Assembly (NCBI GenBank): GCA_963746295.1 | Contig: CAVVAQ010000008.1 | Coordinates: 42,882-106,881 of the forward strand | From: an uncultured Nitrospira sp. | GTDB taxonomy: Bacteria > Nitrospirota > Thermodesulfovibrionia > Thermodesulfovibrionales > UBA6898 | Length of the DNA: 64,000 nt | Direction of reading: 5' to 3' | Shown: piece by piece, positions 1 through 64,000 of the stretch | How the letters are laid out: each line of letters begins with the position of its first letter | Position numbering within the stretch: position 1 is the stretch's first letter | Notes under the pieces: generated by a model | What the model was told of the DNA's origin: nothing | The model's database searches: none | Seen by the model: only the letters and a program-made list of their open reading frames with translations | Made by a program: the position numbers and the translations under genes

Positions 1-16
1 CTCTGCAAATTTCGAT

Positions 17-1845
17 ATGTGCGGAATAATCGGATATATAGGCAACAGGAACGCTGTCAACGTTATTCTGGAAGGACTCAAACGCCTTGAATACAGGGGA
101 TACGACTCTGCGGGAATCGCTTTTTTCTCTGAAAAAGGTATTGATGTTATACGCTGCAAGGGCAAAATAAAAGATCTGGCCTGTCATCGTTGAGAACAAA
201 AAACCTGGTGAGCGGAGGAGGAATCGGACATACACGATGGGCGACCCACGGCAGGCCATCTGAAGAAAATGCGCATCCTCACCGTTCAGGCGGCATTGTC
301 GTTGTCCATAACGGTATCATCGAAAATTATCTGCAGCTGAAGAAGAAGTTGACTGACAAGGGATATGTGTTCGATTCGGATACTGACACGGAAGTGCTCT
401 GTCATCTGATCCGGGATTACACGGAAACCCTCCCGCTTGAAGATGCGGTCAGGGCTGCCCTGAAAGAGGTGAAAGGGGCCTATGCCATCGCTGTTGTAAA
501 CGAGAAAGAGCCGCAGAAGATTGTCGGAGTGCGGAAAGACAGTCCTCTTGTCGTAGGACTCGGTGACGGGGAATATTTTTTGGCATCTGATGTGCCTGCA
601 TTTTTGCATTACTCGAGGGAGGTCATGTTCCTTGACGAAGGCGAGATGGTGGTGATTACCAGTGATGGGGTTGCTGTTTCGGACCTTGACGGAACACCGG
701 TCCAGAAAGAGGTAACATCCGTAACCTGGAGTCCTTCAATGGCCGAAAAGGGAGGTTACCGTCACTTTATGCTCAAGGAGATATTTGAGCAGCCCCGTGC
801 TGTCAGCGATACCCTGAGGGGCAGATTTTCGATAGAGGATGGACGGGTGAATCTGGATGAGTTCGGCCTGTCGTCGGCTTTTCTGAAGGATATAAAAAAG
901 ATCTTTATCGTAGCATGCGGAACGTCATGGCATGCGGGCCTTGCAGGAAAATATATGATAGAAAGTCTCGCGCGGGTGCCGGTTGAGGTCGATGTCGCAT
1001 CGGAGTTCAGATACCGGAGGCCTCTGATAACCCCTGAGCATTTGATGGTGGTCATAACACAATCGGGTGAAACAGCCGATACGCTTGCGGCGCAGCGTGA
1101 GGCAAGGCGTCTCGGGGCAAAGACCCTCACGATATGCAATGTAGTGGGAAGTACTTCCGCGAGAGAGGCAAACGCGGTTTTTTATACGCATTCCGGTCCT
1201 GAAATAGGGGTCGCGTCCACAAAAGCGTTCCTTACCCAGATCATCTCCCTCTATCTGCTCGCGATAGCAATGGGACAGGTGAGAGGTACCTTGGGGACAG
1301 AGGAATCAAGAGAACTTCTGGGCGAACTTCTCCTGATGCCCGGCAAAATAGAAAAAACCCTGACAACCGAAGAATTTATCAAAACCATAGCAAAGGACTA
1401 CTTCAAGGCAAAGGGCTTTATTTACCTCGGCAGGGGGATCAACTACCCGATAGCGCTTGAGGGTGCCCTGAAGCTGAAGGAGATATCCTATATTCACGCT
1501 GAAGGGTATCCGGCGGGTGAGATGAAGCACGGACCGATCGCTCTTATCGATGAGGACCTGCCGGTAGTCATGCTTGCTCCGAAAGATTCCCTTTTTGAAA
1601 AAATGATGAGTAATGTCCAGGAGGTAAACAGCAGGGGAGGGAATGTCATAGCAATAACGAACGAAGGCACCGGAGAACTCTGCAATCTAGCGAAAAACTG
1701 TATTACCGTGCCTGATTCCAATCCATACCTGACGCCGATGCTTCTGTCGGTACCTCTTCAATTGCTTGCCTATCATATCGGCGTGTTGAGAGGATGTGAT
1801 GTCGATCAGCCGAGGAACCTTGCAAAAAGCGTTACGGTCGAGTAA
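17..1845 (+). CDS. glmS: Glutamine--fructose-6-phosphate aminotransferase; reading frame broken near 180-192 in this assembly
   Basis: ATG at 17 gives [36 protein letters not shown] (class-II amidotransferase N-terminus with Cys2) but meets TGA at 191. ORF 190..1845 continues in another frame with [11 protein letters not shown], two SIS-type domains and the typical C-terminus [13 protein letters not shown]. The TTG start at 190 is an artefact of the frame break. Confidence 0.9.
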
Positions 1846-1923
1846 TGACTCTGCCGTGCAAGCAGCAATGTAGATTTAAAATGCTAAAATCTGTTATTCT
1901 ACAGAACGGCCCGGAGTAAATCG

Positions 1924-4045
1924 ATGTCAAAAGAGAGTGTAATGCAAGATCTGAATCCCCAGCAAAGAGAAGCCCTTGAATATATGGATGGTCCGCTATT
2001 GGTTCTGGCTGGTGCGGGAAGCGGAAAAACAAAAGTCATTACCCATAAGTTCGCGTACCTGGTCAAATCCAAAAAACTTTCTCCCGAGTCGATCTTTACG
2101 GTGACCTTTACCAACAAGGCTGCCAGAGAAATGAGCGACAGGATCCGAACCCTTGTCGGCAAAGACCTGAAATCCTTCTGGATAGGGACCATGCATTCCC
2201 AGTGCAGCAGAATCCTGCGGAAGGAAATAAAGGCGATCGGCTACGGAAATGATTTTTCCATATACGACGAAGACGATCGCTGCAATCTCATACGACATAT
2301 TCTGAAAGAATTCAAGATATATGAGGCACTCTACAAAGGGGTTTCTTCAAGGATCAATTTTTTAAAGGCATCTCTGGTCGGCGCTGAGGATTTTCTTTCT
2401 TCAGGAGACGGATACGGCTTTGACGAGAAGCTTGCCAAAGTTTACGTCAGGTATCAGGACGAACTGAAGAGGAGCAATGCACTTGATTTCGATGACCTGA
2501 TCATGCTGACGGTTCGAAGCTTTTTGAGGAAAAACCGAATCTCCTGAAAAAATATCACGACCAGCTCCCCTATGTGCTGGTTGATGAATTCCAGGATCTG
2601 AATTATGCGCAATACAACCTCATAAAACTGCTCGCGATGCCAGCATAACAACATCTGCGCTGTCGGCGACGATGACCAGAGCATCTATAAGTTCAGGGGC
2701 GCTGATGTAAAACATATCCTGAACTTTGAGAAGGATTTCCCGGGAGCACGGGTGGTCAGACTCGAAAGAAATTATCGTTCCACGCAGAATATCCTTGAGG
2801 TTGCCAATGCAGTTATTGCGCTGAATGATAAAAGGAAGAAAAAGAAACTCTGGACAGAGCGAAAAGACGGGGAAATGGTCCGTTTCTGCTGGCTCGGCAC
2901 AGAGGAGGAAGAGGCGAAGCATATCGCAAAGATCATTAAGGAGTTATATCTGAAGGGGACGTATTCGTATAAGGATATCGGAATATTATACCGGGTAAAT
3001 CTCCAGTCGAGGGCAATTGAAGATGCGTTGAGAGAAGCAGGACTGCCCTATCACGTTGTCGGAGGGATCAGTTTTTACCAGCGGAGAGAGATCAAAGATC
3101 TTATCGCCTATGTCCGTCTGGTCCTCAAACCATGGAGATAATGTGAGCCTCAGGAGGATTATCAATATACCGTCACGGGGGATAGGGGCGGCCACCCTTT
3201 TGAAGATAGAAAATGAGGCAAAGAAAAAGTCGCTCTGTCTTTTTGATGCCATCAAGTTCTGCATAAAGAGCAATAGTATCGTGACTTCAACAAAAGATAA
3301 ATTGAGCAAATTCGTTCATATGACTCGAAAAGCTGTCTTCTGTAAACTATAAGAGCGCGTCCGATATACTGAAGAACGTGGCGGACAAGTCAGGATATAT
3401 GGCAATGCTCGATGAGGAACGGAGACAGAACATTGAAGAACTGATCTCGTCTTCCGAAGGGAAAAATATTCAGGACTTTATTGACAGAAGCCTCATTGCT
3501 GACGAATTCTGACCATGTCTCGGAAGGTAATTTTATTTCACTGATGACGTTGCATAATGCAAAAGGTGTTGAGTTTCCTGTTGTTTTTGTGACAGGCCTT
3601 GAAGAAGGGCTTCTCCCGTATTTCAAGGCGAACGGCAATGAAGACGAGATATTCGAGGAAAGAAGGCTTTTTTATGTAGGCATTACGCGGGCAAAAGATT
3701 TTCTTGTGCTTTCCGGTGCCCGAAAAAGAAGATTGTATGCGAAATTGCAGGAGCAGGAACCTTCAAGATTTTTGCAGGACATACCGAAGACACGCTGTAA
3801 ATGGACCGAGAAAGTCGCCGAGCCCCCGGCTACTCAGATGTCTTCCGAATGCCAGAAAAAAAACGGAACTGAGAAAGGTCCGTCCATATTTTGATTCAGG
3901 GTGCAGGGTGAAGCATCCTGTCTGGGGAGTGGGTGTTGTACGCGATTGTTACGGAGACGGAGAAGACCAGAAGGTGATGGTCAATTTTCCCACGATCGGG
4001 TTGAAAAGACTTTCCCTGAAGCTTGCAAACCTCACCAAATTATAG
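1924..4045 (+). CDS. uvrD: UvrD/PcrA/Rep-type ATP-dependent DNA helicase, split by at least 5-6 frameshifts
   Basis: Fragments 1924..2547 (Walker A AGAGSGKTKV, TFTNKAAREM), 2752..3141 (LERNYRSTQNIL, motif IV region), 3056..3352, 3481..3894 (LMTLHNAKGVEFPVVFV, YVGITRAK) and 3704..4045 (C-terminal KHPVWGVGVV tail) are colinear with one helicase. The missing pieces (DEFQDLN, VGDDDQSIYKFRGA) are readable in other frames around 2550-2750. Confidence 0.85.
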
Positions 4046-4057
4046 ACCTGCCGGCAG

Positions 4058-4338
4058 ATGAAAATATCGATTGAACATTTAGCACGGCTTGCCAGGTTGT
4101 CTGTTTCAGACAGCGAGAAAAATCTTTTTGCGAACCAGATAGACGGCATTTTGAATTATATGGATACGCTTAATGAGCTGGACACCTCGGCATGTTGAGC
4201 CTACGTCGCATGTCATCTCTCTGAGCAATGTCGTGCGTGAAGACCTGCTGAAGGATTCTCTTGACAGAGACGGATGCACTAAGGAACGCTCCCGACAGAA
4301 CAGACAAATTTTACCGTGTCCCAAAAATAATCGAATGA
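4058..4338 (+). CDS. gatC: Glu/Asp-tRNA amidotransferase subunit C, two apparent frameshifts
   Basis: ATG 4058 gives MKISIEHLARLARLSVSDSEKNLFANQIDGILNYMDTLNELDTS. It continues in other frames as VEPTSHVISLSNVVREDLLKDSLDRD and then ...NAPDRTDKFYRVPKIIE, with the stop at 4336-4338. This is the classic GatC sequence pattern. Confidence 0.8.
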
Positions 4339-4432
4339 GAAACGAGCGCGGAAATATGAACATCCCTGATTCAGGAATAGTGAGGTCTTTTCACATTTCA
4401 CGCGTCACGTTTTACTTTTTACAGGAGTCCTT

Positions 4433-4789
4433 ATGTTGCGCTGCATGTTGAGGGCCAAGATCCATATGGCTACGGTTACCGAGTCGAATATCGCCTATGA
4501 AGGAAGCATCACCATCGACGAAACCATTTTAAAAGATGCGGGCATGCTTCCCTATGAGCAGGTGATGATCAGCAATGTAAATAATGGAGAGCGGTTCGAG
4601 ACCTATATTATCCCCGGCAAAAAGAACTCCGGCAAGATATGCCTGAACGGCCCTACCGCTCGAAAAGGCGTTGTCGGTGACAGGGTCATCATTTTCTGCT
4701 ATAGCTATTTCACCGACACCGAGATGCAGGATTTCAGGCCGAAGATCGTCCACGTCAACGCAAGCAACCGGATCGTCAGAAAAAAATAG
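4433..4789 (+). CDS. panD: Aspartate 1-decarboxylase
   Basis: MLRCMLRAKIHMATVTESNIAYEGSITIDE contains the pyruvoyl self-processing G-S site. The 118-aa length is typical of PanD. Confidence 0.9.
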   Translation: MLRCMLRAKIHMATVTESNIAYEGSITIDETILKDAGMLPYEQVMISNVNNGERFETYIIPGKKNSGKICLNGPTARKGVVGDRVIIFCYSYFTDTEMQDFRPKIVHVNASNRIVRKK

Positions 4790-4996
4790 CGTCATCTCCC
4801 CGGGGCGGTCAGCCCTTCTGAAAATAAATTTTCCCGTATGCAAAGAAAGACTTCCTGCTCCATTGCACACCTGTGATATACTATTTAGCGTGCTGACATT
4901 AAAAAGAGTGATAAGGAAGCAGCAGGGGAGAGAACAAATACGGAATCCAGAGAAGCGCAGACAGGCATAAAATAAATTTTAACAGGGGGAGAGACA

Positions 4997-5191
4997 TTGG
5001 CAAGACCAGGGGCATTTAAGAGTGAAAAGAGAAAAAAGGAAATAATGAGGCTGAAAAAGCAGGAAATGAAAAGGCAGAGGCGCCTGGGAAAAGACGCAGC
5101 TCCGGAAGACATTCCCCCGGACACTCTGCCGCAGGAAGAAGTTTCCTCAGAAGAGGGAAAAGAGACAACAGACACAGAAATTAAAGAGTAA
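4997..5191 (+). CDS. Small charged hypothetical protein (Lys/Arg-rich N-terminal half, acidic C-terminal half)
   Basis: 64-aa ORF with a TTG start 5 nt after GGGGGAG. An extended -10-like TGATATACT lies at 4874-4882. No recognisable family. Confidence 0.35.
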   Translation: MARPGAFKSEKRKKEIMRLKKQEMKRQRRLGKDAAPEDIPPDTLPQEEVSSEEGKETTDTEIKE

Positions 5192-5402
5192 CAGCTCAGC
5201 CGCAGTAATGCTCGTGCAATCCGGCCTTTGCACTTTCTGTCCGGTTTTGGTGCAAGATTTTTTCACAGTACAACGTTTCCCCCAAGATTATTCCACTTCC
5301 TTGACAACCTATTTTTTTGTGATAGGATTTAGAGAGAGTAAGGATTTGATCCTTATGACTTTTCTGAAACACACAAAACACAATCTCAAAAGGAGCAGTG
5401 CT

Positions 5403-6035
5403 ATGGATGTTATCGGAGCGATAAAAGCGCGCCGTTCGATTAATTTTTTTGAGACAGGGAAAGAACTGCCTGATGAGAAGTTACGGGAGCTGCTCGAACT
5501 GGCAAATCTTGCTCCCTCATCGATGAACCTCCAGCCCTGGGAGGTCCTCGTGGTTCGCACCCCGGAAAGAAAGAAAGCACTAAGGAAGTGCGCCTTCGAT
5601 CAACCAAAGACTGAGGAAGCATCCGCTGTACTGATACTTATAGCGAATCCTGGAGCGATTGAAGAAAATATCGACCGGGTGCTTGACAGCTGGCAGAAAC
5701 TCGGGTTTATAAAGCCGGAGGCGAGAGATACCTATATCGGTATGGTTAAAACTCTTTACGATTCAGGGGAGAGTCTGAAGAGGACGTTTTTTGCAGTAAA
5801 AAATACCTCACTGTATGCCATGAGCATCATGATCGCGGCACAGGGACTCGGACTCGAAACACACCCTATGGACGGCTTTGACGAGGAGGCCATTAAAAAA
5901 GAGTTTCATATCCCCGCTAAAAAAATCATCCCGATGCTCATCGCCGTCGGTTATCTCAGGAGGGGGATCACATTGCTGCCGAGGGCCTTCAGACGGAACA
6001 GCAGTGAATTCGTGAAATTTGAGGATTATTCATAA
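5403..6035 (+). CDS. Nitroreductase family protein
   Basis: MDVIGAIKARRSINFFE...LANLAPSSMNLQPWEVLVV is the nitroreductase fold signature. I prefer ATG 5403 over the 5208 ORF start because the upstream extension is low-complexity and non-homologous. A TTGACA-N16-TAGGAT promoter-like site lies at 5301-5328. Confidence 0.8.
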   Translation: MDVIGAIKARRSINFFETGKELPDEKLRELLELANLAPSSMNLQPWEVLVVRTPERKKALRKCAFDQPKTEEASAVLILIANPGAIEENIDRVLDSWQKLGFIKPEARDTYIGMVKTLYDSGESLKRTFFAVKNTSLYAMSIMIAAQGLGLETHPMDGFDEEAIKKEFHIPAKKIIPMLIAVGYLRRGITLLPRAFRRNSSEFVKFEDYS

Positions 6036-6047
6036 AAGGAGCGTGAC

Positions 6048-6564
6048 ATGGAAAGAAAAGGTCTTGTTTCGTTTCAGGGCAAACCATTGACCCTGACAGG
6101 CACAGAGCTTAAGGCAGGCGACAGAGCGCCTGATTTCATGGTACTTGATAGTGAATTAAAAGAGACGGGATTAAAGCATTTCACCGGGAAGATAAAGATT
6201 ATCAGTGTAACCCCGTCCCTCGACACCCCTGTCTGCGACATTCAGGCAAGGAGGTTCAACGCAGAGGCAGCGAACCTGCCTGCTGATGTATCTATCCTTA
6301 ACATAAGCATGGACCTTCCCTTTGCCATCTCGCGGTTCTGTACAAGCGCGGGGATAGATAAGGTAAAGGCCTTATCAGACCACAGGGATGCGTCATTTGG
6401 AAATGCTTACGGAGTTTTGATTAAAGAACTGAGGTTGCTTGCCCGCTCGATTTTTATTATCGATAAGAATGATGTAGATCAGATATATTGAGATCGTCCC
6501 TGAAATTACGAACCAGCCGGACTATGAAAAGGCTCTTATCGAATTACGGCAGATTGTCGGGTAA
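6048..6564 (+). CDS. tpx: Thiol peroxidase (Tpx-type peroxiredoxin), frameshift near 6475-6490
   Basis: The sequence reads GKPLTLTG..APDF..SVTPSLDTPVCDIQARRFN...ARSIFIIDKN. The conserved tail EIVPEITNQPDYEKALIELRQIVG continues in another frame to the stop at 6562-6564. Confidence 0.85.
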
Positions 6565-6636
6565 GCGTAGCGGATTAGCCGGTTAATCCATTCGCAATAA
6601 AGTGAAAACTACGGAAGAGACAAAAAGGAGGATACC

Positions 6637-7227
6637 ATGTCTTACACAGCAAAGGATTACAGCAAACTGATAGGCCTCGGCGGTTTCAGCGAGACCTTGC
6701 TGAAGAACCATTTTACCCTGTATCAGGGGTATGTAACGAATACGAACAAGATCAACGAGACCCTCGAACAGATGCTCAAGGACGGCAAGACAGGATCTCC
6801 GGAGTTTGCGGAATTGAAGAGAAGGTTCGGCTGGGAGTTTAACGGTATGAGACTGCATGAATACTATTTCGAAAATCTCGGAGGCAAGGCACCACTTGAT
6901 AAATACGGTCCTCTCGGCAAACAGATGCAGTGCGATTTCGGCAGCTATGAGATATGGGAAAAGGACTTCAGGGCTGTAGGAACGATGAGAGGGATCGGCT
7001 GGGTGGTGCTTTATCAGGACAATCTCAGCGGTAGGATTTTTAATGTCTGGATCAACGAACATGATGTCTCTCACCTCGCAGGATGCAATCCGATATTGAT
7101 CATGGATGTGTTTGAACACGCCTTTATGCTGGATTACGGACTTAAAAGGGCCGATTACATAGATGCATTTTTTAAAAATATTGACTGGAGTGCAGCTGAT
7201 TCCAGAATGGAAGTGATAAAAAAATAG
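6637..7227 (+). CDS. Fe/Mn superoxide dismutase family protein (divergent N-terminal domain)
   Basis: The C-terminal domain GWVVLYQD...PILIMDVFEHAFMLDYGLKRADYIDAFFKNIDW matches the SOD signature D-V-W-E-H-A-Y-Y. The N-terminal NHFTLYQGYV and NGMRLHEYYFENL sit at the metal-ligand positions. RBS AAGGAGG. Confidence 0.75.
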   Translation: MSYTAKDYSKLIGLGGFSETLLKNHFTLYQGYVTNTNKINETLEQMLKDGKTGSPEFAELKRRFGWEFNGMRLHEYYFENLGGKAPLDKYGPLGKQMQCDFGSYEIWEKDFRAVGTMRGIGWVVLYQDNLSGRIFNVWINEHDVSHLAGCNPILIMDVFEHAFMLDYGLKRADYIDAFFKNIDWSAADSRMEVIKK

Positions 7228-7267
7228 CAGGTTGATGTAAGGCTGTTTTTTTTATCTGATAAAAAAA

Positions 7268-7298
7268 GGCGGAAAGTATTGCTGCTTTCCGCCTTTTT
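7268..7298. terminator. Bidirectional intrinsic terminator between sod (+) and the peptide/rSAM unit (-)
   Basis: GGCGGAAAG-tattgctg-CTTTCCGCC is a 9-bp stem. It is flanked by A7 upstream and T5 downstream, so it gives a U-run on both strands. Confidence 0.7.
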
Positions 7299-7322
7299 CA
7301 TGGACTTGTTTATGCTGTTCTC

Positions 7323-7385
7323 TTAACAGGAACTCTTGCATTTGCAGGTAGTAGCAACCTTTTTTGAAACTTTCCTGATTGTCAT
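7323..7385 (-). CDS. Unannotated 20-aa Cys-rich peptide MTIRKVSKKVATTCKCKSSC (candidate RiPP precursor)
   Basis: Read by hand from the reverse complement. AAGGAGGT lies 8 nt before the ATG. The ORF starts 46 nt after the rSAM/SPASM stop codon and its TAA lies about 24 nt before the terminator hairpin. It is below the ORF-track size cut-off. Confidence 0.45.
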   Translation of the reverse strand: MTIRKVSKKVATTCKCKSSC

Positions 7386-7431
7386 TCGTGACACCTCCTT
7401 TTTCAGGGAATGACCGAACTTCTTGTTCAGT

Positions 7432-8601
7432 CTATCTGTTTTTTATTATATCATGCAGAAAACATTTGTAAAGGTCTTTTCCGAGAGGATCGCCGATCAG
7501 TTCAGCCCTGTATCTGCAGCCGCCCCTGCAGGTTTCCAGATATTCACAGTCACAGCGCAGGTCTTTCAGGGATACCGGCCTTGTTCTCTTCCAGCATTCC
7601 CTGAGACCTTCTTTGATCGTGCCGACAGGTCTGTCGGAGTAAAAGGTGCATTTTGTCACGGTACCGTCCGCCATTACCGATAAGCAGATGAAGACCGCAG
7701 CCGAAGCCTGTTCTCCCCGGAGTGAAGACCTGCTCCGTATCCATATCGTAAATACTTTCCTCCCACTTCGGGTAAGACCTGAAACTCACTGCTGTTTTTT
7801 AGTCTTCCCGTAACGCAGGGCACGTCTACGGTCCAGTCCCTGATCCCGAGTTCAGAAAACAGCTTTTCCATTCCACCGAAGTCATCGAGGTTTTTTGCGT
7901 GTACCATCGTTGCCACAGATACCTCGAACCCCTCTCTCTGGCAGTGTCTGACAGCCTTGACGGCCTTGTTGAATGTCCCGTCTCCCCTGAGAGCGTCATG
8001 GCCTTTTCGAGGCCGTCTATGCTTATCTGTATCTCATCGACATGAAGGCCTCTGAGCAAGTCTTTGTTGAGCAGCAGGCCGTTTGTAAAAAGTACTTTTC
8101 TGAAAAAGAAATCGGGAAGAATACTCATTGAGCGCATCGAAACTTGCTGTGCAACAGGGGTTCACCACCGGTGATCATGAGCCTCAAGCCCTGCATCTCC
8201 TCAAACTCAGTCAGGATGTTCCTTATCTGTTCTATGAGAGTTCACCAGTCTCCCTTTGCAGGGCACAGGGGGTTGTTTTTCTTGTCACCGATATAACAGT
8301 GTCTGCACCTGAGGTTGCATCTGTCGGTTATCTGTAGTTCGAGATAGCGGAGTGAAGGCACCGGAGATTTGATGAGGGGAGGCCGTTTTAAAGCAATACT
8401 TTCCTGCGTTAAAATCTTCTCCTCGTGACAGTAATTGATAAACTCCCTGTCACCACCACGACAGCCCTCTTCTGAAGCGCATTTTTTCATAAATTCGAAA
8501 GATACGTCATCAAGCTCATACAGTTCATCCGTTTTTCCATGATAGACTGCGGGGAATTCAAGCCACCTCAGGACAGCATTTTTCGACAGGAAATATCGCA
8601 T
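7432..8601 (-). CDS. Radical SAM / SPASM-domain enzyme with N-terminal RRE(PqqD)-like extension; several frameshifts
   Basis: 8242..8601 carries LELQITDRCNLRCRHCY (CX3CX2C). ITGGEPLL is readable in another frame near 8160. Fragments 7826..8137, 7674..7916 and 7550..7789 are colinear. 7432..7674 carries the SPASM cysteines (GTVTKC..., CDCEYLETCRGGC). Confidence 0.8.
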
Positions 8602-8643
8602 ATATCATTATACAATAATGCTTTTTTTTGATATGATTAAAGA

Positions 8644-9039
8644 ATGAAACCCAAAGCGTTAACGAACTTATGCCGAACCTATTGCCGGTATTATAAACCT
8701 GCACAGGAAGATGACCTCGCATGTATGGGTTTTCTTGTGACTGAAAAGCTGATTGCCCGGGGATTCCCGGTTTCTTCCCCTGATATTTCCGGACCTCAGG
8801 CAAAAACAGATAAAATCATTATGCCCAAAAATAAAACAGCCGGGCATCTCAGAGATCAGATCTGTAAGGTTTGCCCTTTTTCCGAAAACGATTGCGATTA
8901 TATCGATTCTCACCGCAGTGGTTTATCTGTTCCAATTGAGGGAAATCCCGCACCCTGTGGAGGCTTTATATTTTTGGGGCTGCTCATAGACAGGAAAGTT
9001 ATAGATATTAACGATATAAGTCAGGTAATCCAGGCGTAA
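8644..9039 (+). CDS. Cys-rich hypothetical protein (131 aa), divergent from the rSAM gene
   Basis: Motifs are NLCRTYCRYYKP, DDLACMGF, ICKVCPFSENDCDY and PAPCGGF. No signal peptide and no family I can name. A 42-bp AT-rich spacer shared with the rSAM start contains the small palindrome CATTAtacaaTAATG. Confidence 0.5.
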   Translation: MKPKALTNLCRTYCRYYKPAQEDDLACMGFLVTEKLIARGFPVSSPDISGPQAKTDKIIMPKNKTAGHLRDQICKVCPFSENDCDYIDSHRSGLSVPIEGNPAPCGGFIFLGLLIDRKVIDINDISQVIQA

Positions 9040-9071
9040 TTTGCCACACTATTTACCTATACGGAGGAAAG

Positions 9072-9548
9072 ATGGAGAACTATTCTATCAGCGAAGTCAT
9101 CGAACAGGCGGTACAGACAGAGAAACTCGGTTACCAGTTTTATACTGCTATGGCAGACAGGTTTAAAGAGGACGGTGAATTAAAAAAGCTCTTCGAGACC
9201 CTTGGGGCTAAAGAGCTTGTGCATGAAAAGAGGTTCTCGGAGCTAAAGGAAATAACCGGCGCTCCTGAGCCGGAAGGATGGGAAGAGGCGTCGCAATACC
9301 TCAGAGCCATCGTGGAATCAGAGTTTTTTCTTGGCAGGAACAAGGCGCTACCCGCCCTTTCGCATGTCAATACTGTTGAGCATGCCGTCGACTTTGCGAT
9401 GGGATTCGAGAAAGAGACGCTGCTTTATTTCCATACGATTCGTGATGTGGTAAGAGAAAAGGATGTAGTTGATGAGATCATCAACGAAGAAAAGAGCCAT
9501 CTCATGTGGTTGCATAAATTCAAGGGGAATCTTGTAAAGAAGGGTTGA
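9072..9548 (+). CDS. Ferritin-like / rubrerythrin-family di-iron protein (no rubredoxin domain)
   Basis: Two E-x-x-H motifs (ELVHEKRF, EEKSHLMW) in a four-helix-bundle-type sequence. RBS GGAGG. Confidence 0.75.
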   Translation: MENYSISEVIEQAVQTEKLGYQFYTAMADRFKEDGELKKLFETLGAKELVHEKRFSELKEITGAPEPEGWEEASQYLRAIVESEFFLGRNKALPALSHVNTVEHAVDFAMGFEKETLLYFHTIRDVVREKDVVDEIINEEKSHLMWLHKFKGNLVKKG

Positions 9549-9732
9549 ATCGAAAAATGCAGACATTGTTCTTAAATTTATTTAACTCGATGATTCTATT
9601 AGAATATCCTGGAGTGCCCCATAAATTGTGGTATGGCAGGCGATCTGTTCAGAATCTGCTAAGGTATCAAAAAATAAATTTCTTCTCAACATCTGCATTT
9701 TTCTTTATGCTTTTTGGAGAGTTGATAGGTCT

Positions 9733-10248
9733 ATGGATTATACGATCAAGATAGGCGGAGAGGCAGGGCAGGGAATCCAGACAATCGGTGATACCCTTGG
9801 GCTGGTCTTCTCGCGCTCGGGCTATCATGTGTTTACCCATCAGGATTATGAATCCCGTGTAAGAGGCGGCCATAATTTCTTTCAGGTGAGGTTTGCCGAC
9901 CACCCTGTTATGGCGTCAAGAGACACGGTGGATATTGTCATCGCCCTTGATCAGGAGAGCATACTGAATTACGAAAAAGAACTTTCTGACCATGGCCTGA
10001 TAATTTACGATTCCGGGTCATTGAAACAGAAACATGATAAACCCGGCTTCCTTGACGTCCCTTTTGCCCGGCTGGCAGTAGAGCACGGGGGAAGCGGAAT
10101 TATGGCAAATACGGTTGCAGTCGGTTCAGTTATAGGGATGCTCGGCATGGAACTGGATATACTCCTTGCAATACTGAAAGATACCTTCAGAAAGAAAGGT
10201 GAAGAGGTAGTGCAAAAGAATACCGCTGCAGCGATGGCAGGATCATGA
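9733..10248 (+). CDS. 2-oxoacid:ferredoxin oxidoreductase, gamma domain/subunit
   Basis: MDYTIKIGGEAGQGIQTIGDTLG...VFTHQDYESRVRGGHNFFQVRF is the gamma-subunit signature. The upstream part of ORF 9628.. is not homologous. Confidence 0.8.
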   Translation: MDYTIKIGGEAGQGIQTIGDTLGLVFSRSGYHVFTHQDYESRVRGGHNFFQVRFADHPVMASRDTVDIVIALDQESILNYEKELSDHGLIIYDSGSLKQKHDKPGFLDVPFARLAVEHGGSGIMANTVAVGSVIGMLGMELDILLAILKDTFRKKGEEVVQKNTAAAMAGS

Positions 10249-10309
10249 TTATTCGGTAAAGGAATGCACTCAATGCCGGTTTTCTGCTGCTCCGCCGGCG
10301 AAGCCAAAG

Positions 10310-11458
10310 ATGCTCATAGCGGGAAATGATGCGATAGGGCTGGGTGTGGTGGCCTCAGGGTGCAAATTTTATTCTGCCTATCCGATGACCCCTTCAACAG
10401 GGATCATGAATTATGTCGCCGGTAAAGAGTCAAACTACGGGATCATAGTAGAACAGGCAGAAGACGAGATCGCTGCGATTAATATGGCACTGGGCGCTTC
10501 TTTTGGAGGCGTGAGGGCGATGACCGGCACATCCGGAGGGGGTTTTGCCCTGATGGTGGAAGGACTCTCTCTTGCTGCCATGACAGAGACCCCTGTGGTG
10601 ATAGCCCTCGGGCAGAGGCCAGGCCCTGCTACGGGTCTTCCGACACGGACTGAGCAGGGCGAACTGCAGTTCGCCCTTTATACGGCGCACGGTGAATTTC
10701 CGAGGGTGATCTTCGCCCCCGGCACCCCGGAACAGGCTTTTTATCTTACGAACAAGGCCTTTGATCTCGCAGAAAAATACCAGATACCTGTCATTATCCT
10801 TACAGACCAGTATCTTGCAGACTCCCAATGGACCTTTGACGGTTTCGATACAGGCAAGCTTTTATACACTGATTATCGGCTGCGTGGCGAAGCGTTCAAA
10901 AAACTCTCTGACTATAAGAGGCATGCGTTTACTGATAATGGTGTATCCCCCCTTGCTGTTCCAGGCGATGCGAAACATGTTGTGGTCACAGACAGCGATG
11001 AGCACGATGAGGAAGGACATATCATCGAGGATGCCGAAACAAGGGTGAAGATGGTGGAAAAGAGGATATTCAGGAAACTGCCGAATATCATCAAGGAGAT
11101 AGCATCCCCCCTGTTTTATGGAAAGAGTGAACCAGAAACAGTACTGGTCGGTTGGGGCTCCACCTATGGCGTGATGAAAGAGGCTGTTGACTTATTTTCC
11201 CGGGAACAGAAAATCGCCATGCTCCATTTCAGTGAACTCTATCCTTTCCCTTCAACAGATACCTTCGATTACCTGAATGTTCTGAAAAACGCGAAACTTA
11301 CTCTCTGTATTGAAAACAACGCAACAGGACAGTTTGCACGTCTCATGAGGGCAGAGACAGGTTATGAGTTTACGTCCCGGATCAACAGGTATGATGGGAG
11401 ACCCTTCACCCTTGAATCTTTAGCAGGAGAGATACATGTCTACACTGGAAGATTATAA
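10310..11458 (+). CDS. 2-oxoacid:ferredoxin oxidoreductase, alpha subunit (frame open upstream to about 10236; possibly fused to gamma)
   Basis: LIAGNDAIGLGVVASGCKFYSAYPMTPSTGIMNY...EDEIAAINMALGASFGGVRAMTGTSGGGFALM is the typical alpha subunit pattern. Confidence 0.85.
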   Translation: MLIAGNDAIGLGVVASGCKFYSAYPMTPSTGIMNYVAGKESNYGIIVEQAEDEIAAINMALGASFGGVRAMTGTSGGGFALMVEGLSLAAMTETPVVIALGQRPGPATGLPTRTEQGELQFALYTAHGEFPRVIFAPGTPEQAFYLTNKAFDLAEKYQIPVIILTDQYLADSQWTFDGFDTGKLLYTDYRLRGEAFKKLSDYKRHAFTDNGVSPLAVPGDAKHVVVTDSDEHDEEGHIIEDAETRVKMVEKRIFRKLPNIIKEIASPLFYGKSEPETVLVGWGSTYGVMKEAVDLFSREQKIAMLHFSELYPFPSTDTFDYLNVLKNAKLTLCIENNATGQFARLMRAETGYEFTSRINRYDGRPFTLESLAGEIHVYTGRL

Positions 11459-12287
11459 AGGCAGGACACCTGCATGGTGCCCCGGCTGCGGCAACTTCGG
11501 CATCCTCAATACCTTTAAGGGGGCTGTTGTGGAATTGGGCCTGGAACCTCATCAGTTCACTATCGTATCCGGTATCGGTCAGGCGGCGAAATTACCACAT
11601 TACCTGAGATGCAACACCTTCAACGGTCTCCATGGAAGAAGCCTCCCGGTAGCGACAGGCTTGAAGCTTGCGAATCACGAAATGACGGTGATCGCTGTCG
11701 CAGGAGACGGAGACTGCTACGGCGAGGGCGGCAATCACCTGCTTCACGCAATCAGAAGAAATATCGGCATCAAGCTTTTTGTCCACGACAACCAGATATA
11801 CGGCCTTACAAAAGGACAGGCCTCACCGACAAGCATGGAGGGCATCAAAACGAAAAACCAGCCTCTCGGGGTCTTTTCAGAACAGTTCAATCCCCTGGCA
11901 TTTGCTATAGCGCTTGACTGCAGTTTTGTGGCAAGGGGCTTCGCGGGAGACATAGAACATCTGAAAGGACTGATGAAAGAGGCGATGGGTCATGAGGGTT
12001 TCTCTCTCGTCGATATTCTGCAGCCCTGTGTAACCTTTAACAAGATCAACACCTATGAATGGTACCGCCAGAGGGTCTATCACCTCGAAGCTGAATACAA
12101 TCCCTCGGACAGAGTCGAAGCGTTTAAAAGGGCCCTGGAATGGGGTGACAGGATTCCTCTCGGGATACTCTTCAGAAATAACCGCCCTGCCTATGAAAAA
12201 AGGATATCGTTTATACAGGACAAACCTCTTGTCAGGCAGCCGTTCGATATCTCGAAAGTGGAAACAACGCTGAAAGAGTTTTATTGA
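11436..12287 (+). CDS. 2-oxoacid:ferredoxin oxidoreductase, beta (TPP-binding) subunit
   Basis: The sequence reads PAWCPGCGNFGIL...GDGDCYGEGGNHLLHAIRRN...DNQIYGLTKGQASPTS. It overlaps the alpha stop by 23 nt. Confidence 0.9.
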   Translation: MSTLEDYKGRTPAWCPGCGNFGILNTFKGAVVELGLEPHQFTIVSGIGQAAKLPHYLRCNTFNGLHGRSLPVATGLKLANHEMTVIAVAGDGDCYGEGGNHLLHAIRRNIGIKLFVHDNQIYGLTKGQASPTSMEGIKTKNQPLGVFSEQFNPLAFAIALDCSFVARGFAGDIEHLKGLMKEAMGHEGFSLVDILQPCVTFNKINTYEWYRQRVYHLEAEYNPSDRVEAFKRALEWGDRIPLGILFRNNRPAYEKRISFIQDKPLVRQPFDISKVETTLKEFY

Positions 12288-12409
12288 TTTGGGCATGCGG
12301 CGATGAGAGGATATCAGGTTTTAGTGGGCTTTTCGGTGTTTTTGGGTTCGGTATCTACCAATGACCAAAATCGGTGGTTCAACGGTTAAGATGAATAACA
12401 ACGCTGCTT

Positions 12410-12418
12410 TGATATAAT
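12410..12418 (+). promoter_or_regulatory. Extended -10 promoter element TGATATAAT upstream of lemA
   Basis: Perfect TGnTATAAT about 38 nt upstream of ATG 12456. Sequence match only. Confidence 0.35.
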
Positions 12419-12455
12419 GAATGTAATCATCAGATCAACCATCAAGGGGGAATTT

Positions 12456-13040
12456 ATGAAAAAACTGCTGTTTTTTGGTCTTGCCATCATCCTTCTCCTC
12501 AGCGCCTCGGGATGCGGGTACAACACGATTCAGGCGAATGAGGAAGCGGTAAAGGCAGCGTGGGGTGACGTTGAATCAGCCTACCAGAGGAGAAGCGACC
12601 TCATCCCGAACCTCGTGGAAGTTGTCAAAGGGTATGCGAAGCATGAAAGAGAGACCCTTGAAGCTGTTACCGAGGCCCGCGCAAAGGTGGGGAATATGCA
12701 GGTCACGAAGGATGTGCTGAACGACCCGCAGGCATTCAAACAGTTCCAGGAGGTTCAGGGGTCCCTGTCCAGCGCACTTTCACGCCTAATGGTCGTTGTA
12801 GAACAATATCCTGATCTCAAGGCAAACCAGAACTTCCAGGACCTTCAGCACCAGCTGGAAGGAACAGAAAACCGGATCAACGTTGCCAGATCGAGATATA
12901 ACAAAACAGTCGAGACTTTCAATACCTCTATCAGAATGTTCCCGAACAATATCACGAATAAACTGTTGCTTCACCTGAAACTCAGAGAGCCCTTTAAGGC
13001 CGAAGCAGGTGCGGAAAAGGCCCCGACAGTGCATTTCTGA
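12456..13040 (+). CDS. lemA: LemA family lipoprotein
   Basis: [20 protein letters not shown] is a lipobox. It is followed by [34 protein letters not shown]...[15 protein letters not shown], the LemA signature. Confidence 0.85.
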
Positions 13041-13043
13041 TTC

Positions 13044-13967
13044 GTGAAATATTTCAGTAAAGATATACCTGTATTTCGGAATATCCTGAGGGAGACCCGT
13101 TCTCTTTTACTGCTCCTTCTATGGCTTTTCTGTATGTCCCCTTCTGCCTCTGCTCTTGATATCCCGAAGCTGCAGGGGTACGTCAATGACTACGCTGACA
13201 TGATCTCCCCGGAGACAAAAAACAGTCTGGAAGCAGAGCTGCAGAAATTTGAAGTTACTGACTCCACCCAGATCGTGGTCCTGACTGTCCCGTCCCTTGA
13301 GGGAGAGGACATCGAGGGGTTCAGTATAAGAGTGGCTGACGCATGGAAGATCGGACAGAAGCTCAAAGACAATGGTGTGGTCCTGCTGGTCGCAAAAGAA
13401 GAGAAGAAGATCAGGATAGAGGTCGGCCGTGGACTCGAGGGACGCTTGACGGACCTTATGGCCGGACGGATAATTGACCTTGTCGTGAAACCCAGATTTA
13501 AGCGGGGAGACTTTAACGGGGGATTTGTGGCCGGCATTCATGCAATTATTGAGGGAACGCGGGGCGAATTTACTGCTGAAGATACGCGAAAACCTTCCCA
13601 TGGTCGTAATCCTTCCGAGTTTCTGACCTTTCTTATCTTTAGTCTGATCTTTATCCTCGTTGTCGGGAATATCTCCCGTCTCTTCAGCGGTGCAGCCGGA
13701 GCTCTCGGATTACCTGCTCTCGTAAGTTCCTTTTTCAGTGTCGGCAGCCTGACGCTTTTTGTCCTTGGGGCATTTGGATTGGTCATAGGTCTTATCCTCC
13801 CTTTTCTCTTTTCATCGACCGGTCATTTGCGGCGCGGCGGGACTTCCTGGCCCGGCGGCGGATATCATGGGGGCGGGGGTTTTGGTGGAGGGTTCGGCAG
13901 CGGTGGCGGTGGTTTTAGTGGCGGTGGAGGCGGCTTTGGCGGTGGCGGAGCTTCAGGAGGCTGGTAA
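13044..13967 (+). CDS. TPM-domain (YgcG-like) membrane protein with Gly-rich C-terminus
   Basis: The TPM domain reads VNDYADMISPE...STQIVVLTVPSLEGEDIE. It is followed by TM helices and the tail GGGFGGGFGSGGGGFSGGGGGFGGGGASGGW. Confidence 0.75.
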   Translation: MKYFSKDIPVFRNILRETRSLLLLLLWLFCMSPSASALDIPKLQGYVNDYADMISPETKNSLEAELQKFEVTDSTQIVVLTVPSLEGEDIEGFSIRVADAWKIGQKLKDNGVVLLVAKEEKKIRIEVGRGLEGRLTDLMAGRIIDLVVKPRFKRGDFNGGFVAGIHAIIEGTRGEFTAEDTRKPSHGRNPSEFLTFLIFSLIFILVVGNISRLFSGAAGALGLPALVSSFFSVGSLTLFVLGAFGLVIGLILPFLFSSTGHLRRGGTSWPGGGYHGGGGFGGGFGSGGGGFSGGGGGFGGGGASGGW

Positions 13968-14608
13968 TGAAATATTCTCTGTCAGATACCTATTTTACCT
14001 CTGAAGAGAAAGCGAAAATCGAGCAGGCGATCGGGGAAACAGAACTGATCACGACAGGTGAAGTTGTGGCGATAGTTGTCGGCAGCAGCGACCACTACCC
14101 TGAAGCAGCAATCATCGGTGCGGGATTTTTTGCCAGCGTTATCTCACTTGCCACAGCAAAGCTTTTTTTTGCATCTTCCCTCTGGCACTTTATACTGCTG
14201 CAAATTTTACTCTTCTTTCCGTTACGATATCTTTTTGAACAGAGTCCTTTTTTCAAAGCACTGTTTATCGGCCCCAGGCTTAAAAGAGAGAGAGTGCGGC
14301 AGAAAGCCTTGCAGACCTTTCATGAAAAAGAGCTTCATAAAACCCGATATCGCACCAGCGTCCTGTTCTTTCTCTCAATTTACGAGAGGACCGTATGGGT
14401 CCTTGCGGACAAGGGCATATACGAAAAGATACATCAGGATACATTAGAAAGTTTTGCTCAAGCAGTCTCCCTGGGCATGAAAGAGGGCAGAGGATGTGAT
14501 GCCCTCTGCAAGGCGATCAGGGACACCGGCGCACTCCTTTCGACGCACTTCCCTGCGGGACCCGGAGATATCAATGAGCTATCGAACAAAGTAATTACAG
14601 GGGAATAA
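13967..14608 (+). CDS. TPM-domain protein (second member of the LemA-TPM-TPM operon)
   Basis: The sequence reads FTSEEKAKIEQAIGETELITTGEVVAIVV, followed by TM helices and ...VLFFLSIYERTVWVLADKGI. Start and stop overlap (ATGA-type junction at 13967). Confidence 0.7.
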   Translation: MKYSLSDTYFTSEEKAKIEQAIGETELITTGEVVAIVVGSSDHYPEAAIIGAGFFASVISLATAKLFFASSLWHFILLQILLFFPLRYLFEQSPFFKALFIGPRLKRERVRQKALQTFHEKELHKTRYRTSVLFFLSIYERTVWVLADKGIYEKIHQDTLESFAQAVSLGMKEGRGCDALCKAIRDTGALLSTHFPAGPGDINELSNKVITGE

Positions 14609-14925
14609 GACCGGGCAGATTAATTCAATAGATGTAAACAAACATGCAGTGCCTTTCTTAACCCCTTTGTTTCCTGTTAAAGACAAAAGCGTTTCAGTCT
14701 TTCTCACCATTTTGTGACCCAGATCACCTATTTCCTCAAATATGAATATTAATTCATGGTAATTTCATCGGGTTTTAATATATTTAGTTTAAGCTGTACA
14801 AAATAGAAAAACCATTCAAGCCATTCAGGAGGTGATGAGATAGGGGCATAAAAACAAGTTCTCTGCAGGAAAAAGGCGAAGTTTTCTAAAAACAAAAATA
14901 AAAAAACAAGTAACGAGGAGGCCTT

Positions 14926-17883
14926 ATGCAGAAGAAGCAGTGGATACCATTTATCACACTGGCAGCACTTCTGATTCTTGCGATCATGGTACCGGTTGCA
15001 GGAGCTTACGAAACGTACACAGATTGCGCGTCCTGTCACGGGAATTTCACAGCCACACCTTATTCAGCATTGGCAGCGGCAAAGGCTGCTAACCCAGTAT
15101 GGACAGGCGGTCTTCATAACACACACAGAAACTCATCAACAGCAACGCCCCAAGGCATGCTTAACAGCAACTGTAATGCCTGCCACTCGGGAACTTCCAG
15201 GACACCTGTTTTCATGAATTTATCTGCAGCAGCAGCTCCGTTTAACCAGTCCTGCACAGGATGTCACGACGGCCCGGGTCTGAGGGCGCATCATGTAAAC
15301 AGTGGCTCTGATACGTGCTACGATTGTCACAGCGACCCGGCCCCTGATCCTGAGAATGTTCTGCGACCGGTATTCTCTGCGACTTTCGGGACAACCAGCG
15401 GCACGACCAGGGTCAATGATCCCTGCAGCAGCACTACAGCGGGGTTTGAGGGAAGGCTTGCGGATGTCACGACAGTTGGTCTGGACAACGACGGAAACCT
15501 TCTCTACGATCAGAATGATCCTGCCTGTGCACCAGCATCAGCGCCAAAGATCAGCGTGTCGCCGACAACACTGACGTTTGGCAATCAGGCGACCGGCAGC
15601 AGTTCCGCAGCACAGACAGTGACGATATCGAACACCGGCACTGCAACTCTCAATGTAACCGGAATTACAAACAGCAATACCACCGATTTTACTGTCACAG
15701 CGCCGTCCACCCCCTTTAATGTTGCTGCCGGCGGGAGTCAGACGTTTAGCGTAGTCTTTGGACCCGTCAGCACAGGAGCAAAGAGTGCGACGATAACCGT
15801 TAGCAGCAATGCAGGGAGTCCCACGGTGAGTGCAACAGGTACGGGTACCGTGCCTCCGGCCCCTGTCCTGAGTGTGTCACCTGCGACCCTGACGTATGCT
15901 AATCAGAATGTAGGCACCACTTCCGCAACTCAGACAGTGACCCTGTCGAACACCGGGAACGCAAGCCTGACTGTTAACGGTCTCATTAATTCAAACGCTA
16001 CTGATTTTGTTGTGGCGGGTGTGACGGTTCCGTTCAATATCGCAGCCAGCGGCAGTCAGACCTTTACGGTGGCCTTCAAGCCCGGCAGTGCAGGGGCGAA
16101 GAGCGCGACCATCAGCATCACAAGTAACGGCGGCAATGGCTCAGTCACTGCCAACGGTACGGGTGTCACACCGGCGACCCCAGTCCTGAGTGTATCACCT
16201 GCAACCCTGACGTATGCTAATCAGAATGTAGGCACCACTTCCGCAACTCAGACAGTGACCCTGTCGAACACCGGGAATGCAAGCCTGACAGTCAACAGCG
16301 TCACCAACGGCAATACCACCGACTTTGTTGTGGCGGGTGTGACGGTTCCGTTCAATATCGCAGCCAGCGGCAGTCAGACCTTTACGGTGGCCTTCAAGCC
16401 CGGCAGTGCAGGGGTGAAGAGCGCGACCATCAGCATCACAAGTAACGGCGGCAATGGCTCAGTCACTGCCAACGGTACGGGTGTCACCCCGGCGACCCCA
16501 GTCCTGAGTGTATCACCTGCAACCCTGACGTATGCTAATCAGAATGTAGGCACCACTTCAGCAACCCAGACAGTGACCCTGTCGAACACCGGGAATGCAA
16601 GCCTGACAGTCAACAGCATCACCAACGGCAATACCACTGATTTTGTTGTGGCGGGTGTGACGGTTCCGTTCAATATCGCAGCCAGCGGCAGTCAGACCTT
16701 TACGGTGGCCTTCAAGCCCGGCAGTGCAGGGGCGAAGAGCGCGACCATCAGCATCACAAGTAACGGCGGCAATGGCTCAGTCACTGCCAACGGTACGGGT
16801 GTCACCCCGGCGACCCCAGTCCTGAGTGTATCACCTGCAACCCTGACGTATGCTAATCAGAATGTAGGCACCACTTCAGCAACCCAGACAGTGACTCTGT
16901 CGAACACCGGGAATGCAAGCCTGACAGTCAACAGCATCACCAACGGCAACACCACTGATTTTGTTGTGGCGGGTGTGACGGTTCCGTTCAATATCGCAGC
17001 CAGCGGCAGTCAGACCTTTACGGTGGCCTTCAAGCCCGGCAGTGCAGGGGCGAAGAGCGCGACCATCAGCATCACAAGTAACGGCGGCAATGGCTCAGTC
17101 ACTGCCAACGGTACGGGTGTCGCAATAGTGACTCAACCGATCCTCAGTGTATCGCCGGCGTCGCTGACATTCGCTAACATAACGGTCAACACAACAACAT
17201 CTAAGACAGTGACGATATCGAACACAGGCAATGCACCGCTGAATATAACTGATATAACCAAAACAGGCTCAGCAGCCTTCAGCTTCTCACCGGCATCTTT
17301 CTCACCGATTAACGCTGGTGCAAGTGCAACACTCACAGTCACCTATGCGCCGACTGTTGCGGGAACTGACCCTGGTTCTACGATCAATATCACGAGTAAC
17401 GGTGGCAATGCCTCAATCAACCTGACAGGATCCGCTGTCCAGCCGCCTGCAACAGGAACGGGAGATGTTGCGCTCGTGAAGCTGACCGTCCCGAGCAAGA
17501 TAACTGCGAAGGTGGGAGAGGCACGGGATTATCATGTCTCTGCTGGAGCTACCACAACATCTAAAAAAATAAAAGCGACTGTTACACTGCAAGCGGCTGC
17601 TGACAATGTAAAAGTCACGCTTAACAGCGCCAGAAAGACTGAAGACCTGAAGGCCACAGAGACGAGAAAGTTCGAGTTTGAGGCCAAAATATCCTGCACC
17701 AAGAGCGGCACATGGCCGATAACCTGGACTGCACAAATTGCTGCACCCTCAAACAGCAACCCTGCGAACGACACCATTACAGGGACGACTCAGGTAGTCT
17801 GCTCTGGTTCAACCGAGGAACAGGCTGAAGAATCTGATAGCAGTGATGACCGCCGCGTGGTTTACCAGTACAGGGTAAACTAA
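14926..17883 (+). CDS. Secreted tetrahaem cytochrome c fused to six Ig-like (choice-of-anchor-D/ASH-type) repeats and a C-terminal CARDB-like domain
   Basis: Signal peptide. Four CXXCH motifs in the first ~150 aa (CASCH, CNACH, CTGCH, CYDCH). Repeats of ~106 aa read LSVSPxTLTF/YxNQ..G..S..QTVT(I/L)SNTG...L.V...TN...DF.V. RBS GGAGG. Confidence 0.85.
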   Translation: MQKKQWIPFITLAALLILAIMVPVAGAYETYTDCASCHGNFTATPYSALAAAKAANPVWTGGLHNTHRNSSTATPQGMLNSNCNACHSGTSRTPVFMNLSAAAAPFNQSCTGCHDGPGLRAHHVNSGSDTCYDCHSDPAPDPENVLRPVFSATFGTTSGTTRVNDPCSSTTAGFEGRLADVTTVGLDNDGNLLYDQNDPACAPASAPKISVSPTTLTFGNQATGSSSAAQTVTISNTGTATLNVTGITNSNTTDFTVTAPSTPFNVAAGGSQTFSVVFGPVSTGAKSATITVSSNAGSPTVSATGTGTVPPAPVLSVSPATLTYANQNVGTTSATQTVTLSNTGNASLTVNGLINSNATDFVVAGVTVPFNIAASGSQTFTVAFKPGSAGAKSATISITSNGGNGSVTANGTGVTPATPVLSVSPATLTYANQNVGTTSATQTVTLSNTGNASLTVNSVTNGNTTDFVVAGVTVPFNIAASGSQTFTVAFKPGSAGVKSATISITSNGGNGSVTANGTGVTPATPVLSVSPATLTYANQNVGTTSATQTVTLSNTGNASLTVNSITNGNTTDFVVAGVTVPFNIAASGSQTFTVAFKPGSAGAKSATISITSNGGNGSVTANGTGVTPATPVLSVSPATLTYANQNVGTTSATQTVTLSNTGNASLTVNSITNGNTTDFVVAGVTVPFNIAASGSQTFTVAFKPGSAGAKSATISITSNGGNGSVTANGTGVAIVTQPILSVSPASLTFANITVNTTTSKTVTISNTGNAPLNITDITKTGSAAFSFSPASFSPINAGASATLTVTYAPTVAGTDPGSTINITSNGGNASINLTGSAVQPPATGTGDVALVKLTVPSKITAKVGEARDYHVSAGATTTSKKIKATVTLQAAADNVKVTLNSARKTEDLKATETRKFEFEAKISCTKSGTWPITWTAQIAAPSNSNPANDTITGTTQVVCSGSTEEQAEESDSSDDRRVVYQYRVN
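15862..17133 (+). repeat. Four near-identical in-frame tandem repeats of 318 bp (106 aa) inside the cytochrome gene
   Basis: Repeat phase CCn GTC CTG AGT begins at 15862, 16180, 16498 and 16816. Copies 2-4 differ by only a handful of bases. More divergent copies flank the array (15541-15861 and ~17134-17450). Confidence 0.9.
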
Positions 17884-17900
17884 CAGCACAGAACAGACTG

Positions 17901-17924
17901 AAAGGCCTTTCCATAAGGCCTTTT
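17901..17924 (+). terminator. Hairpin after the cytochrome gene
   Basis: AAAGGCCTT-tccat-AAGGCCTTT followed by T. Confidence 0.5.
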
Positions 17925-17943
17925 GGTCCACCCTGGAAATAAA

Positions 17944-17978
17944 GAGGTGGAGGGAAACTTCTCTCCACCTCTTTTTTT
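17944..17978 (+). terminator. Intrinsic terminator
   Basis: GAGGTGGAG-ggaaacttct-CTCCACCTC followed by T7. Confidence 0.7.
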
Positions 17979-18209
17979 GACCTGCAGCATCAAGGCCGGG
18001 GAATAACCTTCTGAACATTCGGATATCGTCATAACGAAATTAGTTTTATTCTCAGCCTGGGTCTTCATATTGTTTTCGACATTTCTCTCCAATTTTTCCT
18101 TTTAATGCCCGTCTCCAACCGGCACACAATAAAAGAAAGATATGCTAAAATAAACAACTCTCTAATAATGGCTGGATCTCTTCCTCTGAAGAGGAAAGGA
18201 GTTTTATCG

Positions 18210-18348
18210 TTCACCGTTTTCTTGCAGTCTGGGAGCGGCCCTGCGCAACAGGCCGGTGTGAACTTCGTCAGGTCCGGAAGGAAGCAGCGATAAGCATTAT
18301 GTCTGTGTGCCGTAGCAAGTCGTTCCCGGGCTGCAAAAAGACAGTGAA
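18210..18348 (+). ncRNA. ffs: Signal recognition particle RNA (small/4.5S type)
   Basis: Contains the invariant domain IV sequence GTCAGGTCCGGAAGGAAGCAGC and a downstream GTGTGCCG, as in E. coli 4.5S RNA. The 5' arm (TTCACCGTTTTCTTGCAGTCTGGGAGCG) is complementary to the 3' arm (CGTTCCCGGGCTGCAAAAAGACAGTGAA). It lies directly upstream of dnaX, the usual synteny. Ends are good to about +/-10 nt. Confidence 0.8.
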
Positions 18349-18536
18349 ACAGGAAGCGCCAATGTGTAGGAAGCGTCCTGTCCCTGATATTTTTTACACA
18401 TTTTGAAGTGTCATTCCGGTTTGTCGGGTCTATGACCCAAAGAGAATTTTCCCCGTTTTCGAAGATGGATTCAGGACATGCCGGAAAAACAGGAAAAGAG
18501 GAATCGGCAAATTTATAAACTGCCTATCAAACAATT

Positions 18537-20310
18537 ATGAGTTATCTGGTACTAGCAAGGAAATGGAGACCGCAGGGGTTTGATGATCTTATCGGACAGG
18601 AGCCGATAATGCATATCCTCAGAAACGCCATTTCCCAGTCAAAGATCTCCCACGCATACTTATTCTCCGGCCCGAGAGGGGTCGGCAAAACGTCCACAGC
18701 CAGAATACTCGCAAAAGCGCTCAACTGCAAGGAAGGTCCTACCCCATTACCCTGCGGAGTGTGCGCTTCCTGTATTGCGATAACCGATGGCTCTGCAGTG
18801 GATGTCACTGAAATAGACGGGGCTTCAAACAATAGCGTTGATGATATCAGGGACCTGCGGGAACGGGTCAAATACGCGCCTGCCGGCAGGAAAATACAAG
18901 GTATACATTATCGATGAGGTGCATATGCTTTCGACATCGGCCTTCAACGCGCTGCTTAAAAACCCTTGAGGAACCGCCTTCCCATGTTATCTTCGTACTC
19001 GCAACAACAGAGATGAAAAAGATACCGGCAACAGTACTTTCCCGCTGTCAGCACATGCCTTTCAGAAGGATATCCAGCAGCATGATAAAGGCAAGGCTCA
19101 CAACAAATCTCCGAGGCAGGAAGACATCCACATATCTTCCCCTGCGCTGGGGCTCGTTGCTAAAGCTGCTGACGGCAGTGTACGGGATTCCCTGACCATA
19201 CTTGACCAGCTTTCTTCATTCTCTTCCGAGATAACCGAAGAGGATGTCCAGGGTCTTCTGGGTATGGCTGATTTCGGCCTTCTTTCAAAACTGTCACAGG
19301 CATTAATCTCCGGCAACAGGGTCGACATCATCAACCTCATCAGTCTGCTTTCTGAAAACGGGGCTGACTTCAGGTCCTTCACAAAAGAACTGGTGCAGTT
19401 CTTCCGTGACCTGCTTGTGGCAAGTGTGGTCCAGTAAGCCGGAAGACGCGCTTGACCTGAATATTGAAGAGCTGTCCGTAGTAAAAGATATTGTCACAAC
19501 ATCCTCCGAAGACCAGCTCACGCTGATGCTCTCCGAAATCATGAAGGCTGAGACCGATGTCAGAAACGCGTCCTCTCCAAGACTCGCGCTCGAAATGGCA
19601 CTGATACGGGCCAGTTTCCTCAGCACCATGAAGCCGCTCAAAGAGGTGATCGATAATATCGACCTTTACAGCAGGCAGATTCTCCGGACCAGCAACCAGA
19701 CAGCCCCCGGCAGGCACGACTCTCCGGAAAAATGTTCCACCTGTTGAGGAAGAAAAGCCGGATATGAAGCCGGAAAGCAGGTCTGAAGCCGGAGATGCCG
19801 ATATCCTCTGAAGAGTCTGTTGAGGAAAAATACCTGAAGGACAATCCGGAAGATACCCCTGAAGAAAGATACCATTGAGGATCAGAAGATGATGATGCTC
19901 CTGATGGAAATTCCATCTGCTCCGCTCCTGGACACAAGCGGGGATTTATCCTCTGCCTGGGCCAAAGACCCTCGATAAAATAGACGCCCCTCTCGCTTCA
20001 AAAATCTCTCAGGCCAGCGTTGAATTTAATGGAAATGGAACTTTTGCTTACCCTTGATGGCGGACATGCTGTCTTCGAAGACGCAATAAAGAAAAACCTG
20101 AAGTCCCTGGAAAATATTGTGTCCGGCGAGTACGGGAATAAAGTCAGGGTAAAGCTGGTTACCTCACAGAAAAAGCCTCCCCGCAAAAAAGACCTGAAAG
20201 AAAAGGCCATGAGCGAGCCTGTTGTCAGGGAGGCACTGGAGCTTTTTGAAGGAAGGGTCGTAGATGTAACACCAATCGAAAATATGAAAAATGGAGGAGA
20301 CCATGTCTAA
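18537..20310 (+). CDS. dnaX: DNA polymerase III subunit gamma/tau, split by multiple frameshifts
   Basis: 18537.. gives [22 protein letters not shown]...[23 protein letters not shown] and the Zn module [22 protein letters not shown](T)[20 protein letters not shown] and [12 protein letters not shown] are readable in shifting frames. The tail ORF 20020..20310 ends the gene. Confidence 0.85.
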
Positions 20311-20644
20311 GAAAATGCTTGGAGACCTGATGCGTCAGGCGCAGAAGATGCAGGAAGAGATGATGAAGGCCCAGGAAGAGGCAAAGAAAAAAACCGTTGA
20401 AGCCACTGCAGGCGGCGGCATGGTCACCGTGGTCGCCAGCGGAGCAGGCGAGATCGTATCCATAAAGATCGAAAAAGATGTCGTTAACCCCGAAGATGTT
20501 GAAATGCTGCAGGACCTTATTCTCGCCGCGTCAAATGAGGCGCTCAGAAGGGCACAGGAACTGGTATCCGACGCAATGTCAAAATTGACCGGAGGCATGC
20601 AGATTCCGGGAATGGGCGACCTCGGTGGCATGTTCGGAAGATAG
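20303..20644 (+). CDS. ybaB: Nucleoid-associated protein YbaB/EbfC
   Basis: The sequence reads [26 protein letters not shown]...VTVVASGAGEIVSIKIEKDVV. GGAGGA lies 4 nt upstream of ATG 20303. Confidence 0.9.
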   Translation: MSKKMLGDLMRQAQKMQEEMMKAQEEAKKKTVEATAGGGMVTVVASGAGEIVSIKIEKDVVNPEDVEMLQDLILAASNEALRRAQELVSDAMSKLTGGMQIPGMGDLGGMFGR

Positions 20645-20704
20645 AAAACCATGTTGAATGCTGATTTTGAACGGATGAATTCTGCAAACTGAGAGCGATG
20701 TGTT

Positions 20705-21295
20705 ATGCACGGAATTATAGAAAATCTGGTGAATGAACTTACAAGGCTTCCGGGGATAGGGAGAAAAACCGCACAGAGGCTGGCTTTCTTCATACTCTCC
20801 ATGCCAAATACCGAAGCGCTCTCGCTGGCTGAGGCGATCCGGAAGGTCAAAGAAAAGGCGCGTTTCTGCAGTCAGTGCTTCAACATCACGGAAAATGAAA
20901 TATGTGAAATCTGCAGCGATGTTTCACGGGACAGCAGCAGAGTCGTTGTTGTGGAAGAACCCAGTAACATACTCGTTATCGAAAGGGTAAAGGGGTTCCA
21001 CTGCCTCTACCACGTCCTGCTCGGCGCACTGTCTCCCATTGACGGTATAACACCGGAAAAGCTGAAAATACGGGAACTCGTCGAGAGGGTAAAAAACAAC
21101 GGCATTCAGGAAATTATCATCGCAACAAATCCTAACACCAGGGGAGAGATTACCGCTCAATACATAAACGAGCTGCTCAGCCCTCTCAGCGTCACAGTAT
21201 CACGTATCGCATATGGTCTGCCGATGGGAAGCGATATAGAATTCGCCGATGAAGTAACACTCGGCAAGGCCCTTGAAGGCAGAAGACAGATCTGA
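20705..21295 (+). CDS. recR: Recombination protein RecR
   Basis: LTRLPGIGRKTAQRLAFF (HhH), the C4 zinc finger CSQCFNITENEICEIC, and a Toprim domain. Confidence 0.95.
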   Translation: MHGIIENLVNELTRLPGIGRKTAQRLAFFILSMPNTEALSLAEAIRKVKEKARFCSQCFNITENEICEICSDVSRDSSRVVVVEEPSNILVIERVKGFHCLYHVLLGALSPIDGITPEKLKIRELVERVKNNGIQEIIIATNPNTRGEITAQYINELLSPLSVTVSRIAYGLPMGSDIEFADEVTLGKALEGRRQI

Positions 21296-23509
21296 CTATT
21301 TATCCCCGATCACATGACGGACCTTGGCGGCAAGGTCTTGAATCGTGAACGGTTTCTGGATAAAATTCACACCTTCCTCCAGCACGCCGTGATGAACGAT
21401 CGAATTTGTCGTGTAACCCGACATAAACAGCACTTTGGTCCCCGGCCGCAAGGATTCAATCCTGTCACGTAATTCAGTACCTTTCATGTCAGGCATCACC
21501 ACATCAGTTATCAGCAGATCTATGCACGTGTCCCTGTTTTCACACAACAGCAGGGCTTTCCTCGGGTTGTCTGCTATAAGCACCGTGTATCCGATTTCCT
21601 CAAGAATCTCCGCAGTCATCCCTCTGACCATCGCATCGTCTTCCACGAGGAGGATCGTTCCGGTACCGGTTGTTACCTCGGGTTTCCTGGCCTTCCCGCT
21701 TTCTTCTTTTTCTTCTTCACTGATCCTCGGGAAATAGATCTTAAACGAGGTCCCCTGCCCGGGCTCGCTATACACATTGATAAATCCGTTGTTCTGTTTG
21801 ACGATCCCGTAAACAGTAGCAAGTCCGAGGCCCGTGCCTTTGCCTACCTCCTTGGTGGTATAAAATGGCTCGAAGAGATGTGACAGGGTTTCCCTGTCCA
21901 TCCCCGTCCCATTGTCGCTCACCGCCAGCATAACATAGTCTCCAAGAATGAATCCGAGATGTTTCCGGCAGTATGCCTCATCAAGGGTGACATGTGAGGT
22001 CTCAATCGTCAGCTTACCGCCGTCAGGCAGTGCGTCACGGGAATTAACAGCCAAATTCATAAGGATCTGGTCAAACTGGGAAACGTCTATTCTGACCATA
22101 TCGAGATCGGTTTTCGGATAAAAGCGCAGGTCTATGTCCTCGCCTATGAGCCGCGCAAGCGTCTTTTTTGTGCCCGTGATGCGGTCATTCAGATTCACAA
22201 GCATGGGCTCGATGATCTGCTTTCTGGAAAAGGTGAGAAGCTGACGGGTAATGTCCCGGGAGTATATGCCGGCTTTTTCGATCTCCGACAGGTAATTGAC
22301 AAGCGGATGACCGTCAGGCAACTTGGATTTCGTCAATTCCGCATAACCCAGGATAACGCTCAGCATATTGTTGAAATCATGTGCCACACCCCCTGCCAGA
22401 CGGCCGACGGATTCCATCTTCTGTGCCTGGCGCAGCTGTGATTCAAGCCTCTCCTTTTCCGCCGCTGCCAGTTTCCGCTCTGTAATGTCCTTATGAGTGC
22501 CCAGCATCCTCAGAGGATTTCCTTCTGCGTCCCAGGCAACGATCTTGCCGAGCGAGAGGATCCATTTGTAGTCTCCTGACCTGGTGCGCTGCCGATACTC
22601 CGCCTCATATGAAAGAATATCACCCCGGATATAGGAGCGATAGGTTCCGGTAACCCGATCACGGTCGTCAGGATGCATACGATCAATCCACCCGGCATAT
22701 GACTCCTGAAATTCCGCGGGATCATAGCCGAGCATTGTGGCGTATTCAGGACTGACAGTGGCCTCTCCAGTCTTGATGTTAAAATCATAAAGCCCCTGAT
22801 TTGCCGCAGTGACCGCCATTCTGAGACGTTCTTCGCTCTCCTTGAGAGCCTCATTTTGATTTGCCAAATCAATCATCTTCTCCCGGATAGCGTCACGCAT
22901 GCGTATAAAGCTTTGACCAAGACTTTGCAGTTCCTGAATCCCGCTGGTCTCGATCTCCTGGTCCAGGTTGCCATTTGCCATGGCCCTGGCCGCGGCGGTC
23001 AGGCGGTCAACAGGTCCGATGAGTCCCCTCGCCACCAGAAAGATTACACCAAAAAGTCCCATAACAAGCATGCCGGAGAAAAGGATGATCTGATTGCGTG
23101 ACCTCACAAGCCACTGATCAATACGCGCCGTCGAGTAGGTGATCTGTATTTCACCCAGTTTATCCGATACCCGGCTGATCACCACACGGCTGCTGATCGT
23201 CTGCCCAATCGTGTCCGGTGTTCTTGTACGGTACATCTTGATATGTCCGTTGTATTCAGTCAACTCCATCCGGACAATATCTTGATTGGCAAAAAACGAA
23301 TCGAGCGTGGCATCTAACTGTTCTACATTGCCGTCGTACAGCGGGCCAGCGGTCACAACATTCAGAAGCCTTGCATTCTCTGCAATAGTCTCCTGAAGCC
23401 TGGCCAGAGCATCTTTCCGCTCCTTGTTCATAAAATAGAGGGCATAGATGATGTTTGCGACCGCGGCAACCAGTATGACGGCTATGATAATCCGGCTACG
23501 AATGCTCAT
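21296..23509 (-). CDS. Hybrid sensor histidine kinase (TM-periplasmic domain-TM-HAMP-PAS-HisKA-HATPase-receiver)
   Basis: H-box is GGVAHDFNNML. G-boxes are DNGTGMD and GTGLGLATVYG. The C-terminal receiver reads ILLVEDD...DLLITDVVMPDM. Its stop codon abuts the recR stop (convergent, no spacer). Confidence 0.9.
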   Translation of the reverse strand: MSIRSRIIIAVILVAAVANIIYALYFMNKERKDALARLQETIAENARLLNVVTAGPLYDGNVEQLDATLDSFFANQDIVRMELTEYNGHIKMYRTRTPDTIGQTISSRVVISRVSDKLGEIQITYSTARIDQWLVRSRNQIILFSGMLVMGLFGVIFLVARGLIGPVDRLTAAARAMANGNLDQEIETSGIQELQSLGQSFIRMRDAIREKMIDLANQNEALKESEERLRMAVTAANQGLYDFNIKTGEATVSPEYATMLGYDPAEFQESYAGWIDRMHPDDRDRVTGTYRSYIRGDILSYEAEYRQRTRSGDYKWILSLGKIVAWDAEGNPLRMLGTHKDITERKLAAAEKERLESQLRQAQKMESVGRLAGGVAHDFNNMLSVILGYAELTKSKLPDGHPLVNYLSEIEKAGIYSRDITRQLLTFSRKQIIEPMLVNLNDRITGTKKTLARLIGEDIDLRFYPKTDLDMVRIDVSQFDQILMNLAVNSRDALPDGGKLTIETSHVTLDEAYCRKHLGFILGDYVMLAVSDNGTGMDRETLSHLFEPFYTTKEVGKGTGLGLATVYGIVKQNNGFINVYSEPGQGTSFKIYFPRISEEEKEESGKARKPEVTTGTGTILLVEDDAMVRGMTAEILEEIGYTVLIADNPRKALLLCENRDTCIDLLITDVVMPDMKGTELRDRIESLRPGTKVLFMSGYTTNSIVHHGVLEEGVNFIQKPFTIQDLAAKVRHVIGDK

Positions 23510-25059
23510 CTCCCGCTGTCCTCGAATTCAACAATATGGCGGTAGGCTTCCCTCTGTTTTTCCACTCCTACACGTTGGGTCAGTTGCCGCCATCGCTCGG
23601 CAACCGTGTCCAGGGCAGCCTGGGGAGATTCGCGGCCGGTCAAAGCGCGGTAGACGCCCACCGAGAGGATATACACATATTCCTGTCCCCTGTATATACG
23701 CAGATCCAGGACCCGGTTTTTGCTCTGACTCATACGGTCCAGGGTCTGTATATACGATTCAGCCACCGCATCGTCCCAGCCGGCGCGCTCAACCCAGAAT
23801 TGTTTGTCCAGATCAGAACTGCGGAAAGGATTAATGCCGAAACGCCCCTTCAAAAGATCTGAAGCATGGTTCTCTCTGTTGCAGAAGAAACCCAGAAAAT
23901 CAAAGGCCGCTTCTTTGTGGCGGCTGGAGCGCGTCACAGCACTGGTCCAGCCGTAGACGATATAGGGGACATAATTGACGCGCGGAAAAGTGTCCCACTT
24001 TTCGGTCTTACGGTTCCAGACCTTTCGCGATCCAGGCGACAATGCTGCTGCCACTTTATTGCGAAGAGGGTTTCCCTGCTCCATGGCCTCGATGAAAGGA
24101 TCGTCCCACGAATCGGAAAATACCGCCTCTCCATGACCAAAGGAGCGGATCACCTGCGGAAAGCTAAAGTTACGCCCTCCTTCCGGGTAAAGGCCCTGCG
24201 CCGCTACAAAATCCTTCAGCGCTTCGACAAATCCGGGCGTATTGATCAGCGGCTCCATGGTTTCCAGGTCAAAATAAAAACCGCCCTTTACCTCCGGGTG
24301 TTTGGCATAGGGAGCAGCACGCTTAATAAACTGGTTGCCGAGCAGCGAGTCACTCACCGTAATCTCGGCGATCCCGCTGATGATATGACCATCGCCCAGC
24401 TTGCGGCCGTTAAAAAAGCGTGCTATTTCCTGAAGTTCTGGCCAGGTCCTGGGCACTTCAAGGTCCCTCCCTGTCTGTTTTTTAAATGCGGTTCGGTAAC
24501 TCGGATCATCGAGAAGGTCCTTCCGGTACTGGAGGTAGTGCCGGTCACCGTCAATGGGGACCTGATACGGTTTCTCACCCCAGCTCGCGATGCTTTTGTA
24601 ATGGGGAAGCACCTCCCGGTATTCGGGTGAATTCAGCATTTTTTTGGGCAGGGGTTCGAGATACTGTAGGATATCGGCGATCCACATCGACCCATAGAAT
24701 ATTGCGTCATATTTATTCTGCTTCAAGCCAAGAATTAACTCCTGATAGAACTTATTGAAAGGCACAAAGGTAATGTTGATCTTGGCGCCGGTAAGCTTTT
24801 CGAACTGGCGGGCGTGGAGTTCAGTTGGTTCACCCAATACCGGCTTCTCAAGGGTAAGGACATTCAAGGTAACGCCTCGGTAATTTTTCGCCGCAATTGA
24901 CTTATAAGAATAGGGCTCCGGAGATGCGTTGTCTGCCGCCGCCTCTGAAAGCAATGCCGGGATACCCATGGCACAGAGGAAAGCGCAGACCAGAAGGCCG
25001 GAAGTGCAAAGCCTGAACAGCGGCTTAACAGTGAAAACAATACGAATGAGCATAAGCAA
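23506..25059 (-). CDS. Periplasmic solute-binding protein (ABC family-1 type), orphan, translationally coupled to the kinase
   Basis: Signal peptide plus a family-1 SBP-like sequence (KINITFVPFNKFYQELILGL...). Its stop overlaps the kinase ATG (ATGA, 23506-23509). No ABC permease or ATPase occurs anywhere in the window. Confidence 0.8.
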   Translation of the reverse strand: MLMLIRIVFTVKPLFRLCTSGLLVCAFLCAMGIPALLSEAAADNASPEPYSYKSIAAKNYRGVTLNVLTLEKPVLGEPTELHARQFEKLTGAKINITFVPFNKFYQELILGLKQNKYDAIFYGSMWIADILQYLEPLPKKMLNSPEYREVLPHYKSIASWGEKPYQVPIDGDRHYLQYRKDLLDDPSYRTAFKKQTGRDLEVPRTWPELQEIARFFNGRKLGDGHIISGIAEITVSDSLLGNQFIKRAAPYAKHPEVKGGFYFDLETMEPLINTPGFVEALKDFVAAQGLYPEGGRNFSFPQVIRSFGHGEAVFSDSWDDPFIEAMEQGNPLRNKVAAALSPGSRKVWNRKTEKWDTFPRVNYVPYIVYGWTSAVTRSSRHKEAAFDFLGFFCNRENHASDLLKGRFGINPFRSSDLDKQFWVERAGWDDAVAESYIQTLDRMSQSKNRVLDLRIYRGQEYVYILSVGVYRALTGRESPQAALDTVAERWRQLTQRVGVEKQREAYRHIVEFEDSGR

Positions 25060-25207
25060 TTAGTCCTTTTTTACCCTCAGTAAGCGCTTTTTCTGTATTC
25101 ATGAGGCATGAATAATTGCAAAATTTATGGCTGTTTATATTCTCACAGGAAAGGTTCATAAAGCAATAATTTTGAACCTCCTTTCACAGACAGAATTTGC
25201 CGTAAAG

Positions 25208-25639
25208 TCAGTTCCTTTCCTTTCTTTTCCTTACAAATATCAGTAGGAGAAGCAGCAGGAATGCAAGAAGAAGCAGCAAGATTGAGTGAAACGGTATGAT
25301 ACTCTCTTTATAAACTGTCATTGTTTGGTATGTTTTAATCGGCAACTTCTGATCAGCGGCAATCTCAGCCGGCTTTTTTTCGGCCGAATCTTCAAGAAGA
25401 AATTGCTTCTCAGGTACAGGCTCAACCTTTGCCTGTTCCGGCTCCGGAATACTTCCTCTTTGATCAAGCCGTATCGTCTTTCCTTCCTTATCGTGCAGAT
25501 GATACTCGCCGCGCAACAGTTCCCATTCACCGCAGTGCTTCCAGCATTTATGGCCTCCCCGCCGGTCTGTCTTGCCGGGATGGGCGCCTGCGGATACAGA
25601 GATCAGGAGAACAAAAATGAGTGATAAAACCGCTTTCAT
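25208..25639 (-). CDS. YHYH-domain protein with C-terminal membrane anchor
   Basis: Signal peptide, then HPGKTDRRGGHKCWKHCGEWELLRGEYHLH, which matches the H-x-G-x-TD-x2-GGH...YHxH pattern. The C-terminal helix is Leu-rich. Confidence 0.55.
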   Translation of the reverse strand: MKAVLSLIFVLLISVSAGAHPGKTDRRGGHKCWKHCGEWELLRGEYHLHDKEGKTIRLDQRGSIPEPEQAKVEPVPEKQFLLEDSAEKKPAEIAADQKLPIKTYQTMTVYKESIIPFHSILLLLLAFLLLLLLIFVRKRKERN

Positions 25640-25792
25640 CGCCTCAGTGTATCGAAAAACTCATCTTCTGTCAAACAAAGCAGGAAATGTGAAACCAGTT
25701 AAAGGAGATGGATGATGATATGTTATGACAGACGGATTTCGTGCTATAGTAAAAAGAAGGGATGTTCAGTATCTAATAAAGTGAGAGAACAC

Positions 25793-26026
25793 ATGAAACA
25801 GGGTATTGTTATTTTTTTTCTTCTCCTTGCCTGCCTGCTTTCCGGCTGTTCAGGGAACAAAGCAGCGGAGCTTTATGAGACCGCGGGATTTGAGGAACTC
25901 CAGAATAACAGGGAACACGCCCTTAAGCTCTATCAGCAGATTATTGAAAAGTATCCTGACAGCGAGTATGCCAAAAAAGCGGATGAGAGGATATCAGAGA
26001 TAAAAAAAAGTGACATGAGGAGGTAG
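25793..26026 (+). CDS. Small lipoprotein with a YbgF/TPR-like repeat
   Basis: MKQGIVIFFLLLACLLSGC is a lipobox. ...ALKLYQQIIEKYPDSEYAKKADERI follows. An extended -10-like TGCTATAGT lies at 25742-25750. Confidence 0.6.
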   Translation: MKQGIVIFFLLLACLLSGCSGNKAAELYETAGFEELQNNREHALKLYQQIIEKYPDSEYAKKADERISEIKKSDMRR

Positions 26027-26029
26027 GTC

Positions 26030-26506
26030 ATGCAGGTATTGGTCCTCTATTATTCCAAAGGCGGAAACACGAAAAGACTTGCTGAAGAAATCGCGAAGGG
26101 GGTAGAAGCCGCCGGTGTAACCTCCCTGCTGAAAAACACCGGGGAAGTCACGAAAGAAGACTTCCTCGATTCAGACGGTGTCATCGCTGGTTCCCCTGTT
26201 TACTTCGGGGTCATGGCCTGGGAACTCAAAAAGATATTTGACGAATTTGTAGGCACAAGGAAAAAGATGGAGGGCAAGGTGGGCGCGGCATTCGCGACCG
26301 GGGGACACCATACCGGGGGAAAGGAGACGACAATCATGTCCATTCTCCAGTGCATGCTCATTTACGGCATGATCATCGTCGGCGACCCGATGAGCGCATC
26401 TGGCCATTACGGCGTCGCCTGTCTCGGCAAGCCGGACCAAAACGCTTCGCAGGACGCCTTTAAACTCGGCGCGCGGGTTGCTGAACTCTGCAAAAGAATC
26501 GGATAG
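26030..26506 (+). CDS. Flavodoxin-like NAD(P)H-dependent FMN oxidoreductase (WrbA-like)
   Basis: The sequence reads MQVLVLYYSKGGNTKRLAEEIAKG...DGVIAGSPVYFG...GGHHTGGKETT. Confidence 0.8.
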   Translation: MQVLVLYYSKGGNTKRLAEEIAKGVEAAGVTSLLKNTGEVTKEDFLDSDGVIAGSPVYFGVMAWELKKIFDEFVGTRKKMEGKVGAAFATGGHHTGGKETTIMSILQCMLIYGMIIVGDPMSASGHYGVACLGKPDQNASQDAFKLGARVAELCKRIG

Positions 26507-26820
26507 GTTTTTCACTGAAAAATGGATGGATTGCCTGCAAACATCGTTGTTTTCTCCGACAGACCCTTATTGCCACCCTTTTTGCGGCATAGCAGTTACA
26601 CGATCCAAACTGGGTACTTCTGTCAATAAAGCGTGTAAAATGTATGGCGTCGATGCCGCATAATGCCGGCCTCAGGCGAGCTGTTGCATTCTGCTTCACC
26701 GTTTATATATTATTTTATTAACGGGAGCGTCCGAACAATCATTAACCATTCTTTTGGGGCAGCTGGGTGGCAGGGATAACCGTTGCCGGTCCGCCTTGAT
26801 TGCTGCCCAGGGAGGTGCTT

Positions 26821-27807
26821 ATGAACCTGCAGTCGCGTTTTCTCCGGATAGTCCTCATGGCAGTGGGTTTTATCATTGTCTCCTGCACTGCTTACGCCGA
26901 TACCTTACCCTTTGTTATCGCTGTAAAGGATGGCCTGCAACTGGAATATCGTGGAACGGATGCGGATGGTCTTTCGGTCCTTCGTTCCGAAGGTCAGATC
27001 CGTCCCATTGTGAACGGAAAAATAGCTCCGGATAACTGGGGCACGGCAAGGATCATCGTCTGGAATCGCGCTGTGCCGGACCCCTTTTTCTCGGCCATAG
27101 GGCCGTTAGCCACGTTGATAGAGCTCTACTTTGCGCCGCCGCTGCAAGACTATACGTCTCACCTGGGTCTGATCCAGACCCCGTCAGGATTTAAGACCAC
27201 CTTCGCTGTTAAGAATAACAAGTCAATACGGGGCGATTGGTACGTTGGCGACGGCACGATCTTCGGCGGTACAACCACGGACCTTGTCGTTGGTGGATTT
27301 CTTGTGATAGGAATTCCCTCGGCTCCGTATCAGGCGAATCTCTATGTTCCGTTGACTTCCTATTTCCCGACTTATACCTATTATTTTAGTGCCGCTCCAT
27401 ACCCCACTTATATAAAACCGATCGTTCCATCCTATATAAATGAAATGATGGGGTCCTTTTACGGATATACGACGATTTTTGGCCAGGACAGACCTGTCCG
27501 GTCATTTGCCTATTATGATTTTACTATACAAAACAGCTGCTCTTCCGGATGCCCACAAAATTTTTTGGGGGGACACCTTATGGCCATCAATACCGGTGAC
27601 GACGCTGCCTATGTTGTTGCCTGTTCCAATTTCTCGGTCTCAAATTCTTTGCCACCTAATCCCTATTTTGAGTATATACCTGACTTTTGCTCCTTGTCCG
27701 GGACTGGACCAATGAGCCCGTACACGGGCGATGCCGTTTACCTCCCGGGCAGCCATGTGGGAGAAACAAACCTGAGCTTTTTCAACTGGTTTTTGGTCTT
27801 GCAATGA
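26821..27807 (+). CDS. Secreted hypothetical protein, Tyr/Pro/Gly-rich, no recognisable family
   Basis: MNLQSRFLRIVLMAVGFIIVSCTAYA looks like a signal peptide. The rest includes YFPTYTYYFSAAPYPTYIKPIVPSYI and four Cys near the C-terminus. Confidence 0.5.
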   Translation: MNLQSRFLRIVLMAVGFIIVSCTAYADTLPFVIAVKDGLQLEYRGTDADGLSVLRSEGQIRPIVNGKIAPDNWGTARIIVWNRAVPDPFFSAIGPLATLIELYFAPPLQDYTSHLGLIQTPSGFKTTFAVKNNKSIRGDWYVGDGTIFGGTTTDLVVGGFLVIGIPSAPYQANLYVPLTSYFPTYTYYFSAAPYPTYIKPIVPSYINEMMGSFYGYTTIFGQDRPVRSFAYYDFTIQNSCSSGCPQNFLGGHLMAINTGDDAAYVVACSNFSVSNSLPPNPYFEYIPDFCSLSGTGPMSPYTGDAVYLPGSHVGETNLSFFNWFLVLQ

Positions 27808-28012
27808 TCAGGCAGCCGCCTGAGCATTGGCTCAGACGCTGAAAAGGACAGAGCAAGAACGCAAGTACCGGGTGTCAGGCGTATATTGCTTTTCGCAAGT
27901 CAACGCTGAATTGAGCGAACTGGCCGTTGCCTGGTTGCAAGAGTTTTATACTGTCGGCCACGTCCATTTCCAGTCGGTTACATTTTTTGCCGACTCCGTT
28001 ATACCTTTTCCA

Positions 28013-28195
28013 TCAGGGTTTGATATAGGCATTCAGGCCGATAATGACCGGCTTGTCGTTTACCTTGGCATCGGTAACCGCATTTCCCCTCGTGCTCGCA
28101 ACCACAAGTGTTTTGCCGGAGGCCGACGGAGTCGGGGTTTCCAGGTCGATTTCGATGTAAAGCTTGTTGTCCTTGATTTCAACTTTCATTGCCAT
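28013..28195 (-). CDS. Small hypothetical protein (60 aa)
   Basis: MAMKVEIKDNKLYIEIDLETPTPSASGKTLVVASTRGN... is a beta-rich pattern. RBS-like AGGAGAAA lies upstream. No family assigned. Confidence 0.4.
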   Translation of the reverse strand: MAMKVEIKDNKLYIEIDLETPTPSASGKTLVVASTRGNAVTDAKVNDKPVIIGLNAYIKP

Positions 28196-28396
28196 GAGTA
28201 TTTCTCCTTTTCTTGATTGATTATGCTTCCGTTATTTTGCTCCTTGCCCTAACCACTGCAACAAGAACTCTTTTCTCATTAACAAGAGGAACGTAGTTCG
28301 CGGCAAAAGATATTTAAAGGCATTGAGTTCATAAAGGACCTCGCACCGTGGTGCCAGTCGTGCGATAAATTGTTTAAGGACAAGAAATCACGTTAA

Positions 28397-28585
28397 TTAC
28401 GATTTGTCAGCATCATGCTGAGTAAGGTACCGCATGAGAAATTCCTCGTCTTTCGGGGTCAGGTCGAACTTCAGACAGGCCTTTTCGACCAGGGCGAAAA
28501 GAGACGCATCGGGATGTTCGGTACGTTCATCTGCTACCCACTTGACCGCTCTTCTGAGCTGTTCACCTTCCGGAAGAATACTCAT
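28397..28585 (-). CDS. Small hypothetical protein (62 aa)
   Basis: The protein is MSILPEGEQLRRAVKWVADERTEHPDASLFALVEKACLKFDLTPKDEEFLMRYL. RBS-like AAGGAGA lies upstream. No family assigned. Confidence 0.4.
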   Translation of the reverse strand: MSILPEGEQLRRAVKWVADERTEHPDASLFALVEKACLKFDLTPKDEEFLMRYLTQHDADKS

Positions 28586-28794
28586 GTTCGTCTCCTTTCG
28601 CGTGCTGTGAGATCATTATAGCTTATCGAACCCCCATGGCTAAAAGATCTTCATAAGTCAAATATCTGTCTGACCATCTGCACATGGCCTTTATCCATGC
28701 ATAACCCAAATTGTGCGATGCCTTCATACGTATCGCAATCCACCACCACCCTGAAAGACCCCGGCAAAGAGAAGCAGCGGAAAAGGTTAAAGAC

Positions 28795-31700
28795 TCATCT
28801 ATCCAGTATTTCCCTGATATTCCTGAGCAGGACATTCAGTGAGACAGGCTTAATGATAAAACGGACTCTTTCAGTGTCTTCAATCCCTTCCTTTGAAAAT
28901 ATCTCCTCAGAATATCCGGTCAGGAAAATTACCCGAATATCGGGATTAAGCACCCTGAAAACATCATACACCTCTTTGCCGTTTTTCTTCGGCATAATGC
29001 CGTCAAGAAGAGCAAGATGAATTGCACCTTTATGTTCAATGAATTTATTTATCGCATCCTCTCCGTTAACAGCCTCGATTACTGTATAACCAAAATGCTC
29101 GAGAAGCGTCCTTGAAAGCTTTCTCAGAGGTACGTCATCTTCAGCAATAAGAATGGTCTCTGTCCCTCCCCTGACCTCAACTGCGTCCCGGGCTTCTGCT
29201 TTTGTTTCGGCCTGCGCCCTGGCAACCGGTAAATAGATCCTGAATGTTGTACCACTGCCGGGTTCACTATAAACATTAATAAATCCGTTATGTTTTTTGA
29301 CAATTCCATATATCATCGAAAGGCCGAGACCAGTGCCTTTGCCTTCTTCTTTTGTCGTAAAAAAAGGCTCAAATATTTTTTTCTTTGTCTTTTCATCCAT
29401 CCCGGTGCCTGTATCCGATACGGAAATAACCGCGTATTGTCCGGGCGTTCCGTAACCATATGCCTCAACAAATTCCTTATCGAGTTCAGCAAGTCCTGTT
29501 TCAATAATCAATTTCCCGCCCTTGGGCATCGCATCCCTTGCGTTTGTTGCAAGATTCATAAGGACCTGTTCTATCTGTCTGATGTCAGCTGATATTGAGA
29601 GTGGCTCCCCTGCATAGAGTATCTTTAATTCAATATCCTCTCTTATCAGTCTTTTAAGAAACTTTTCGAACTGTCTTATCAGGTCATTCAAATCCAGCAG
29701 TTGCAGATTTACCAGCTGCTTCCTGCTGAAGGACAAGAGACTTTGCGTAAGCACGGTCGCCCTGTTTGAGGCTTCGAGTATCTGCTCCAGATTATGTTTT
29801 ATCGGGTCAGCATCATTCAGCATCATAAGCGCGAGTTGCGCATATCCAACTATTGCCGAAAGAATATTGTTGAAGTCGTGAGCCACGCCTCCGGCAAGAG
29901 TGCCTATGGCCTCAAGCTTCTGGGACTGCAGAAGTTGTTCCTCCAGTTTTCTGTGCTCGGTGATATCCCTGCCGACTTCGATAACGTTTACGACATTTCC
30001 CTCTTCATCACTCAACGGGATCGTTCTCAAATCCCATACCCTGCCGTCCGGTGAGGCAACTGTCCCGGCAGCGGGTCCGCCTGATTGGAAGCTCACTACA
30101 ACCGGGCAGGCTTCACAGGGCCTGCTCCTGTTTTGCCAGAGTGTGTAACAGTATCGTCCTACCAAATCTTCAGGTTCTTTCCCCACACTCTTTGCAGCGC
30201 CCTTGTTTGCCCAGAGAATCTTCATATTTTTGTCTTTAAGGGTAAGCCTGTCCGGTATAGCGTCAAGAAGGGCATGGAATTCCTGCGAGAGTCTGCGAAA
30301 TTCCGCCTCGCTCCGGGCAAGTTTTTTTTCAGCCTGCTTGCGCTCGGTAATGTCGTGAACAATGGAGTGCAGGAAGGCTTTTCCCTTTGCCTCGATCTTG
30401 CTGCTGAACACTTCCACGTCGCGGACAGAACCATCGGCCCTCCTGTGGCGAAATTCAAAATGGATCCGCTTCTGGGTCCCGGCCTTCTCCATTTCCTTCC
30501 TGATTTCCTCTGGCGGAAGCGTGTTGATCTCCTGTATCCTCATCTGTTTGAATTCCGCACGAGGCCATCCGTAGAAACGCACCGCCGCATCATTCGCGTC
30601 GACAATCTGACCGGTATCCGGCTCTATCACGAGCTTGACCGCAGCATGATTTTCGAACAGGTTCCTGTAAAGCGCCTCACTTTCCTGCAGCGCTTCTTCT
30701 GCCTGTTTGCGCCCGGTAATGTCAAAAATGACCGCCAGAAAATAGCCTCCCCTGTCCGGCGGAAAGTACTGCAAGTGGACTTCAACCGGATAAAAACTGC
30801 CGCCTTTGCGCTGATGTCTTGTTTCAAAGGTTATGAACGATTGTTTCCCTTCCCTTAAAGGGCCAATAAGCCTTTCAAATGCTTCGAGATCATAATCAGG
30901 TTTCAAGTCGAGCGGGGTGAGCCTGGTAATTTCTTCGTATGCGTAGCCAAGGTTTATCAGCGCACCGTAGTTTACGTACGTAAAATAAAGCGTTGCGGCA
31001 TCGAACATATATATTTCGTTAAGACTTGCCTCAAGCGCATTGGCAAAACGTAATTTTTCTTCCAGTGCCTGCTTGCGCTCCGTGATGTCCTGCGCGATTT
31101 CCAGCCGGACCATCCGGCCGTCAGTCCACTGAATGATCTGGTCACGGCATTCATACCAATTGCCTGACTTTGTATTCTGAAACTCCCAGGTGTATACGCC
31201 CTTCGGCATTCCTTCTCCTGTCCGTAATCTGTCATTGGTACAGAACGGACATTGTCCCTGCTGTCCTGCCTGAAGCACTTCCCAGCATTTTCTGCCGGCG
31301 TAATCCCCAACAATCTCGCGGCCGTATTTGTTCATAAACAGAAGCTCAGAGGTTTCCATGTCTGCCACATATACCACCGCGTCCATGCTATCGAGCAGCG
31401 TCAGCATTCTGGCGTTGGCCTTGCTCAATATCTCCTCCGCCTGCTTATGCTCGGTGATGTCAATCGCAGTGAAGGTAACGCCGGCAGAAAGGTCCTCGGG
31501 ATTGATGGGGTTCGAACTCAGACTCACATTCAGTATTGATCCGTCTTTTCTTATCCAGCGCGTTTCAACCGTGCCAATTCCGTGCTCGGCAATCTGACGG
31601 TATTTCTCGCGGCCGACAAATTCAAAGTCTTCCTGCGTCGGATACAGGACCCTCGCGCTCTTTCCGATCAATTCATCACGGCTGCGGCCGGTCATTTCGC

Positions 31701-32301
31701 AGAGATGGCTATTGACCTCAATAAGCACCCTGTTTACAACAACGCCGATGCCCACCGGGACCGCCCGCAGGATACTCTGGAGCCTTGCCTCACTCTTCTT
31801 CAGCGCTATCTCAGCCTGCTTGCGCTCAGTGATGTTGATGGTTGACGCAAGCGCTGAAACAATCTCTCCTTTTTCATTCCGCAGCGGGACAACATGGGTA
31901 TACAGCCACAGAGGCCGGCCGTTCAGAGCGATCATCTTGAATTCGAGGGTTCGGGATTCGCCTTTGAAGACATCCTGTGTCACGGCCTTGAACGCCTCAC
32001 GATATTCCTCGCAGACCATCGGATACACGCAGTTACCTTTTACCTGGTAAAGGGAATCCGCTCCGATCAGGTCCAGTCCTGCGCGGTTCATGCTCTGCAG
32101 AGACCCGTCTGCAGCAATAAGCTTGATTCAGGTGGGTGCTGCTTCAATGATCATATCGAGAAGTCCTTGGCTCAACCCCGGAGAACCAGTGACCTGTCCG
32201 TGTTCTCCTTCCAATGACCTATTCAGCAGCTCGGCATTTCGCCGCCGCAATTCCGCCAATTCACTGATGAGTTGATCTTTTGTTTTATCTGTATCGTTCA
32301 T
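28795..32301 (-). CDS. Multi-PAS hybrid histidine kinase with an in-frame TGA at 32128-32130
   Basis: ORF 28795..32091 has about 6-7 PAS/PAC units (repeated DITERKQAEE linkers), GGVAHDFNNIL, an HATPase domain and a receiver. The same frame is open upstream to ATG 32301 (MNDTDKTKDQLISELAELRRRNAEL...IIEAAPT*IKLIAADGSLQSMN) apart from that one TGA. Confidence 0.85.
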
Positions 32302-32399
32302 GGAGCTATAGAAAAAGACTTTTCTTCAAGTTTACCGGTATTGAGAGAAGAAAGCCAGATATTATAAAAGTCGAAGAAGTTAACGAAATATTGGCACAT

Positions 32400-32427
32400 A
32401 CAAACTTCGAAACTAAGTGGTTTCGAG
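32400..32427 (-). terminator. Weak hairpin after mtaD
   Basis: On the minus strand, TCGAAAC-cacttag-GTTTCGA is followed by AGTTTGTATG. Confidence 0.35.
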
Positions 32428-33753
32428 TTAATAAACGCTGGCAGAAAAGATCTTCTTTCCCCATTCCCTTGCCTTCTCAAGTATCTCCGACTCGTCGGTG
32501 GTGGTAGATATGCCTTCATTCAGAACGATCTTTCCGTTAACAAGGACTGTATCGATGTCAGCCGAATTCATCGAGTAAACAACGTGGGAATAGATGTCGT
32601 AGAGCGGGGCCAGATGCGGTTTTTTCAGGTCGGCAAGGACAATGTCCGCTGCCTTGCCCGCTCCCAGACTTCCCGTGATACTGCCGAGGCCGAGGGCCTC
32701 AGCCCCCCATCTCGTCGCCATGAGCAGCGCCTGTTTCGCATTCAGCGCTGTCGGATCTCCGGAGACGGCCTTATGCACCTTTGCAGCAGTAGACATCTCG
32801 CCAAGTATGTTCAGGTCATTGTTGCTGGCTGCCCCGTCTGTGCCGTACGTGACTTTCACCCCTGCTTTGAGCATTTTTACGACAGGGGCTATTCCCGAGG
32901 CAAGTTTCAGGTTGCTCTCTATGCAGTGAGCCACACCTGTCTTCCTGTGAGCGAGGATCTCTATTTCTTCATCATCTATCCAGACACAGTGGGCTGCCAT
33001 AACGCGTTCATCAAGCACACCTATACTGTCAAGGAGCATAACCGGTCTTTTTCCGTACCTCTTCGTTACTTCGTTAAGCTCCCATTCGGTCTCGGCCAGA
33101 TGCAGGTGCATCGGGATATGGTATTTCCCCGAGAGTTCCCAGGCCCTTATCATTGTGTCAGGAGAACAGGTGTAGGGCGCGTGCGGGGCTACAGCCGGGA
33201 CAATCAGGTCATCGCCTGCCCAGCCTCTGATGAACTCTTCAGCGTTCGCGAAATATTCATCAGAAGTCTTCGCTGTCTTGCTCGGAAAATCGAGAATGCC
33301 TGCTCCGACAACCGCCCTCATTCCGACCTGCTTCGTGGCCCTGGCGACCGCGTCACCGAAAAAGTACATATCGTTATATACAGTAATACCGGCCTTCAGC
33401 ATCTCGAGGCAGGCGAGTTCCACAGCATCACCGACAAATTCATTGCTGAGCCATTTTTCCTCAGCAGGCCAGATATGCTCTTCGAGCCAGACCTTGAGCG
33501 GAAGGTCATCTGCGAGGCCGCGGAAATAGACCATCGCAGCATGGGTGTGGGTATTTACAAGACCGGGAAAGGCCACCTTCCCCGATCCACCGATCACGGA
33601 ATCAGACTCATATTTCGCGGCAACTTCTTCCGCAGGACCGACCAGCACAATCTTATTGCTTTTTAACGCTATTGCACCGTCTGATATAAGCGTAAAGTCC
33701 TTGTCCATGGTAAGGACATAGTCCGCCTTTACGATTATATCTGCCTTTGTCAC
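32428..33753 (-). CDS. mtaD: 5-methylthioadenosine/S-adenosylhomocysteine deaminase (amidohydrolase)
   Basis: The sequence reads FPGLVNTHTHAAMVYFRGLADDLPLKVWLEEHIWPAE...HLAETEWE...GTDGAASNNDLN. Confidence 0.85.
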   Translation of the reverse strand: MTKADIIVKADYVLTMDKDFTLISDGAIALKSNKIVLVGPAEEVAAKYESDSVIGGSGKVAFPGLVNTHTHAAMVYFRGLADDLPLKVWLEEHIWPAEEKWLSNEFVGDAVELACLEMLKAGITVYNDMYFFGDAVARATKQVGMRAVVGAGILDFPSKTAKTSDEYFANAEEFIRGWAGDDLIVPAVAPHAPYTCSPDTMIRAWELSGKYHIPMHLHLAETEWELNEVTKRYGKRPVMLLDSIGVLDERVMAAHCVWIDDEEIEILAHRKTGVAHCIESNLKLASGIAPVVKMLKAGVKVTYGTDGAASNNDLNILGEMSTAAKVHKAVSGDPTALNAKQALLMATRWGAEALGLGSITGSLGAGKAADIVLADLKKPHLAPLYDIYSHVVYSMNSADIDTVLVNGKIVLNEGISTTTDESEILEKAREWGKKIFSASVY

Positions 33754-33772
33754 ATATCCTCTCAGGATTCCG

Positions 33773-34886
33773 TTATTTTTCGACCACGATACGGAGCATG
33801 CGCCTGAGCGGTTCTGCCGCTCCCCAGAGGAGCTGGTCGCCGCAGGTAAAGGCGTTCAGAAAAGTCGGTCCCATATTCATCTTGCGCAGCCGGCCGATCG
33901 GCACGGTGAGGGTCCCGGTCACAGCAGCAGGGGTGAGTTCCCGTATCGTAATATCACGCTGATTAGGGACCACTTTCACCCAGGAATTGTGTCCCGCAAG
34001 GATGCCCTGAATTTCGTCCAGAGGAACGTCTTTCGTCATCTTGATCGTAAGCGCCTGACTGTGACAGCGCATAGCGCCCACGCGCACACAGGTGCCGTCG
34101 ATAGGGACAGGATTTGACTCACGTCCGAGAATTTTATTGGTCTCGGCCTGGCCTTTCCATTCCTCCTTGCTCTGGCCGTTCTCCAGCTGCTTGTCGATCC
34201 AGGGGATGACGGAGCCGGCCAGAGGAACACCGAAGAACTCTTTTGGATAGGCGTCTGAGCGGATATGCTCGGCCACTTTGCGGTCAATTTCAAGGATCGC
34301 GCTCGACGGAGTGTCAAGCAGGTCCTTTACCGCACCATGGACAGAGCCCATCTGTTTGAGCAGTTCACGCATGTTGTTTGCGCCTGCCCCGGAGGCAGCC
34401 TGGTAAGTCATGGCGCTCATCCATTCCACCAGCCCGCGCTCGTATAAACCTCCCAGCGCAATGAGCATAAGGGAGACGGTGCAGTTGCCGCCGATATAGT
34501 TTTTAATGCCCTTCGCCAGACCGTCCTTAATCACGTTGAGGTTGACCGGATCAAGGATAATGACTGAGTCCTTTTCCATACGCAGGGCAGAGGCTGCATC
34601 GATCCAGTACCCCTTCCAGCCGGTTGCCCGGAGTTTCGGGTATACTTCAGCTGTAAATTCGCCTCCCTGACAGGAAACAATAGTATCCATAGACTTCAGC
34701 TCATCTATATTTTTAGCGTCCTTGAGTGCAGGAACATCCTTTCCTATCTCGGGCGCCTTGCCTCCCACATTCGAGGTAGTGAAGAAGGACCGGATCTATG
34801 AGATTGAAATCCTTTTCTTCATGCATACGACCCATGAGCACCGAACCTACCATTCCGCGCCAGCCTATAAAACCAACTCGCATCAT
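33773..34886 (-). CDS. asd: Aspartate-semialdehyde dehydrogenase (E. coli-type), 1-nt frameshift near 34790
   Basis: The N-terminus [33 protein letters not shown] is read from 34886. Removing one C in GGTCCTTC restores [13 protein letters not shown] and joins ORF 33773..34768 (GGNCTVSLM active-site Cys, QAASGAGA). Confidence 0.9.
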
Positions 34887-34932
34887 CTTCTTTCTCCTTT
34901 ACCTATACTTTTTTACTGTCCGGGGAATTTTT

Positions 34933-34961
34933 ATTATACTGCAATTACAAAAAAGTGTCTA
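34933..34961 (-). promoter_or_regulatory. Sigma70-like promoter for asd (TAGACA-N17-TATAAT)
   Basis: Read on the minus strand. The -10 TATAAT is at 34938-34933 and the -35 TAGACA at 34961-34956. It lies about 45 nt upstream of the asd ATG, which has an AAAGGAG RBS. Confidence 0.45.
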
Positions 34962-34991
34962 AAAAGAGACTCAACAACTATATGAAAAACA

Positions 34992-37709
34992 TCAGCTGGC
35001 AACTAGCGGCAGGGTAAATATAAATGCAGCACCTTTATCAGCATTACTCTCCACCCAGATACGACCGCCGTGGTTTTCGATAATGGCCTTACAGATCGCC
35101 AGTCCCAATCCGGTTCCATGCGGTTTGCCTTTTTTGGTATCACTAATCTGATGAAACTTCTCGAATATGCGTACTCGCTCTTCGGGCTGTATGCCGGGGC
35201 CGTTATCACGGACCTCGATCCTTCCCACGTTAAACTCGGAAGAAAGTTGTATGTGAACCCTGCCGGTGTCCGGATCACAAAACTTTATTGCGTTTGAAAG
35301 CAGGTTGATGAGAACCTGCACAAGCATGTCGTGATCAGCAATCGCCGTAACCGGGGCGCCGGGTAATCCGCTCGTAATGCTCACATTTCTATCACGTGAA
35401 AGCTGGCTTGTTGCGACAAGGGCCTCCTGAACCACGTCGATCAGATCGACTTTCTCCCGTGACCCTTTGTGAGCTCCTGATTCTACCTTGGTAAAATCCA
35501 GGACCTGGTTTACAAGACGCGTCAGACGCTCTGTTTCTTTCACGACAATCCCCAGAAATTGCTTTCGTTGCTCCGGATCCATATCAATATTGTCCTGAAG
35601 AATTTCGGAAAAACTCCGGATTGATGTCAGAGGGGTGCGAAGCTCATGACTGATAGTTGAGACAAATTCATCCTTCAGGAGATCCAATTCCTTCAGGCGT
35701 TCGTTCGTCCGCTTGAGTTCCCGGGTTGCCGCTTCAAGCTCGCGGGATTTCTGCTCAAGCTTATGGCTATACTCGATTACCTGAGAGGTTTCGTCCATGA
35801 TTCTCATAAGCCCTTCAATGCTCAGGGCCTCCCCCTCGACAATCGACGAAATCATTACCCGGGCCGAAGCCGCTCCTATTGTACCGGCAAGCTCACGTTC
35901 GGCAAACTCAACCATATTCGCATCGGCAAGGGTCTCTTCGCTCAGTTCGAGAGAGTGCTGACGGGCATAGTCCTGAAAGGCCCTCTCCGTCCTTTCCGGC
36001 CCGATCATCCGCCCCACGAGATTTTTCAGATCGATGAGCCTGGTGGTACCCTGCCACAGCCGTGTATCTCCTGCATCCGGGCCCCTCTTATAAACATCCA
36101 CAAACATGGCAGCCTGTAATTGCTCGAGCGCCTCCTGCCTTGAGAAAAGCGACACACCAACAAGAATTCCAACGTTGAACAACATGCTCCAGAACACCGA
36201 GTGAGTTATGGGATCGAAGTCAGTGAGGTTGAAAAGATGATACGGTCCCAGCATCGAGATGCCAAATGGTCCGGGCTCGACAAATGACGTGGGAATCCAT
36301 CCGGATATTGCAAAAGACGGCAAAAGAAGGGTGTATATCCATACGGCAAAGCCTGCAAAAAGCCCGGCCAGTGCCCCTTTCGGGCTGGCCCCCTTCCAGT
36401 AGATACCAAACAATATGGCGGGTGCAAACTGTGCTGCAGCCGCGAAGGAGACAAGTCCTATGGAAACCAGTGCGTATGATTCCCCGATAAGGCGGAAATA
36501 GAGGTAACCGAGCAAAAGCACCGCCAGAATGCTTCCACGGCGTATTGCCAATAGCATTCCTCCCATATTGTCCCTGTGCAACAGCTTCAGTCTCAGAAGA
36601 ATCGGCACGAGAAGATCGTTGCAAAGCATGGTGGAAAGCGCAATAGACTCGACTATCACCATGCCCGTGGCAGCGGAAAGCCCCCCGATGAAGACAAACA
36701 GGGCCAGTATGCTTCGGCCCTGGGACAACGGAAGAGTGAGAACTATGGTATCGGGGTTCAGCGTCCCGGGGGGGAACAGTATGACGCCTGCAAAGGCAAT
36801 CGGTATTACAAACAGGTTCATCGCAAAGAGATAGAGGGGAAAGAGCCATACGGCAGTGCGCACATGCTCTTCATTGACATTCTCAACAACAAGGATTTGA
36901 AATTGCCGCGGGAGAAACATTATCGCGGTCATTGATATGAACGTCAGCGTTATCCATGAGACATAAGCGCCGGGAAGGGCATCCATTCCCATCAGCCGCC
37001 GCAGTTCCGGTATCTGCTCAGCTTGTGTAAAAAGATCGGCCGGCCCTTTGAAAAGAGCGAAGGTTACATAAATACCAACGGCCGTGAAAGCAAGAAGCTT
37101 TACCATCGACTCAAATGCAATGGCGGCGACCATTCCCTCGTGTCGCTCCGTGACGTTAATGTGCCGGGTACCGAAGAGTATGGAGAAGACGGCCAGGATC
37201 AGCGCCACGTAAAGCGCTGTATCGTGTCCGAAGGAGACTTCACCTGCCTGCTGTACACCATGATAATTGAAAAGCACATTAAAACTCGAGGATATGGCTT
37301 TTAACTGAAGCGAAATGTAGGGCATGATGCCGACAACAGCAATAATAGTAACGAGTCCGCCGATTTTCATGCTCTTCCCAAAACGGGACGCGATAAAATC
37401 AGCGATGCTCGTGATATTGAAAGCCTTGCTCAGATGAATGATTTTGCGGAGGACAACCCACCATAACAACGCCGCAAGAGTCGGGCCAAGGTAGATCGGA
37501 AGAAAACCAACGCCGGTGGCTGCCGCCCGGCCCACGCTGCCATAGAACGTCCAGCCTGTGCAGTAAACCGCGATGGAAAACGTATAGATGTAAGGATTGC
37601 TGATGATGGAACGCCCGGAATCCGCCCGCTTGTCCCCATAATATGCAACGGCAAAGAGAATACCGAGATAGCCGAATGATATCAGCAGTATGATCCAGTG
37701 GGGAAGCAT
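34992..37709 (-). CDS. Sensor histidine kinase fused to an N-terminal sodium:solute symporter (SSS)-family transporter domain (CbrA/CrbS-like architecture)
   Basis: About 500 aa with ~13 TM helices of SSS type. A coiled coil follows, then the H-box FVSTISHELRTPLTSI and an HATPase domain (DNGPGI, GTGLGLAICK). No receiver domain. Confidence 0.85.
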   Translation of the reverse strand: MLPHWIILLISFGYLGILFAVAYYGDKRADSGRSIISNPYIYTFSIAVYCTGWTFYGSVGRAAATGVGFLPIYLGPTLAALLWWVVLRKIIHLSKAFNITSIADFIASRFGKSMKIGGLVTIIAVVGIMPYISLQLKAISSSFNVLFNYHGVQQAGEVSFGHDTALYVALILAVFSILFGTRHINVTERHEGMVAAIAFESMVKLLAFTAVGIYVTFALFKGPADLFTQAEQIPELRRLMGMDALPGAYVSWITLTFISMTAIMFLPRQFQILVVENVNEEHVRTAVWLFPLYLFAMNLFVIPIAFAGVILFPPGTLNPDTIVLTLPLSQGRSILALFVFIGGLSAATGMVIVESIALSTMLCNDLLVPILLRLKLLHRDNMGGMLLAIRRGSILAVLLLGYLYFRLIGESYALVSIGLVSFAAAAQFAPAILFGIYWKGASPKGALAGLFAGFAVWIYTLLLPSFAISGWIPTSFVEPGPFGISMLGPYHLFNLTDFDPITHSVFWSMLFNVGILVGVSLFSRQEALEQLQAAMFVDVYKRGPDAGDTRLWQGTTRLIDLKNLVGRMIGPERTERAFQDYARQHSLELSEETLADANMVEFAERELAGTIGAASARVMISSIVEGEALSIEGLMRIMDETSQVIEYSHKLEQKSRELEAATRELKRTNERLKELDLLKDEFVSTISHELRTPLTSIRSFSEILQDNIDMDPEQRKQFLGIVVKETERLTRLVNQVLDFTKVESGAHKGSREKVDLIDVVQEALVATSQLSRDRNVSITSGLPGAPVTAIADHDMLVQVLINLLSNAIKFCDPDTGRVHIQLSSEFNVGRIEVRDNGPGIQPEERVRIFEKFHQISDTKKGKPHGTGLGLAICKAIIENHGGRIWVESNADKGAAFIFTLPLVAS

Positions 37710-38003
37710 CTAGTCTGTTTCACTCCCCTCCGCCCTGGAAGATCTTCCGGAGCCGGACCGTTTGCCTTTCATGATGAGAAACGAAGAAACGATAATCAGT
37801 GCCCAGACAAAAAACAGATACAAATACAGCAAAGGAATGCCGCACACAAGACTGAATCTGATAAAAAGCGATAACAGGGGGAAACTGAGAGCCAGTGCCC
37901 CCGCAATCAAAAGCGCGATTAGCCGTTCATTTTGACTTTTGACCACGGGCTTCAGGGAGTTCCACGGTTCAGCTGATGGTTTTTCTCTTTCCTTCACGTT
38001 CAT
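37710..38003 (-). CDS. Small two-TM membrane protein preceding the SSS domain (DUF485/DUF3311/CbrX-like position)
   Basis: 97 aa with two hydrophobic helices (LIALLIAGALALSFPLLSLF, GIPLLYLYLFFVWALIIVSSF). Its start overlaps the upstream stop by 4 nt. Its stop is immediately followed by the kinase ATG. Confidence 0.6.
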   Translation of the reverse strand: MNVKEREKPSAEPWNSLKPVVKSQNERLIALLIAGALALSFPLLSLFIRFSLVCGIPLLYLYLFFVWALIIVSSFLIMKGKRSGSGRSSRAEGSETD

Positions 38004-40066
38004 CTCTGCGTCACCTCCATAGCTTTCCCCAGTGTTGTGATCCCCCTCTCCATGAGAAGATAAAGAAGACGAAGAAATACCTCGGCGGTAATCAGCGAAT
38101 CACCGAGAGCGGTATGCCTGTCCCTGATCTGCACGCCGAAACGCTGGGCAACCGCATCCAGAGAGTGTTCCGGCGTATGGTCATGCAGATACAGCGACAG
38201 CATCAGGGTGTCCAATACCGGGTTGAGGAATCGCACCCCCGCTTGTTTTTCCTTCATTCTGATAAAGCGCATGTCAAAGGCTGCATTGTGTCCCACAAGT
38301 ACTGCGTCACCAACAAATGCGTGAAAAGACCGCAGCACTTCACCGATCTTTGGCTTGTCCTTCACCATCTCATCGGTAATTCCATGAAAGCGTACAGACT
38401 CCTTTGGAATGGATCTGCACGGATTGACCCTTTTGTCAAAAATTTCGCCGACAATTATCCCTCCGTTTAAGATCTTCACCCCTGCCAGGGAAACTATCTC
38501 ATCTCCCTGGAGGGGAGCAAGGCCGGTCGTCTCCAGGTCAAAGACAACAAAGGGTAAGCTGTCCACGGGAACCTCATTCAGAGAGGCTGTATCCGCTGCC
38601 ATCTCCCTGAGAATGAAATCATGGTAGACCGGCCTCTCAGGAAGTACCCGCCGTACCGTCACCCACTGATTGGGCGAGGAGGGCATGGGAAGGCGGAGTA
38701 TAGCATATCCGGACATGGCGTGAGGGTAACTCCAGATGTCGCTGCTATGACGTTCGAGTACTTCAGCAACGGTGAAACCGGCAGGCCCGATCACCTGTGA
38801 AAGCCATTGCTGAATCTCCGATTGCGGCACTGCATGTCCCTGCCAGTAGTAGTCGAAATATACCTGCTTATCTCCCAGGAGTGTCTGAATCTCAATAGCC
38901 TGAGCACCACAGTATTCGTGAATTTTCAACGTAAGGTACTCAAGCAGGAGGAGCAGGGAAATGCTGTCCGCAAGTACCCAGAGGGGGTCGCCGGTCATCG
39001 TGAGGTGAATCCCCTGTTCCTTCAGCTTCTTTGCCGCACACGCGATAATATCCCCGGTAAAGACATCACTGTCAACATAGTGTGATGCTACCATGTCCTG
39101 GATCTCGTGGGCCATACTGTCAAAATGCCCGATGAGCGTCCGGGTCTCCTGGGCCATGATTTGTTCGAACTTGACGCGGTCCCCGGCGGCAAGGTCGGGG
39201 TGGAGGCGAAGACTTTCCATGCTTACACCAAGATTGGTCAAAGGTGCCCGCATTTTTGTTACCAGCGTACGCAACTGATTTTCCCTGCTCCCGACCAGTT
39301 TCGCCTGATAGCTGATGTCCTCACAGGTGAATACGAACGACCATGAGCTTTTTGGCATGGAAGGAAGTAAATGGATATGACAATTGAGCAGAATTCTCTC
39401 TTTCAGCGCCGAGCAGACGAAACGGATACCCTTTTCATCCCCGGTCATTTCCTCATAACGCAATTTCCGCTGCAGGAGGATCGCAAGGGCATTCTCAATA
39501 GGGTCCCGTGCACAGAGCAAATAGAGCGAACGCCCCAGCCCCAAAACCTCGTTATCATAGAACAGCCTTCGGACAGCGGAATTGTAGAACAGTATCCGTG
39601 CCCGTTCATCACAAACTATCACTCCTTCCCTGAGAGAGTTAAGAACCGCTTCCAGCTGAGTCCTGCGATCTTCTATCTCAGCAGCACCCGCAGCCAAAGC
39701 CTCTGTCATCTCGCGTTTTGCTCTCAGAAACGCGGTGCTGAGATTCTCAATTGCCTTCGGCAGATTTCCGAGGAGATGATGTCTGGGTATATCGAATTCA
39801 AACGCCGGATTCACACCGGCAACAATTTCAACTCCCTGATTGAGGATATAAAGAGGGCGAAAAATGAAATGGTGGAGTATGGCGATCATAATCGCCAGAA
39901 CCGCTAAATTTATGCAGGCTATTCCAACGAATATGAGCAGGAGATCCGGCTGGCCTCCAGGGCTGCCGGAGAGCAAAGCAATGACAATGCCTGCCCCACC
40001 CGACAAAAGCACATACCATACTGCTCCTCCCCAAAGCAGACGGCGGTAGTCGGGCTGTTTCGTCAC
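38000..40066 (-). CDS. Membrane sensor (2 TM-HAMP-PAS-degenerate kinase-like region) fused to a C-terminal DEDDh 3'-5' exonuclease (DnaQ-like) domain
   Basis: The exonuclease motifs are FVVFDLETTGL, LVGHNAAFDMRF and HTALGDSLITAEVF. I prefer GTG 40066 as the start (GGGAGG 7 nt upstream) because the long ORF start at 40216 would overlap the receiver gene. Confidence 0.8.
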   Translation of the reverse strand: MTKQPDYRRLLWGGAVWYVLLSGGAGIVIALLSGSPGGQPDLLLIFVGIACINLAVLAIMIAILHHFIFRPLYILNQGVEIVAGVNPAFEFDIPRHHLLGNLPKAIENLSTAFLRAKREMTEALAAGAAEIEDRRTQLEAVLNSLREGVIVCDERARILFYNSAVRRLFYDNEVLGLGRSLYLLCARDPIENALAILLQRKLRYEEMTGDEKGIRFVCSALKERILLNCHIHLLPSMPKSSWSFVFTCEDISYQAKLVGSRENQLRTLVTKMRAPLTNLGVSMESLRLHPDLAAGDRVKFEQIMAQETRTLIGHFDSMAHEIQDMVASHYVDSDVFTGDIIACAAKKLKEQGIHLTMTGDPLWVLADSISLLLLLEYLTLKIHEYCGAQAIEIQTLLGDKQVYFDYYWQGHAVPQSEIQQWLSQVIGPAGFTVAEVLERHSSDIWSYPHAMSGYAILRLPMPSSPNQWVTVRRVLPERPVYHDFILREMAADTASLNEVPVDSLPFVVFDLETTGLAPLQGDEIVSLAGVKILNGGIIVGEIFDKRVNPCRSIPKESVRFHGITDEMVKDKPKIGEVLRSFHAFVGDAVLVGHNAAFDMRFIRMKEKQAGVRFLNPVLDTLMLSLYLHDHTPEHSLDAVAQRFGVQIRDRHTALGDSLITAEVFLRLLYLLMERGITTLGKAMEVTQR

Positions 40067-40100
40067 AACGCAACCTCCCTGTACTGCCCGACCAACAGGT

Positions 40101-40481
40101 TTAAGGACCCGGATGACCGGCCAGGACTTCCCTGACTTTTTGAACAACCTCTTGCGTGGAAAAGGGCTTTGTGATATAGAAATCCGCTCCCAGGGCGAGC
40201 CCCTTTTCGCGTTCAACCTCGCGACCCTTTGCTGTCAGCATGATAATAACGATGTCTTTCATGGAAGGATCTGAACGAATTCTCTGACAGACCTCATAGC
40301 CGTCGAGATTCGGCATCATGATGTCCAGAAGAATCAAATCCGGATGGGATTTCTCGATTGCCCGAAGAGCATGTTCGCCGTCGCCTGCTGTCTGAACTTC
40401 GTAACCCTCCTTTTTCATAAGAAATTCCAGCGCAAGAACGATATTTGGTTCGTCATCTGCTATCAGAATGCGATGAGCCAT
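40101..40481 (-). CDS. Stand-alone CheY-like receiver protein
   Basis: ILIADDEPNI...DLILLDIMMPNLDG...MLTAKG...ADFYITKPF, 126 aa, no output domain. Confidence 0.9.
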   Translation of the reverse strand: MAHRILIADDEPNIVLALEFLMKKEGYEVQTAGDGEHALRAIEKSHPDLILLDIMMPNLDGYEVCQRIRSDPSMKDIVIIMLTAKGREVEREKGLALGADFYITKPFSTQEVVQKVREVLAGHPGP

Positions 40482-40620
40482 GAATTAGCCTCTCCCGGAA
40501 AGTTACTTGTACTCATTATATCACATTACATTCGAAGGAGATATTGAAGAGCTTTTCTATTGGACAGTTCTGTCTCAAAATTGCTTTAACAGATTTTCCA
40601 ATAGCGGTATAATAAATCAG

Positions 40621-42525
40621 ATGTTAAAAGAGGATGCCTTTGAATTTCTAAAAAGCCTTCCTGCGTCCAGGTCTCTGGATAACACTTCCCTGAGAAATCT
40701 TGTTGACCATCTCGCAATGAAGTTCTATCCTGCCGGAGCCCTCATCCTCAGCCAGCATGAGCCGCCCAGTCCGACATTCCACATGATTAAGCAGGGGGGG
40801 GTCATGATATATGTGCAGACTGAAACAGGCGAAAGACGTATTATAGATTATCGCGGAGAAGGGGATATTTTCGGGGCTGTGTCGCTGGCTGAAAATCAGG
40901 CGCAAGGCATTTCGGCGCAGGCCATTGAAGACACCGTCTGCTACGTGGTGGAAAAGCCCGACCTGCTTAAGCTTCTTGAAGATGTCCCCGCAATTGCTGA
41001 AATATTCAGAGAATCCCACTCCTGGATCTACAGACAGGATACCGATGCCGAGCTTCCACAGAAAAACCAGCTCTGCGGAGAGTCGGAGAAATTGCTTTTT
41101 ACAACACCGGTGCGAAAGCTCTTTGCAAAGAGCGTAGTCACTGCCGGCAAAGATGTTTCTATCGCAGAGGCGGCGAAATTGATGGCTTTAAACCGCATCA
41201 GCTCATTGCTGATCGCTGACGAGAATGATGAGCTGATAGGTATTATTACCGATACGGATCTGCGGAACAAAGTGCTCGCGCAGGCGAGGCCCCCTGAGGA
41301 CCCTGTCAGTACTATCATGAGCACTGACCTCATCACAGTCAAGGGCGCAGATTTCTGTTTTGAAGCGCTCCTAAAGATGATAGACCATAACATTCACCAT
41401 CTTATCGTCTTTGAATCCAGAAGACTTATCGGCGTGCTCAGCCACCACGACTTCATGATGCTTCAGGGCATTTCGCCCGTGATCTTTATCAAGGAGATCG
41501 AAAAACAGGAAACAATCGATGGGCTCGTTTCTGTCTCAAAGAAGGTTATCAGCCTGATTGCGCTCTTACTTCGGGAAGGGGCAAAGGCAAGCAATATCAC
41601 AAGAATCGTCACAGAAGTAAATGACCACCTTGAGCGGAGGGTATTAGATGTCGCCCAAAAGACATTCGGCCCTTCACCCGTTCCTTTCTGCTGGATAATC
41701 TACGGCAGTGAGGGGAGAAAGGAACAGACATTTAAAACCGATCAGGATAATGCAATCATTTATGCAGATACCGGTAATGACAGGGGCGCCCGTGTTGCTG
41801 ATGAATATTTCAGCCGGTTCGCGGCATTTGTCGTGGATGGGCTGTTGCAATGCGGATTTGCCAGGTGCTCAGGCAACTATATGGCGACGAATCCCAGGTG
41901 GCGCAGGCCGCTCTCTGCCTGGAAGAAGTACTTTAGTAAATGGATATTCGAACCCACGCCAGACGCTGTCATCTTTTCCGTTATATTATTCGATTTCAGG
42001 GGGCTTTACGGTGATCTCGGGCTTGCATCTGAACTGAAGCAGCATTTAATGGAAAGTCTCCGGGGCCAAAAGATCTTTTTGAAGAGTATCGCTGACATGA
42101 CGTCCCAGGTGGGCCTCCCGCTCAGTTTCTTCAAAACGTTCAGGGTGGAAGACGAAGGCGAACATAAAAACATGTTAGATCTGAAGAAAACGTGCATTGC
42201 CCCGATGCTCAACATCGTCCGTCTCTTCAGTCTGGAGGCCGGTATATACGAGACCTCCACGATGGAAAGAATTGCAGCACTGAAATCAGTGCACACAACG
42301 GTCAGAAAGATAGGCGACGAGCTCGAGCAGGCCTTCGAGTTTATTTCGCTTCTCAGAATTCGCCACCAATTTGAACAGATTAGAGCAAACATCGAACCCG
42401 ACAACTTTATCAATCCGGATCGTCTGAGCGCACAGGAGAAAAATACCCTCAAGAATGTCTGCCATCTTATTTCCCGGGTGCTTGACGGCATTATTCGTGA
42501 GTACAGCCCCGGCTCAATGATGTGA
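40621..42525 (+). CDS. cNMP-binding + tandem CBS + DUF294-type nucleotidyltransferase protein
   Basis: The cNMP-binding domain reads GDIFGAVSLAENQ. Two CBS domains follow. The NTase core is IIYGSEGRKEQTFKTDQDNAIIY (GS...DxD), followed by the helical DUF294_C-type tail. ATG 40621 is preferred over the 40507 ORF start. Confidence 0.85.
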   Translation: MLKEDAFEFLKSLPASRSLDNTSLRNLVDHLAMKFYPAGALILSQHEPPSPTFHMIKQGGVMIYVQTETGERRIIDYRGEGDIFGAVSLAENQAQGISAQAIEDTVCYVVEKPDLLKLLEDVPAIAEIFRESHSWIYRQDTDAELPQKNQLCGESEKLLFTTPVRKLFAKSVVTAGKDVSIAEAAKLMALNRISSLLIADENDELIGIITDTDLRNKVLAQARPPEDPVSTIMSTDLITVKGADFCFEALLKMIDHNIHHLIVFESRRLIGVLSHHDFMMLQGISPVIFIKEIEKQETIDGLVSVSKKVISLIALLLREGAKASNITRIVTEVNDHLERRVLDVAQKTFGPSPVPFCWIIYGSEGRKEQTFKTDQDNAIIYADTGNDRGARVADEYFSRFAAFVVDGLLQCGFARCSGNYMATNPRWRRPLSAWKKYFSKWIFEPTPDAVIFSVILFDFRGLYGDLGLASELKQHLMESLRGQKIFLKSIADMTSQVGLPLSFFKTFRVEDEGEHKNMLDLKKTCIAPMLNIVRLFSLEAGIYETSTMERIAALKSVHTTVRKIGDELEQAFEFISLLRIRHQFEQIRANIEPDNFINPDRLSAQEKNTLKNVCHLISRVLDGIIREYSPGSMM

Positions 42526-42619
42526 AACACACACGATGTTCTTGTTGGCACACCTTATTCGCATTGATTTAATTCCATGCTTTTTTCCCTGTGTCCCCTG
42601 TTTGTGCTATATTCTTTAC

Positions 42620-43418
42620 ATGAGTGAAGAAAACGAAAATCAGAAAATAAAAAAGCCGGAGCAGAAGATCTCCGACCTCAGCGCCGAAGTTTCTGAACTC
42701 AGGAGATCCAGTGAAAAATACAGGAGCATCTTTGAGGCATTGCCTGTTTCAATTCAGGTAGTAGATGAAAATGGAATAATTACCGAGGTAAACCCCTTTC
42801 ATATAAACCATTTGGGAAAAGGGAAGACAACAATAGAGAGCTATCTGCATGAGAATGTTTTGACGAGGGAAAGCATTATCCAGGCAGGATTATCAGAGCA
42901 CTACCTGAGGGTTCTCAACGGAGCAGTGATCGACATGAAAGAGGTATCTTTCCCGACCACTACGGGCGGGAGTTACGCGTACTGCAATGTCAAAGGAGTG
43001 CCCATAATGCGTGAGGGACGGCAATTCGGGTCTGTTTTTATCATAGAGGATGTAACTGAGTGCAAGAAAGCACAGGATGAATTGTTTTCGCATCAGGAGA
43101 GAACTCGAGGAACTTATTGAGGCCCGGACCAGAGATCTGAAAAACGCTTATCAGAGTTTGCATGAAGAAAATCTTGAGCGAAAGAAAACCGAGGCCGAAA
43201 AAGTGAAACTGATCAGTCATCTCGAGGAGGCCTTGAAGGAAGTAAAGACCTTGACCGGCCTTATCCCCATCTGTGCTTCCTGCAAAAAGATACGGGATGA
43301 CAAAGGGTTTTGGAACCAGATTGAATTATATATCAGAGAGCATTCTGACGCAGAATTCAGCCATGGCATTTGCCCGGATTGTGCAGAAAAGCTCTATCCC
43401 GGCTTAAATATTCCCTGA
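42620..43418 (+). CDS. PAS sensor with coiled coil and C-terminal 4-Cys module (ICASCKKIRDD...FSHGICPDC); frameshift near 43085-43100
   Basis: 42620.. gives MSEENENQK...YRSIFEALPVSIQVVDENGIITEVN (PAS). ORF 43077..43418 continues in another frame with ELEELIEARTRDL...LIPICASCKKIRDDKGFWNQIELYIREHSDAEFSHGICPDCAEKLYP. Confidence 0.75.
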
Positions 43419-43449
43419 GTCAGTTCCACAGAGACTTTTATGGCGCCCA

Positions 43450-43470
43450 CCCCGTGGCAAGACCACGGGG
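43450..43470. terminator. Perfect 8-bp GC-rich hairpin between convergent genes
   Basis: CCCCGTGG-caaga-CCACGGGG. No strong U-run on either strand. Confidence 0.4.
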
Positions 43471-43525
43471 AATATCACTCGCTGCTGTTTACCGGCAACA
43501 AAGAAGAGTAACCGTTCGCATCGTT

Positions 43526-44603
43526 TCATGAAACGAGCTTTGCCACCCTGTCGCCGACCTCTGTAGTGCTCATGCCCATATGACCGGCAGCCTGGCTCTT
43601 CATCTGCTTCATTACAGCCATCATAGCCATCTCGATCGCCTGAGCCGACTCTGTTTCACCAAGAGCATCGAGCATCATCATCGCAGCGCCGATCGCAGCC
43701 ATGGGATTGATCACGTTCTGTCCCGCGTACTTCGGTGCACTTCCTCCCATAGGCTCGAACATTGAGACCCCTCCGGGATTGATGTTCCCTCCGGCGGCCA
43801 CGCCGAGGCCGCCCTGGATCATGGCGCCAAGATCAGTAATAATATCGCCGAACAGGTTTTCCGTGACAGTCACATCGAACCATTCGGGATTTTTTACGAA
43901 CCACATATTCGCGGCATCAACATGGTTATAATCGCGCTTGAGTTCCGGATATTGTTGAGAGCCCATCTCTTCAAAGGCGCGGTACCAGAGGTCGCCGCAA
44001 TGGGTCAGCACGTTCCGTTTATGGATAAGAGTGATCGGTTTTGCAGCGTACTTCGGGTCCTTCGCGTTCCGCTTTTTCTTCAGTTCAAAGGCATACTTCA
44101 GGCAGCGGTCGACCGTGCGGCGATCATATACCATCAACTGCGTGGCGATCTCATCGGCAGTACCCACCCGCGTTGCACCGCCCATGACTCGTGTAAATGC
44201 CACCCGTGTTCTCGCGGATGACAACAAAATCAATATGTTCAGGTCCCTTGTCCTTGAGCGGCGTATCAACATTTGGATAAAGCTTCACCGGACGGAGATT
44301 GATATACTGATCGAGGCTGAAGCGTATCTTAAGCAGAATCCCTGTTTCGAGGATGCCGGGTTTCACATCGGGGTGACCGATAGCGCCCAGAAACATCGAA
44401 TCGAACTTTCTGAATTCAGCGATTGCGCTGTCCGGAAGCGTCTCGCCGGTCTTCAGATAACGAGTTCCTCCGAAATCGAAATTTGTGAACTCAAGTTTAA
44501 ATCCGCCCCTGGCAGCAGCATTCAGCACTTTGATAGCTTCAGCAACAACCTCAGGCCCGGTACCGTCACCGGGTATTACCGCTATGGTATATGTTTTGGA
44601 CAT
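43526..44603 (-). CDS. Isocitrate/isopropylmalate dehydrogenase family enzyme (tartrate/D-malate dehydrogenase-like), frameshift near 44190
   Basis: 44603.. gives MSKTYTIAVIPGDGTGPEVV...LGAIGHPDV...DQYINLRPVK...VVIRENTGGIYT. It rejoins ORF 43526..44272 (GGATRVGTADE...NLFGDIITDLGA...GGSAPKYAGQNVINP). Confidence 0.8.
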
Positions 44604-45171
44604 CTCTTCCTCCTGATCGTAAAAAAGTCAATTATAATATCATATTTGACGATTTTCTTATAAGGAAAAGCCTGCAGATAAAATGGGATATGTGAATTAT
44701 CCTCCGTTATCTGTTCCCAAATGAATCCGCCTGAATGTGCGGACGTATCCTCATACACATGGGACCAAAGGACTGGATATTTTTAAGCGCTTTCGTGAGG
44801 TATTCGTTTCGAAATGGCGACATGATAAAGTCCTTTCTCACATGTCCCACATTATGCTGCAAGAATGGTATCAAGGAAACGTATTGCTTCGCAGGGTTAA
44901 GACACAAACTGAAAAAAAAGGATCCCTTGTCAAGACAAGGGGTCCCTTTGTCCGGACGAAACAATTGAACAATATATCTTCAGGAGGTAAAGACTATTTC
45001 CTTCCTTCTCCCTCTCTGCCCGTCTGCCTTTCCGGTATTCTAAATTCCCAGCCCCTCTCGTCTTCCTGGGTCTGCGAGCGGCTTCAGCTTTCTCTGTTTC
45101 CTTCTTTTTAACGCTTCCTGCAGGAACATTGGAAACAGGCCCTTGAGGCGGGACTTTTGATACAGGCATTT

Positions 45172-46810
45172 TCAACTCTTTCTGTTTTGTTTCAGTCTTC
45201 CCCTGAGCCGGCTGCTGCCCTGAGGGTATTGTTTTCCTGTTGCCGGCGGGAGACCGGTTGACACGCCGGACTGTCCTGCCTTTTTTTCTGCGGGTGCCTG
45301 CCGTATCTCTCTCCCCTTTTCGGGAATGGTTTTTACCGGTCTCTCAGTCTCTGACGGCTGAATACGCTGCCTGGCGGGAACACGCTCCGGTTCCTGAGCC
45401 CTGACAGAACCCCCAGTCTTTGGTTCTCTTACCGTCCTGAGGGGCATAGACTTTTGTGAGGCTTGAGGCAGAAGCACTGATTTCTCACGCTCTTTGACAA
45501 ACAGACGCTTCTCCTTTATTTCCCTCACCTTTATATCCCTGACCCGTGCCGGAGGCTCTTTTGCTCTCGGAATTTCCTTGATCACCGGCATTTTCGTGGC
45601 CCTTTCAGGCGCTATTGCCGGTCTGCCGACACTGATACGCTCCTTCAGAAAAGGATTTTCCCTGAGCCTAAAGTCTTCCCTCTTGCCCTTTAAAAAAGTA
45701 TCCCGATGAACGACTGTTACCGCATTGCTTACAGAAACGTTCCTGTACACATTCTTTACCACAATCGTATTGATATTCACGTTCACGATATTTACGCTGT
45801 GTCTGCCGTAATTGCCATACCCGTAGTAAATTTCCCGCGGTGCGAGAGGCACCCAGGAAACATATGTCGGCGTGTAGACCCATCCGACATATCCCGGCCC
45901 CCAGTAGACATCCCCTCTGTCGGGCGGTACCCAGCACCATCCAAAGGAAGCCAGAAATGTCCACCTGCCATAGTGATACGGCGCCCAGCCCCACGGCTCA
46001 AAGGCTATCCATACATAATCACCGCCGATCCATGTCCACCTGCCATTACGGTACGGAGCCCAGCCAACAGAAATGTGCACGTGTGGGTGTCCAGACATAG
46101 CCGTATTCACCGGTATATACCCACCTGCCGTTGTTATCAAAATCAGCCGCATATCCATCCAGTTCATACGGAAGATACTGCACACTGTAACCACGTCCGG
46201 CTAATCCTCTGTCTCTTTCCAGATTCCATCTTTCCCACTCATCCATCATTCTGGACAGTGGAAAAAGATCAGCATACCTGTTACCCAGAGACAGCATTTT
46301 TCCGGCGACTACCTGCGTTCTGCCGCTCATGCTCTCTGCATAGATCCTGCCTTTGAATACAGAGATGTCTGTCTCCCCGTTGCCTGATACAGCAACATTA
46401 AACAACGCAGGATCATACACCCGCACGGAAGATACCGGTGTGTCCAATTGTATGACAGAGTCTCTTCGGGCTCTGAAATTCAGGTACGCCTGCCCAAGTC
46501 CCAGATAACATTGCAGTGAATCATTGTCAACGGTAACGATGTCGAGAGAACTATTTCCTTCAAGCCTGATCGCAGTACCATTTCTCGCCTGAATCTCGGT
46601 CCGTGCCCCCTCCGGGACCCATATCTGATCTCCGTCTCTGAGCGGCATGTTGATGCCTGCGGGAAACCATTCATCAGTATCCTCAGTCCTTATCTGTACG
46701 TCACCGTCTACAAGACTCAAGCGCAGTTCACCGAGTCCTGCAGCACCCGCGTATACAGGCAGGACCATGATGAACACCATGACTGCCATTATTATTTTTC
46801 CTGCTTTCAT
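45172..46810 (-). CDS. FecR-domain protein with Trp/Tyr-rich repeats (YGYVWTP, GWAPYHYGRW, GWCWVP) and a long basic Pro/Lys/Arg/Glu tail; frameshift near 46085
   Basis: MKAGKIIMAVMVFIMVLPVYA is a signal peptide. The FecR-like beta domain reads GDVQIRTEDTDEWFPAG...DGDQIWVPEGARTEIQ. ORFs 46046..46864 and 45172..46194 are colinear. Confidence 0.7.
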
Positions 46811-46930
46811 TGTTCTCCTCCTTTGCCTGATTCCTCTGTTTATTAAACAGTCATTTTTTTTCATACTCTGTTTCCGGGAATTCGTTCTTCACCGTCAGCT
46901 CCGCTCTGCTGAGGTCATTTAAACAGTTAT

Positions 46931-47134
46931 TTATGAAGGGAATGTGAACTTCTCAGGGAATACGATCCTCTCTCCTATTATTTCACAATTCTTCATAATT
47001 ACAGGTATCCGGAATTTCTGTTTGCCATGCCTGAATTCAACCATCTTAGCCTCCGCAAAGCCTTCGCGGTTTTTTCGTATCAGCTGGTCCGGAAGGTGCA
47101 ATTCAGTCAGATAAGAAGTCATAAAATTACCCAT
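46931..47134 (-). CDS. Hypothetical 67-aa protein
   Basis: ORF only, with no recognisable motif. It lies upstream of the FecR-like gene on the same strand. Confidence 0.3.
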   Translation of the reverse strand: MGNFMTSYLTELHLPDQLIRKNREGFAEAKMVEFRHGKQKFRIPVIMKNCEIIGERIVFPEKFTFPS

Positions 47135-47190
47135 AGAAATTTATATATAAACTTTGAATAAATGCATCAAAAAAGTTACAATTCAAAATT

Positions 47191-47578
47191 ATGACAGAAC
47201 GTAATTTCAGGTTCATATTAGGGATCTCCCTTATGGTATTTCTCTATTTTCAGCTTGATACCCTCATATATTTCTATATCGGACTGCTGATTTTCGAGGG
47301 TGTTACCAACTTGCGCATACCCATTTTGATCTCCCGCCTCAGATTCGGGAAAGACTATCCGGAACATACAGCAGAAAAAACCTCTGCATGCAGGTTCACC
47401 TTTGAGGCTGAGCGCGGATTTCGGTTTGTCATCGCAGTCACATTGATAGTCACGTTTCTGTTTTTTAACCAGACCGTTGTGGTTTGTACCCTGGCTGGTT
47501 GCATTCGGACTTACCATGGCCGGGATTACCGGAATCTGTCCGATCGCAATTTCGCTCCGCTGGCTGGGCTTCAGATAA
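47191..47578 (+). CDS. DUF2892 (YgaP-like) membrane protein, frameshift near 47480
   Basis: The N-terminal helices come from ORF 47191... The characteristic C-terminus VPWLVAFGLTMAGITGICPIAISLRWLGFR is readable in another frame, ending at TAA 47576-47578. Confidence 0.6.
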
Positions 47579-47700
47579 TGAAGAAAAAGGCCGGCGTATC
47601 AGATGACTGGATAAGAAACTGGCAGGCCAGCATTGCAGTGAAGATCACTGCCGCGGTGTTGTACGCGATTGTGATGCTCGGATTCACCATCACCGTCCTT
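47578..47700 (+). pseudogene. 5' fragment (TM1) of the HAMP-PAS-GGDEF-EAL gene, cut off by the IS insertion
   Basis: The ATG overlaps the preceding TAA (TAATG). MKKKAGVSDDWIRNWQASIAVKITAAVLYAIVMLGFTITVL runs straight into the IS left end at 47701. Confidence 0.7.
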
Positions 47701-49009
47701 TCCAGTTGCGTCATAGTAAAATGTTACCGAAGGATCGTTGTCCCGGTGTTAATTTTGATAGCATAGCTCAAAGATCTTTTTGAGTTTCTTCTCCATGGCC
47801 TTTCTCAGATGAAAAGGGTTAAGAGTTGCAAACAGATCAGAGAGCTTTTTCTTAACCTCAGCTTTGATATACGGTGATTCTATAATTCTCTGATAAGGCG
47901 TCTTTGGACTATCATAACGTTTAATTGTTTTGGAGGCAATTCTCTTTTTTTCTATGAGTTTCACAGATGGGCAGAAGAAGTTGTGAAAGAGTCGCCACTC
48001 TGTTTTGTAAAGCTCATTGAGTAGCGGAACTATCTCTGGGTTATCGAATCTGTGATAGCCAAGCCACTGCCTTACATGGGTCCAGTTTTTCTGTTCGACA
48101 TGGGCGTTGTCATCCTTGTGGTAGGCCCTGCTTCGGGTAAACTGCACAGGATGTTTCCTCTCAGTAAAGTGTCTCAGAAGATGATAGTTGAGGAACTCAG
48201 AGCCGTTATCGCTATCAAACCCCAGCAGGAGAAAAGGCAATGATGCCTCGATATCTTTGATCTGCTCCATTACTGCTGTTTCTCCTTTGCCCCAGACCGC
48301 CCTCTGCTCTGTCCAGCCAGTGGCTATATCTACACAGTCGATAGTAAAGGCAAACATGCCTGCCATGGATGTGCCGCAATGAGCAACAGTATCAGCCTCC
48401 AGAAATCCTGGCTGGCTCTCATCCCACTGGTTTGTCTTTATCGGTATTTGTTTCCTTAATAGCGTTCCGGGTTTTGTTGTGGACTTGCCGCGTCCTTTGT
48501 ACTTTACTCTGACAGGTTTCAACAGCCTGTCAATGCTTGACGGGGAGATCCTCTGGAGGGCTTTAATCACTTCTTCTGTAAGATCGCCATACTGCTGTGC
48601 ATATCCGGGCAACCAAAGCGGTAATACTGCCTTGAGCCGCTTGGAACACGGTAGGTTTGCCGCCAGCCATATCCGCTTGATAGGGACAAGGATTTCCTCT
48701 GTCTGGTATACCGGAACTCTGCCTTTCTTTTTCTGCTTGGGCTTGATAAATCGTCTGAACTTCTTCAGCAGTCGTATGGCATGTTTTCGATGGTATCCGC
48801 AGGCAGAACAGAATTCGTCCAGTATAAGCTTCTTCTGCTTACGGGTACCTGCCTTGTACCTTTGATAAATTGCCTCAAGATACTCTCGCTTCGATCGTGA
48901 ACTCATTAAAACTGCCCCTTTCAATGCATGTCTTTTCGGTAACATGCATTATGAGTCAACGATCCTCTTTGTTTACTCCTTTCGGTAACATTTTTTGTGA
49001 GTCAATTCG
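47701..49009 (-). mobile_element. IS element copy 1 (1309 bp), imperfect ~31-bp terminal inverted repeats, 3-bp target duplication CTT
   Basis: Identical to 59001..60309 as far as I can compare by eye. All ORF translations are identical. Left end is TCCAGTTGCGTCATAGTAAAATGTTACCGAAGG. The reverse complement of the right end is CGAATTGACTCACAAAAAATGTTACCGAAAGG. CTT flanks both ends (47698-47700 and 49010-49012). Confidence 0.9.
47749..48945 (-). CDS. DDE (integrase-core/rve-type) transposase, family not assigned
   Basis: 398 aa. The N-terminal region is basic and HTH-like. Candidate catalytic residues are FLEADTV, GFDSDNGSEF and DDNAHVEQKNW (D..D..~35..E). The ORF is intact in both copies. Confidence 0.9.
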   Translation of the reverse strand: MLPKRHALKGAVLMSSRSKREYLEAIYQRYKAGTRKQKKLILDEFCSACGYHRKHAIRLLKKFRRFIKPKQKKKGRVPVYQTEEILVPIKRIWLAANLPCSKRLKAVLPLWLPGYAQQYGDLTEEVIKALQRISPSSIDRLLKPVRVKYKGRGKSTTKPGTLLRKQIPIKTNQWDESQPGFLEADTVAHCGTSMAGMFAFTIDCVDIATGWTEQRAVWGKGETAVMEQIKDIEASLPFLLLGFDSDNGSEFLNYHLLRHFTERKHPVQFTRSRAYHKDDNAHVEQKNWTHVRQWLGYHRFDNPEIVPLLNELYKTEWRLFHNFFCPSVKLIEKKRIASKTIKRYDSPKTPYQRIIESPYIKAEVKKKLSDLFATLNPFHLRKAMEKKLKKIFELCYQN

Positions 49010-49012
49010 CTT

Positions 49013-51313
49013 TCATTGCATACGGTTGAAAAAAATCTTCAGGAAGACTATGCTGCAAACGCCGACCGGATCGCCTATCAACTCGGGGCTATTTCCGATA
49101 AAAACCATACTTTTTCACCAAGTGAATTAGAAATAAGAGCACGTCAGCTTTTGGAGGACTTTTCGTTGCGCGCCATAGATATCGCTATCGGTAGGCAGAG
49201 CATCTCGCTTGGCCAACAGTCCCCGGACCTCTATGTCCTTGAGAGACTGATAAACGCACCTCCCATTCATTCGGAAGATCAGGCAATCAGGCTGAAGATC
49301 TATTACCCTCCGCTTGAGGAAACCGTAACTCAAATCAGACGCAGATGGTTTATCATTACGGGAATCGTAACCCTCCTTTCCGGATTTTTCCTTGTCTGGG
49401 TCATCAGGATATTCATTACCCGGCCCTTTTCAACACTGATTGAGGCAACAAAATCCGTTTCTGCAGGGAATATTGATACGAGAATTGAGGTAAACAGAAA
49501 AGATGAATTCGGCTATCTTTCCCTCTTCTTTAACCAGATGATGGACAAAATTCTCAGTGAACTTACCGTGCGCAAGCAGGCAGAGGCGTCCCTGAAGGAA
49601 CGGGAGGAGCGCCTCATGACAGTAATGGATTCCGTGCAGACCGGCATTTTAATAATAGACGCTGAAACATTCAGGATTGATTACGTGAACCCTGCCGCGG
49701 TGGACATGATAGGGTTGCCGCGTCAGGAGATTATCGGCTCTATCTGTCGTGACTTCATCTGCATAAGTGACGGGAAATGCCCTGTAGTTGATTGCGGCGA
49801 AAAAGTCGACCGAAAAGACTGTGTTTTGAAGAAACAAAACGGGGAGAAACTGCCTATCCTGAAAAGCGTTACAACAATAACCCTCAATGGCAGACCTCAC
49901 ATCATTGAAAGCGTAATCGACATTACTGAGCGAAAGCGGGCGGAGGAGCAGATCATGCATATGGCCTATTATGACCACCTGACTCAGCTGCCGAACCGCT
50001 TTTTATTCACGGACCGTTTATATCAGGCGATTTTGAATGCCAAGCGTCACAGGGGGAAGGCAGCCATCCTCTTTCTTGATCTCGACAACTTCAAGCGGAT
50101 AAATGACACCCTCGGCCACAGGATCGGGGACCTCGTTCTGACCGAAGTTGCCAGAAGACTTACCGCAAGCACCCGCAGGACAGATACGGTAACCCATGAA
50201 GCGCCCCATGAGTCTGATATTACGATCGCCCGTCTGGGGGGCGATGAATTCACGATCCTCCTTTCCGAGATAAAGGACCCCCTGCCGGATGTCACCAGGT
50301 TCGTGACCCGGATTTTTGGTGTATTATCAAAACCGTTTCTGCTCGAAGGACATGAGGTTTTTATCACCGCGAGTATCGGAATTGCGATCTATCCCTACGA
50401 TGGAGAAAACAGCGAGGACCTGCTGAAGAACGCTGACATCGCCATGTATCACGCCAAGGAACACGGCAAGAACAATTATCAGTTGTATGGACAACATATG
50501 AATTCAGCCGCGCTCGAAAAGCTGAAAATGGAAGGAGAACTTCGAAAGGCGCTGGAACTCAATGAATTTACCCTTGCCTATCAGCCGCAGATCGACATAC
50601 GCACCGGGCAACTGGTCGGCATAGAGGCACTTGCGCGATGGCACCATCCCGGTAAGGGAATGATTCCCCCTGACGAATTTATTTCCCTGGCCGAGGAAAC
50701 AGGCCTTATCCTCCTGCTCGGCGAATGGATATTGCGCACCGCATGTATTCAAAATAAGCTCTGGCAGTCTCAGGAGCTATTTCACATTCCCGTTTCAGTA
50801 AATGTCTCAAGCCATCAGTTCAAGCAGGAGAGCTTCATGAAAATAGTGCAGCAGACACTGGAAATGTCCGGACTGGACCCGCGATATCTGATACTTGAAA
50901 TCACGGAAAGCGCCATCATGCATCATGCAGAAGAAGTAATCGACAAGCTTTACAAGTTAAAGGAAATGGGGGTAAATCTTTCGATTGATGATTTCGGCAC
51001 AGGGTATTCATCGTTGAGTTATCTGAAACGTTTTCCGATACATGCGGTAAAAATAGACCGTTCGTTTATCAAGGAAATAAATATCGATCCCGATGACGCT
51101 GCCATAGTAAAGGCGATCACCGCAATGGCTCACAGCTTAAACCTGAAGGTAATAGCGGAGGGGGTAGAGACGGAAGAACAACTGCGATTTCTCTCCGAGC
51201 AGGAATGCGACGAAGCCCAGGGATATTTCATCGGTTACCCTTTGTCTTCAGACGAGTTTTCACAGTTTTTGGAAGGAGACAAGCTCGGGGATTTGGCCAG
51301 AAAACCGACTTAG
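49013..51313 (+). pseudogene. 3' part of the IS-interrupted sensor diguanylate cyclase/phosphodiesterase (periplasmic domain-TM2-HAMP-PAS-GGDEF-EAL)
   Basis: HAMP region (FITRPFSTLIEATKSVSAGNID), PAS, GGDEF (RLGGDEFTILL) and EAL (EITESAIM...DDFGTGYSSLSYL). After removing the IS and one CTT copy, the frame is continuous with 47578..47700 (…TVL-SLHTVEKNLQ…). Confidence 0.85.
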
Positions 51314-51384
51314 TGGAGAAAAAAGAAGTTCGCCGCAGTCCATAGAGATTCAACAGAATATCGCCTCAGAAGAAACAAAGACTT

Positions 51385-51924
51385 CTATTTGAATGCCTGT
51401 TCGTCCATGACTTGCTCGCTGTGGCAGTCAGGGCATGCATGCCTGTTGGGCGTAAAGTCATGAAGGGCGCCTGCATGACAACTGCTGCAATCTGTCTTGA
51501 GCATGAACAGATGTCTGGAATGCCGGTAAGAATTGCGCAGCCTAAATGTCCCATCCACTTCTTCCGTAAGATGGCATGTCCTGCATGCCTGCCAGGGAGA
51601 AATACGGCCATGGTTCTGATCTGAGGATTCTGTTTCGTTCCCTTGTACCACAAAGGAGATAAGCATCCTGTTCTGTTCAATCAGGCTCATTTTATGGCAT
51701 TCCTGGCAGATGACATCCCTGTGTTTGCTCATTTGCCAGGTGCTGAAAGCCTCTTGCATGCTGTGACAGGACTTGCAGAAATCAGGGTCTTGACGTGTAT
51801 ACTGATAATGTCTGAATCCAACCAACCACCCCGTTATTGCGATAAGCAGGAGCAATAGTACGATAGCGGTCTGATTTTCCTCAATATAACTTTCCCAGTA
51901 TGAAGACCATGATCTTTTAGCCAT
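51385..51924 (-). CDS. Membrane-anchored pentahaem cytochrome c, NapC/NirT-like N-terminal part
   Basis: One N-terminal TM helix. Five CXXCH motifs: CKSCH, CQECH, CRTCH, CSSCH, CPDCH. FCKSCHSM...W..SKH...ICQECH resembles the NapC/NirT pattern. Confidence 0.8.
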   Translation of the reverse strand: MAKRSWSSYWESYIEENQTAIVLLLLLIAITGWLVGFRHYQYTRQDPDFCKSCHSMQEAFSTWQMSKHRDVICQECHKMSLIEQNRMLISFVVQGNETESSDQNHGRISPWQACRTCHLTEEVDGTFRLRNSYRHSRHLFMLKTDCSSCHAGALHDFTPNRHACPDCHSEQVMDEQAFK

Positions 51925-52030
51925 TTCTTGTCCACAGACATCTCAAAGTAGCGAATGTCCCCTTGTGAGGAGACGTTCCAACGCCCTCCCTTGTTAAATA
52001 AAAAATCCGAGCCTGAACTTTCTCCAGGCG

Positions 52031-54682
52031 TCAAACCGGTTCTTTGAGCACCGTATGGATAACTTCACTGAGTTCTTCAACTTCGTAAGGCTTCGGAAGA
52101 ACTCCTTTAAATCCATAGCTCCTGTAGTTCGCCATCACGGGGTCTTCAGAGTATCCGCTTGATACAATAGCCTTCACGCCGGCATCAATTGCGAGAAGCC
52201 TCTTGATAGTCTCTTTGCCACCCCCCTCCCCCGGGATGGTCAAATCAAGGATTACGATGTCGAACTTTTGTCCTGACTTCATAGCCTGTTCGTATAACCT
52301 GATGGTTTCAGAGCCGTCTTTTGCAAAGGTTATCTCATAGCCTATTCTCTTGAACATAATACCGGCAATCTGCTCGATCACTTCTTCATCGTCCATGATT
52401 AATACTCTCCCTGTGCCGGTAATAATCCTTCGTTCCTCTTTATGCATCTCAGTTTCTTCAGTCGCCGACGCCGGAAGGTATATCGTAAATGTCGTGCCCT
52501 CCCCTACCATGGAATCAACAGCGATATGTCCCTCATGGTTCTTTACAATAACGTAACAGAGCGCGAGGCCGAGCCCCATCCCCTTTTTTACGCCCATCTG
52601 TTTTGTGGAGAAATAGGGGTCGAATATCCTGTTCAAGATCTCCTCCGGGATGCCGGGTCCCTCATCGCAGATTGATATCTTCACATATTCTCCTGCCCTC
52701 AAAGGCAGATTGTCATTTTCTCCGACCATGCTGTTTTCGACATGGATTGTGAGGTTCCCTCCATCCTGCATGGCTTCCTTGGCGTTAAGGGCCAAATTAT
52801 GGATCACCTGGGTTATCTGGGTCTTGTCCATCTCGACAGGCAAAAGATTTTCCTCGATAAATAATTTGTATTTAATATTGGAGCCGCTCATGACAAACTT
52901 GATCGTTTTCCTGAGCAGCTCTGCGACAGATCCTATCTCCCTTACCGGAGCATCTTCCCTTGCGAAGGAAAGCAGCTGGTGAGTCAGGTCCTTTGCGTTT
53001 CTCGATGCTCTCTGGGCGATTGTCAGCAGCTCATTGATATCTTCTTCGGGGGGCACCATGTCTTTTACCGTTGAGATACTGCTCATAATCGCGGTGAGGA
53101 GATTGTTGAAATCATGGGCGATCCCCCCGGCCAGAACACCGATTGATTCGATCCTGCTTGCCTTGAGAATTTCCTTTTCCATTTTCTTGCGCCTTCTGAT
53201 ATCCTTCGTAATGGAGGCGCAGCCTGTAATATTGTGATTTATGTTATACAAAGGGACTGCCGTAATTTCCACCGGAAACCGGGTCCCGTCTTTCGAAATT
53301 CTTATCGATTCGTATGTTGGAATATTCTCCTGCTTGTTCAGGAAATTAAAACAATGAGAGATTTCCGTTTCATATTCCCTGGGGACAATCAGCCTGACGT
53401 CCTTTCCAAGAATTTCTTCCGATGTATAACCGAACATTCTTTCTGCGCCTTCATTCCAGAACACAATCCTGTTTTCAGGATCTATAGCACAAACAGCATC
53501 AGGCATATTGCGGACGATCGAGGCGAGGAAGTTAATCTCTCTCTCTGTTCGTTTCCGCTCTGTAATGTCAATGACGACGCCGACCAGCCCCGCTATCGTG
53601 CCGTCAAGGTCAGAAAATGTTGCCTTATTGATAATCACATCACGTATTTTCCCGTCGGCATAGAGGAGTGCTGTCTCATGGACCTGAACACCCGGCTCGT
53701 GAACCAATTCCTGATCCTTCTCGTTCAAATTCTCGGCATGATCCTCCGGGAACAGGTCAAACGCAGATTCGCCGATAATCGTTTCTTTGGGTCGTCCATG
53801 CAATTCCTCAAAGCTCTTGTTGCAGCCGAGATAGATGCCGTTCGTGTCCTTGTAATATATGGGATTCGGGATTGCATCGATTAATTTCTGAATAAAGTCA
53901 AGATGCTTCTGGAGGGCTTCTCCCGTCTTTTTCAGGTCGGTAATGTCCCTCGCGATCTCGACTACCGATTCAATATTGTCATCCCGGTCAATAACAGGAT
54001 ACCAGAGCTGCTCCAGCCAGCTTTCCTTTTCTCCTGTAATTTCATGTTTGATGTATGTCCGTGATGACTTCATTTCCATTGCTTCATCCATCTTGCACCC
54101 TTCACAGGCTGCATCACGGCCGATAATCGCCTCGAAACAGGGGCGACCTTTTAGTTTGCCGCCCGACACGCCTCCAACTGTCTCTGTCTTCTTATTCGCA
54201 TAGATGATCTTCTTTTCCTTGTCAGTGATGATAATTGCATCCGGGCTGTTATCATAGAGGAGACGGAGTTTTTCACGCTCCAGTTCGAGCGCCTTCTCGG
54301 CTTCCTTACGGGAGGTAATATCCACAACGGTTTCAATGTATTGAGCAACATTGCCGTCCGCGTCAAAAATCGGATACCCGTGAACTTCAACATTCTTCAG
54401 AACACCCTGCCCATCGTAGTGCCTGTGTTCCACGATGACCGGCTTTTTCGTATTGAGAACCTCCTTGAGCGGACAAGGATGCTCTCTGCTGTCACAGGGA
54501 GTATTGCTATGATGAGTTAATAAATGACAGGTGAGCCCCTCTGGAATTTTTCCTTTATAAGCCATCTTGTTCGCAATTTTTATTGTGTAATCAAGCACAT
54601 CGATGACATAGAAGGGATTGGGGATCGAATCGATGATCTCTCTGAAAAATATATTCTGTTTCTGGATTTCGAGATTTATCAT
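52031..54682 (-). CDS. Multi-PAS hybrid histidine kinase with C-terminal receiver
   Basis: Four to five PAS units, H-box GGIAHDFNNLL, an HATPase domain (DEGPGI, GMGLGLALCY) and a receiver (VLIMDDE...DIVILDLTIPG). Confidence 0.9.
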   Translation of the reverse strand: MINLEIQKQNIFFREIIDSIPNPFYVIDVLDYTIKIANKMAYKGKIPEGLTCHLLTHHSNTPCDSREHPCPLKEVLNTKKPVIVEHRHYDGQGVLKNVEVHGYPIFDADGNVAQYIETVVDITSRKEAEKALELEREKLRLLYDNSPDAIIITDKEKKIIYANKKTETVGGVSGGKLKGRPCFEAIIGRDAACEGCKMDEAMEMKSSRTYIKHEITGEKESWLEQLWYPVIDRDDNIESVVEIARDITDLKKTGEALQKHLDFIQKLIDAIPNPIYYKDTNGIYLGCNKSFEELHGRPKETIIGESAFDLFPEDHAENLNEKDQELVHEPGVQVHETALLYADGKIRDVIINKATFSDLDGTIAGLVGVVIDITERKRTEREINFLASIVRNMPDAVCAIDPENRIVFWNEGAERMFGYTSEEILGKDVRLIVPREYETEISHCFNFLNKQENIPTYESIRISKDGTRFPVEITAVPLYNINHNITGCASITKDIRRRKKMEKEILKASRIESIGVLAGGIAHDFNNLLTAIMSSISTVKDMVPPEEDINELLTIAQRASRNAKDLTHQLLSFAREDAPVREIGSVAELLRKTIKFVMSGSNIKYKLFIEENLLPVEMDKTQITQVIHNLALNAKEAMQDGGNLTIHVENSMVGENDNLPLRAGEYVKISICDEGPGIPEEILNRIFDPYFSTKQMGVKKGMGLGLALCYVIVKNHEGHIAVDSMVGEGTTFTIYLPASATEETEMHKEERRIITGTGRVLIMDDEEVIEQIAGIMFKRIGYEITFAKDGSETIRLYEQAMKSGQKFDIVILDLTIPGEGGGKETIKRLLAIDAGVKAIVSSGYSEDPVMANYRSYGFKGVLPKPYEVEELSEVIHTVLKEPV

Positions 54683-55094
54683 AGTATCTTACTGTCCATC
54701 ACCATATTCCTTTAGGAAGTATGGAAAAACCTTTCTAGTCATAGTTATTCATTACTACAGCTATGCAATTTCTATGCTAAGGAAGCAAGAAATAACATAA
54801 ACGCAAAACTCAAGCCCACTTCAATAAGTTTTAATACATCAGGTCTGTTTATTTCGATATATTCCAGCTAGGAAAACCATTGCCGACGAAAATGAAACAC
54901 CTTCTAAACACATAGTATGAGGACGGCAATTGCTTTGAAAGTTGTTAAATAACCAAGCCTTTTGGTAATATCACCATATTTTATACTATTCGTTCAATCG
55001 TCTTAGGTTTAACGAAAACCTCCGCAGGGTCGGACACCCCATTTCGCTGTGGTTTTCAGGCGTTTGCCCACTATTTGCATCATGGGAGACGGCT

Positions 55095-56012
55095 TTATTT
55101 TTTCTCCTGGTCCTGGCCGCTTTTCTGCTGCCCGGGAACAGCAGGAGGGATTTCCTGCTTTTCAGCTCCTGCAGAAGGTTTTGCTAAAGCCTCTTTGCTG
55201 ATTTCCACCTTATAATTTTTTCGAAGTTCTGCAACGTATTGATCAAAAGCCTCTTTCTGCTTTTCTCCTGAAAGTTTCTGTGAAATCATGTCCTTGATCT
55301 TTTCGAATTCAATAACAGAGCCCTTCTTCCTGTCTGTCACCTTAATAATATGATAGCCATATTGGGTCTGGACAGGAACACTGATGTCGCCGATCTTCAG
55401 ACTTGCCGCAGCCTTTTCAAACTCCGGCACCATCTGGCCCTTCGAAAAGTAGCCGAGGTCTCCGCTGTTTTTAGCGGACCCGGGATCCATTGAGACCGCC
55501 TTTGCGATATCTCCGAATTTTTCACCCTTCTGAAGCCTCTCACGCACTTTTTCCGCTTCAGCTTCCGTCTTGACCAGTATATGACTCGCCTTTATCTGTG
55601 TTGTCGGGGTAAATTCCTCTTTGTTCTTGTCATAATAATCCTTCACTTCCTGTTCAGAGATCTTCGCCTTTGCCATAATCTCTTTTTCGAAAAGCTCTGT
55701 AACAAGCGTTAATTTCCTGAATTCCTCCAGTTTCTTCTGAAAATCCGGTGTTTTGTCCAGCCCCTTCTTGACGGCCTCCTGGTACAGCATCTCTTTATTG
55801 ATAATCTCATTGAGGAACTTTTCCTTGCCCTGCTCTCCGGCAAAAAGCTGTTGCGCGTATTCAGGAAGTGTCTGGAATTCTCTGTCATAATCAGACTGCG
55901 TCACCGTAGTATTGCCGACCTTTGCAAGAAAAGGCCCTTTCTGTTCCGCCCCCTTTTTGGAACAGGAAATCAATGCCACCAGGAAAATCAAAGCAATTGC
56001 TGTTTTTTTCAT
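55095..56012 (-). CDS. Parvulin-type peptidyl-prolyl isomerase lipoprotein (PrsA/SurA-like)
   Basis: Lipobox LISC. The PpiC domain reads IKASHILVKTEAEAE...GDLGYFSKGQMVPEFE...YGYHIIKV. Confidence 0.85.
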   Translation of the reverse strand: MKKTAIALIFLVALISCSKKGAEQKGPFLAKVGNTTVTQSDYDREFQTLPEYAQQLFAGEQGKEKFLNEIINKEMLYQEAVKKGLDKTPDFQKKLEEFRKLTLVTELFEKEIMAKAKISEQEVKDYYDKNKEEFTPTTQIKASHILVKTEAEAEKVRERLQKGEKFGDIAKAVSMDPGSAKNSGDLGYFSKGQMVPEFEKAAASLKIGDISVPVQTQYGYHIIKVTDRKKGSVIEFEKIKDMISQKLSGEKQKEAFDQYVAELRKNYKVEISKEALAKPSAGAEKQEIPPAVPGQQKSGQDQEKK

Positions 56013-56080
56013 TACTCTCCTCCAGATTGAAATTAACCTTTGTTATATCATATATCAGCTGATAATTTACAGGTCATTTT

Positions 56081-56109
56081 TTGACAAGAAAAGTTTTTTT
56101 GTGATAAAT
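56081..56109 (+). promoter_or_regulatory. Sigma70 promoter TTGACA-N17-ATAAAT (with TGTG upstream of the -10) for hemL
   Basis: Perfect -35 at 56081-56086 and the -10 at 56104-56109. The hemL ATG is only 11 nt after the -10, and no SD is visible. Confidence 0.5.
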
Positions 56110-56120
56110 TACACATCAGA

Positions 56121-57407
56121 ATGAAAAAATTCACTACTTCCAAAAAGCTGTTTCAGAAGGCCTTCCGTATTATCCCCGGCGGAGTGAACAGCCCTGTGCG
56201 TGCCTTTAAGGCTGTCGGGGGAAATCCGCTCTTCATAGCACGGGCGAAGGGCTCTAAAATTTATGATGTCGACGGAAACTCTTATATTGATTATGTTTTG
56301 TCCTGGGGTCCGATGATACTTGGCCATGCACACCCCGGGGTTGTCAAGGCCCTGAAGAATGCTATAACAAAAGGCACCAGTTATGGTGCGCCTACAGCCC
56401 TTGAGACAGAACTGGCTGAACGCGTACTGAAGATCTACCCTTCGATGGAAAAGATACGCATGGTGAATTCAGGGACTGAGGCCACCATGAGCGCAATACG
56501 CGCTGCACGGGGGTTCACCGGAAGAGACAGCATCGTCAAATTTGAAGGCTGTTACCATGGCCACGCGGACGGGCTGCTCGTGAAGGCCGGGTCCGGAGCC
56601 GCAACCTTCGGACTGCCGGACAGTCCCGGAGTGCCGAAATCCTACGCAAAAAATACCATAACACTCCCCTACAATGACATCCCGGCGTTACAGAAGCTAA
56701 TAGAAAAGGAATGGCATTCAATTGCCTGCGTTATCATCGAACCTGTAGTGGGCAACATCGGGTGTGTATTGCCGAAGCAGGGTTTCCTTGAGACGCTCAG
56801 AAAATTGACAAAGAAGTACGGTATCGTTCTTATTTTCGATGAAGTAATGACCGGCTTCAGGGTCTCCTTCGGCGGGGCGCAGGCCTATTACGGGATCAGA
56901 CCTGACATGACCTGCCTCGGGAAGGTCATTGGAGGAGGACTGCCTGTGGGAGCCTACGGCGGCAGGAAAGAGATCATGTCCATGATCTCGCCTGAAGGTC
57001 CTGTTTACCAGGCCGGCACGCTCTCCGGGAATCCCCTGGCGATGACAGCAGGGATAGAGACAATCAAGGAACTCTCAAAACCGGGCACCTACAGCCGGAT
57101 AGAAAATAAATCTGCGATGCTGGAAGAAGGTTTGGTCGACGCCGCAAAAAGGGCCGGGGTAAAAACACGCTTCTACAGGGCGGGCAGCATGTTCTGCACC
57201 TATTTTACCGACACAGACGTCTCTGATTACAGAACGGCAAAAACCTCTGACACGGAAAAGTTTTCGAAATTTTTCAGCCGGATGCTTGAGAGAGGGATCA
57301 ATCTCGCGCCATCCCAGTTTGAAGCAGGCTTCATGTCACTCGCGCATACGGAAAAAGACATCGAAAATACGGTGAAGGCTGCTTTCGACACATTTAAAAA
57401 GCTCTAA
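56121..57407 (+). CDS. hemL: Glutamate-1-semialdehyde 2,1-aminomutase
   Basis: [12 protein letters not shown]...SWGPMILGH...DEVMTGFR...[16 protein letters not shown], 428 aa. Confidence 0.95.
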
Positions 57408-57909
57408 TTAGGTTTTATATAATCACGTGGCTGTATCCATTCATGCACGTTCTCACTGAGCCTTTTGCCGGCGTTCCTGATTTGTCATCAGTTCGGCAGA
57501 TCCGTCACATTATTTTCTCATCATATCCCGGGGCGCTCCCTCCTTGTGCTTTGTTTTTGCATTCCTCAAATTTTCCGCCCTTTTTTAGGTGCGGCACTGG
57601 TGAGATAAAACAGCCGGAATGTCACCCATCAATGCACAATACATTACCATGAATTAATGACCACGCCGCTGCTGGTTATTTATTAGTTATTTTAATAAAC
57701 TCATAAGATTTTCTTGACTATGTGCTGTTAATTTTGATAACGTAATCCATCATCTCTGCACCTAAAGAGGCATGTTTATGATTTCCAGGGGATGGCTGGT
57801 AACTCTTGCCGGAACGGGCTTAAGCCCGAAGCCCGGCATTTTATACACCTGGAGTATTTTTTAACAGACAATTTACTGAGACACTGATCAATTTAAGGGG
57901 AGGTTTTTC

Positions 57910-58911
57910 ATGTTGAATCCTTTTTCTCTTATCAAAAAGATAAGTGCATGGTTTACCGCAGGCATTTCGACCAAAGCAAAAATTATCATTATCGCTGTAT
58001 TGCTCATTTTTTCAGTGGGAATACTCTATGCGGCTTACCGGGTGAATGATTATTTTGAAAACGATCCCAGAGCATGTTCTGTCTGCCATGTTCATGATGA
58101 TGCAAACAAGGCATGGGTCACCAGTTCGCATAACGGCATAACCTGCCATGGATGCCATCATGCAACCAGGGTAGATCAGTTGAAGCAGATATATGGCTTT
58201 GTCATCCTCGGCCATAACAAGGTTACCCCGCGGCATGGAAAAGTGATTGTGCCCTGGCAGTTGTGTTTTTCCTGCCATTGGGAAAAGAACGACAAATATC
58301 CGAATGCGCCGGACATCAGCCGCTCGAGATATCACTCAAAGCATGTCTTTATGGAGAGGATCGAATGCACCAAATGCCATGGATACAGGACCCATCAGTT
58401 CAGACTCGAGGAACAGTATTGCCTGACATGCCATAAGAACAAGGAAGTACACGGTACCGGAATGGAGAAGCTTGCCTGTCTGAACTGCCATACCGACAGG
58501 ACACAGGACCTGAAACCCGGACCCAAGAAATGCCTATTCTGTCATGGGAGCGAAAAATACAGAAAAGAACTTCTTGCAGATGCAACGCTCGATGTCAAAT
58601 ATCATCAGCCCGACGAAAAAACAATTCAGAGGGCCATAAAAATAAACAGACCGGACAATGCTCCAATGCAATTCAACTGCCATGAATGCCATAAACCGCA
58701 TCAGGCGGCAAGACCTGACTGGGGCAGCTGTTTTTCATGTCATGAGAATATCGTAAATATCGGCCAGCACAAAAACCATATTCAGGTAATGGGGATGACG
58801 TGCAAACAGTGCCATAAGCCTCATGTCTGGAAAGTAACACCTGAGCAGGCCAAAAAAGAGTGTGTGACCTGTCATGAATACAAAGATCCGAAAAAGTTTC
58901 TCGGGCCCTAG
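57910..58911 (+). CDS. Membrane-anchored undecahaem cytochrome c (NapC/NirT-like N-terminus)
   Basis: N-terminal TM helix. Eleven CXXCH motifs: CSVCH, CHGCH, CFSCH, CTKCH, CLTCH, CLNCH, CLFCH, CHECH, CFSCH, CKQCH, CVTCH. RBS GGGGAGG. Confidence 0.85.
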   Translation: MLNPFSLIKKISAWFTAGISTKAKIIIIAVLLIFSVGILYAAYRVNDYFENDPRACSVCHVHDDANKAWVTSSHNGITCHGCHHATRVDQLKQIYGFVILGHNKVTPRHGKVIVPWQLCFSCHWEKNDKYPNAPDISRSRYHSKHVFMERIECTKCHGYRTHQFRLEEQYCLTCHKNKEVHGTGMEKLACLNCHTDRTQDLKPGPKKCLFCHGSEKYRKELLADATLDVKYHQPDEKTIQRAIKINRPDNAPMQFNCHECHKPHQAARPDWGSCFSCHENIVNIGQHKNHIQVMGMTCKQCHKPHVWKVTPEQAKKECVTCHEYKDPKKFLGP

Positions 58912-59000
58912 CAGATTTCTGAAAAGGCGTTGCAGGAATTTGCTCGTCATACCCGCAATTGAGACGTTTTCATAAATCTGCTGTACCATAGGTTCGGGGG

Positions 59001-60309
59001 TCCAGTTGCGTCATAGTAAAATGTTACCGAAGGATCGTTGTCCCGGTGTTAATTTTGATAGCATAGCTCAAAGATCTTTTTGAGTTTCTTCTCCATGGCC
59101 TTTCTCAGATGAAAAGGGTTAAGAGTTGCAAACAGATCAGAGAGCTTTTTCTTAACCTCAGCTTTGATATACGGTGATTCTATAATTCTCTGATAAGGCG
59201 TCTTTGGACTATCATAACGTTTAATTGTTTTGGAGGCAATTCTCTTTTTTTCTATGAGTTTCACAGATGGGCAGAAGAAGTTGTGAAAGAGTCGCCACTC
59301 TGTTTTGTAAAGCTCATTGAGTAGCGGAACTATCTCTGGGTTATCGAATCTGTGATAGCCAAGCCACTGCCTTACATGGGTCCAGTTTTTCTGTTCGACA
59401 TGGGCGTTGTCATCCTTGTGGTAGGCCCTGCTTCGGGTAAACTGCACAGGATGTTTCCTCTCAGTAAAGTGTCTCAGAAGATGATAGTTGAGGAACTCAG
59501 AGCCGTTATCGCTATCAAACCCCAGCAGGAGAAAAGGCAATGATGCCTCGATATCTTTGATCTGCTCCATTACTGCTGTTTCTCCTTTGCCCCAGACCGC
59601 CCTCTGCTCTGTCCAGCCAGTGGCTATATCTACACAGTCGATAGTAAAGGCAAACATGCCTGCCATGGATGTGCCGCAATGAGCAACAGTATCAGCCTCC
59701 AGAAATCCTGGCTGGCTCTCATCCCACTGGTTTGTCTTTATCGGTATTTGTTTCCTTAATAGCGTTCCGGGTTTTGTTGTGGACTTGCCGCGTCCTTTGT
59801 ACTTTACTCTGACAGGTTTCAACAGCCTGTCAATGCTTGACGGGGAGATCCTCTGGAGGGCTTTAATCACTTCTTCTGTAAGATCGCCATACTGCTGTGC
59901 ATATCCGGGCAACCAAAGCGGTAATACTGCCTTGAGCCGCTTGGAACACGGTAGGTTTGCCGCCAGCCATATCCGCTTGATAGGGACAAGGATTTCCTCT
60001 GTCTGGTATACCGGAACTCTGCCTTTCTTTTTCTGCTTGGGCTTGATAAATCGTCTGAACTTCTTCAGCAGTCGTATGGCATGTTTTCGATGGTATCCGC
60101 AGGCAGAACAGAATTCGTCCAGTATAAGCTTCTTCTGCTTACGGGTACCTGCCTTGTACCTTTGATAAATTGCCTCAAGATACTCTCGCTTCGATCGTGA
60201 ACTCATTAAAACTGCCCCTTTCAATGCATGTCTTTTCGGTAACATGCATTATGAGTCAACGATCCTCTTTGTTTACTCCTTTCGGTAACATTTTTTGTGA
60301 GTCAATTCG
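59001..60309 (-). mobile_element. IS element copy 2 (identical to copy 1), intergenic, 3-bp target duplication GGG
   Basis: Same ends as copy 1. GGG lies at 58998-59000 and at 60310-60312. It sits 89 bp after the undecahaem stop and 36 bp before a TGGTATAAT promoter element. Confidence 0.9.
59049..60245 (-). CDS. DDE (rve-type) transposase, copy 2
   Basis: Translation identical to 47749..48945. Confidence 0.9.
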   Translation of the reverse strand: MLPKRHALKGAVLMSSRSKREYLEAIYQRYKAGTRKQKKLILDEFCSACGYHRKHAIRLLKKFRRFIKPKQKKKGRVPVYQTEEILVPIKRIWLAANLPCSKRLKAVLPLWLPGYAQQYGDLTEEVIKALQRISPSSIDRLLKPVRVKYKGRGKSTTKPGTLLRKQIPIKTNQWDESQPGFLEADTVAHCGTSMAGMFAFTIDCVDIATGWTEQRAVWGKGETAVMEQIKDIEASLPFLLLGFDSDNGSEFLNYHLLRHFTERKHPVQFTRSRAYHKDDNAHVEQKNWTHVRQWLGYHRFDNPEIVPLLNELYKTEWRLFHNFFCPSVKLIEKKRIASKTIKRYDSPKTPYQRIIESPYIKAEVKKKLSDLFATLNPFHLRKAMEKKLKKIFELCYQN

Positions 60310-60345
60310 GGGTAGACAAAAAGTCTGCCCCCTTTCCTGAAACTC

Positions 60346-60354
60346 TGGTATAAT
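60346..60354 (+). promoter_or_regulatory. Extended -10 element TGGTATAAT upstream of the tetrahaem-nrfCD genes
   Basis: Perfect TGnTATAAT about 30 nt upstream of ATG 60385. No recognisable -35. Confidence 0.4.
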
Positions 60355-60384
60355 CAGTAAAAGAACTGATCTTGAAGGAAACCT

Positions 60385-60858
60385 ATGAAAACCCATGTTT
60401 TCAGACCGCTCTGGGTAGTAATCGGCCTCGTCGTCCTTGTACTGATCGCCAGGATCTTCTATGTCCCCAAAAGTTTCGGGGTCCATGAGAGGGGGTATAT
60501 GTACGGCTGGTACCGGGCAGACAATATCGGGGATTGGAAAAAGGTAACCGTCAAATATCAGGGCGCAGACTACTGCATAACCTGCCACCCTGAAAAACAG
60601 GAAAGCATATCCATGACCCCGCATGCGATCATCCAGTGTGAGAACTGCCACGGCCCTGCCAGAGAGCATCCATCCGATCCCCCAAAGCTGACTCTGGACA
60701 AAAGCAGAGGATTATGCCTGCGCTGCCATGCCAGCCTCCCCTATCCAACGAGCGGGAGGGCCAATATCAGGGGCATCGATCCTGACACACACAATCCGGA
60801 CATCGAATGCGTCATGTGCCATAATCCGCATAAGCCGGCCCTGGAGGGTTTACGATGA
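60385..60858 (+). CDS. Membrane-anchored tetrahaem cytochrome c
   Basis: N-terminal TM helix. Four CXXCH motifs: CITCH, CENCH, CLRCH, CVMCH. Confidence 0.8.
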   Translation: MKTHVFRPLWVVIGLVVLVLIARIFYVPKSFGVHERGYMYGWYRADNIGDWKKVTVKYQGADYCITCHPEKQESISMTPHAIIQCENCHGPAREHPSDPPKLTLDKSRGLCLRCHASLPYPTSGRANIRGIDPDTHNPDIECVMCHNPHKPALEGLR

Positions 60859-61639
60859 TAAACAGGAGAGACTTTCTGAAAAATACCGCAAAGGGATCGC
60901 CGGCATAGCCCTCCCCCTGGCAGCATTTGAGATTGTTAATCCTGGAAGACTCTTTGCGGAGAAATCAGACACGTCCGCGGTGCGCTGGGTATTTCTCGTT
61001 GACACCTATAAATGTGTCGGCTGTGGATTGTGTGTAAAGGCGTGCAAGCATGAAAATGAGATACCCTATGACGCCAACGTCACCCGGACATGGGTTGAGA
61101 GATATGTGATAACAAAGGGCGGCAAGACCTTCGCAGATACTCCGAAAGGCGCCCGCGACGGGTTCACCACAGGCAAGATAGACCTCGGCGGGGGGAAATA
61201 CCAGGAGATAAAAAAAGAAGAGATTGAAAAGGCGTTCTTTGTCCCCAAGCTCTGCAATCAGTGCGAAAATCCTCCCTGCGTGCAGGTCTGCCCTGTCGGC
61301 GCGACCTATCAGGCCCCTGACGGCGTCGTCCTGGTCGACCGGTCATGGTGCATCGGGTGCGGCTACTGCATTATGGGGTGCCCCTACGGAGTCAGATTTT
61401 TCCATCCGAAATACCACACAGCCGAAAAATGCAACTTCTGCTATCACCGGATAGCAAAAGGCCTGAAGACCGCCTGCGTGCAGGCGTGTCCCTTCGGCGC
61501 CAGGCAGATCGGAAACATCAAAGACCCGGATGACCCGGTCACGAAGATCATCATGACGGAAAGGGTCGGCATATTGAAAGAGGAATACGGTACAAAGCCC
61601 CAGGTCTTCTATCTGGGTCTGGACAGAGAGGTGAAATAA
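60855..61639 (+). CDS. NrfC/PsrB/DsrO-like Tat-exported four-cluster [4Fe-4S] protein; 1-nt frameshift near 60893
   Basis: ATG 60855 gives the twin-arginine signal MINRRDFLKNTAKG. The rest (IAGIALPLAAF...) is in the frame of ORF 60728..61639, and GGGATC probably stands for GGGAATC. The four Cys groups are CVGCGLCVKAC, CNQCENPPCVQVC, CIGCGYCIMGC and CNFC...CVQAC. Confidence 0.85.
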
Positions 61640-61640
61640 G

Positions 61641-62894
61641 ATGGTACACGGAGAAATCTGGACACTAAAAGAGCTCTTCGTCTACCCGAATGAATATATC
61701 TACTGGAGCATACAGATCGTCATGTATCCTTTTATGACCGGACTTGTTGCCGGCGCCTTTGTGCTCTCGTCGCTCTATCACGTCTTCGGTATAAAACAGC
61801 TCAGGGAAATGGCCCGCTTCGCACTCGTCTTTTCCTTCGCCCTCCTCTTTGTCGCGCCGATGCCGATCGTCCTGCACCTGCAGCACCCGTTCAGGGGCGT
61901 CAACGTGTTCATGACCCCGCATTTCACTTCAGCCATCGCCGCCTTCGGCATCGTCTTTTCGACCTATGGTGCGATCGTGGCTTCGGAACTCTGGTTTCTC
62001 TACCGGAAGCACTTTGTGGAGATCGCCCTTCCGCTGAAGGCAAAGCAGGACAAGAGCCTGACAGAGTGGGCGAGATACCTCGTCTTCTGCGCGCTTACCC
62101 TCGGGGCATACGATATCAGTGAGGAGACGCTGAAAAAAGACGAGAAGGCGATCAAGATCCTTGCCGGGCTCGGCATCCCCGTTGCCTGCTTCCTGCACGG
62201 ATACGCAGGATTCATCTTCGGCTCTGTCAAGGCGAACGCGCTCTGGATGACGCCGTTGATGCCGGTTATCTTCATTATGTCTGCGATCGTCTCGGGGATC
62301 GCCCTCTGCATGCTCACCTATATCCTCACGATGGAGGTGCGGAAGTGGCTGTCGTCGAGGGGGAAGACCGCTACGCAGCGTTTCCAGTCAAAAGAGGAAC
62401 TCGCCGGGGTAGAGGTGAGTGTAATCAGGATGACCGCCCGGTACCTCCTCATGTTCCTTGTTCTTGCAATAACGCTCGAGCTTCTGGATCTTATATTCAG
62501 GGGATATACCGCGGTGAAGTCGTGGGACGTGATCAGGAGCGTCATCTACGGGAAGGATTTCACTGATATTTTTGTCCTGCAATATGGAGTAGGAAATCTC
62601 ATCCCCTTTATCCTCTTCCTGATGCCGGGCCTGACGATCAGGAGAGCGGTGCTCGGCGTTATCCTGGTGCTCTTCGGGGTTTTTATGATGCGGTGGAATG
62701 TTGTAATCGGCGGACAGGCCTTCTCGCTCACCTTTGCGGGATATATGCATTACCATCTCCCGATCATCCCTCATGATTGGGAGACCTTCAAGGAAGGGCT
62801 CGGGGGAGCGCTGCTGATAGGCCTCATGCCGTTTCCGTTATTCTGGCTGATCAGCCAAATTTTCCCTGTCTTCAACGTAAAGGAATCTCATTAA
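61641..62894 (+). CDS. NrfD/PsrC-family integral membrane quinone-interacting subunit
   Basis: 417 aa with about 10 TM helices. It starts 2 nt after the nrfC-like stop, the typical NrfC-NrfD gene pair arrangement. Confidence 0.85.
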   Translation: MVHGEIWTLKELFVYPNEYIYWSIQIVMYPFMTGLVAGAFVLSSLYHVFGIKQLREMARFALVFSFALLFVAPMPIVLHLQHPFRGVNVFMTPHFTSAIAAFGIVFSTYGAIVASELWFLYRKHFVEIALPLKAKQDKSLTEWARYLVFCALTLGAYDISEETLKKDEKAIKILAGLGIPVACFLHGYAGFIFGSVKANALWMTPLMPVIFIMSAIVSGIALCMLTYILTMEVRKWLSSRGKTATQRFQSKEELAGVEVSVIRMTARYLLMFLVLAITLELLDLIFRGYTAVKSWDVIRSVIYGKDFTDIFVLQYGVGNLIPFILFLMPGLTIRRAVLGVILVLFGVFMMRWNVVIGGQAFSLTFAGYMHYHLPIIPHDWETFKEGLGGALLIGLMPFPLFWLISQIFPVFNVKESH

Positions 62895-62916
62895 GACAGA
62901 AGTAAAAACTTTTCCG

Positions 62917-62957
62917 TCTCCCGGCAGGTCCCCGCGCCTGCGGGAGATTATTTTTTT
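62917..62957 (+). terminator. Strong intrinsic terminator after the nrfD-like gene
   Basis: TCTCCCG(G)CAGG-tccccgcg-CCTGCGGGAGA forms 11 bp with one bulge. TTATTTTTTT follows. Confidence 0.7.
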
Positions 62958-62978
62958 ACAGAGATTGGAGTTGTAATT

Positions 62979-63497
62979 ATGGCTGTTTATGACTACAGCA
63001 ACATTGAACGGGCAGAGGCATACCGGATCCTTGCCGAGTTTTTTCTGAAGACGCCTGAAGAGGATATGCTCAGGACCATAAAGGATGATTTCGGGCTCGA
63101 ATCAGAGGAGACAGCGGAGGAGATCAGCAGGGATTTCGACCGCCTCTTTTCCTATCCCGAAGGAAAGCTTCCACCCATAGAATCATTTTTTCTTACCCTG
63201 GAAAGCACCGCGTCAGCAAACGAAGTAGCAGGATTCTACGCCGGCGCAGGCATCACCATAGACGAAGAGTTCGAACTCATACCGGACCACCTGTATCTGG
63301 AACTCCTCTTCATGAGCTATCTGATAGAAACAAACAAATACGATCTCCAGAAAAAATTCCTTGAAGAACACCTTATGAATTGGGTGCCGTATTACTGCGA
63401 CGAATTGGCGAGTCAGGCAAAAACCGTTTTCTACCGTGAGGTAGCGGAAATAACACGTGATTTTCTCGTCTCCGAATCCCGGGAAGAGCTTGAATAG
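62979..63497 (+). CDS. TorD/DmsD-family redox-enzyme maturation chaperone-like protein
   Basis: RAEAYRILAEFFLKTPEED...FELIPDHLYLELLFMSYL...HLMNWVPYY matches the TorD-family pattern (E/PxDH motif). Confidence 0.7.
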   Translation: MAVYDYSNIERAEAYRILAEFFLKTPEEDMLRTIKDDFGLESEETAEEISRDFDRLFSYPEGKLPPIESFFLTLESTASANEVAGFYAGAGITIDEEFELIPDHLYLELLFMSYLIETNKYDLQKKFLEEHLMNWVPYYCDELASQAKTVFYREVAEITRDFLVSESREELE

Positions 63498-63514
63498 TGA
63501 AGGAAGAGAACGGC

Positions 63515-63745
63515 ATGCCGGAAAAACCTTTTCTCAGGCAGTTGTGGCAGGCAAGCTCCATTGGTATCAACCTTGTTTTGTCGACCTTTGTCGGATTGGC
63601 GATCGGCTATGGTCTTGACAGTCTTTTTCACAGCTCTCCCTGGCTTACCCTGATCTTTCTCATACTCGGAATCATCTCAGGGTTCAGAGAACTCTTCCGG
63701 ATGGCGAAAAAACAGGACAATGGACCTGATACAAAAAATACATAG
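63515..63745 (+). CDS. atpZ: AtpZ/AtpI-family small membrane protein of the ATP synthase operon
   Basis: MPEKPFLRQLWQASSIGINLVLSTFVGLAIGYGLD...LTLIFLILGIISGF has two TM helices. ATG 63515 (GAAGGAAGAG upstream) is preferred over GTG 63497. Confidence 0.6.
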   Translation: MPEKPFLRQLWQASSIGINLVLSTFVGLAIGYGLDSLFHSSPWLTLIFLILGIISGFRELFRMAKKQDNGPDTKNT

Positions 63746-64000
63746 GACTTCCCTTATTCTTCTCGTCCCCCTTGCGGCGCTCTCTGCCTTCATTGAATGG
63801 AAAAGACTCCCTCTCAGCATCCTCACCGGCGGTCTCCTCGGGCTTCTGAACCTCAGGGGCCTCGCCTGGGGAGTGCAGGGGCTGCTTGGCTCTCAGAAAG
63901 CCGGGGCGAAGATGCTTTTGTTCAGCCAGTTCAGACTTGTCATGCTCTTTCTTGTCCTGGCAGCGCTCGTATATCTCAAACTCGTCAATATCTTCGGGGT
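63720..64000 (+). CDS. atpI: ATP synthase protein I (AtpI), 5' partial, runs off the window
   Basis: Hand-translated, since it has no stop and is not in the ORF track. The protein reads MDLIQKIHRTSLILLVPLAALSAFIEWKRLPLSILTGGLLGLLNLRGLAWGVQGLLG...FRLVMLFLVLAALVYLKLVN. Confidence 0.6.
   Translation, partial: MDLIQKIHRTSLILLVPLAALSAFIEWKRLPLSILTGGLLGLLNLRGLAWGVQGLLGSQKAGAKMLLFSQFRLVMLFLVLAALVYLKLVNIFG

Follow-up and report, generated by a model that had tools for sequence, protein, structure and literature searches.

Short peptides acted upon by radical SAM/SPASM enzymes are a source of antibiotics (sactipeptides and ranthipeptides) as well as of cofactors (PQQ and mycofactocin). In the CteA/CteB, Tte1186a/Tte1186, PapA/PapB and SkfA/SkfB pairs, as in the locus described here, a radical SAM/SPASM enzyme with an N-terminal recognition domain, a predicted one in the present case, is encoded beside a short Cys-rich peptide, and the unusual conservation of the present peptide across taxa is a feature shared with SCIFF. 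However, ranthipeptides and sactipeptides are of about 45 aa or more, whereas the peptide considered here has 20 aa and an unrelated core, C-K-C-x-x-S-C. Moreover, the present cassette adds a Cys-rich partner protein, is also found in Archaea and has no conserved protease or exporter.

The MftA/MftB/MftC and PqqA/PqqD/PqqE systems have the same three-part layout, with a peptide of 20-30 aa that is modified near its C-terminus. The likeness extends to the small accessory protein, which is sometimes fused to the radical SAM/SPASM enzyme, and to a broad distribution and conserved sequence, suggesting a housekeeping rather than an antibiotic role. The accessory of the mycofactocin and PQQ pathways is a PqqD-type RRE, whereas here an RRE-like domain is predicted inside the enzyme itself and the accessory is an all-helical Cys-rich protein; no equivalents of MftD/E or PqqB/C/F are conserved in the neighbourhoods of the cassette.

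A radical SAM/SPASM enzyme is likewise found with a small Cys-rich protein in QhpD/QhpC. QhpC, however, is an amine dehydrogenase subunit, and genes for a dehydrogenase of this sort are absent here; in addition, the partner described below occurs in some genomes as a fusion with the enzyme, and conservation extends to the 20-aa peptide as a separate component. Finally, the predicted radical SAM/SPASM fold is common to the present enzyme and anSME (structural similarity over about 300 columns in Foldseek), but anSME is devoid of the N-terminal domain, and no sulfatase with the C/S-x-P-x-R motif is encoded near the present enzyme.

The 64-kb window (the whole stretch of DNA analysed) rather probably contains a copy of a three-gene cassette conserved among anaerobic Bacteria and Archaea and made up of a precursor-like peptide, a maturase and the partner, which would act by the chemistry proposed below. 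Because the peptide sits beside one radical SAM/SPASM family and a Cys-rich partner in many anaerobes, we infer that the three form an undescribed peptide-modification system, in which the peptide would be the component modified. With 20 aa it would be among the shortest candidate precursors. Its distinctive features, together with the lack of a family entry or literature mention, make the cassette a well-defined target for new radical chemistry on Cys, Lys or Ser, and it may bring to light a novel small molecule by which anaerobes handle thiols or metals.

Organisation of the locus and its recurrence across genomes

The features of the locus are collected in Table 1. A sequence check bore out the original prediction of a peptide ORF on the minus strand, running from 7385 to 7323, together with its near-consensus Shine-Dalgarno sequence (the 8-nt spacer being counted from the GGAGG core), its start 46 nt after the stop codon of the radical SAM gene (7434-7432; spacer 7431-7386) and a terminator about 24 nt past its own stop codon. 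According to the family alignment, the product begins with the basic stretch M-x-I-[KR]-K-[VI]-x-[KR]-K and ends with the C-K-C-x-x-S-C core, whose fixed residues are C14, K15, C16, S19 and C20. The terminator hairpin was missed by a simple terminator scan and confirmed by direct folding: the minus-strand fold reaches -22 kcal/mol (z = -5.95) and is followed by U7, and the plus-strand fold, behind the SOD gene, is also good.

The peptide gene had been described as the last cistron of the radical SAM transcription unit. Its position before the terminator agrees with this description, which is nevertheless not certain, since the peptide possibly has its own promoter: judging by its match to the consensus, the promoter-like site at the 3' end of the radical SAM gene may serve this purpose, its bases doubling as codons for the conserved LYKCFLHDII. 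An indel in the A6 run that would shift the peptide frame, considered beforehand as a danger, is ruled out because the orthologues are equally 20 codons long. The 64-kb window contains no second copy of enzyme, peptide or partner.

Table 1. Positions of the features of the cassette within the window
Feature	Position	Strand	Details
Intrinsic terminator hairpin, bidirectional, common to the convergent SOD gene	~7262..7299	both	core GGCGGAAAG/CTTTCCGCC
20-codon peptide gene with stop codon	7323..7385	-	ATG 7385-7383, TAA 7325-7323; product MTIRKVSKKVATTCKCKSSC
Shine-Dalgarno sequence of the peptide gene, AAGGAGGT	7393..7400	-	7 nt to ATG; 8 nt from GGAGG core
Radical SAM/SPASM enzyme gene	7432..8601	-	three-frame translation, ~7 frame pieces
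Promoter-like site TTTACA-16 nt-(TG)TATAAT, in the 3' end of the radical SAM gene	7445..7472	-	consensus scan, 11/12 matches
SPASM cysteine block CDCEYLETCRGGC	7516..7554	-	with upstream C-x10-G-x4-C and downstream Cys, 7 conserved Cys
CX3CX2C cluster motif CNLRCRHC	8296..8319	-	C95, C99 and C102 invariant in 53 homologues
N-terminal domain of the enzyme, ~85 aa, RRE-like by prediction	8347..8601	-	AF2 model of homologue P0002
Divergent intergenic spacer, radical SAM gene/partner gene	8602..8643		42 bp; weak plus-strand promoter-like sites
131-aa Cys-rich partner gene	8644..9039	+	divergent from the radical SAM gene

The peptide adjoins an orthologue of the radical SAM/SPASM enzyme, on the strand of the latter, in 38 of 52 genome loci ranging from Nitrospirota to Archaeoglobus and Asgard archaea, so that the small ORF whose presence beside orthologous maturases of related genomes had been put forward as a check was indeed found. 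In Bacteria the peptide gene lies downstream of the enzyme gene, in Archaeoglobus, Geoglobus and Methanoperedens upstream of it; none of the 29 control loci of distant radical SAM/SPASM enzymes contained it. When the search was made from the peptide, by scanning metagenome contigs with a degenerate DNA pattern, the enzyme was encountered in 92 of 120 loci (91 on the same strand, median gap 56 nt). These adjacency data show that the peptide is genomically coupled to this enzyme family, the only one among the radical SAM families sampled. The pairing of an unannotated peptide with a radical SAM/SPASM enzyme, as originally proposed, is thus supported by two-way adjacency across phyla, by purifying selection and by the lack of a curated family.

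Concerning the latter, no family of Pfam or NCBIfam covers the peptide or the partner, and the searchable literature makes no mention of the motif strings or of a peptide-enzyme-partner family, in line with the earlier statement that the peptide resembles no precursor family that could be named. Some lineages have tailoring genes, variable as in RiPP clusters (FAD amine-oxidase-like, cupin-like, methyltransferase and a second radical SAM gene). Among the loci examined, no protease, transporter or exporter is conserved, nor does any neighbour beyond the three genes persist across phyla.

The enzyme and its Cys-rich partner

Stitched together from its frame pieces, the enzyme is 77-81% identical to intact homologues of about 379 aa. 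Both the CNLRCRHC motif and the SPASM cysteines pointed out in the original prediction are present. The CX3CX2C motif and a Pfam Radical_SAM (PF04055) score of 77 bits for the frame-repaired enzyme, over the gathering threshold of 29.5, place it in the radical SAM superfamily. The hallmark of SPASM domains is a C-terminal C-x9-15-G-x4-C ... C-x2-C-x5-C-x3-C ... C array for two auxiliary [4Fe-4S] clusters. In the 53 homologues, C292, C308, C340, C342, C348, C352 and C370 are invariant and fit this array, with the variant spacing C-x-C-x5-C-x3-C; the Pfam SPASM model gives 14.2 bits, under its gathering score of 21.5, the precomputed Pfam lists of the homologues contain PF04055 alone, and the SPASM region is of low confidence in the AF2 model of the homologue P0002.

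Comparison with the HMM families of radical SAM peptide maturases, which had been suggested from the outset, reached no specific NCBIfam cut-off. The best score was 109 bits (WgkB, cut-off 650), and PapB (64 versus 340), StsB (64-77 versus 625) and SkfB (62 versus 300) were likewise not reached; with every score under its cut-off, the enzyme is not an NCBIfam equivalog of the sactipeptide, ranthipeptide or SCIFF type. An assignment as MftC or PqqE was also discarded: TIGR03962 (MftC) gives 67-80 bits where 265 are needed, and neither the peptide nor the partner matches an NCBIfam model. The option that the enzyme is an anaerobic sulfatase maturase, named in advance as one that would contradict a peptide-maturase locus, was rejected on the basis of TIGR03942 (66 bits, cut-off 349) and of the neighbour genes examined, none of which encodes a sulfatase.

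The N-terminal extension is present, although with about 85 aa instead of the 95 first estimated. An RRE is a winged helix-turn-helix with a three-stranded sheet and three helices; in the AF2 model of P0002, the N-terminal domain has only two helices, along with four short strands, and residues 1-65 are modelled with a pLDDT of about 90. The best structural matches found by Foldseek for the enzyme model are SkfB, SuiB and CteB, all RRE-bearing and aligned over their full length including the RRE, whereas enzymes without RRE align with the core only. No match to PqqD (PF05402) was obtained for the domain in Pfam at E<=1, and its profile retrieved no PDB sequence. The PqqD/RRE character proposed for this extension is therefore backed by predicted fold and Foldseek, but not by PF05402 or PDB sequence matches; the term RRE-like is meant here in the sense of predicted fold and not of sequence.

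The divergent gene across the 42-bp spacer does encode, as had been noted, a 131-aa Cys-rich protein of unrecognised family. It is all-helical and built from two related half-domains (CxxxC...C-x-G-F and CxxCPF..DCD...PCGGF) with 7 conserved Cys, the internal duplication being backed by hhalign. Its AF2 model (pLDDT 77) found no fold match against the PDB with Foldseek, its Pfam matches are all far under threshold and NCBIfam gave none. The family comprises 207 representative clusters; members adjoin the radical SAM orthologue in 29/52 loci and in 0/29 control loci. Furthermore, natural fusions exist in which the partner forms the N-terminus of the enzyme (P0248 and P0261), and in metagenome loci such as L116, L121-L123, L135 and L162 a single ORF covers both partner and radical SAM matches. 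As far as genome comparison can tell, the partner is a co-conserved third component and not a mere neighbour.

Proposed mechanism and other possible roles of the peptide

In the proposed mechanism, the N-terminal domain of the enzyme would bind the basic stretch M-x-I-K-K-V-x-K-K of the peptide. Cleavage of SAM would then yield the 5'-deoxyadenosyl radical, and abstraction of a hydrogen by this radical within the C-K-C-x-x-S-C unit at the C-terminus would let the enzyme form a cross-link inside the peptide. The most plausible link would be a Cys thioether as in sacti- and ranthipeptides, with an auxiliary Fe-S cluster guiding its formation. Cross-linking of this core is our best guess. One Asgard locus encodes three tandem CKCGDSC cores, as would be expected of a repeated modification unit. 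The Cys-rich partner would serve as a metal- or Fe-S-binding accessory subunit. As neither a protease nor an exporter turned out to be conserved, the product is likely to remain intracellular, and its role would probably be linked to metal or redox homeostasis.

Alternatively, the peptide could be an unmodified metal-binding or regulatory micro-protein, merely syntenic with an enzyme that acts on the partner, a tetrapyrrole or another small molecule, although we regard this as unlikely. Precedents are available on the side of the enzyme: QhpD acts on QhpC, while NirJ and AhbD act on tetrapyrrole or small molecules, and the partial NCBIfam scores of the present enzyme to the non-peptide enzymes NirJ and AhbD are on a par with those to peptide maturases. 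The proximity of the partner, which adjoins the enzyme in 19 of the 23 non-Nitrospirota orthologue loci (L028-L052), would suit a substrate, but its fusion to the N-terminus of the enzyme better fits a subunit.

On the side of the peptide, at least seven orphan genes in metagenome loci, each with a radical SAM-free flank of at least 1.3 kb on both sides, possess their own Shine-Dalgarno sequence and terminator. No peptide occurs within 4 kb at 14 of the 52 enzyme loci. A CKCH[QK]SC subgroup of the peptide is found in a copper-homeostasis setting devoid of a radical SAM gene; its neighbours are CopA, Met-rich secreted proteins and a TrxR-like flavoprotein whose N-terminus carries a Cys-rich extension. 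All these observations would be compatible with an autonomous micro-protein. However, 21 of the 28 peptide loci devoid of a radical SAM gene end at a contig edge on one side, and peptide and enzyme stay adjacent even where the order of the genes differs between phyla or domains. The predicted RRE-like domain, the best fold matches to peptide maturases and the repeated core of the Asgard peptide, typical of modified cores, also speak against an unmodified micro-protein.

A further reading, which we consider doubtful, goes beyond that mechanism: the cassette would make a peptide-derived metal-binding or redox-active cofactor from the seven-residue C-K-C-x-x-S-C unit with the help of the Cys-rich accessory, and would constitute a third pathway of the PQQ/mycofactocin type. 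The strict conservation of the core across domains, together with the lack of a conserved exporter or protease, is in its favour, as is the genomic context, since the Nitrospirota cassette sits among SOD, Tpx, rubrerythrin and ferritin-like genes and the peptide subgroup mentioned above lies beside CopA and Met-rich proteins. Such a cofactor would be common to anaerobes of both domains, with a function in copper, iron or oxidative-stress homeostasis.

Frame integrity of the enzyme gene and coding status of the peptide gene

When mapped against the syntenic relative L001 and the close relative L082 (95% identical), the enzyme gene shows two frame breaks in the loop 8236-8278 and others at about 8139, 8122, 8000, 7715 and 7683. 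About seven frame changes in 1.17 kb, compared with 0-1 per gene in Tpx, SOD, rubrerythrin, the partner and POR, give the radical SAM gene some ten times as many breaks per kb as its immediate neighbours, and the indels are not limited to homopolymers. Both observations would agree with a cassette that is dead in this genome, in which the maturase gene would be a genuine pseudogene and the other two genes would be leftovers. The dN/dS of the enzyme against L082, 0.37, points in the same direction, and a recent real inactivation is therefore possible.

Nevertheless, the death of the cassette appears improbable. The essential dnaX, at 18.5-19.8 kb, and uvrD, both in the same window, are likewise split into several frames, which indicates that patches with multiple frameshifts are a property of the assembly. 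After frame repair, the dN/dS of the enzyme against L001 is 0.14, the L082 enzyme is intact over its N-terminal 282 codons, and the peptide gene, its Shine-Dalgarno sequence, the terminator and the partner gene are all intact here. (The dN/dS values against L001 come from a codon comparison at the DNA level; a version derived from tblastn HSPs was discarded, as it mixed out-of-frame stretches of the broken radical SAM gene.) Thus, the frameshifts are probably sequencing or assembly errors rather than a sign of gene death, and an assembly full of frameshifts is in itself no proof of gene decay.

As regards the peptide gene, comparison with L001 gives a dN/dS of 0.04, with 7 changes synonymous and 2 conservative, and past the stop codon the similarity breaks down. 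Over 151 copies, entropy amounts to 0.70, 0.68 and 1.40 at codon positions 1, 2 and 3, the third being about twice as variable as the other two, and to 1.7-1.9 in the flanks. The core is almost invariant from Nitrospirota to Archaeoglobus and Asgard archaea. That the 20-codon ORF arose by chance or belongs to a non-coding RNA or 3' UTR element, as its very small size, its invisibility to gene callers and its position between stop codon and terminator (a common place of structured RNAs) might suggest, is refuted beyond reasonable doubt by its conservation in about 150 loci with this codon-position signature, its amino-acid sequence being kept across Bacteria and Archaea with synonymous variation and without conserved flanks, by the Shine-Dalgarno sequence that is always there and by an Rfam scan of 6900-9200 in which no family came near any threshold.

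By these comparative measures, the 20-aa Cys-rich peptide is the product of a real gene under purifying selection that gene callers overlooked, and comparative analysis can recover 20-codon genes of this kind. A Shine-Dalgarno sequence of the GGAGG type precedes every member of the family and is reflected in the 151 copies as a low-entropy block 8-15 nt upstream of the start. In L006, L007 and L035, what looked like a second conserved small ORF further downstream (...QLPDSCRYC...) proved to be a small ferredoxin gene read in antisense.

Peptide gene and its coupling to one rSAM/SPASM family

The sequence features listed in the original prediction are all present in the window: a 20-codon Cys-rich peptide ORF with its SD site, a gap of 46 nt between the stop codon of the rSAM/SPASM enzyme and the peptide ATG, a terminator, the enzyme motifs, and a divergent ORF of 131 aa, here called the partner. 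About 24 nt separate the end of the peptide ORF from a strong hairpin, which also folds well on the opposite strand, behind the convergent SOD gene.

Positions of the features discussed (window coordinates unless a locus is named)
Feature	Position	Strand	Remarks
UvrD/PcrA helicase	2752-4045	plus	several ORFs, different frames; pieces match consecutive Pfam-profile positions
Tpx	6048-6564	plus	one frame break vs L001, ~6476
Terminator-type hairpin	~7262-7299	both	folding: -22 kcal/mol, z = -5.95, U7 tail
Peptide ORF	ATG 7385-7383 to TAA 7325-7323	minus	encodes MTIRKVSKKVATTCKCKSSC
SD of peptide gene	7400-7393	minus	AAGGAGGT, seen in sequence
Enzyme gene	8601->7432	minus	bears CNLRCRHC and CDCEYLETCRGGC; readable only with ~7 frame switches
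Partner ORF, 131 aa, Cys-rich	8644-9039	plus	divergent, start 42 bp from enzyme gene
Fused gamma/alpha subunit gene of 2-oxoacid:ferredoxin oxidoreductase (POR)	9628-11458	plus	one break vs L001, ~10242
DnaX (DNA polymerase III gamma/tau)	18537-19747	plus	several ORFs, different frames; pieces match consecutive Pfam-profile positions
Asgard (Promethearchaeota) peptide variant	L050 1075-1212	minus	42 residues, three tandem CKCGDSC units spaced by ISN[GT]

The syntenic relative L001, a JGI metagenome contig with the gene order POR, rubrerythrin, 130-aa protein, rSAM, SOD, Tpx, encodes MTIRKVTKKVSTTCKCKSSC at the equivalent position. Seven synonymous and two conservative differences separate the two peptide genes, and similarity collapses straight after the stop codon; the peptide dN/dS is 0.04. 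Over 151 peptide copies, entropy amounts to 0.70, 0.68 and 1.40 bits at codon positions 1, 2 and 3, and to 1.7-1.9 bits in the flanks, the conserved SD block excepted. No Rfam family fits the region. As judged from these substitution and entropy patterns, the unannotated 20-aa gene is genuine, a real coding micro-gene.

Its pairing with the enzyme, which had also been predicted, was tested in both directions. Starting from the enzyme, 52 GTDB loci with orthologues at 29-64% identity were collected, both bacterial (Nitrospirota, Ca. Magnetobacterium relatives, Desulfobacterota, Dehalococcoidia, Thermoleophilia, Actinomycetota, Rokubacteria) and archaeal (Methanoperedens, Archaeoglobus, Geoglobus, Asgard archaea). 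A peptide-type ORF of 20-21 codons with a GGAGG site was found on the enzyme strand in 38 of them, with the pattern M-x-I-[KR]-K-[VLI]-x-[KR]-K-x4-C-K-C-x-x-S-C, against none in 29 control loci of distant rSAM/SPASM enzymes (~30% identity or less). It lies 14-240 nt downstream of the enzyme in most Bacteria, and 150-480 nt upstream in Archaea and some Desulfobacterota. In the Asgard locus L050, the 42-residue variant listed in the table takes its place. Starting from the peptide, metagenomes were scanned with a degenerate DNA pattern that described only the peptide, and at least 120 stretches matched. An enzyme orthologue was present within the fetched DNA in 92 of them (same strand in 91, median distance 56 nt); in 21 further stretches, without enzyme, the DNA on one side was shorter than 1.3 kb (contig end or edge of the fetched stretch), and seven peptide genes were true orphans. 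The peptide is thus genomically coupled to one specific rSAM/SPASM family.

Some variation in gene arrangement was also observed. Two identical or near-identical peptide-gene copies, separated by between a few hundred and 1,900 nt, occur in three loci (L030, 1758-1820 and 3201-3263; L174; L199). In L001, the enzyme ORF is longer and ends in a TGA that shares bases with the start codon of the peptide (ATGA, 5230-5233) instead of leaving the 46-nt gap of the window, an overlap that suggests translational coupling in that contig. Within the last enzyme codons of the window, ~55 nt before the peptide start codon, lies a near-consensus sigma-70 promoter-like site (7445-7472, minus strand; TTTACA, 16 nt, TG-TATAAT), and the peptide could therefore be transcribed independently of the enzyme and at a higher level.

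The enzyme and its frame breaks

Hundreds of intact proteins (~379 aa) match the frame-repaired translation (394 aa) over the full length with 58-81% identity, the few with a source name coming from Nitrospirota MAGs. Pfam Radical_SAM is clear (77 bits) and SPASM weak (14 bits; gathering score, 21.5). The C-terminal region contains seven invariant Cys (C-x10-G-x4-C ... C-x-C-x5-C-x3-C ... C). None of the NCBIfam models came near its cut-off with the window enzyme, the intact homologue P0002 or an Archaeoglobus orthologue: the top score was that of WgkB (109 bits against 650), and the enzyme fell far below the cut-off of MftC, anSME, PapB, SkfB, NirJ and AhbD.

The N-terminal extension had been predicted to resemble PqqD or an RRE, the leader-binding domain. 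In the AF2 model of P0002, residues 1-65 are confident and form four short strands and two helices. A Foldseek search with this model placed the RiPP maturases SkfB, SuiB and CteB near the top, with 379-404 aligned columns that include their N-terminal RRE, against only ~275-300 columns for MoaA, viperin, anSME and PqqE. The predicted fold is thus favourable to the proposal, whereas a sequence search of the domain matched neither PqqD nor any PDB chain; for this reason the domain is termed RRE-like, and membership of the RRE family is left unclaimed. The Asgard enzyme of L050 has a longer N-terminal domain, resembling a more complete RRE.

The loop just after CX3CX2C (window 8236-8278, minus strand; alignment A1 columns 118-156) is hypervariable, ranging from 0 to ~45 residues and often P/G-rich; its form is long in the window and short in L082, an ENA contig ~95% identical to it.

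Compared with L001 and with L082, the latter having its first 282 enzyme codons intact, the window gene carries non-3n indels in this loop and at ~8139, 8122, 8000, 7715 and 7683. The density of breaks is ~10 times that of the flanking genes, SOD, rubrerythrin, POR-beta and partner having none. Such indels and their density, together with a dN/dS of 0.37 against L082 (on few changes), would fit a real pseudogene; after frame repair, however, dN/dS against L001 is 0.14, near the 0.04-0.10 of the neighbours, and the UvrD/PcrA helicase and DnaX of the window are likewise spread over several frames. Since dnaX, an essential gene, is also broken, patchy assembly error is the likelier cause, and the enzyme frameshifts are quite probably an artefact, a pseudogene being the less likely reading.

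Partner protein and other neighbours

The family of the partner is small (207 representative clusters out of 1.84 billion). It has seven conserved Cys and two halves that are related to each other (hhalign probability, 87%); in Archaea and Actinomycetota, single-domain forms of 57-80 aa occur. The partner immediately adjoins the enzyme in 29 of the 52 orthologue loci and in 0/29 controls. Moreover, two natural fusions (P0248 and P0261) have the order Cys-domain, RRE-like domain, rSAM/SPASM, and in several metagenome loci one ORF covers the partner together with the rSAM match. AF2 predicts an all-helical structure (pLDDT 77) that matches no PDB fold, and no significant Pfam or NCBIfam match was obtained. 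The partner is a co-evolving, sometimes enzyme-fused, Cys-rich component of the cassette formed by the three genes.

Cross-phylum conservation does not extend to any further neighbour, and neither a protease nor a transporter was seen. The extra genes are lineage-specific, encoding a FAD amine-oxidase-like enzyme, a methyltransferase, a cupin-like protein or a second rSAM/SPASM, a variable pattern typical of tailoring genes. The cupin-like protein (~110-120 aa) is encoded separately beside the cassette in two lineages (L030 2683-3006, L040 6044-6409), and in P0205 a cupin-like protein is fused to the Cys-domain of the partner. In Nitrospirota, the surroundings comprise SOD, Tpx, rubrerythrin or ferritin-like, nitroreductase and small ferredoxin genes. 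What looks like another conserved small ORF rich in Cys, in four loci (L003, L006, L007, L035), was rejected as the antisense of a small ferredoxin-like gene (~60 aa, two CxxCxxC-type motifs) that converges on the cassette.

Proposed mechanism and metal-related context

The mechanism proposed here is modelled on the established mode of action of RRE-bearing SPASM maturases, CteB, SuiB and SkfB among them. By analogy with them, the basic, beta-prone leader of the peptide would dock on the N-terminal domain of the enzyme, the 5'-deoxyadenosyl radical would abstract a hydrogen inside the C-K-C-x-x-S-C unit, and an auxiliary cluster would position a Cys thiolate for cross-linking, the bond type not being derivable from sequence. 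K15 and S19 are nearly invariant, and the seven-residue unit is repeated in the Asgard peptide; both observations suggest that this unit is the element modified.

The cassette is similar in operation to ranthi- and sactipeptide systems, and in its three-part layout to the PQQ and mycofactocin pathways. It fails every curated-family membership test tried (NCBIfam); the peptide motif strings are absent from the searchable literature, where topical searches likewise found nothing. The cassette is rated as an rSAM/SPASM-peptide system, new in its unusually short and conserved peptide, its cross-domain distribution and its novel accessory protein.

Finally, a peptide subgroup, M-[SVL]-I-K-K...C-K-C-H-[QK]-S-C, is found on contigs without rSAM (L107, L115, L127, L134, L137). 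In L115, L127 and L134 it adjoins the C-terminus of CopA, and in L107 and L137 the RBS and start of a Met-rich secreted protein come a few bases after its stop. Further neighbours are a rhodanese and a TrxR-like flavoprotein whose Cys-rich N-terminal extension may be YHS/TRASH-like. This gene context points to copper or another metal for the CKCH[QK]SC subgroup, and offers a lead towards a possible role of the peptide in metal or redox handling.
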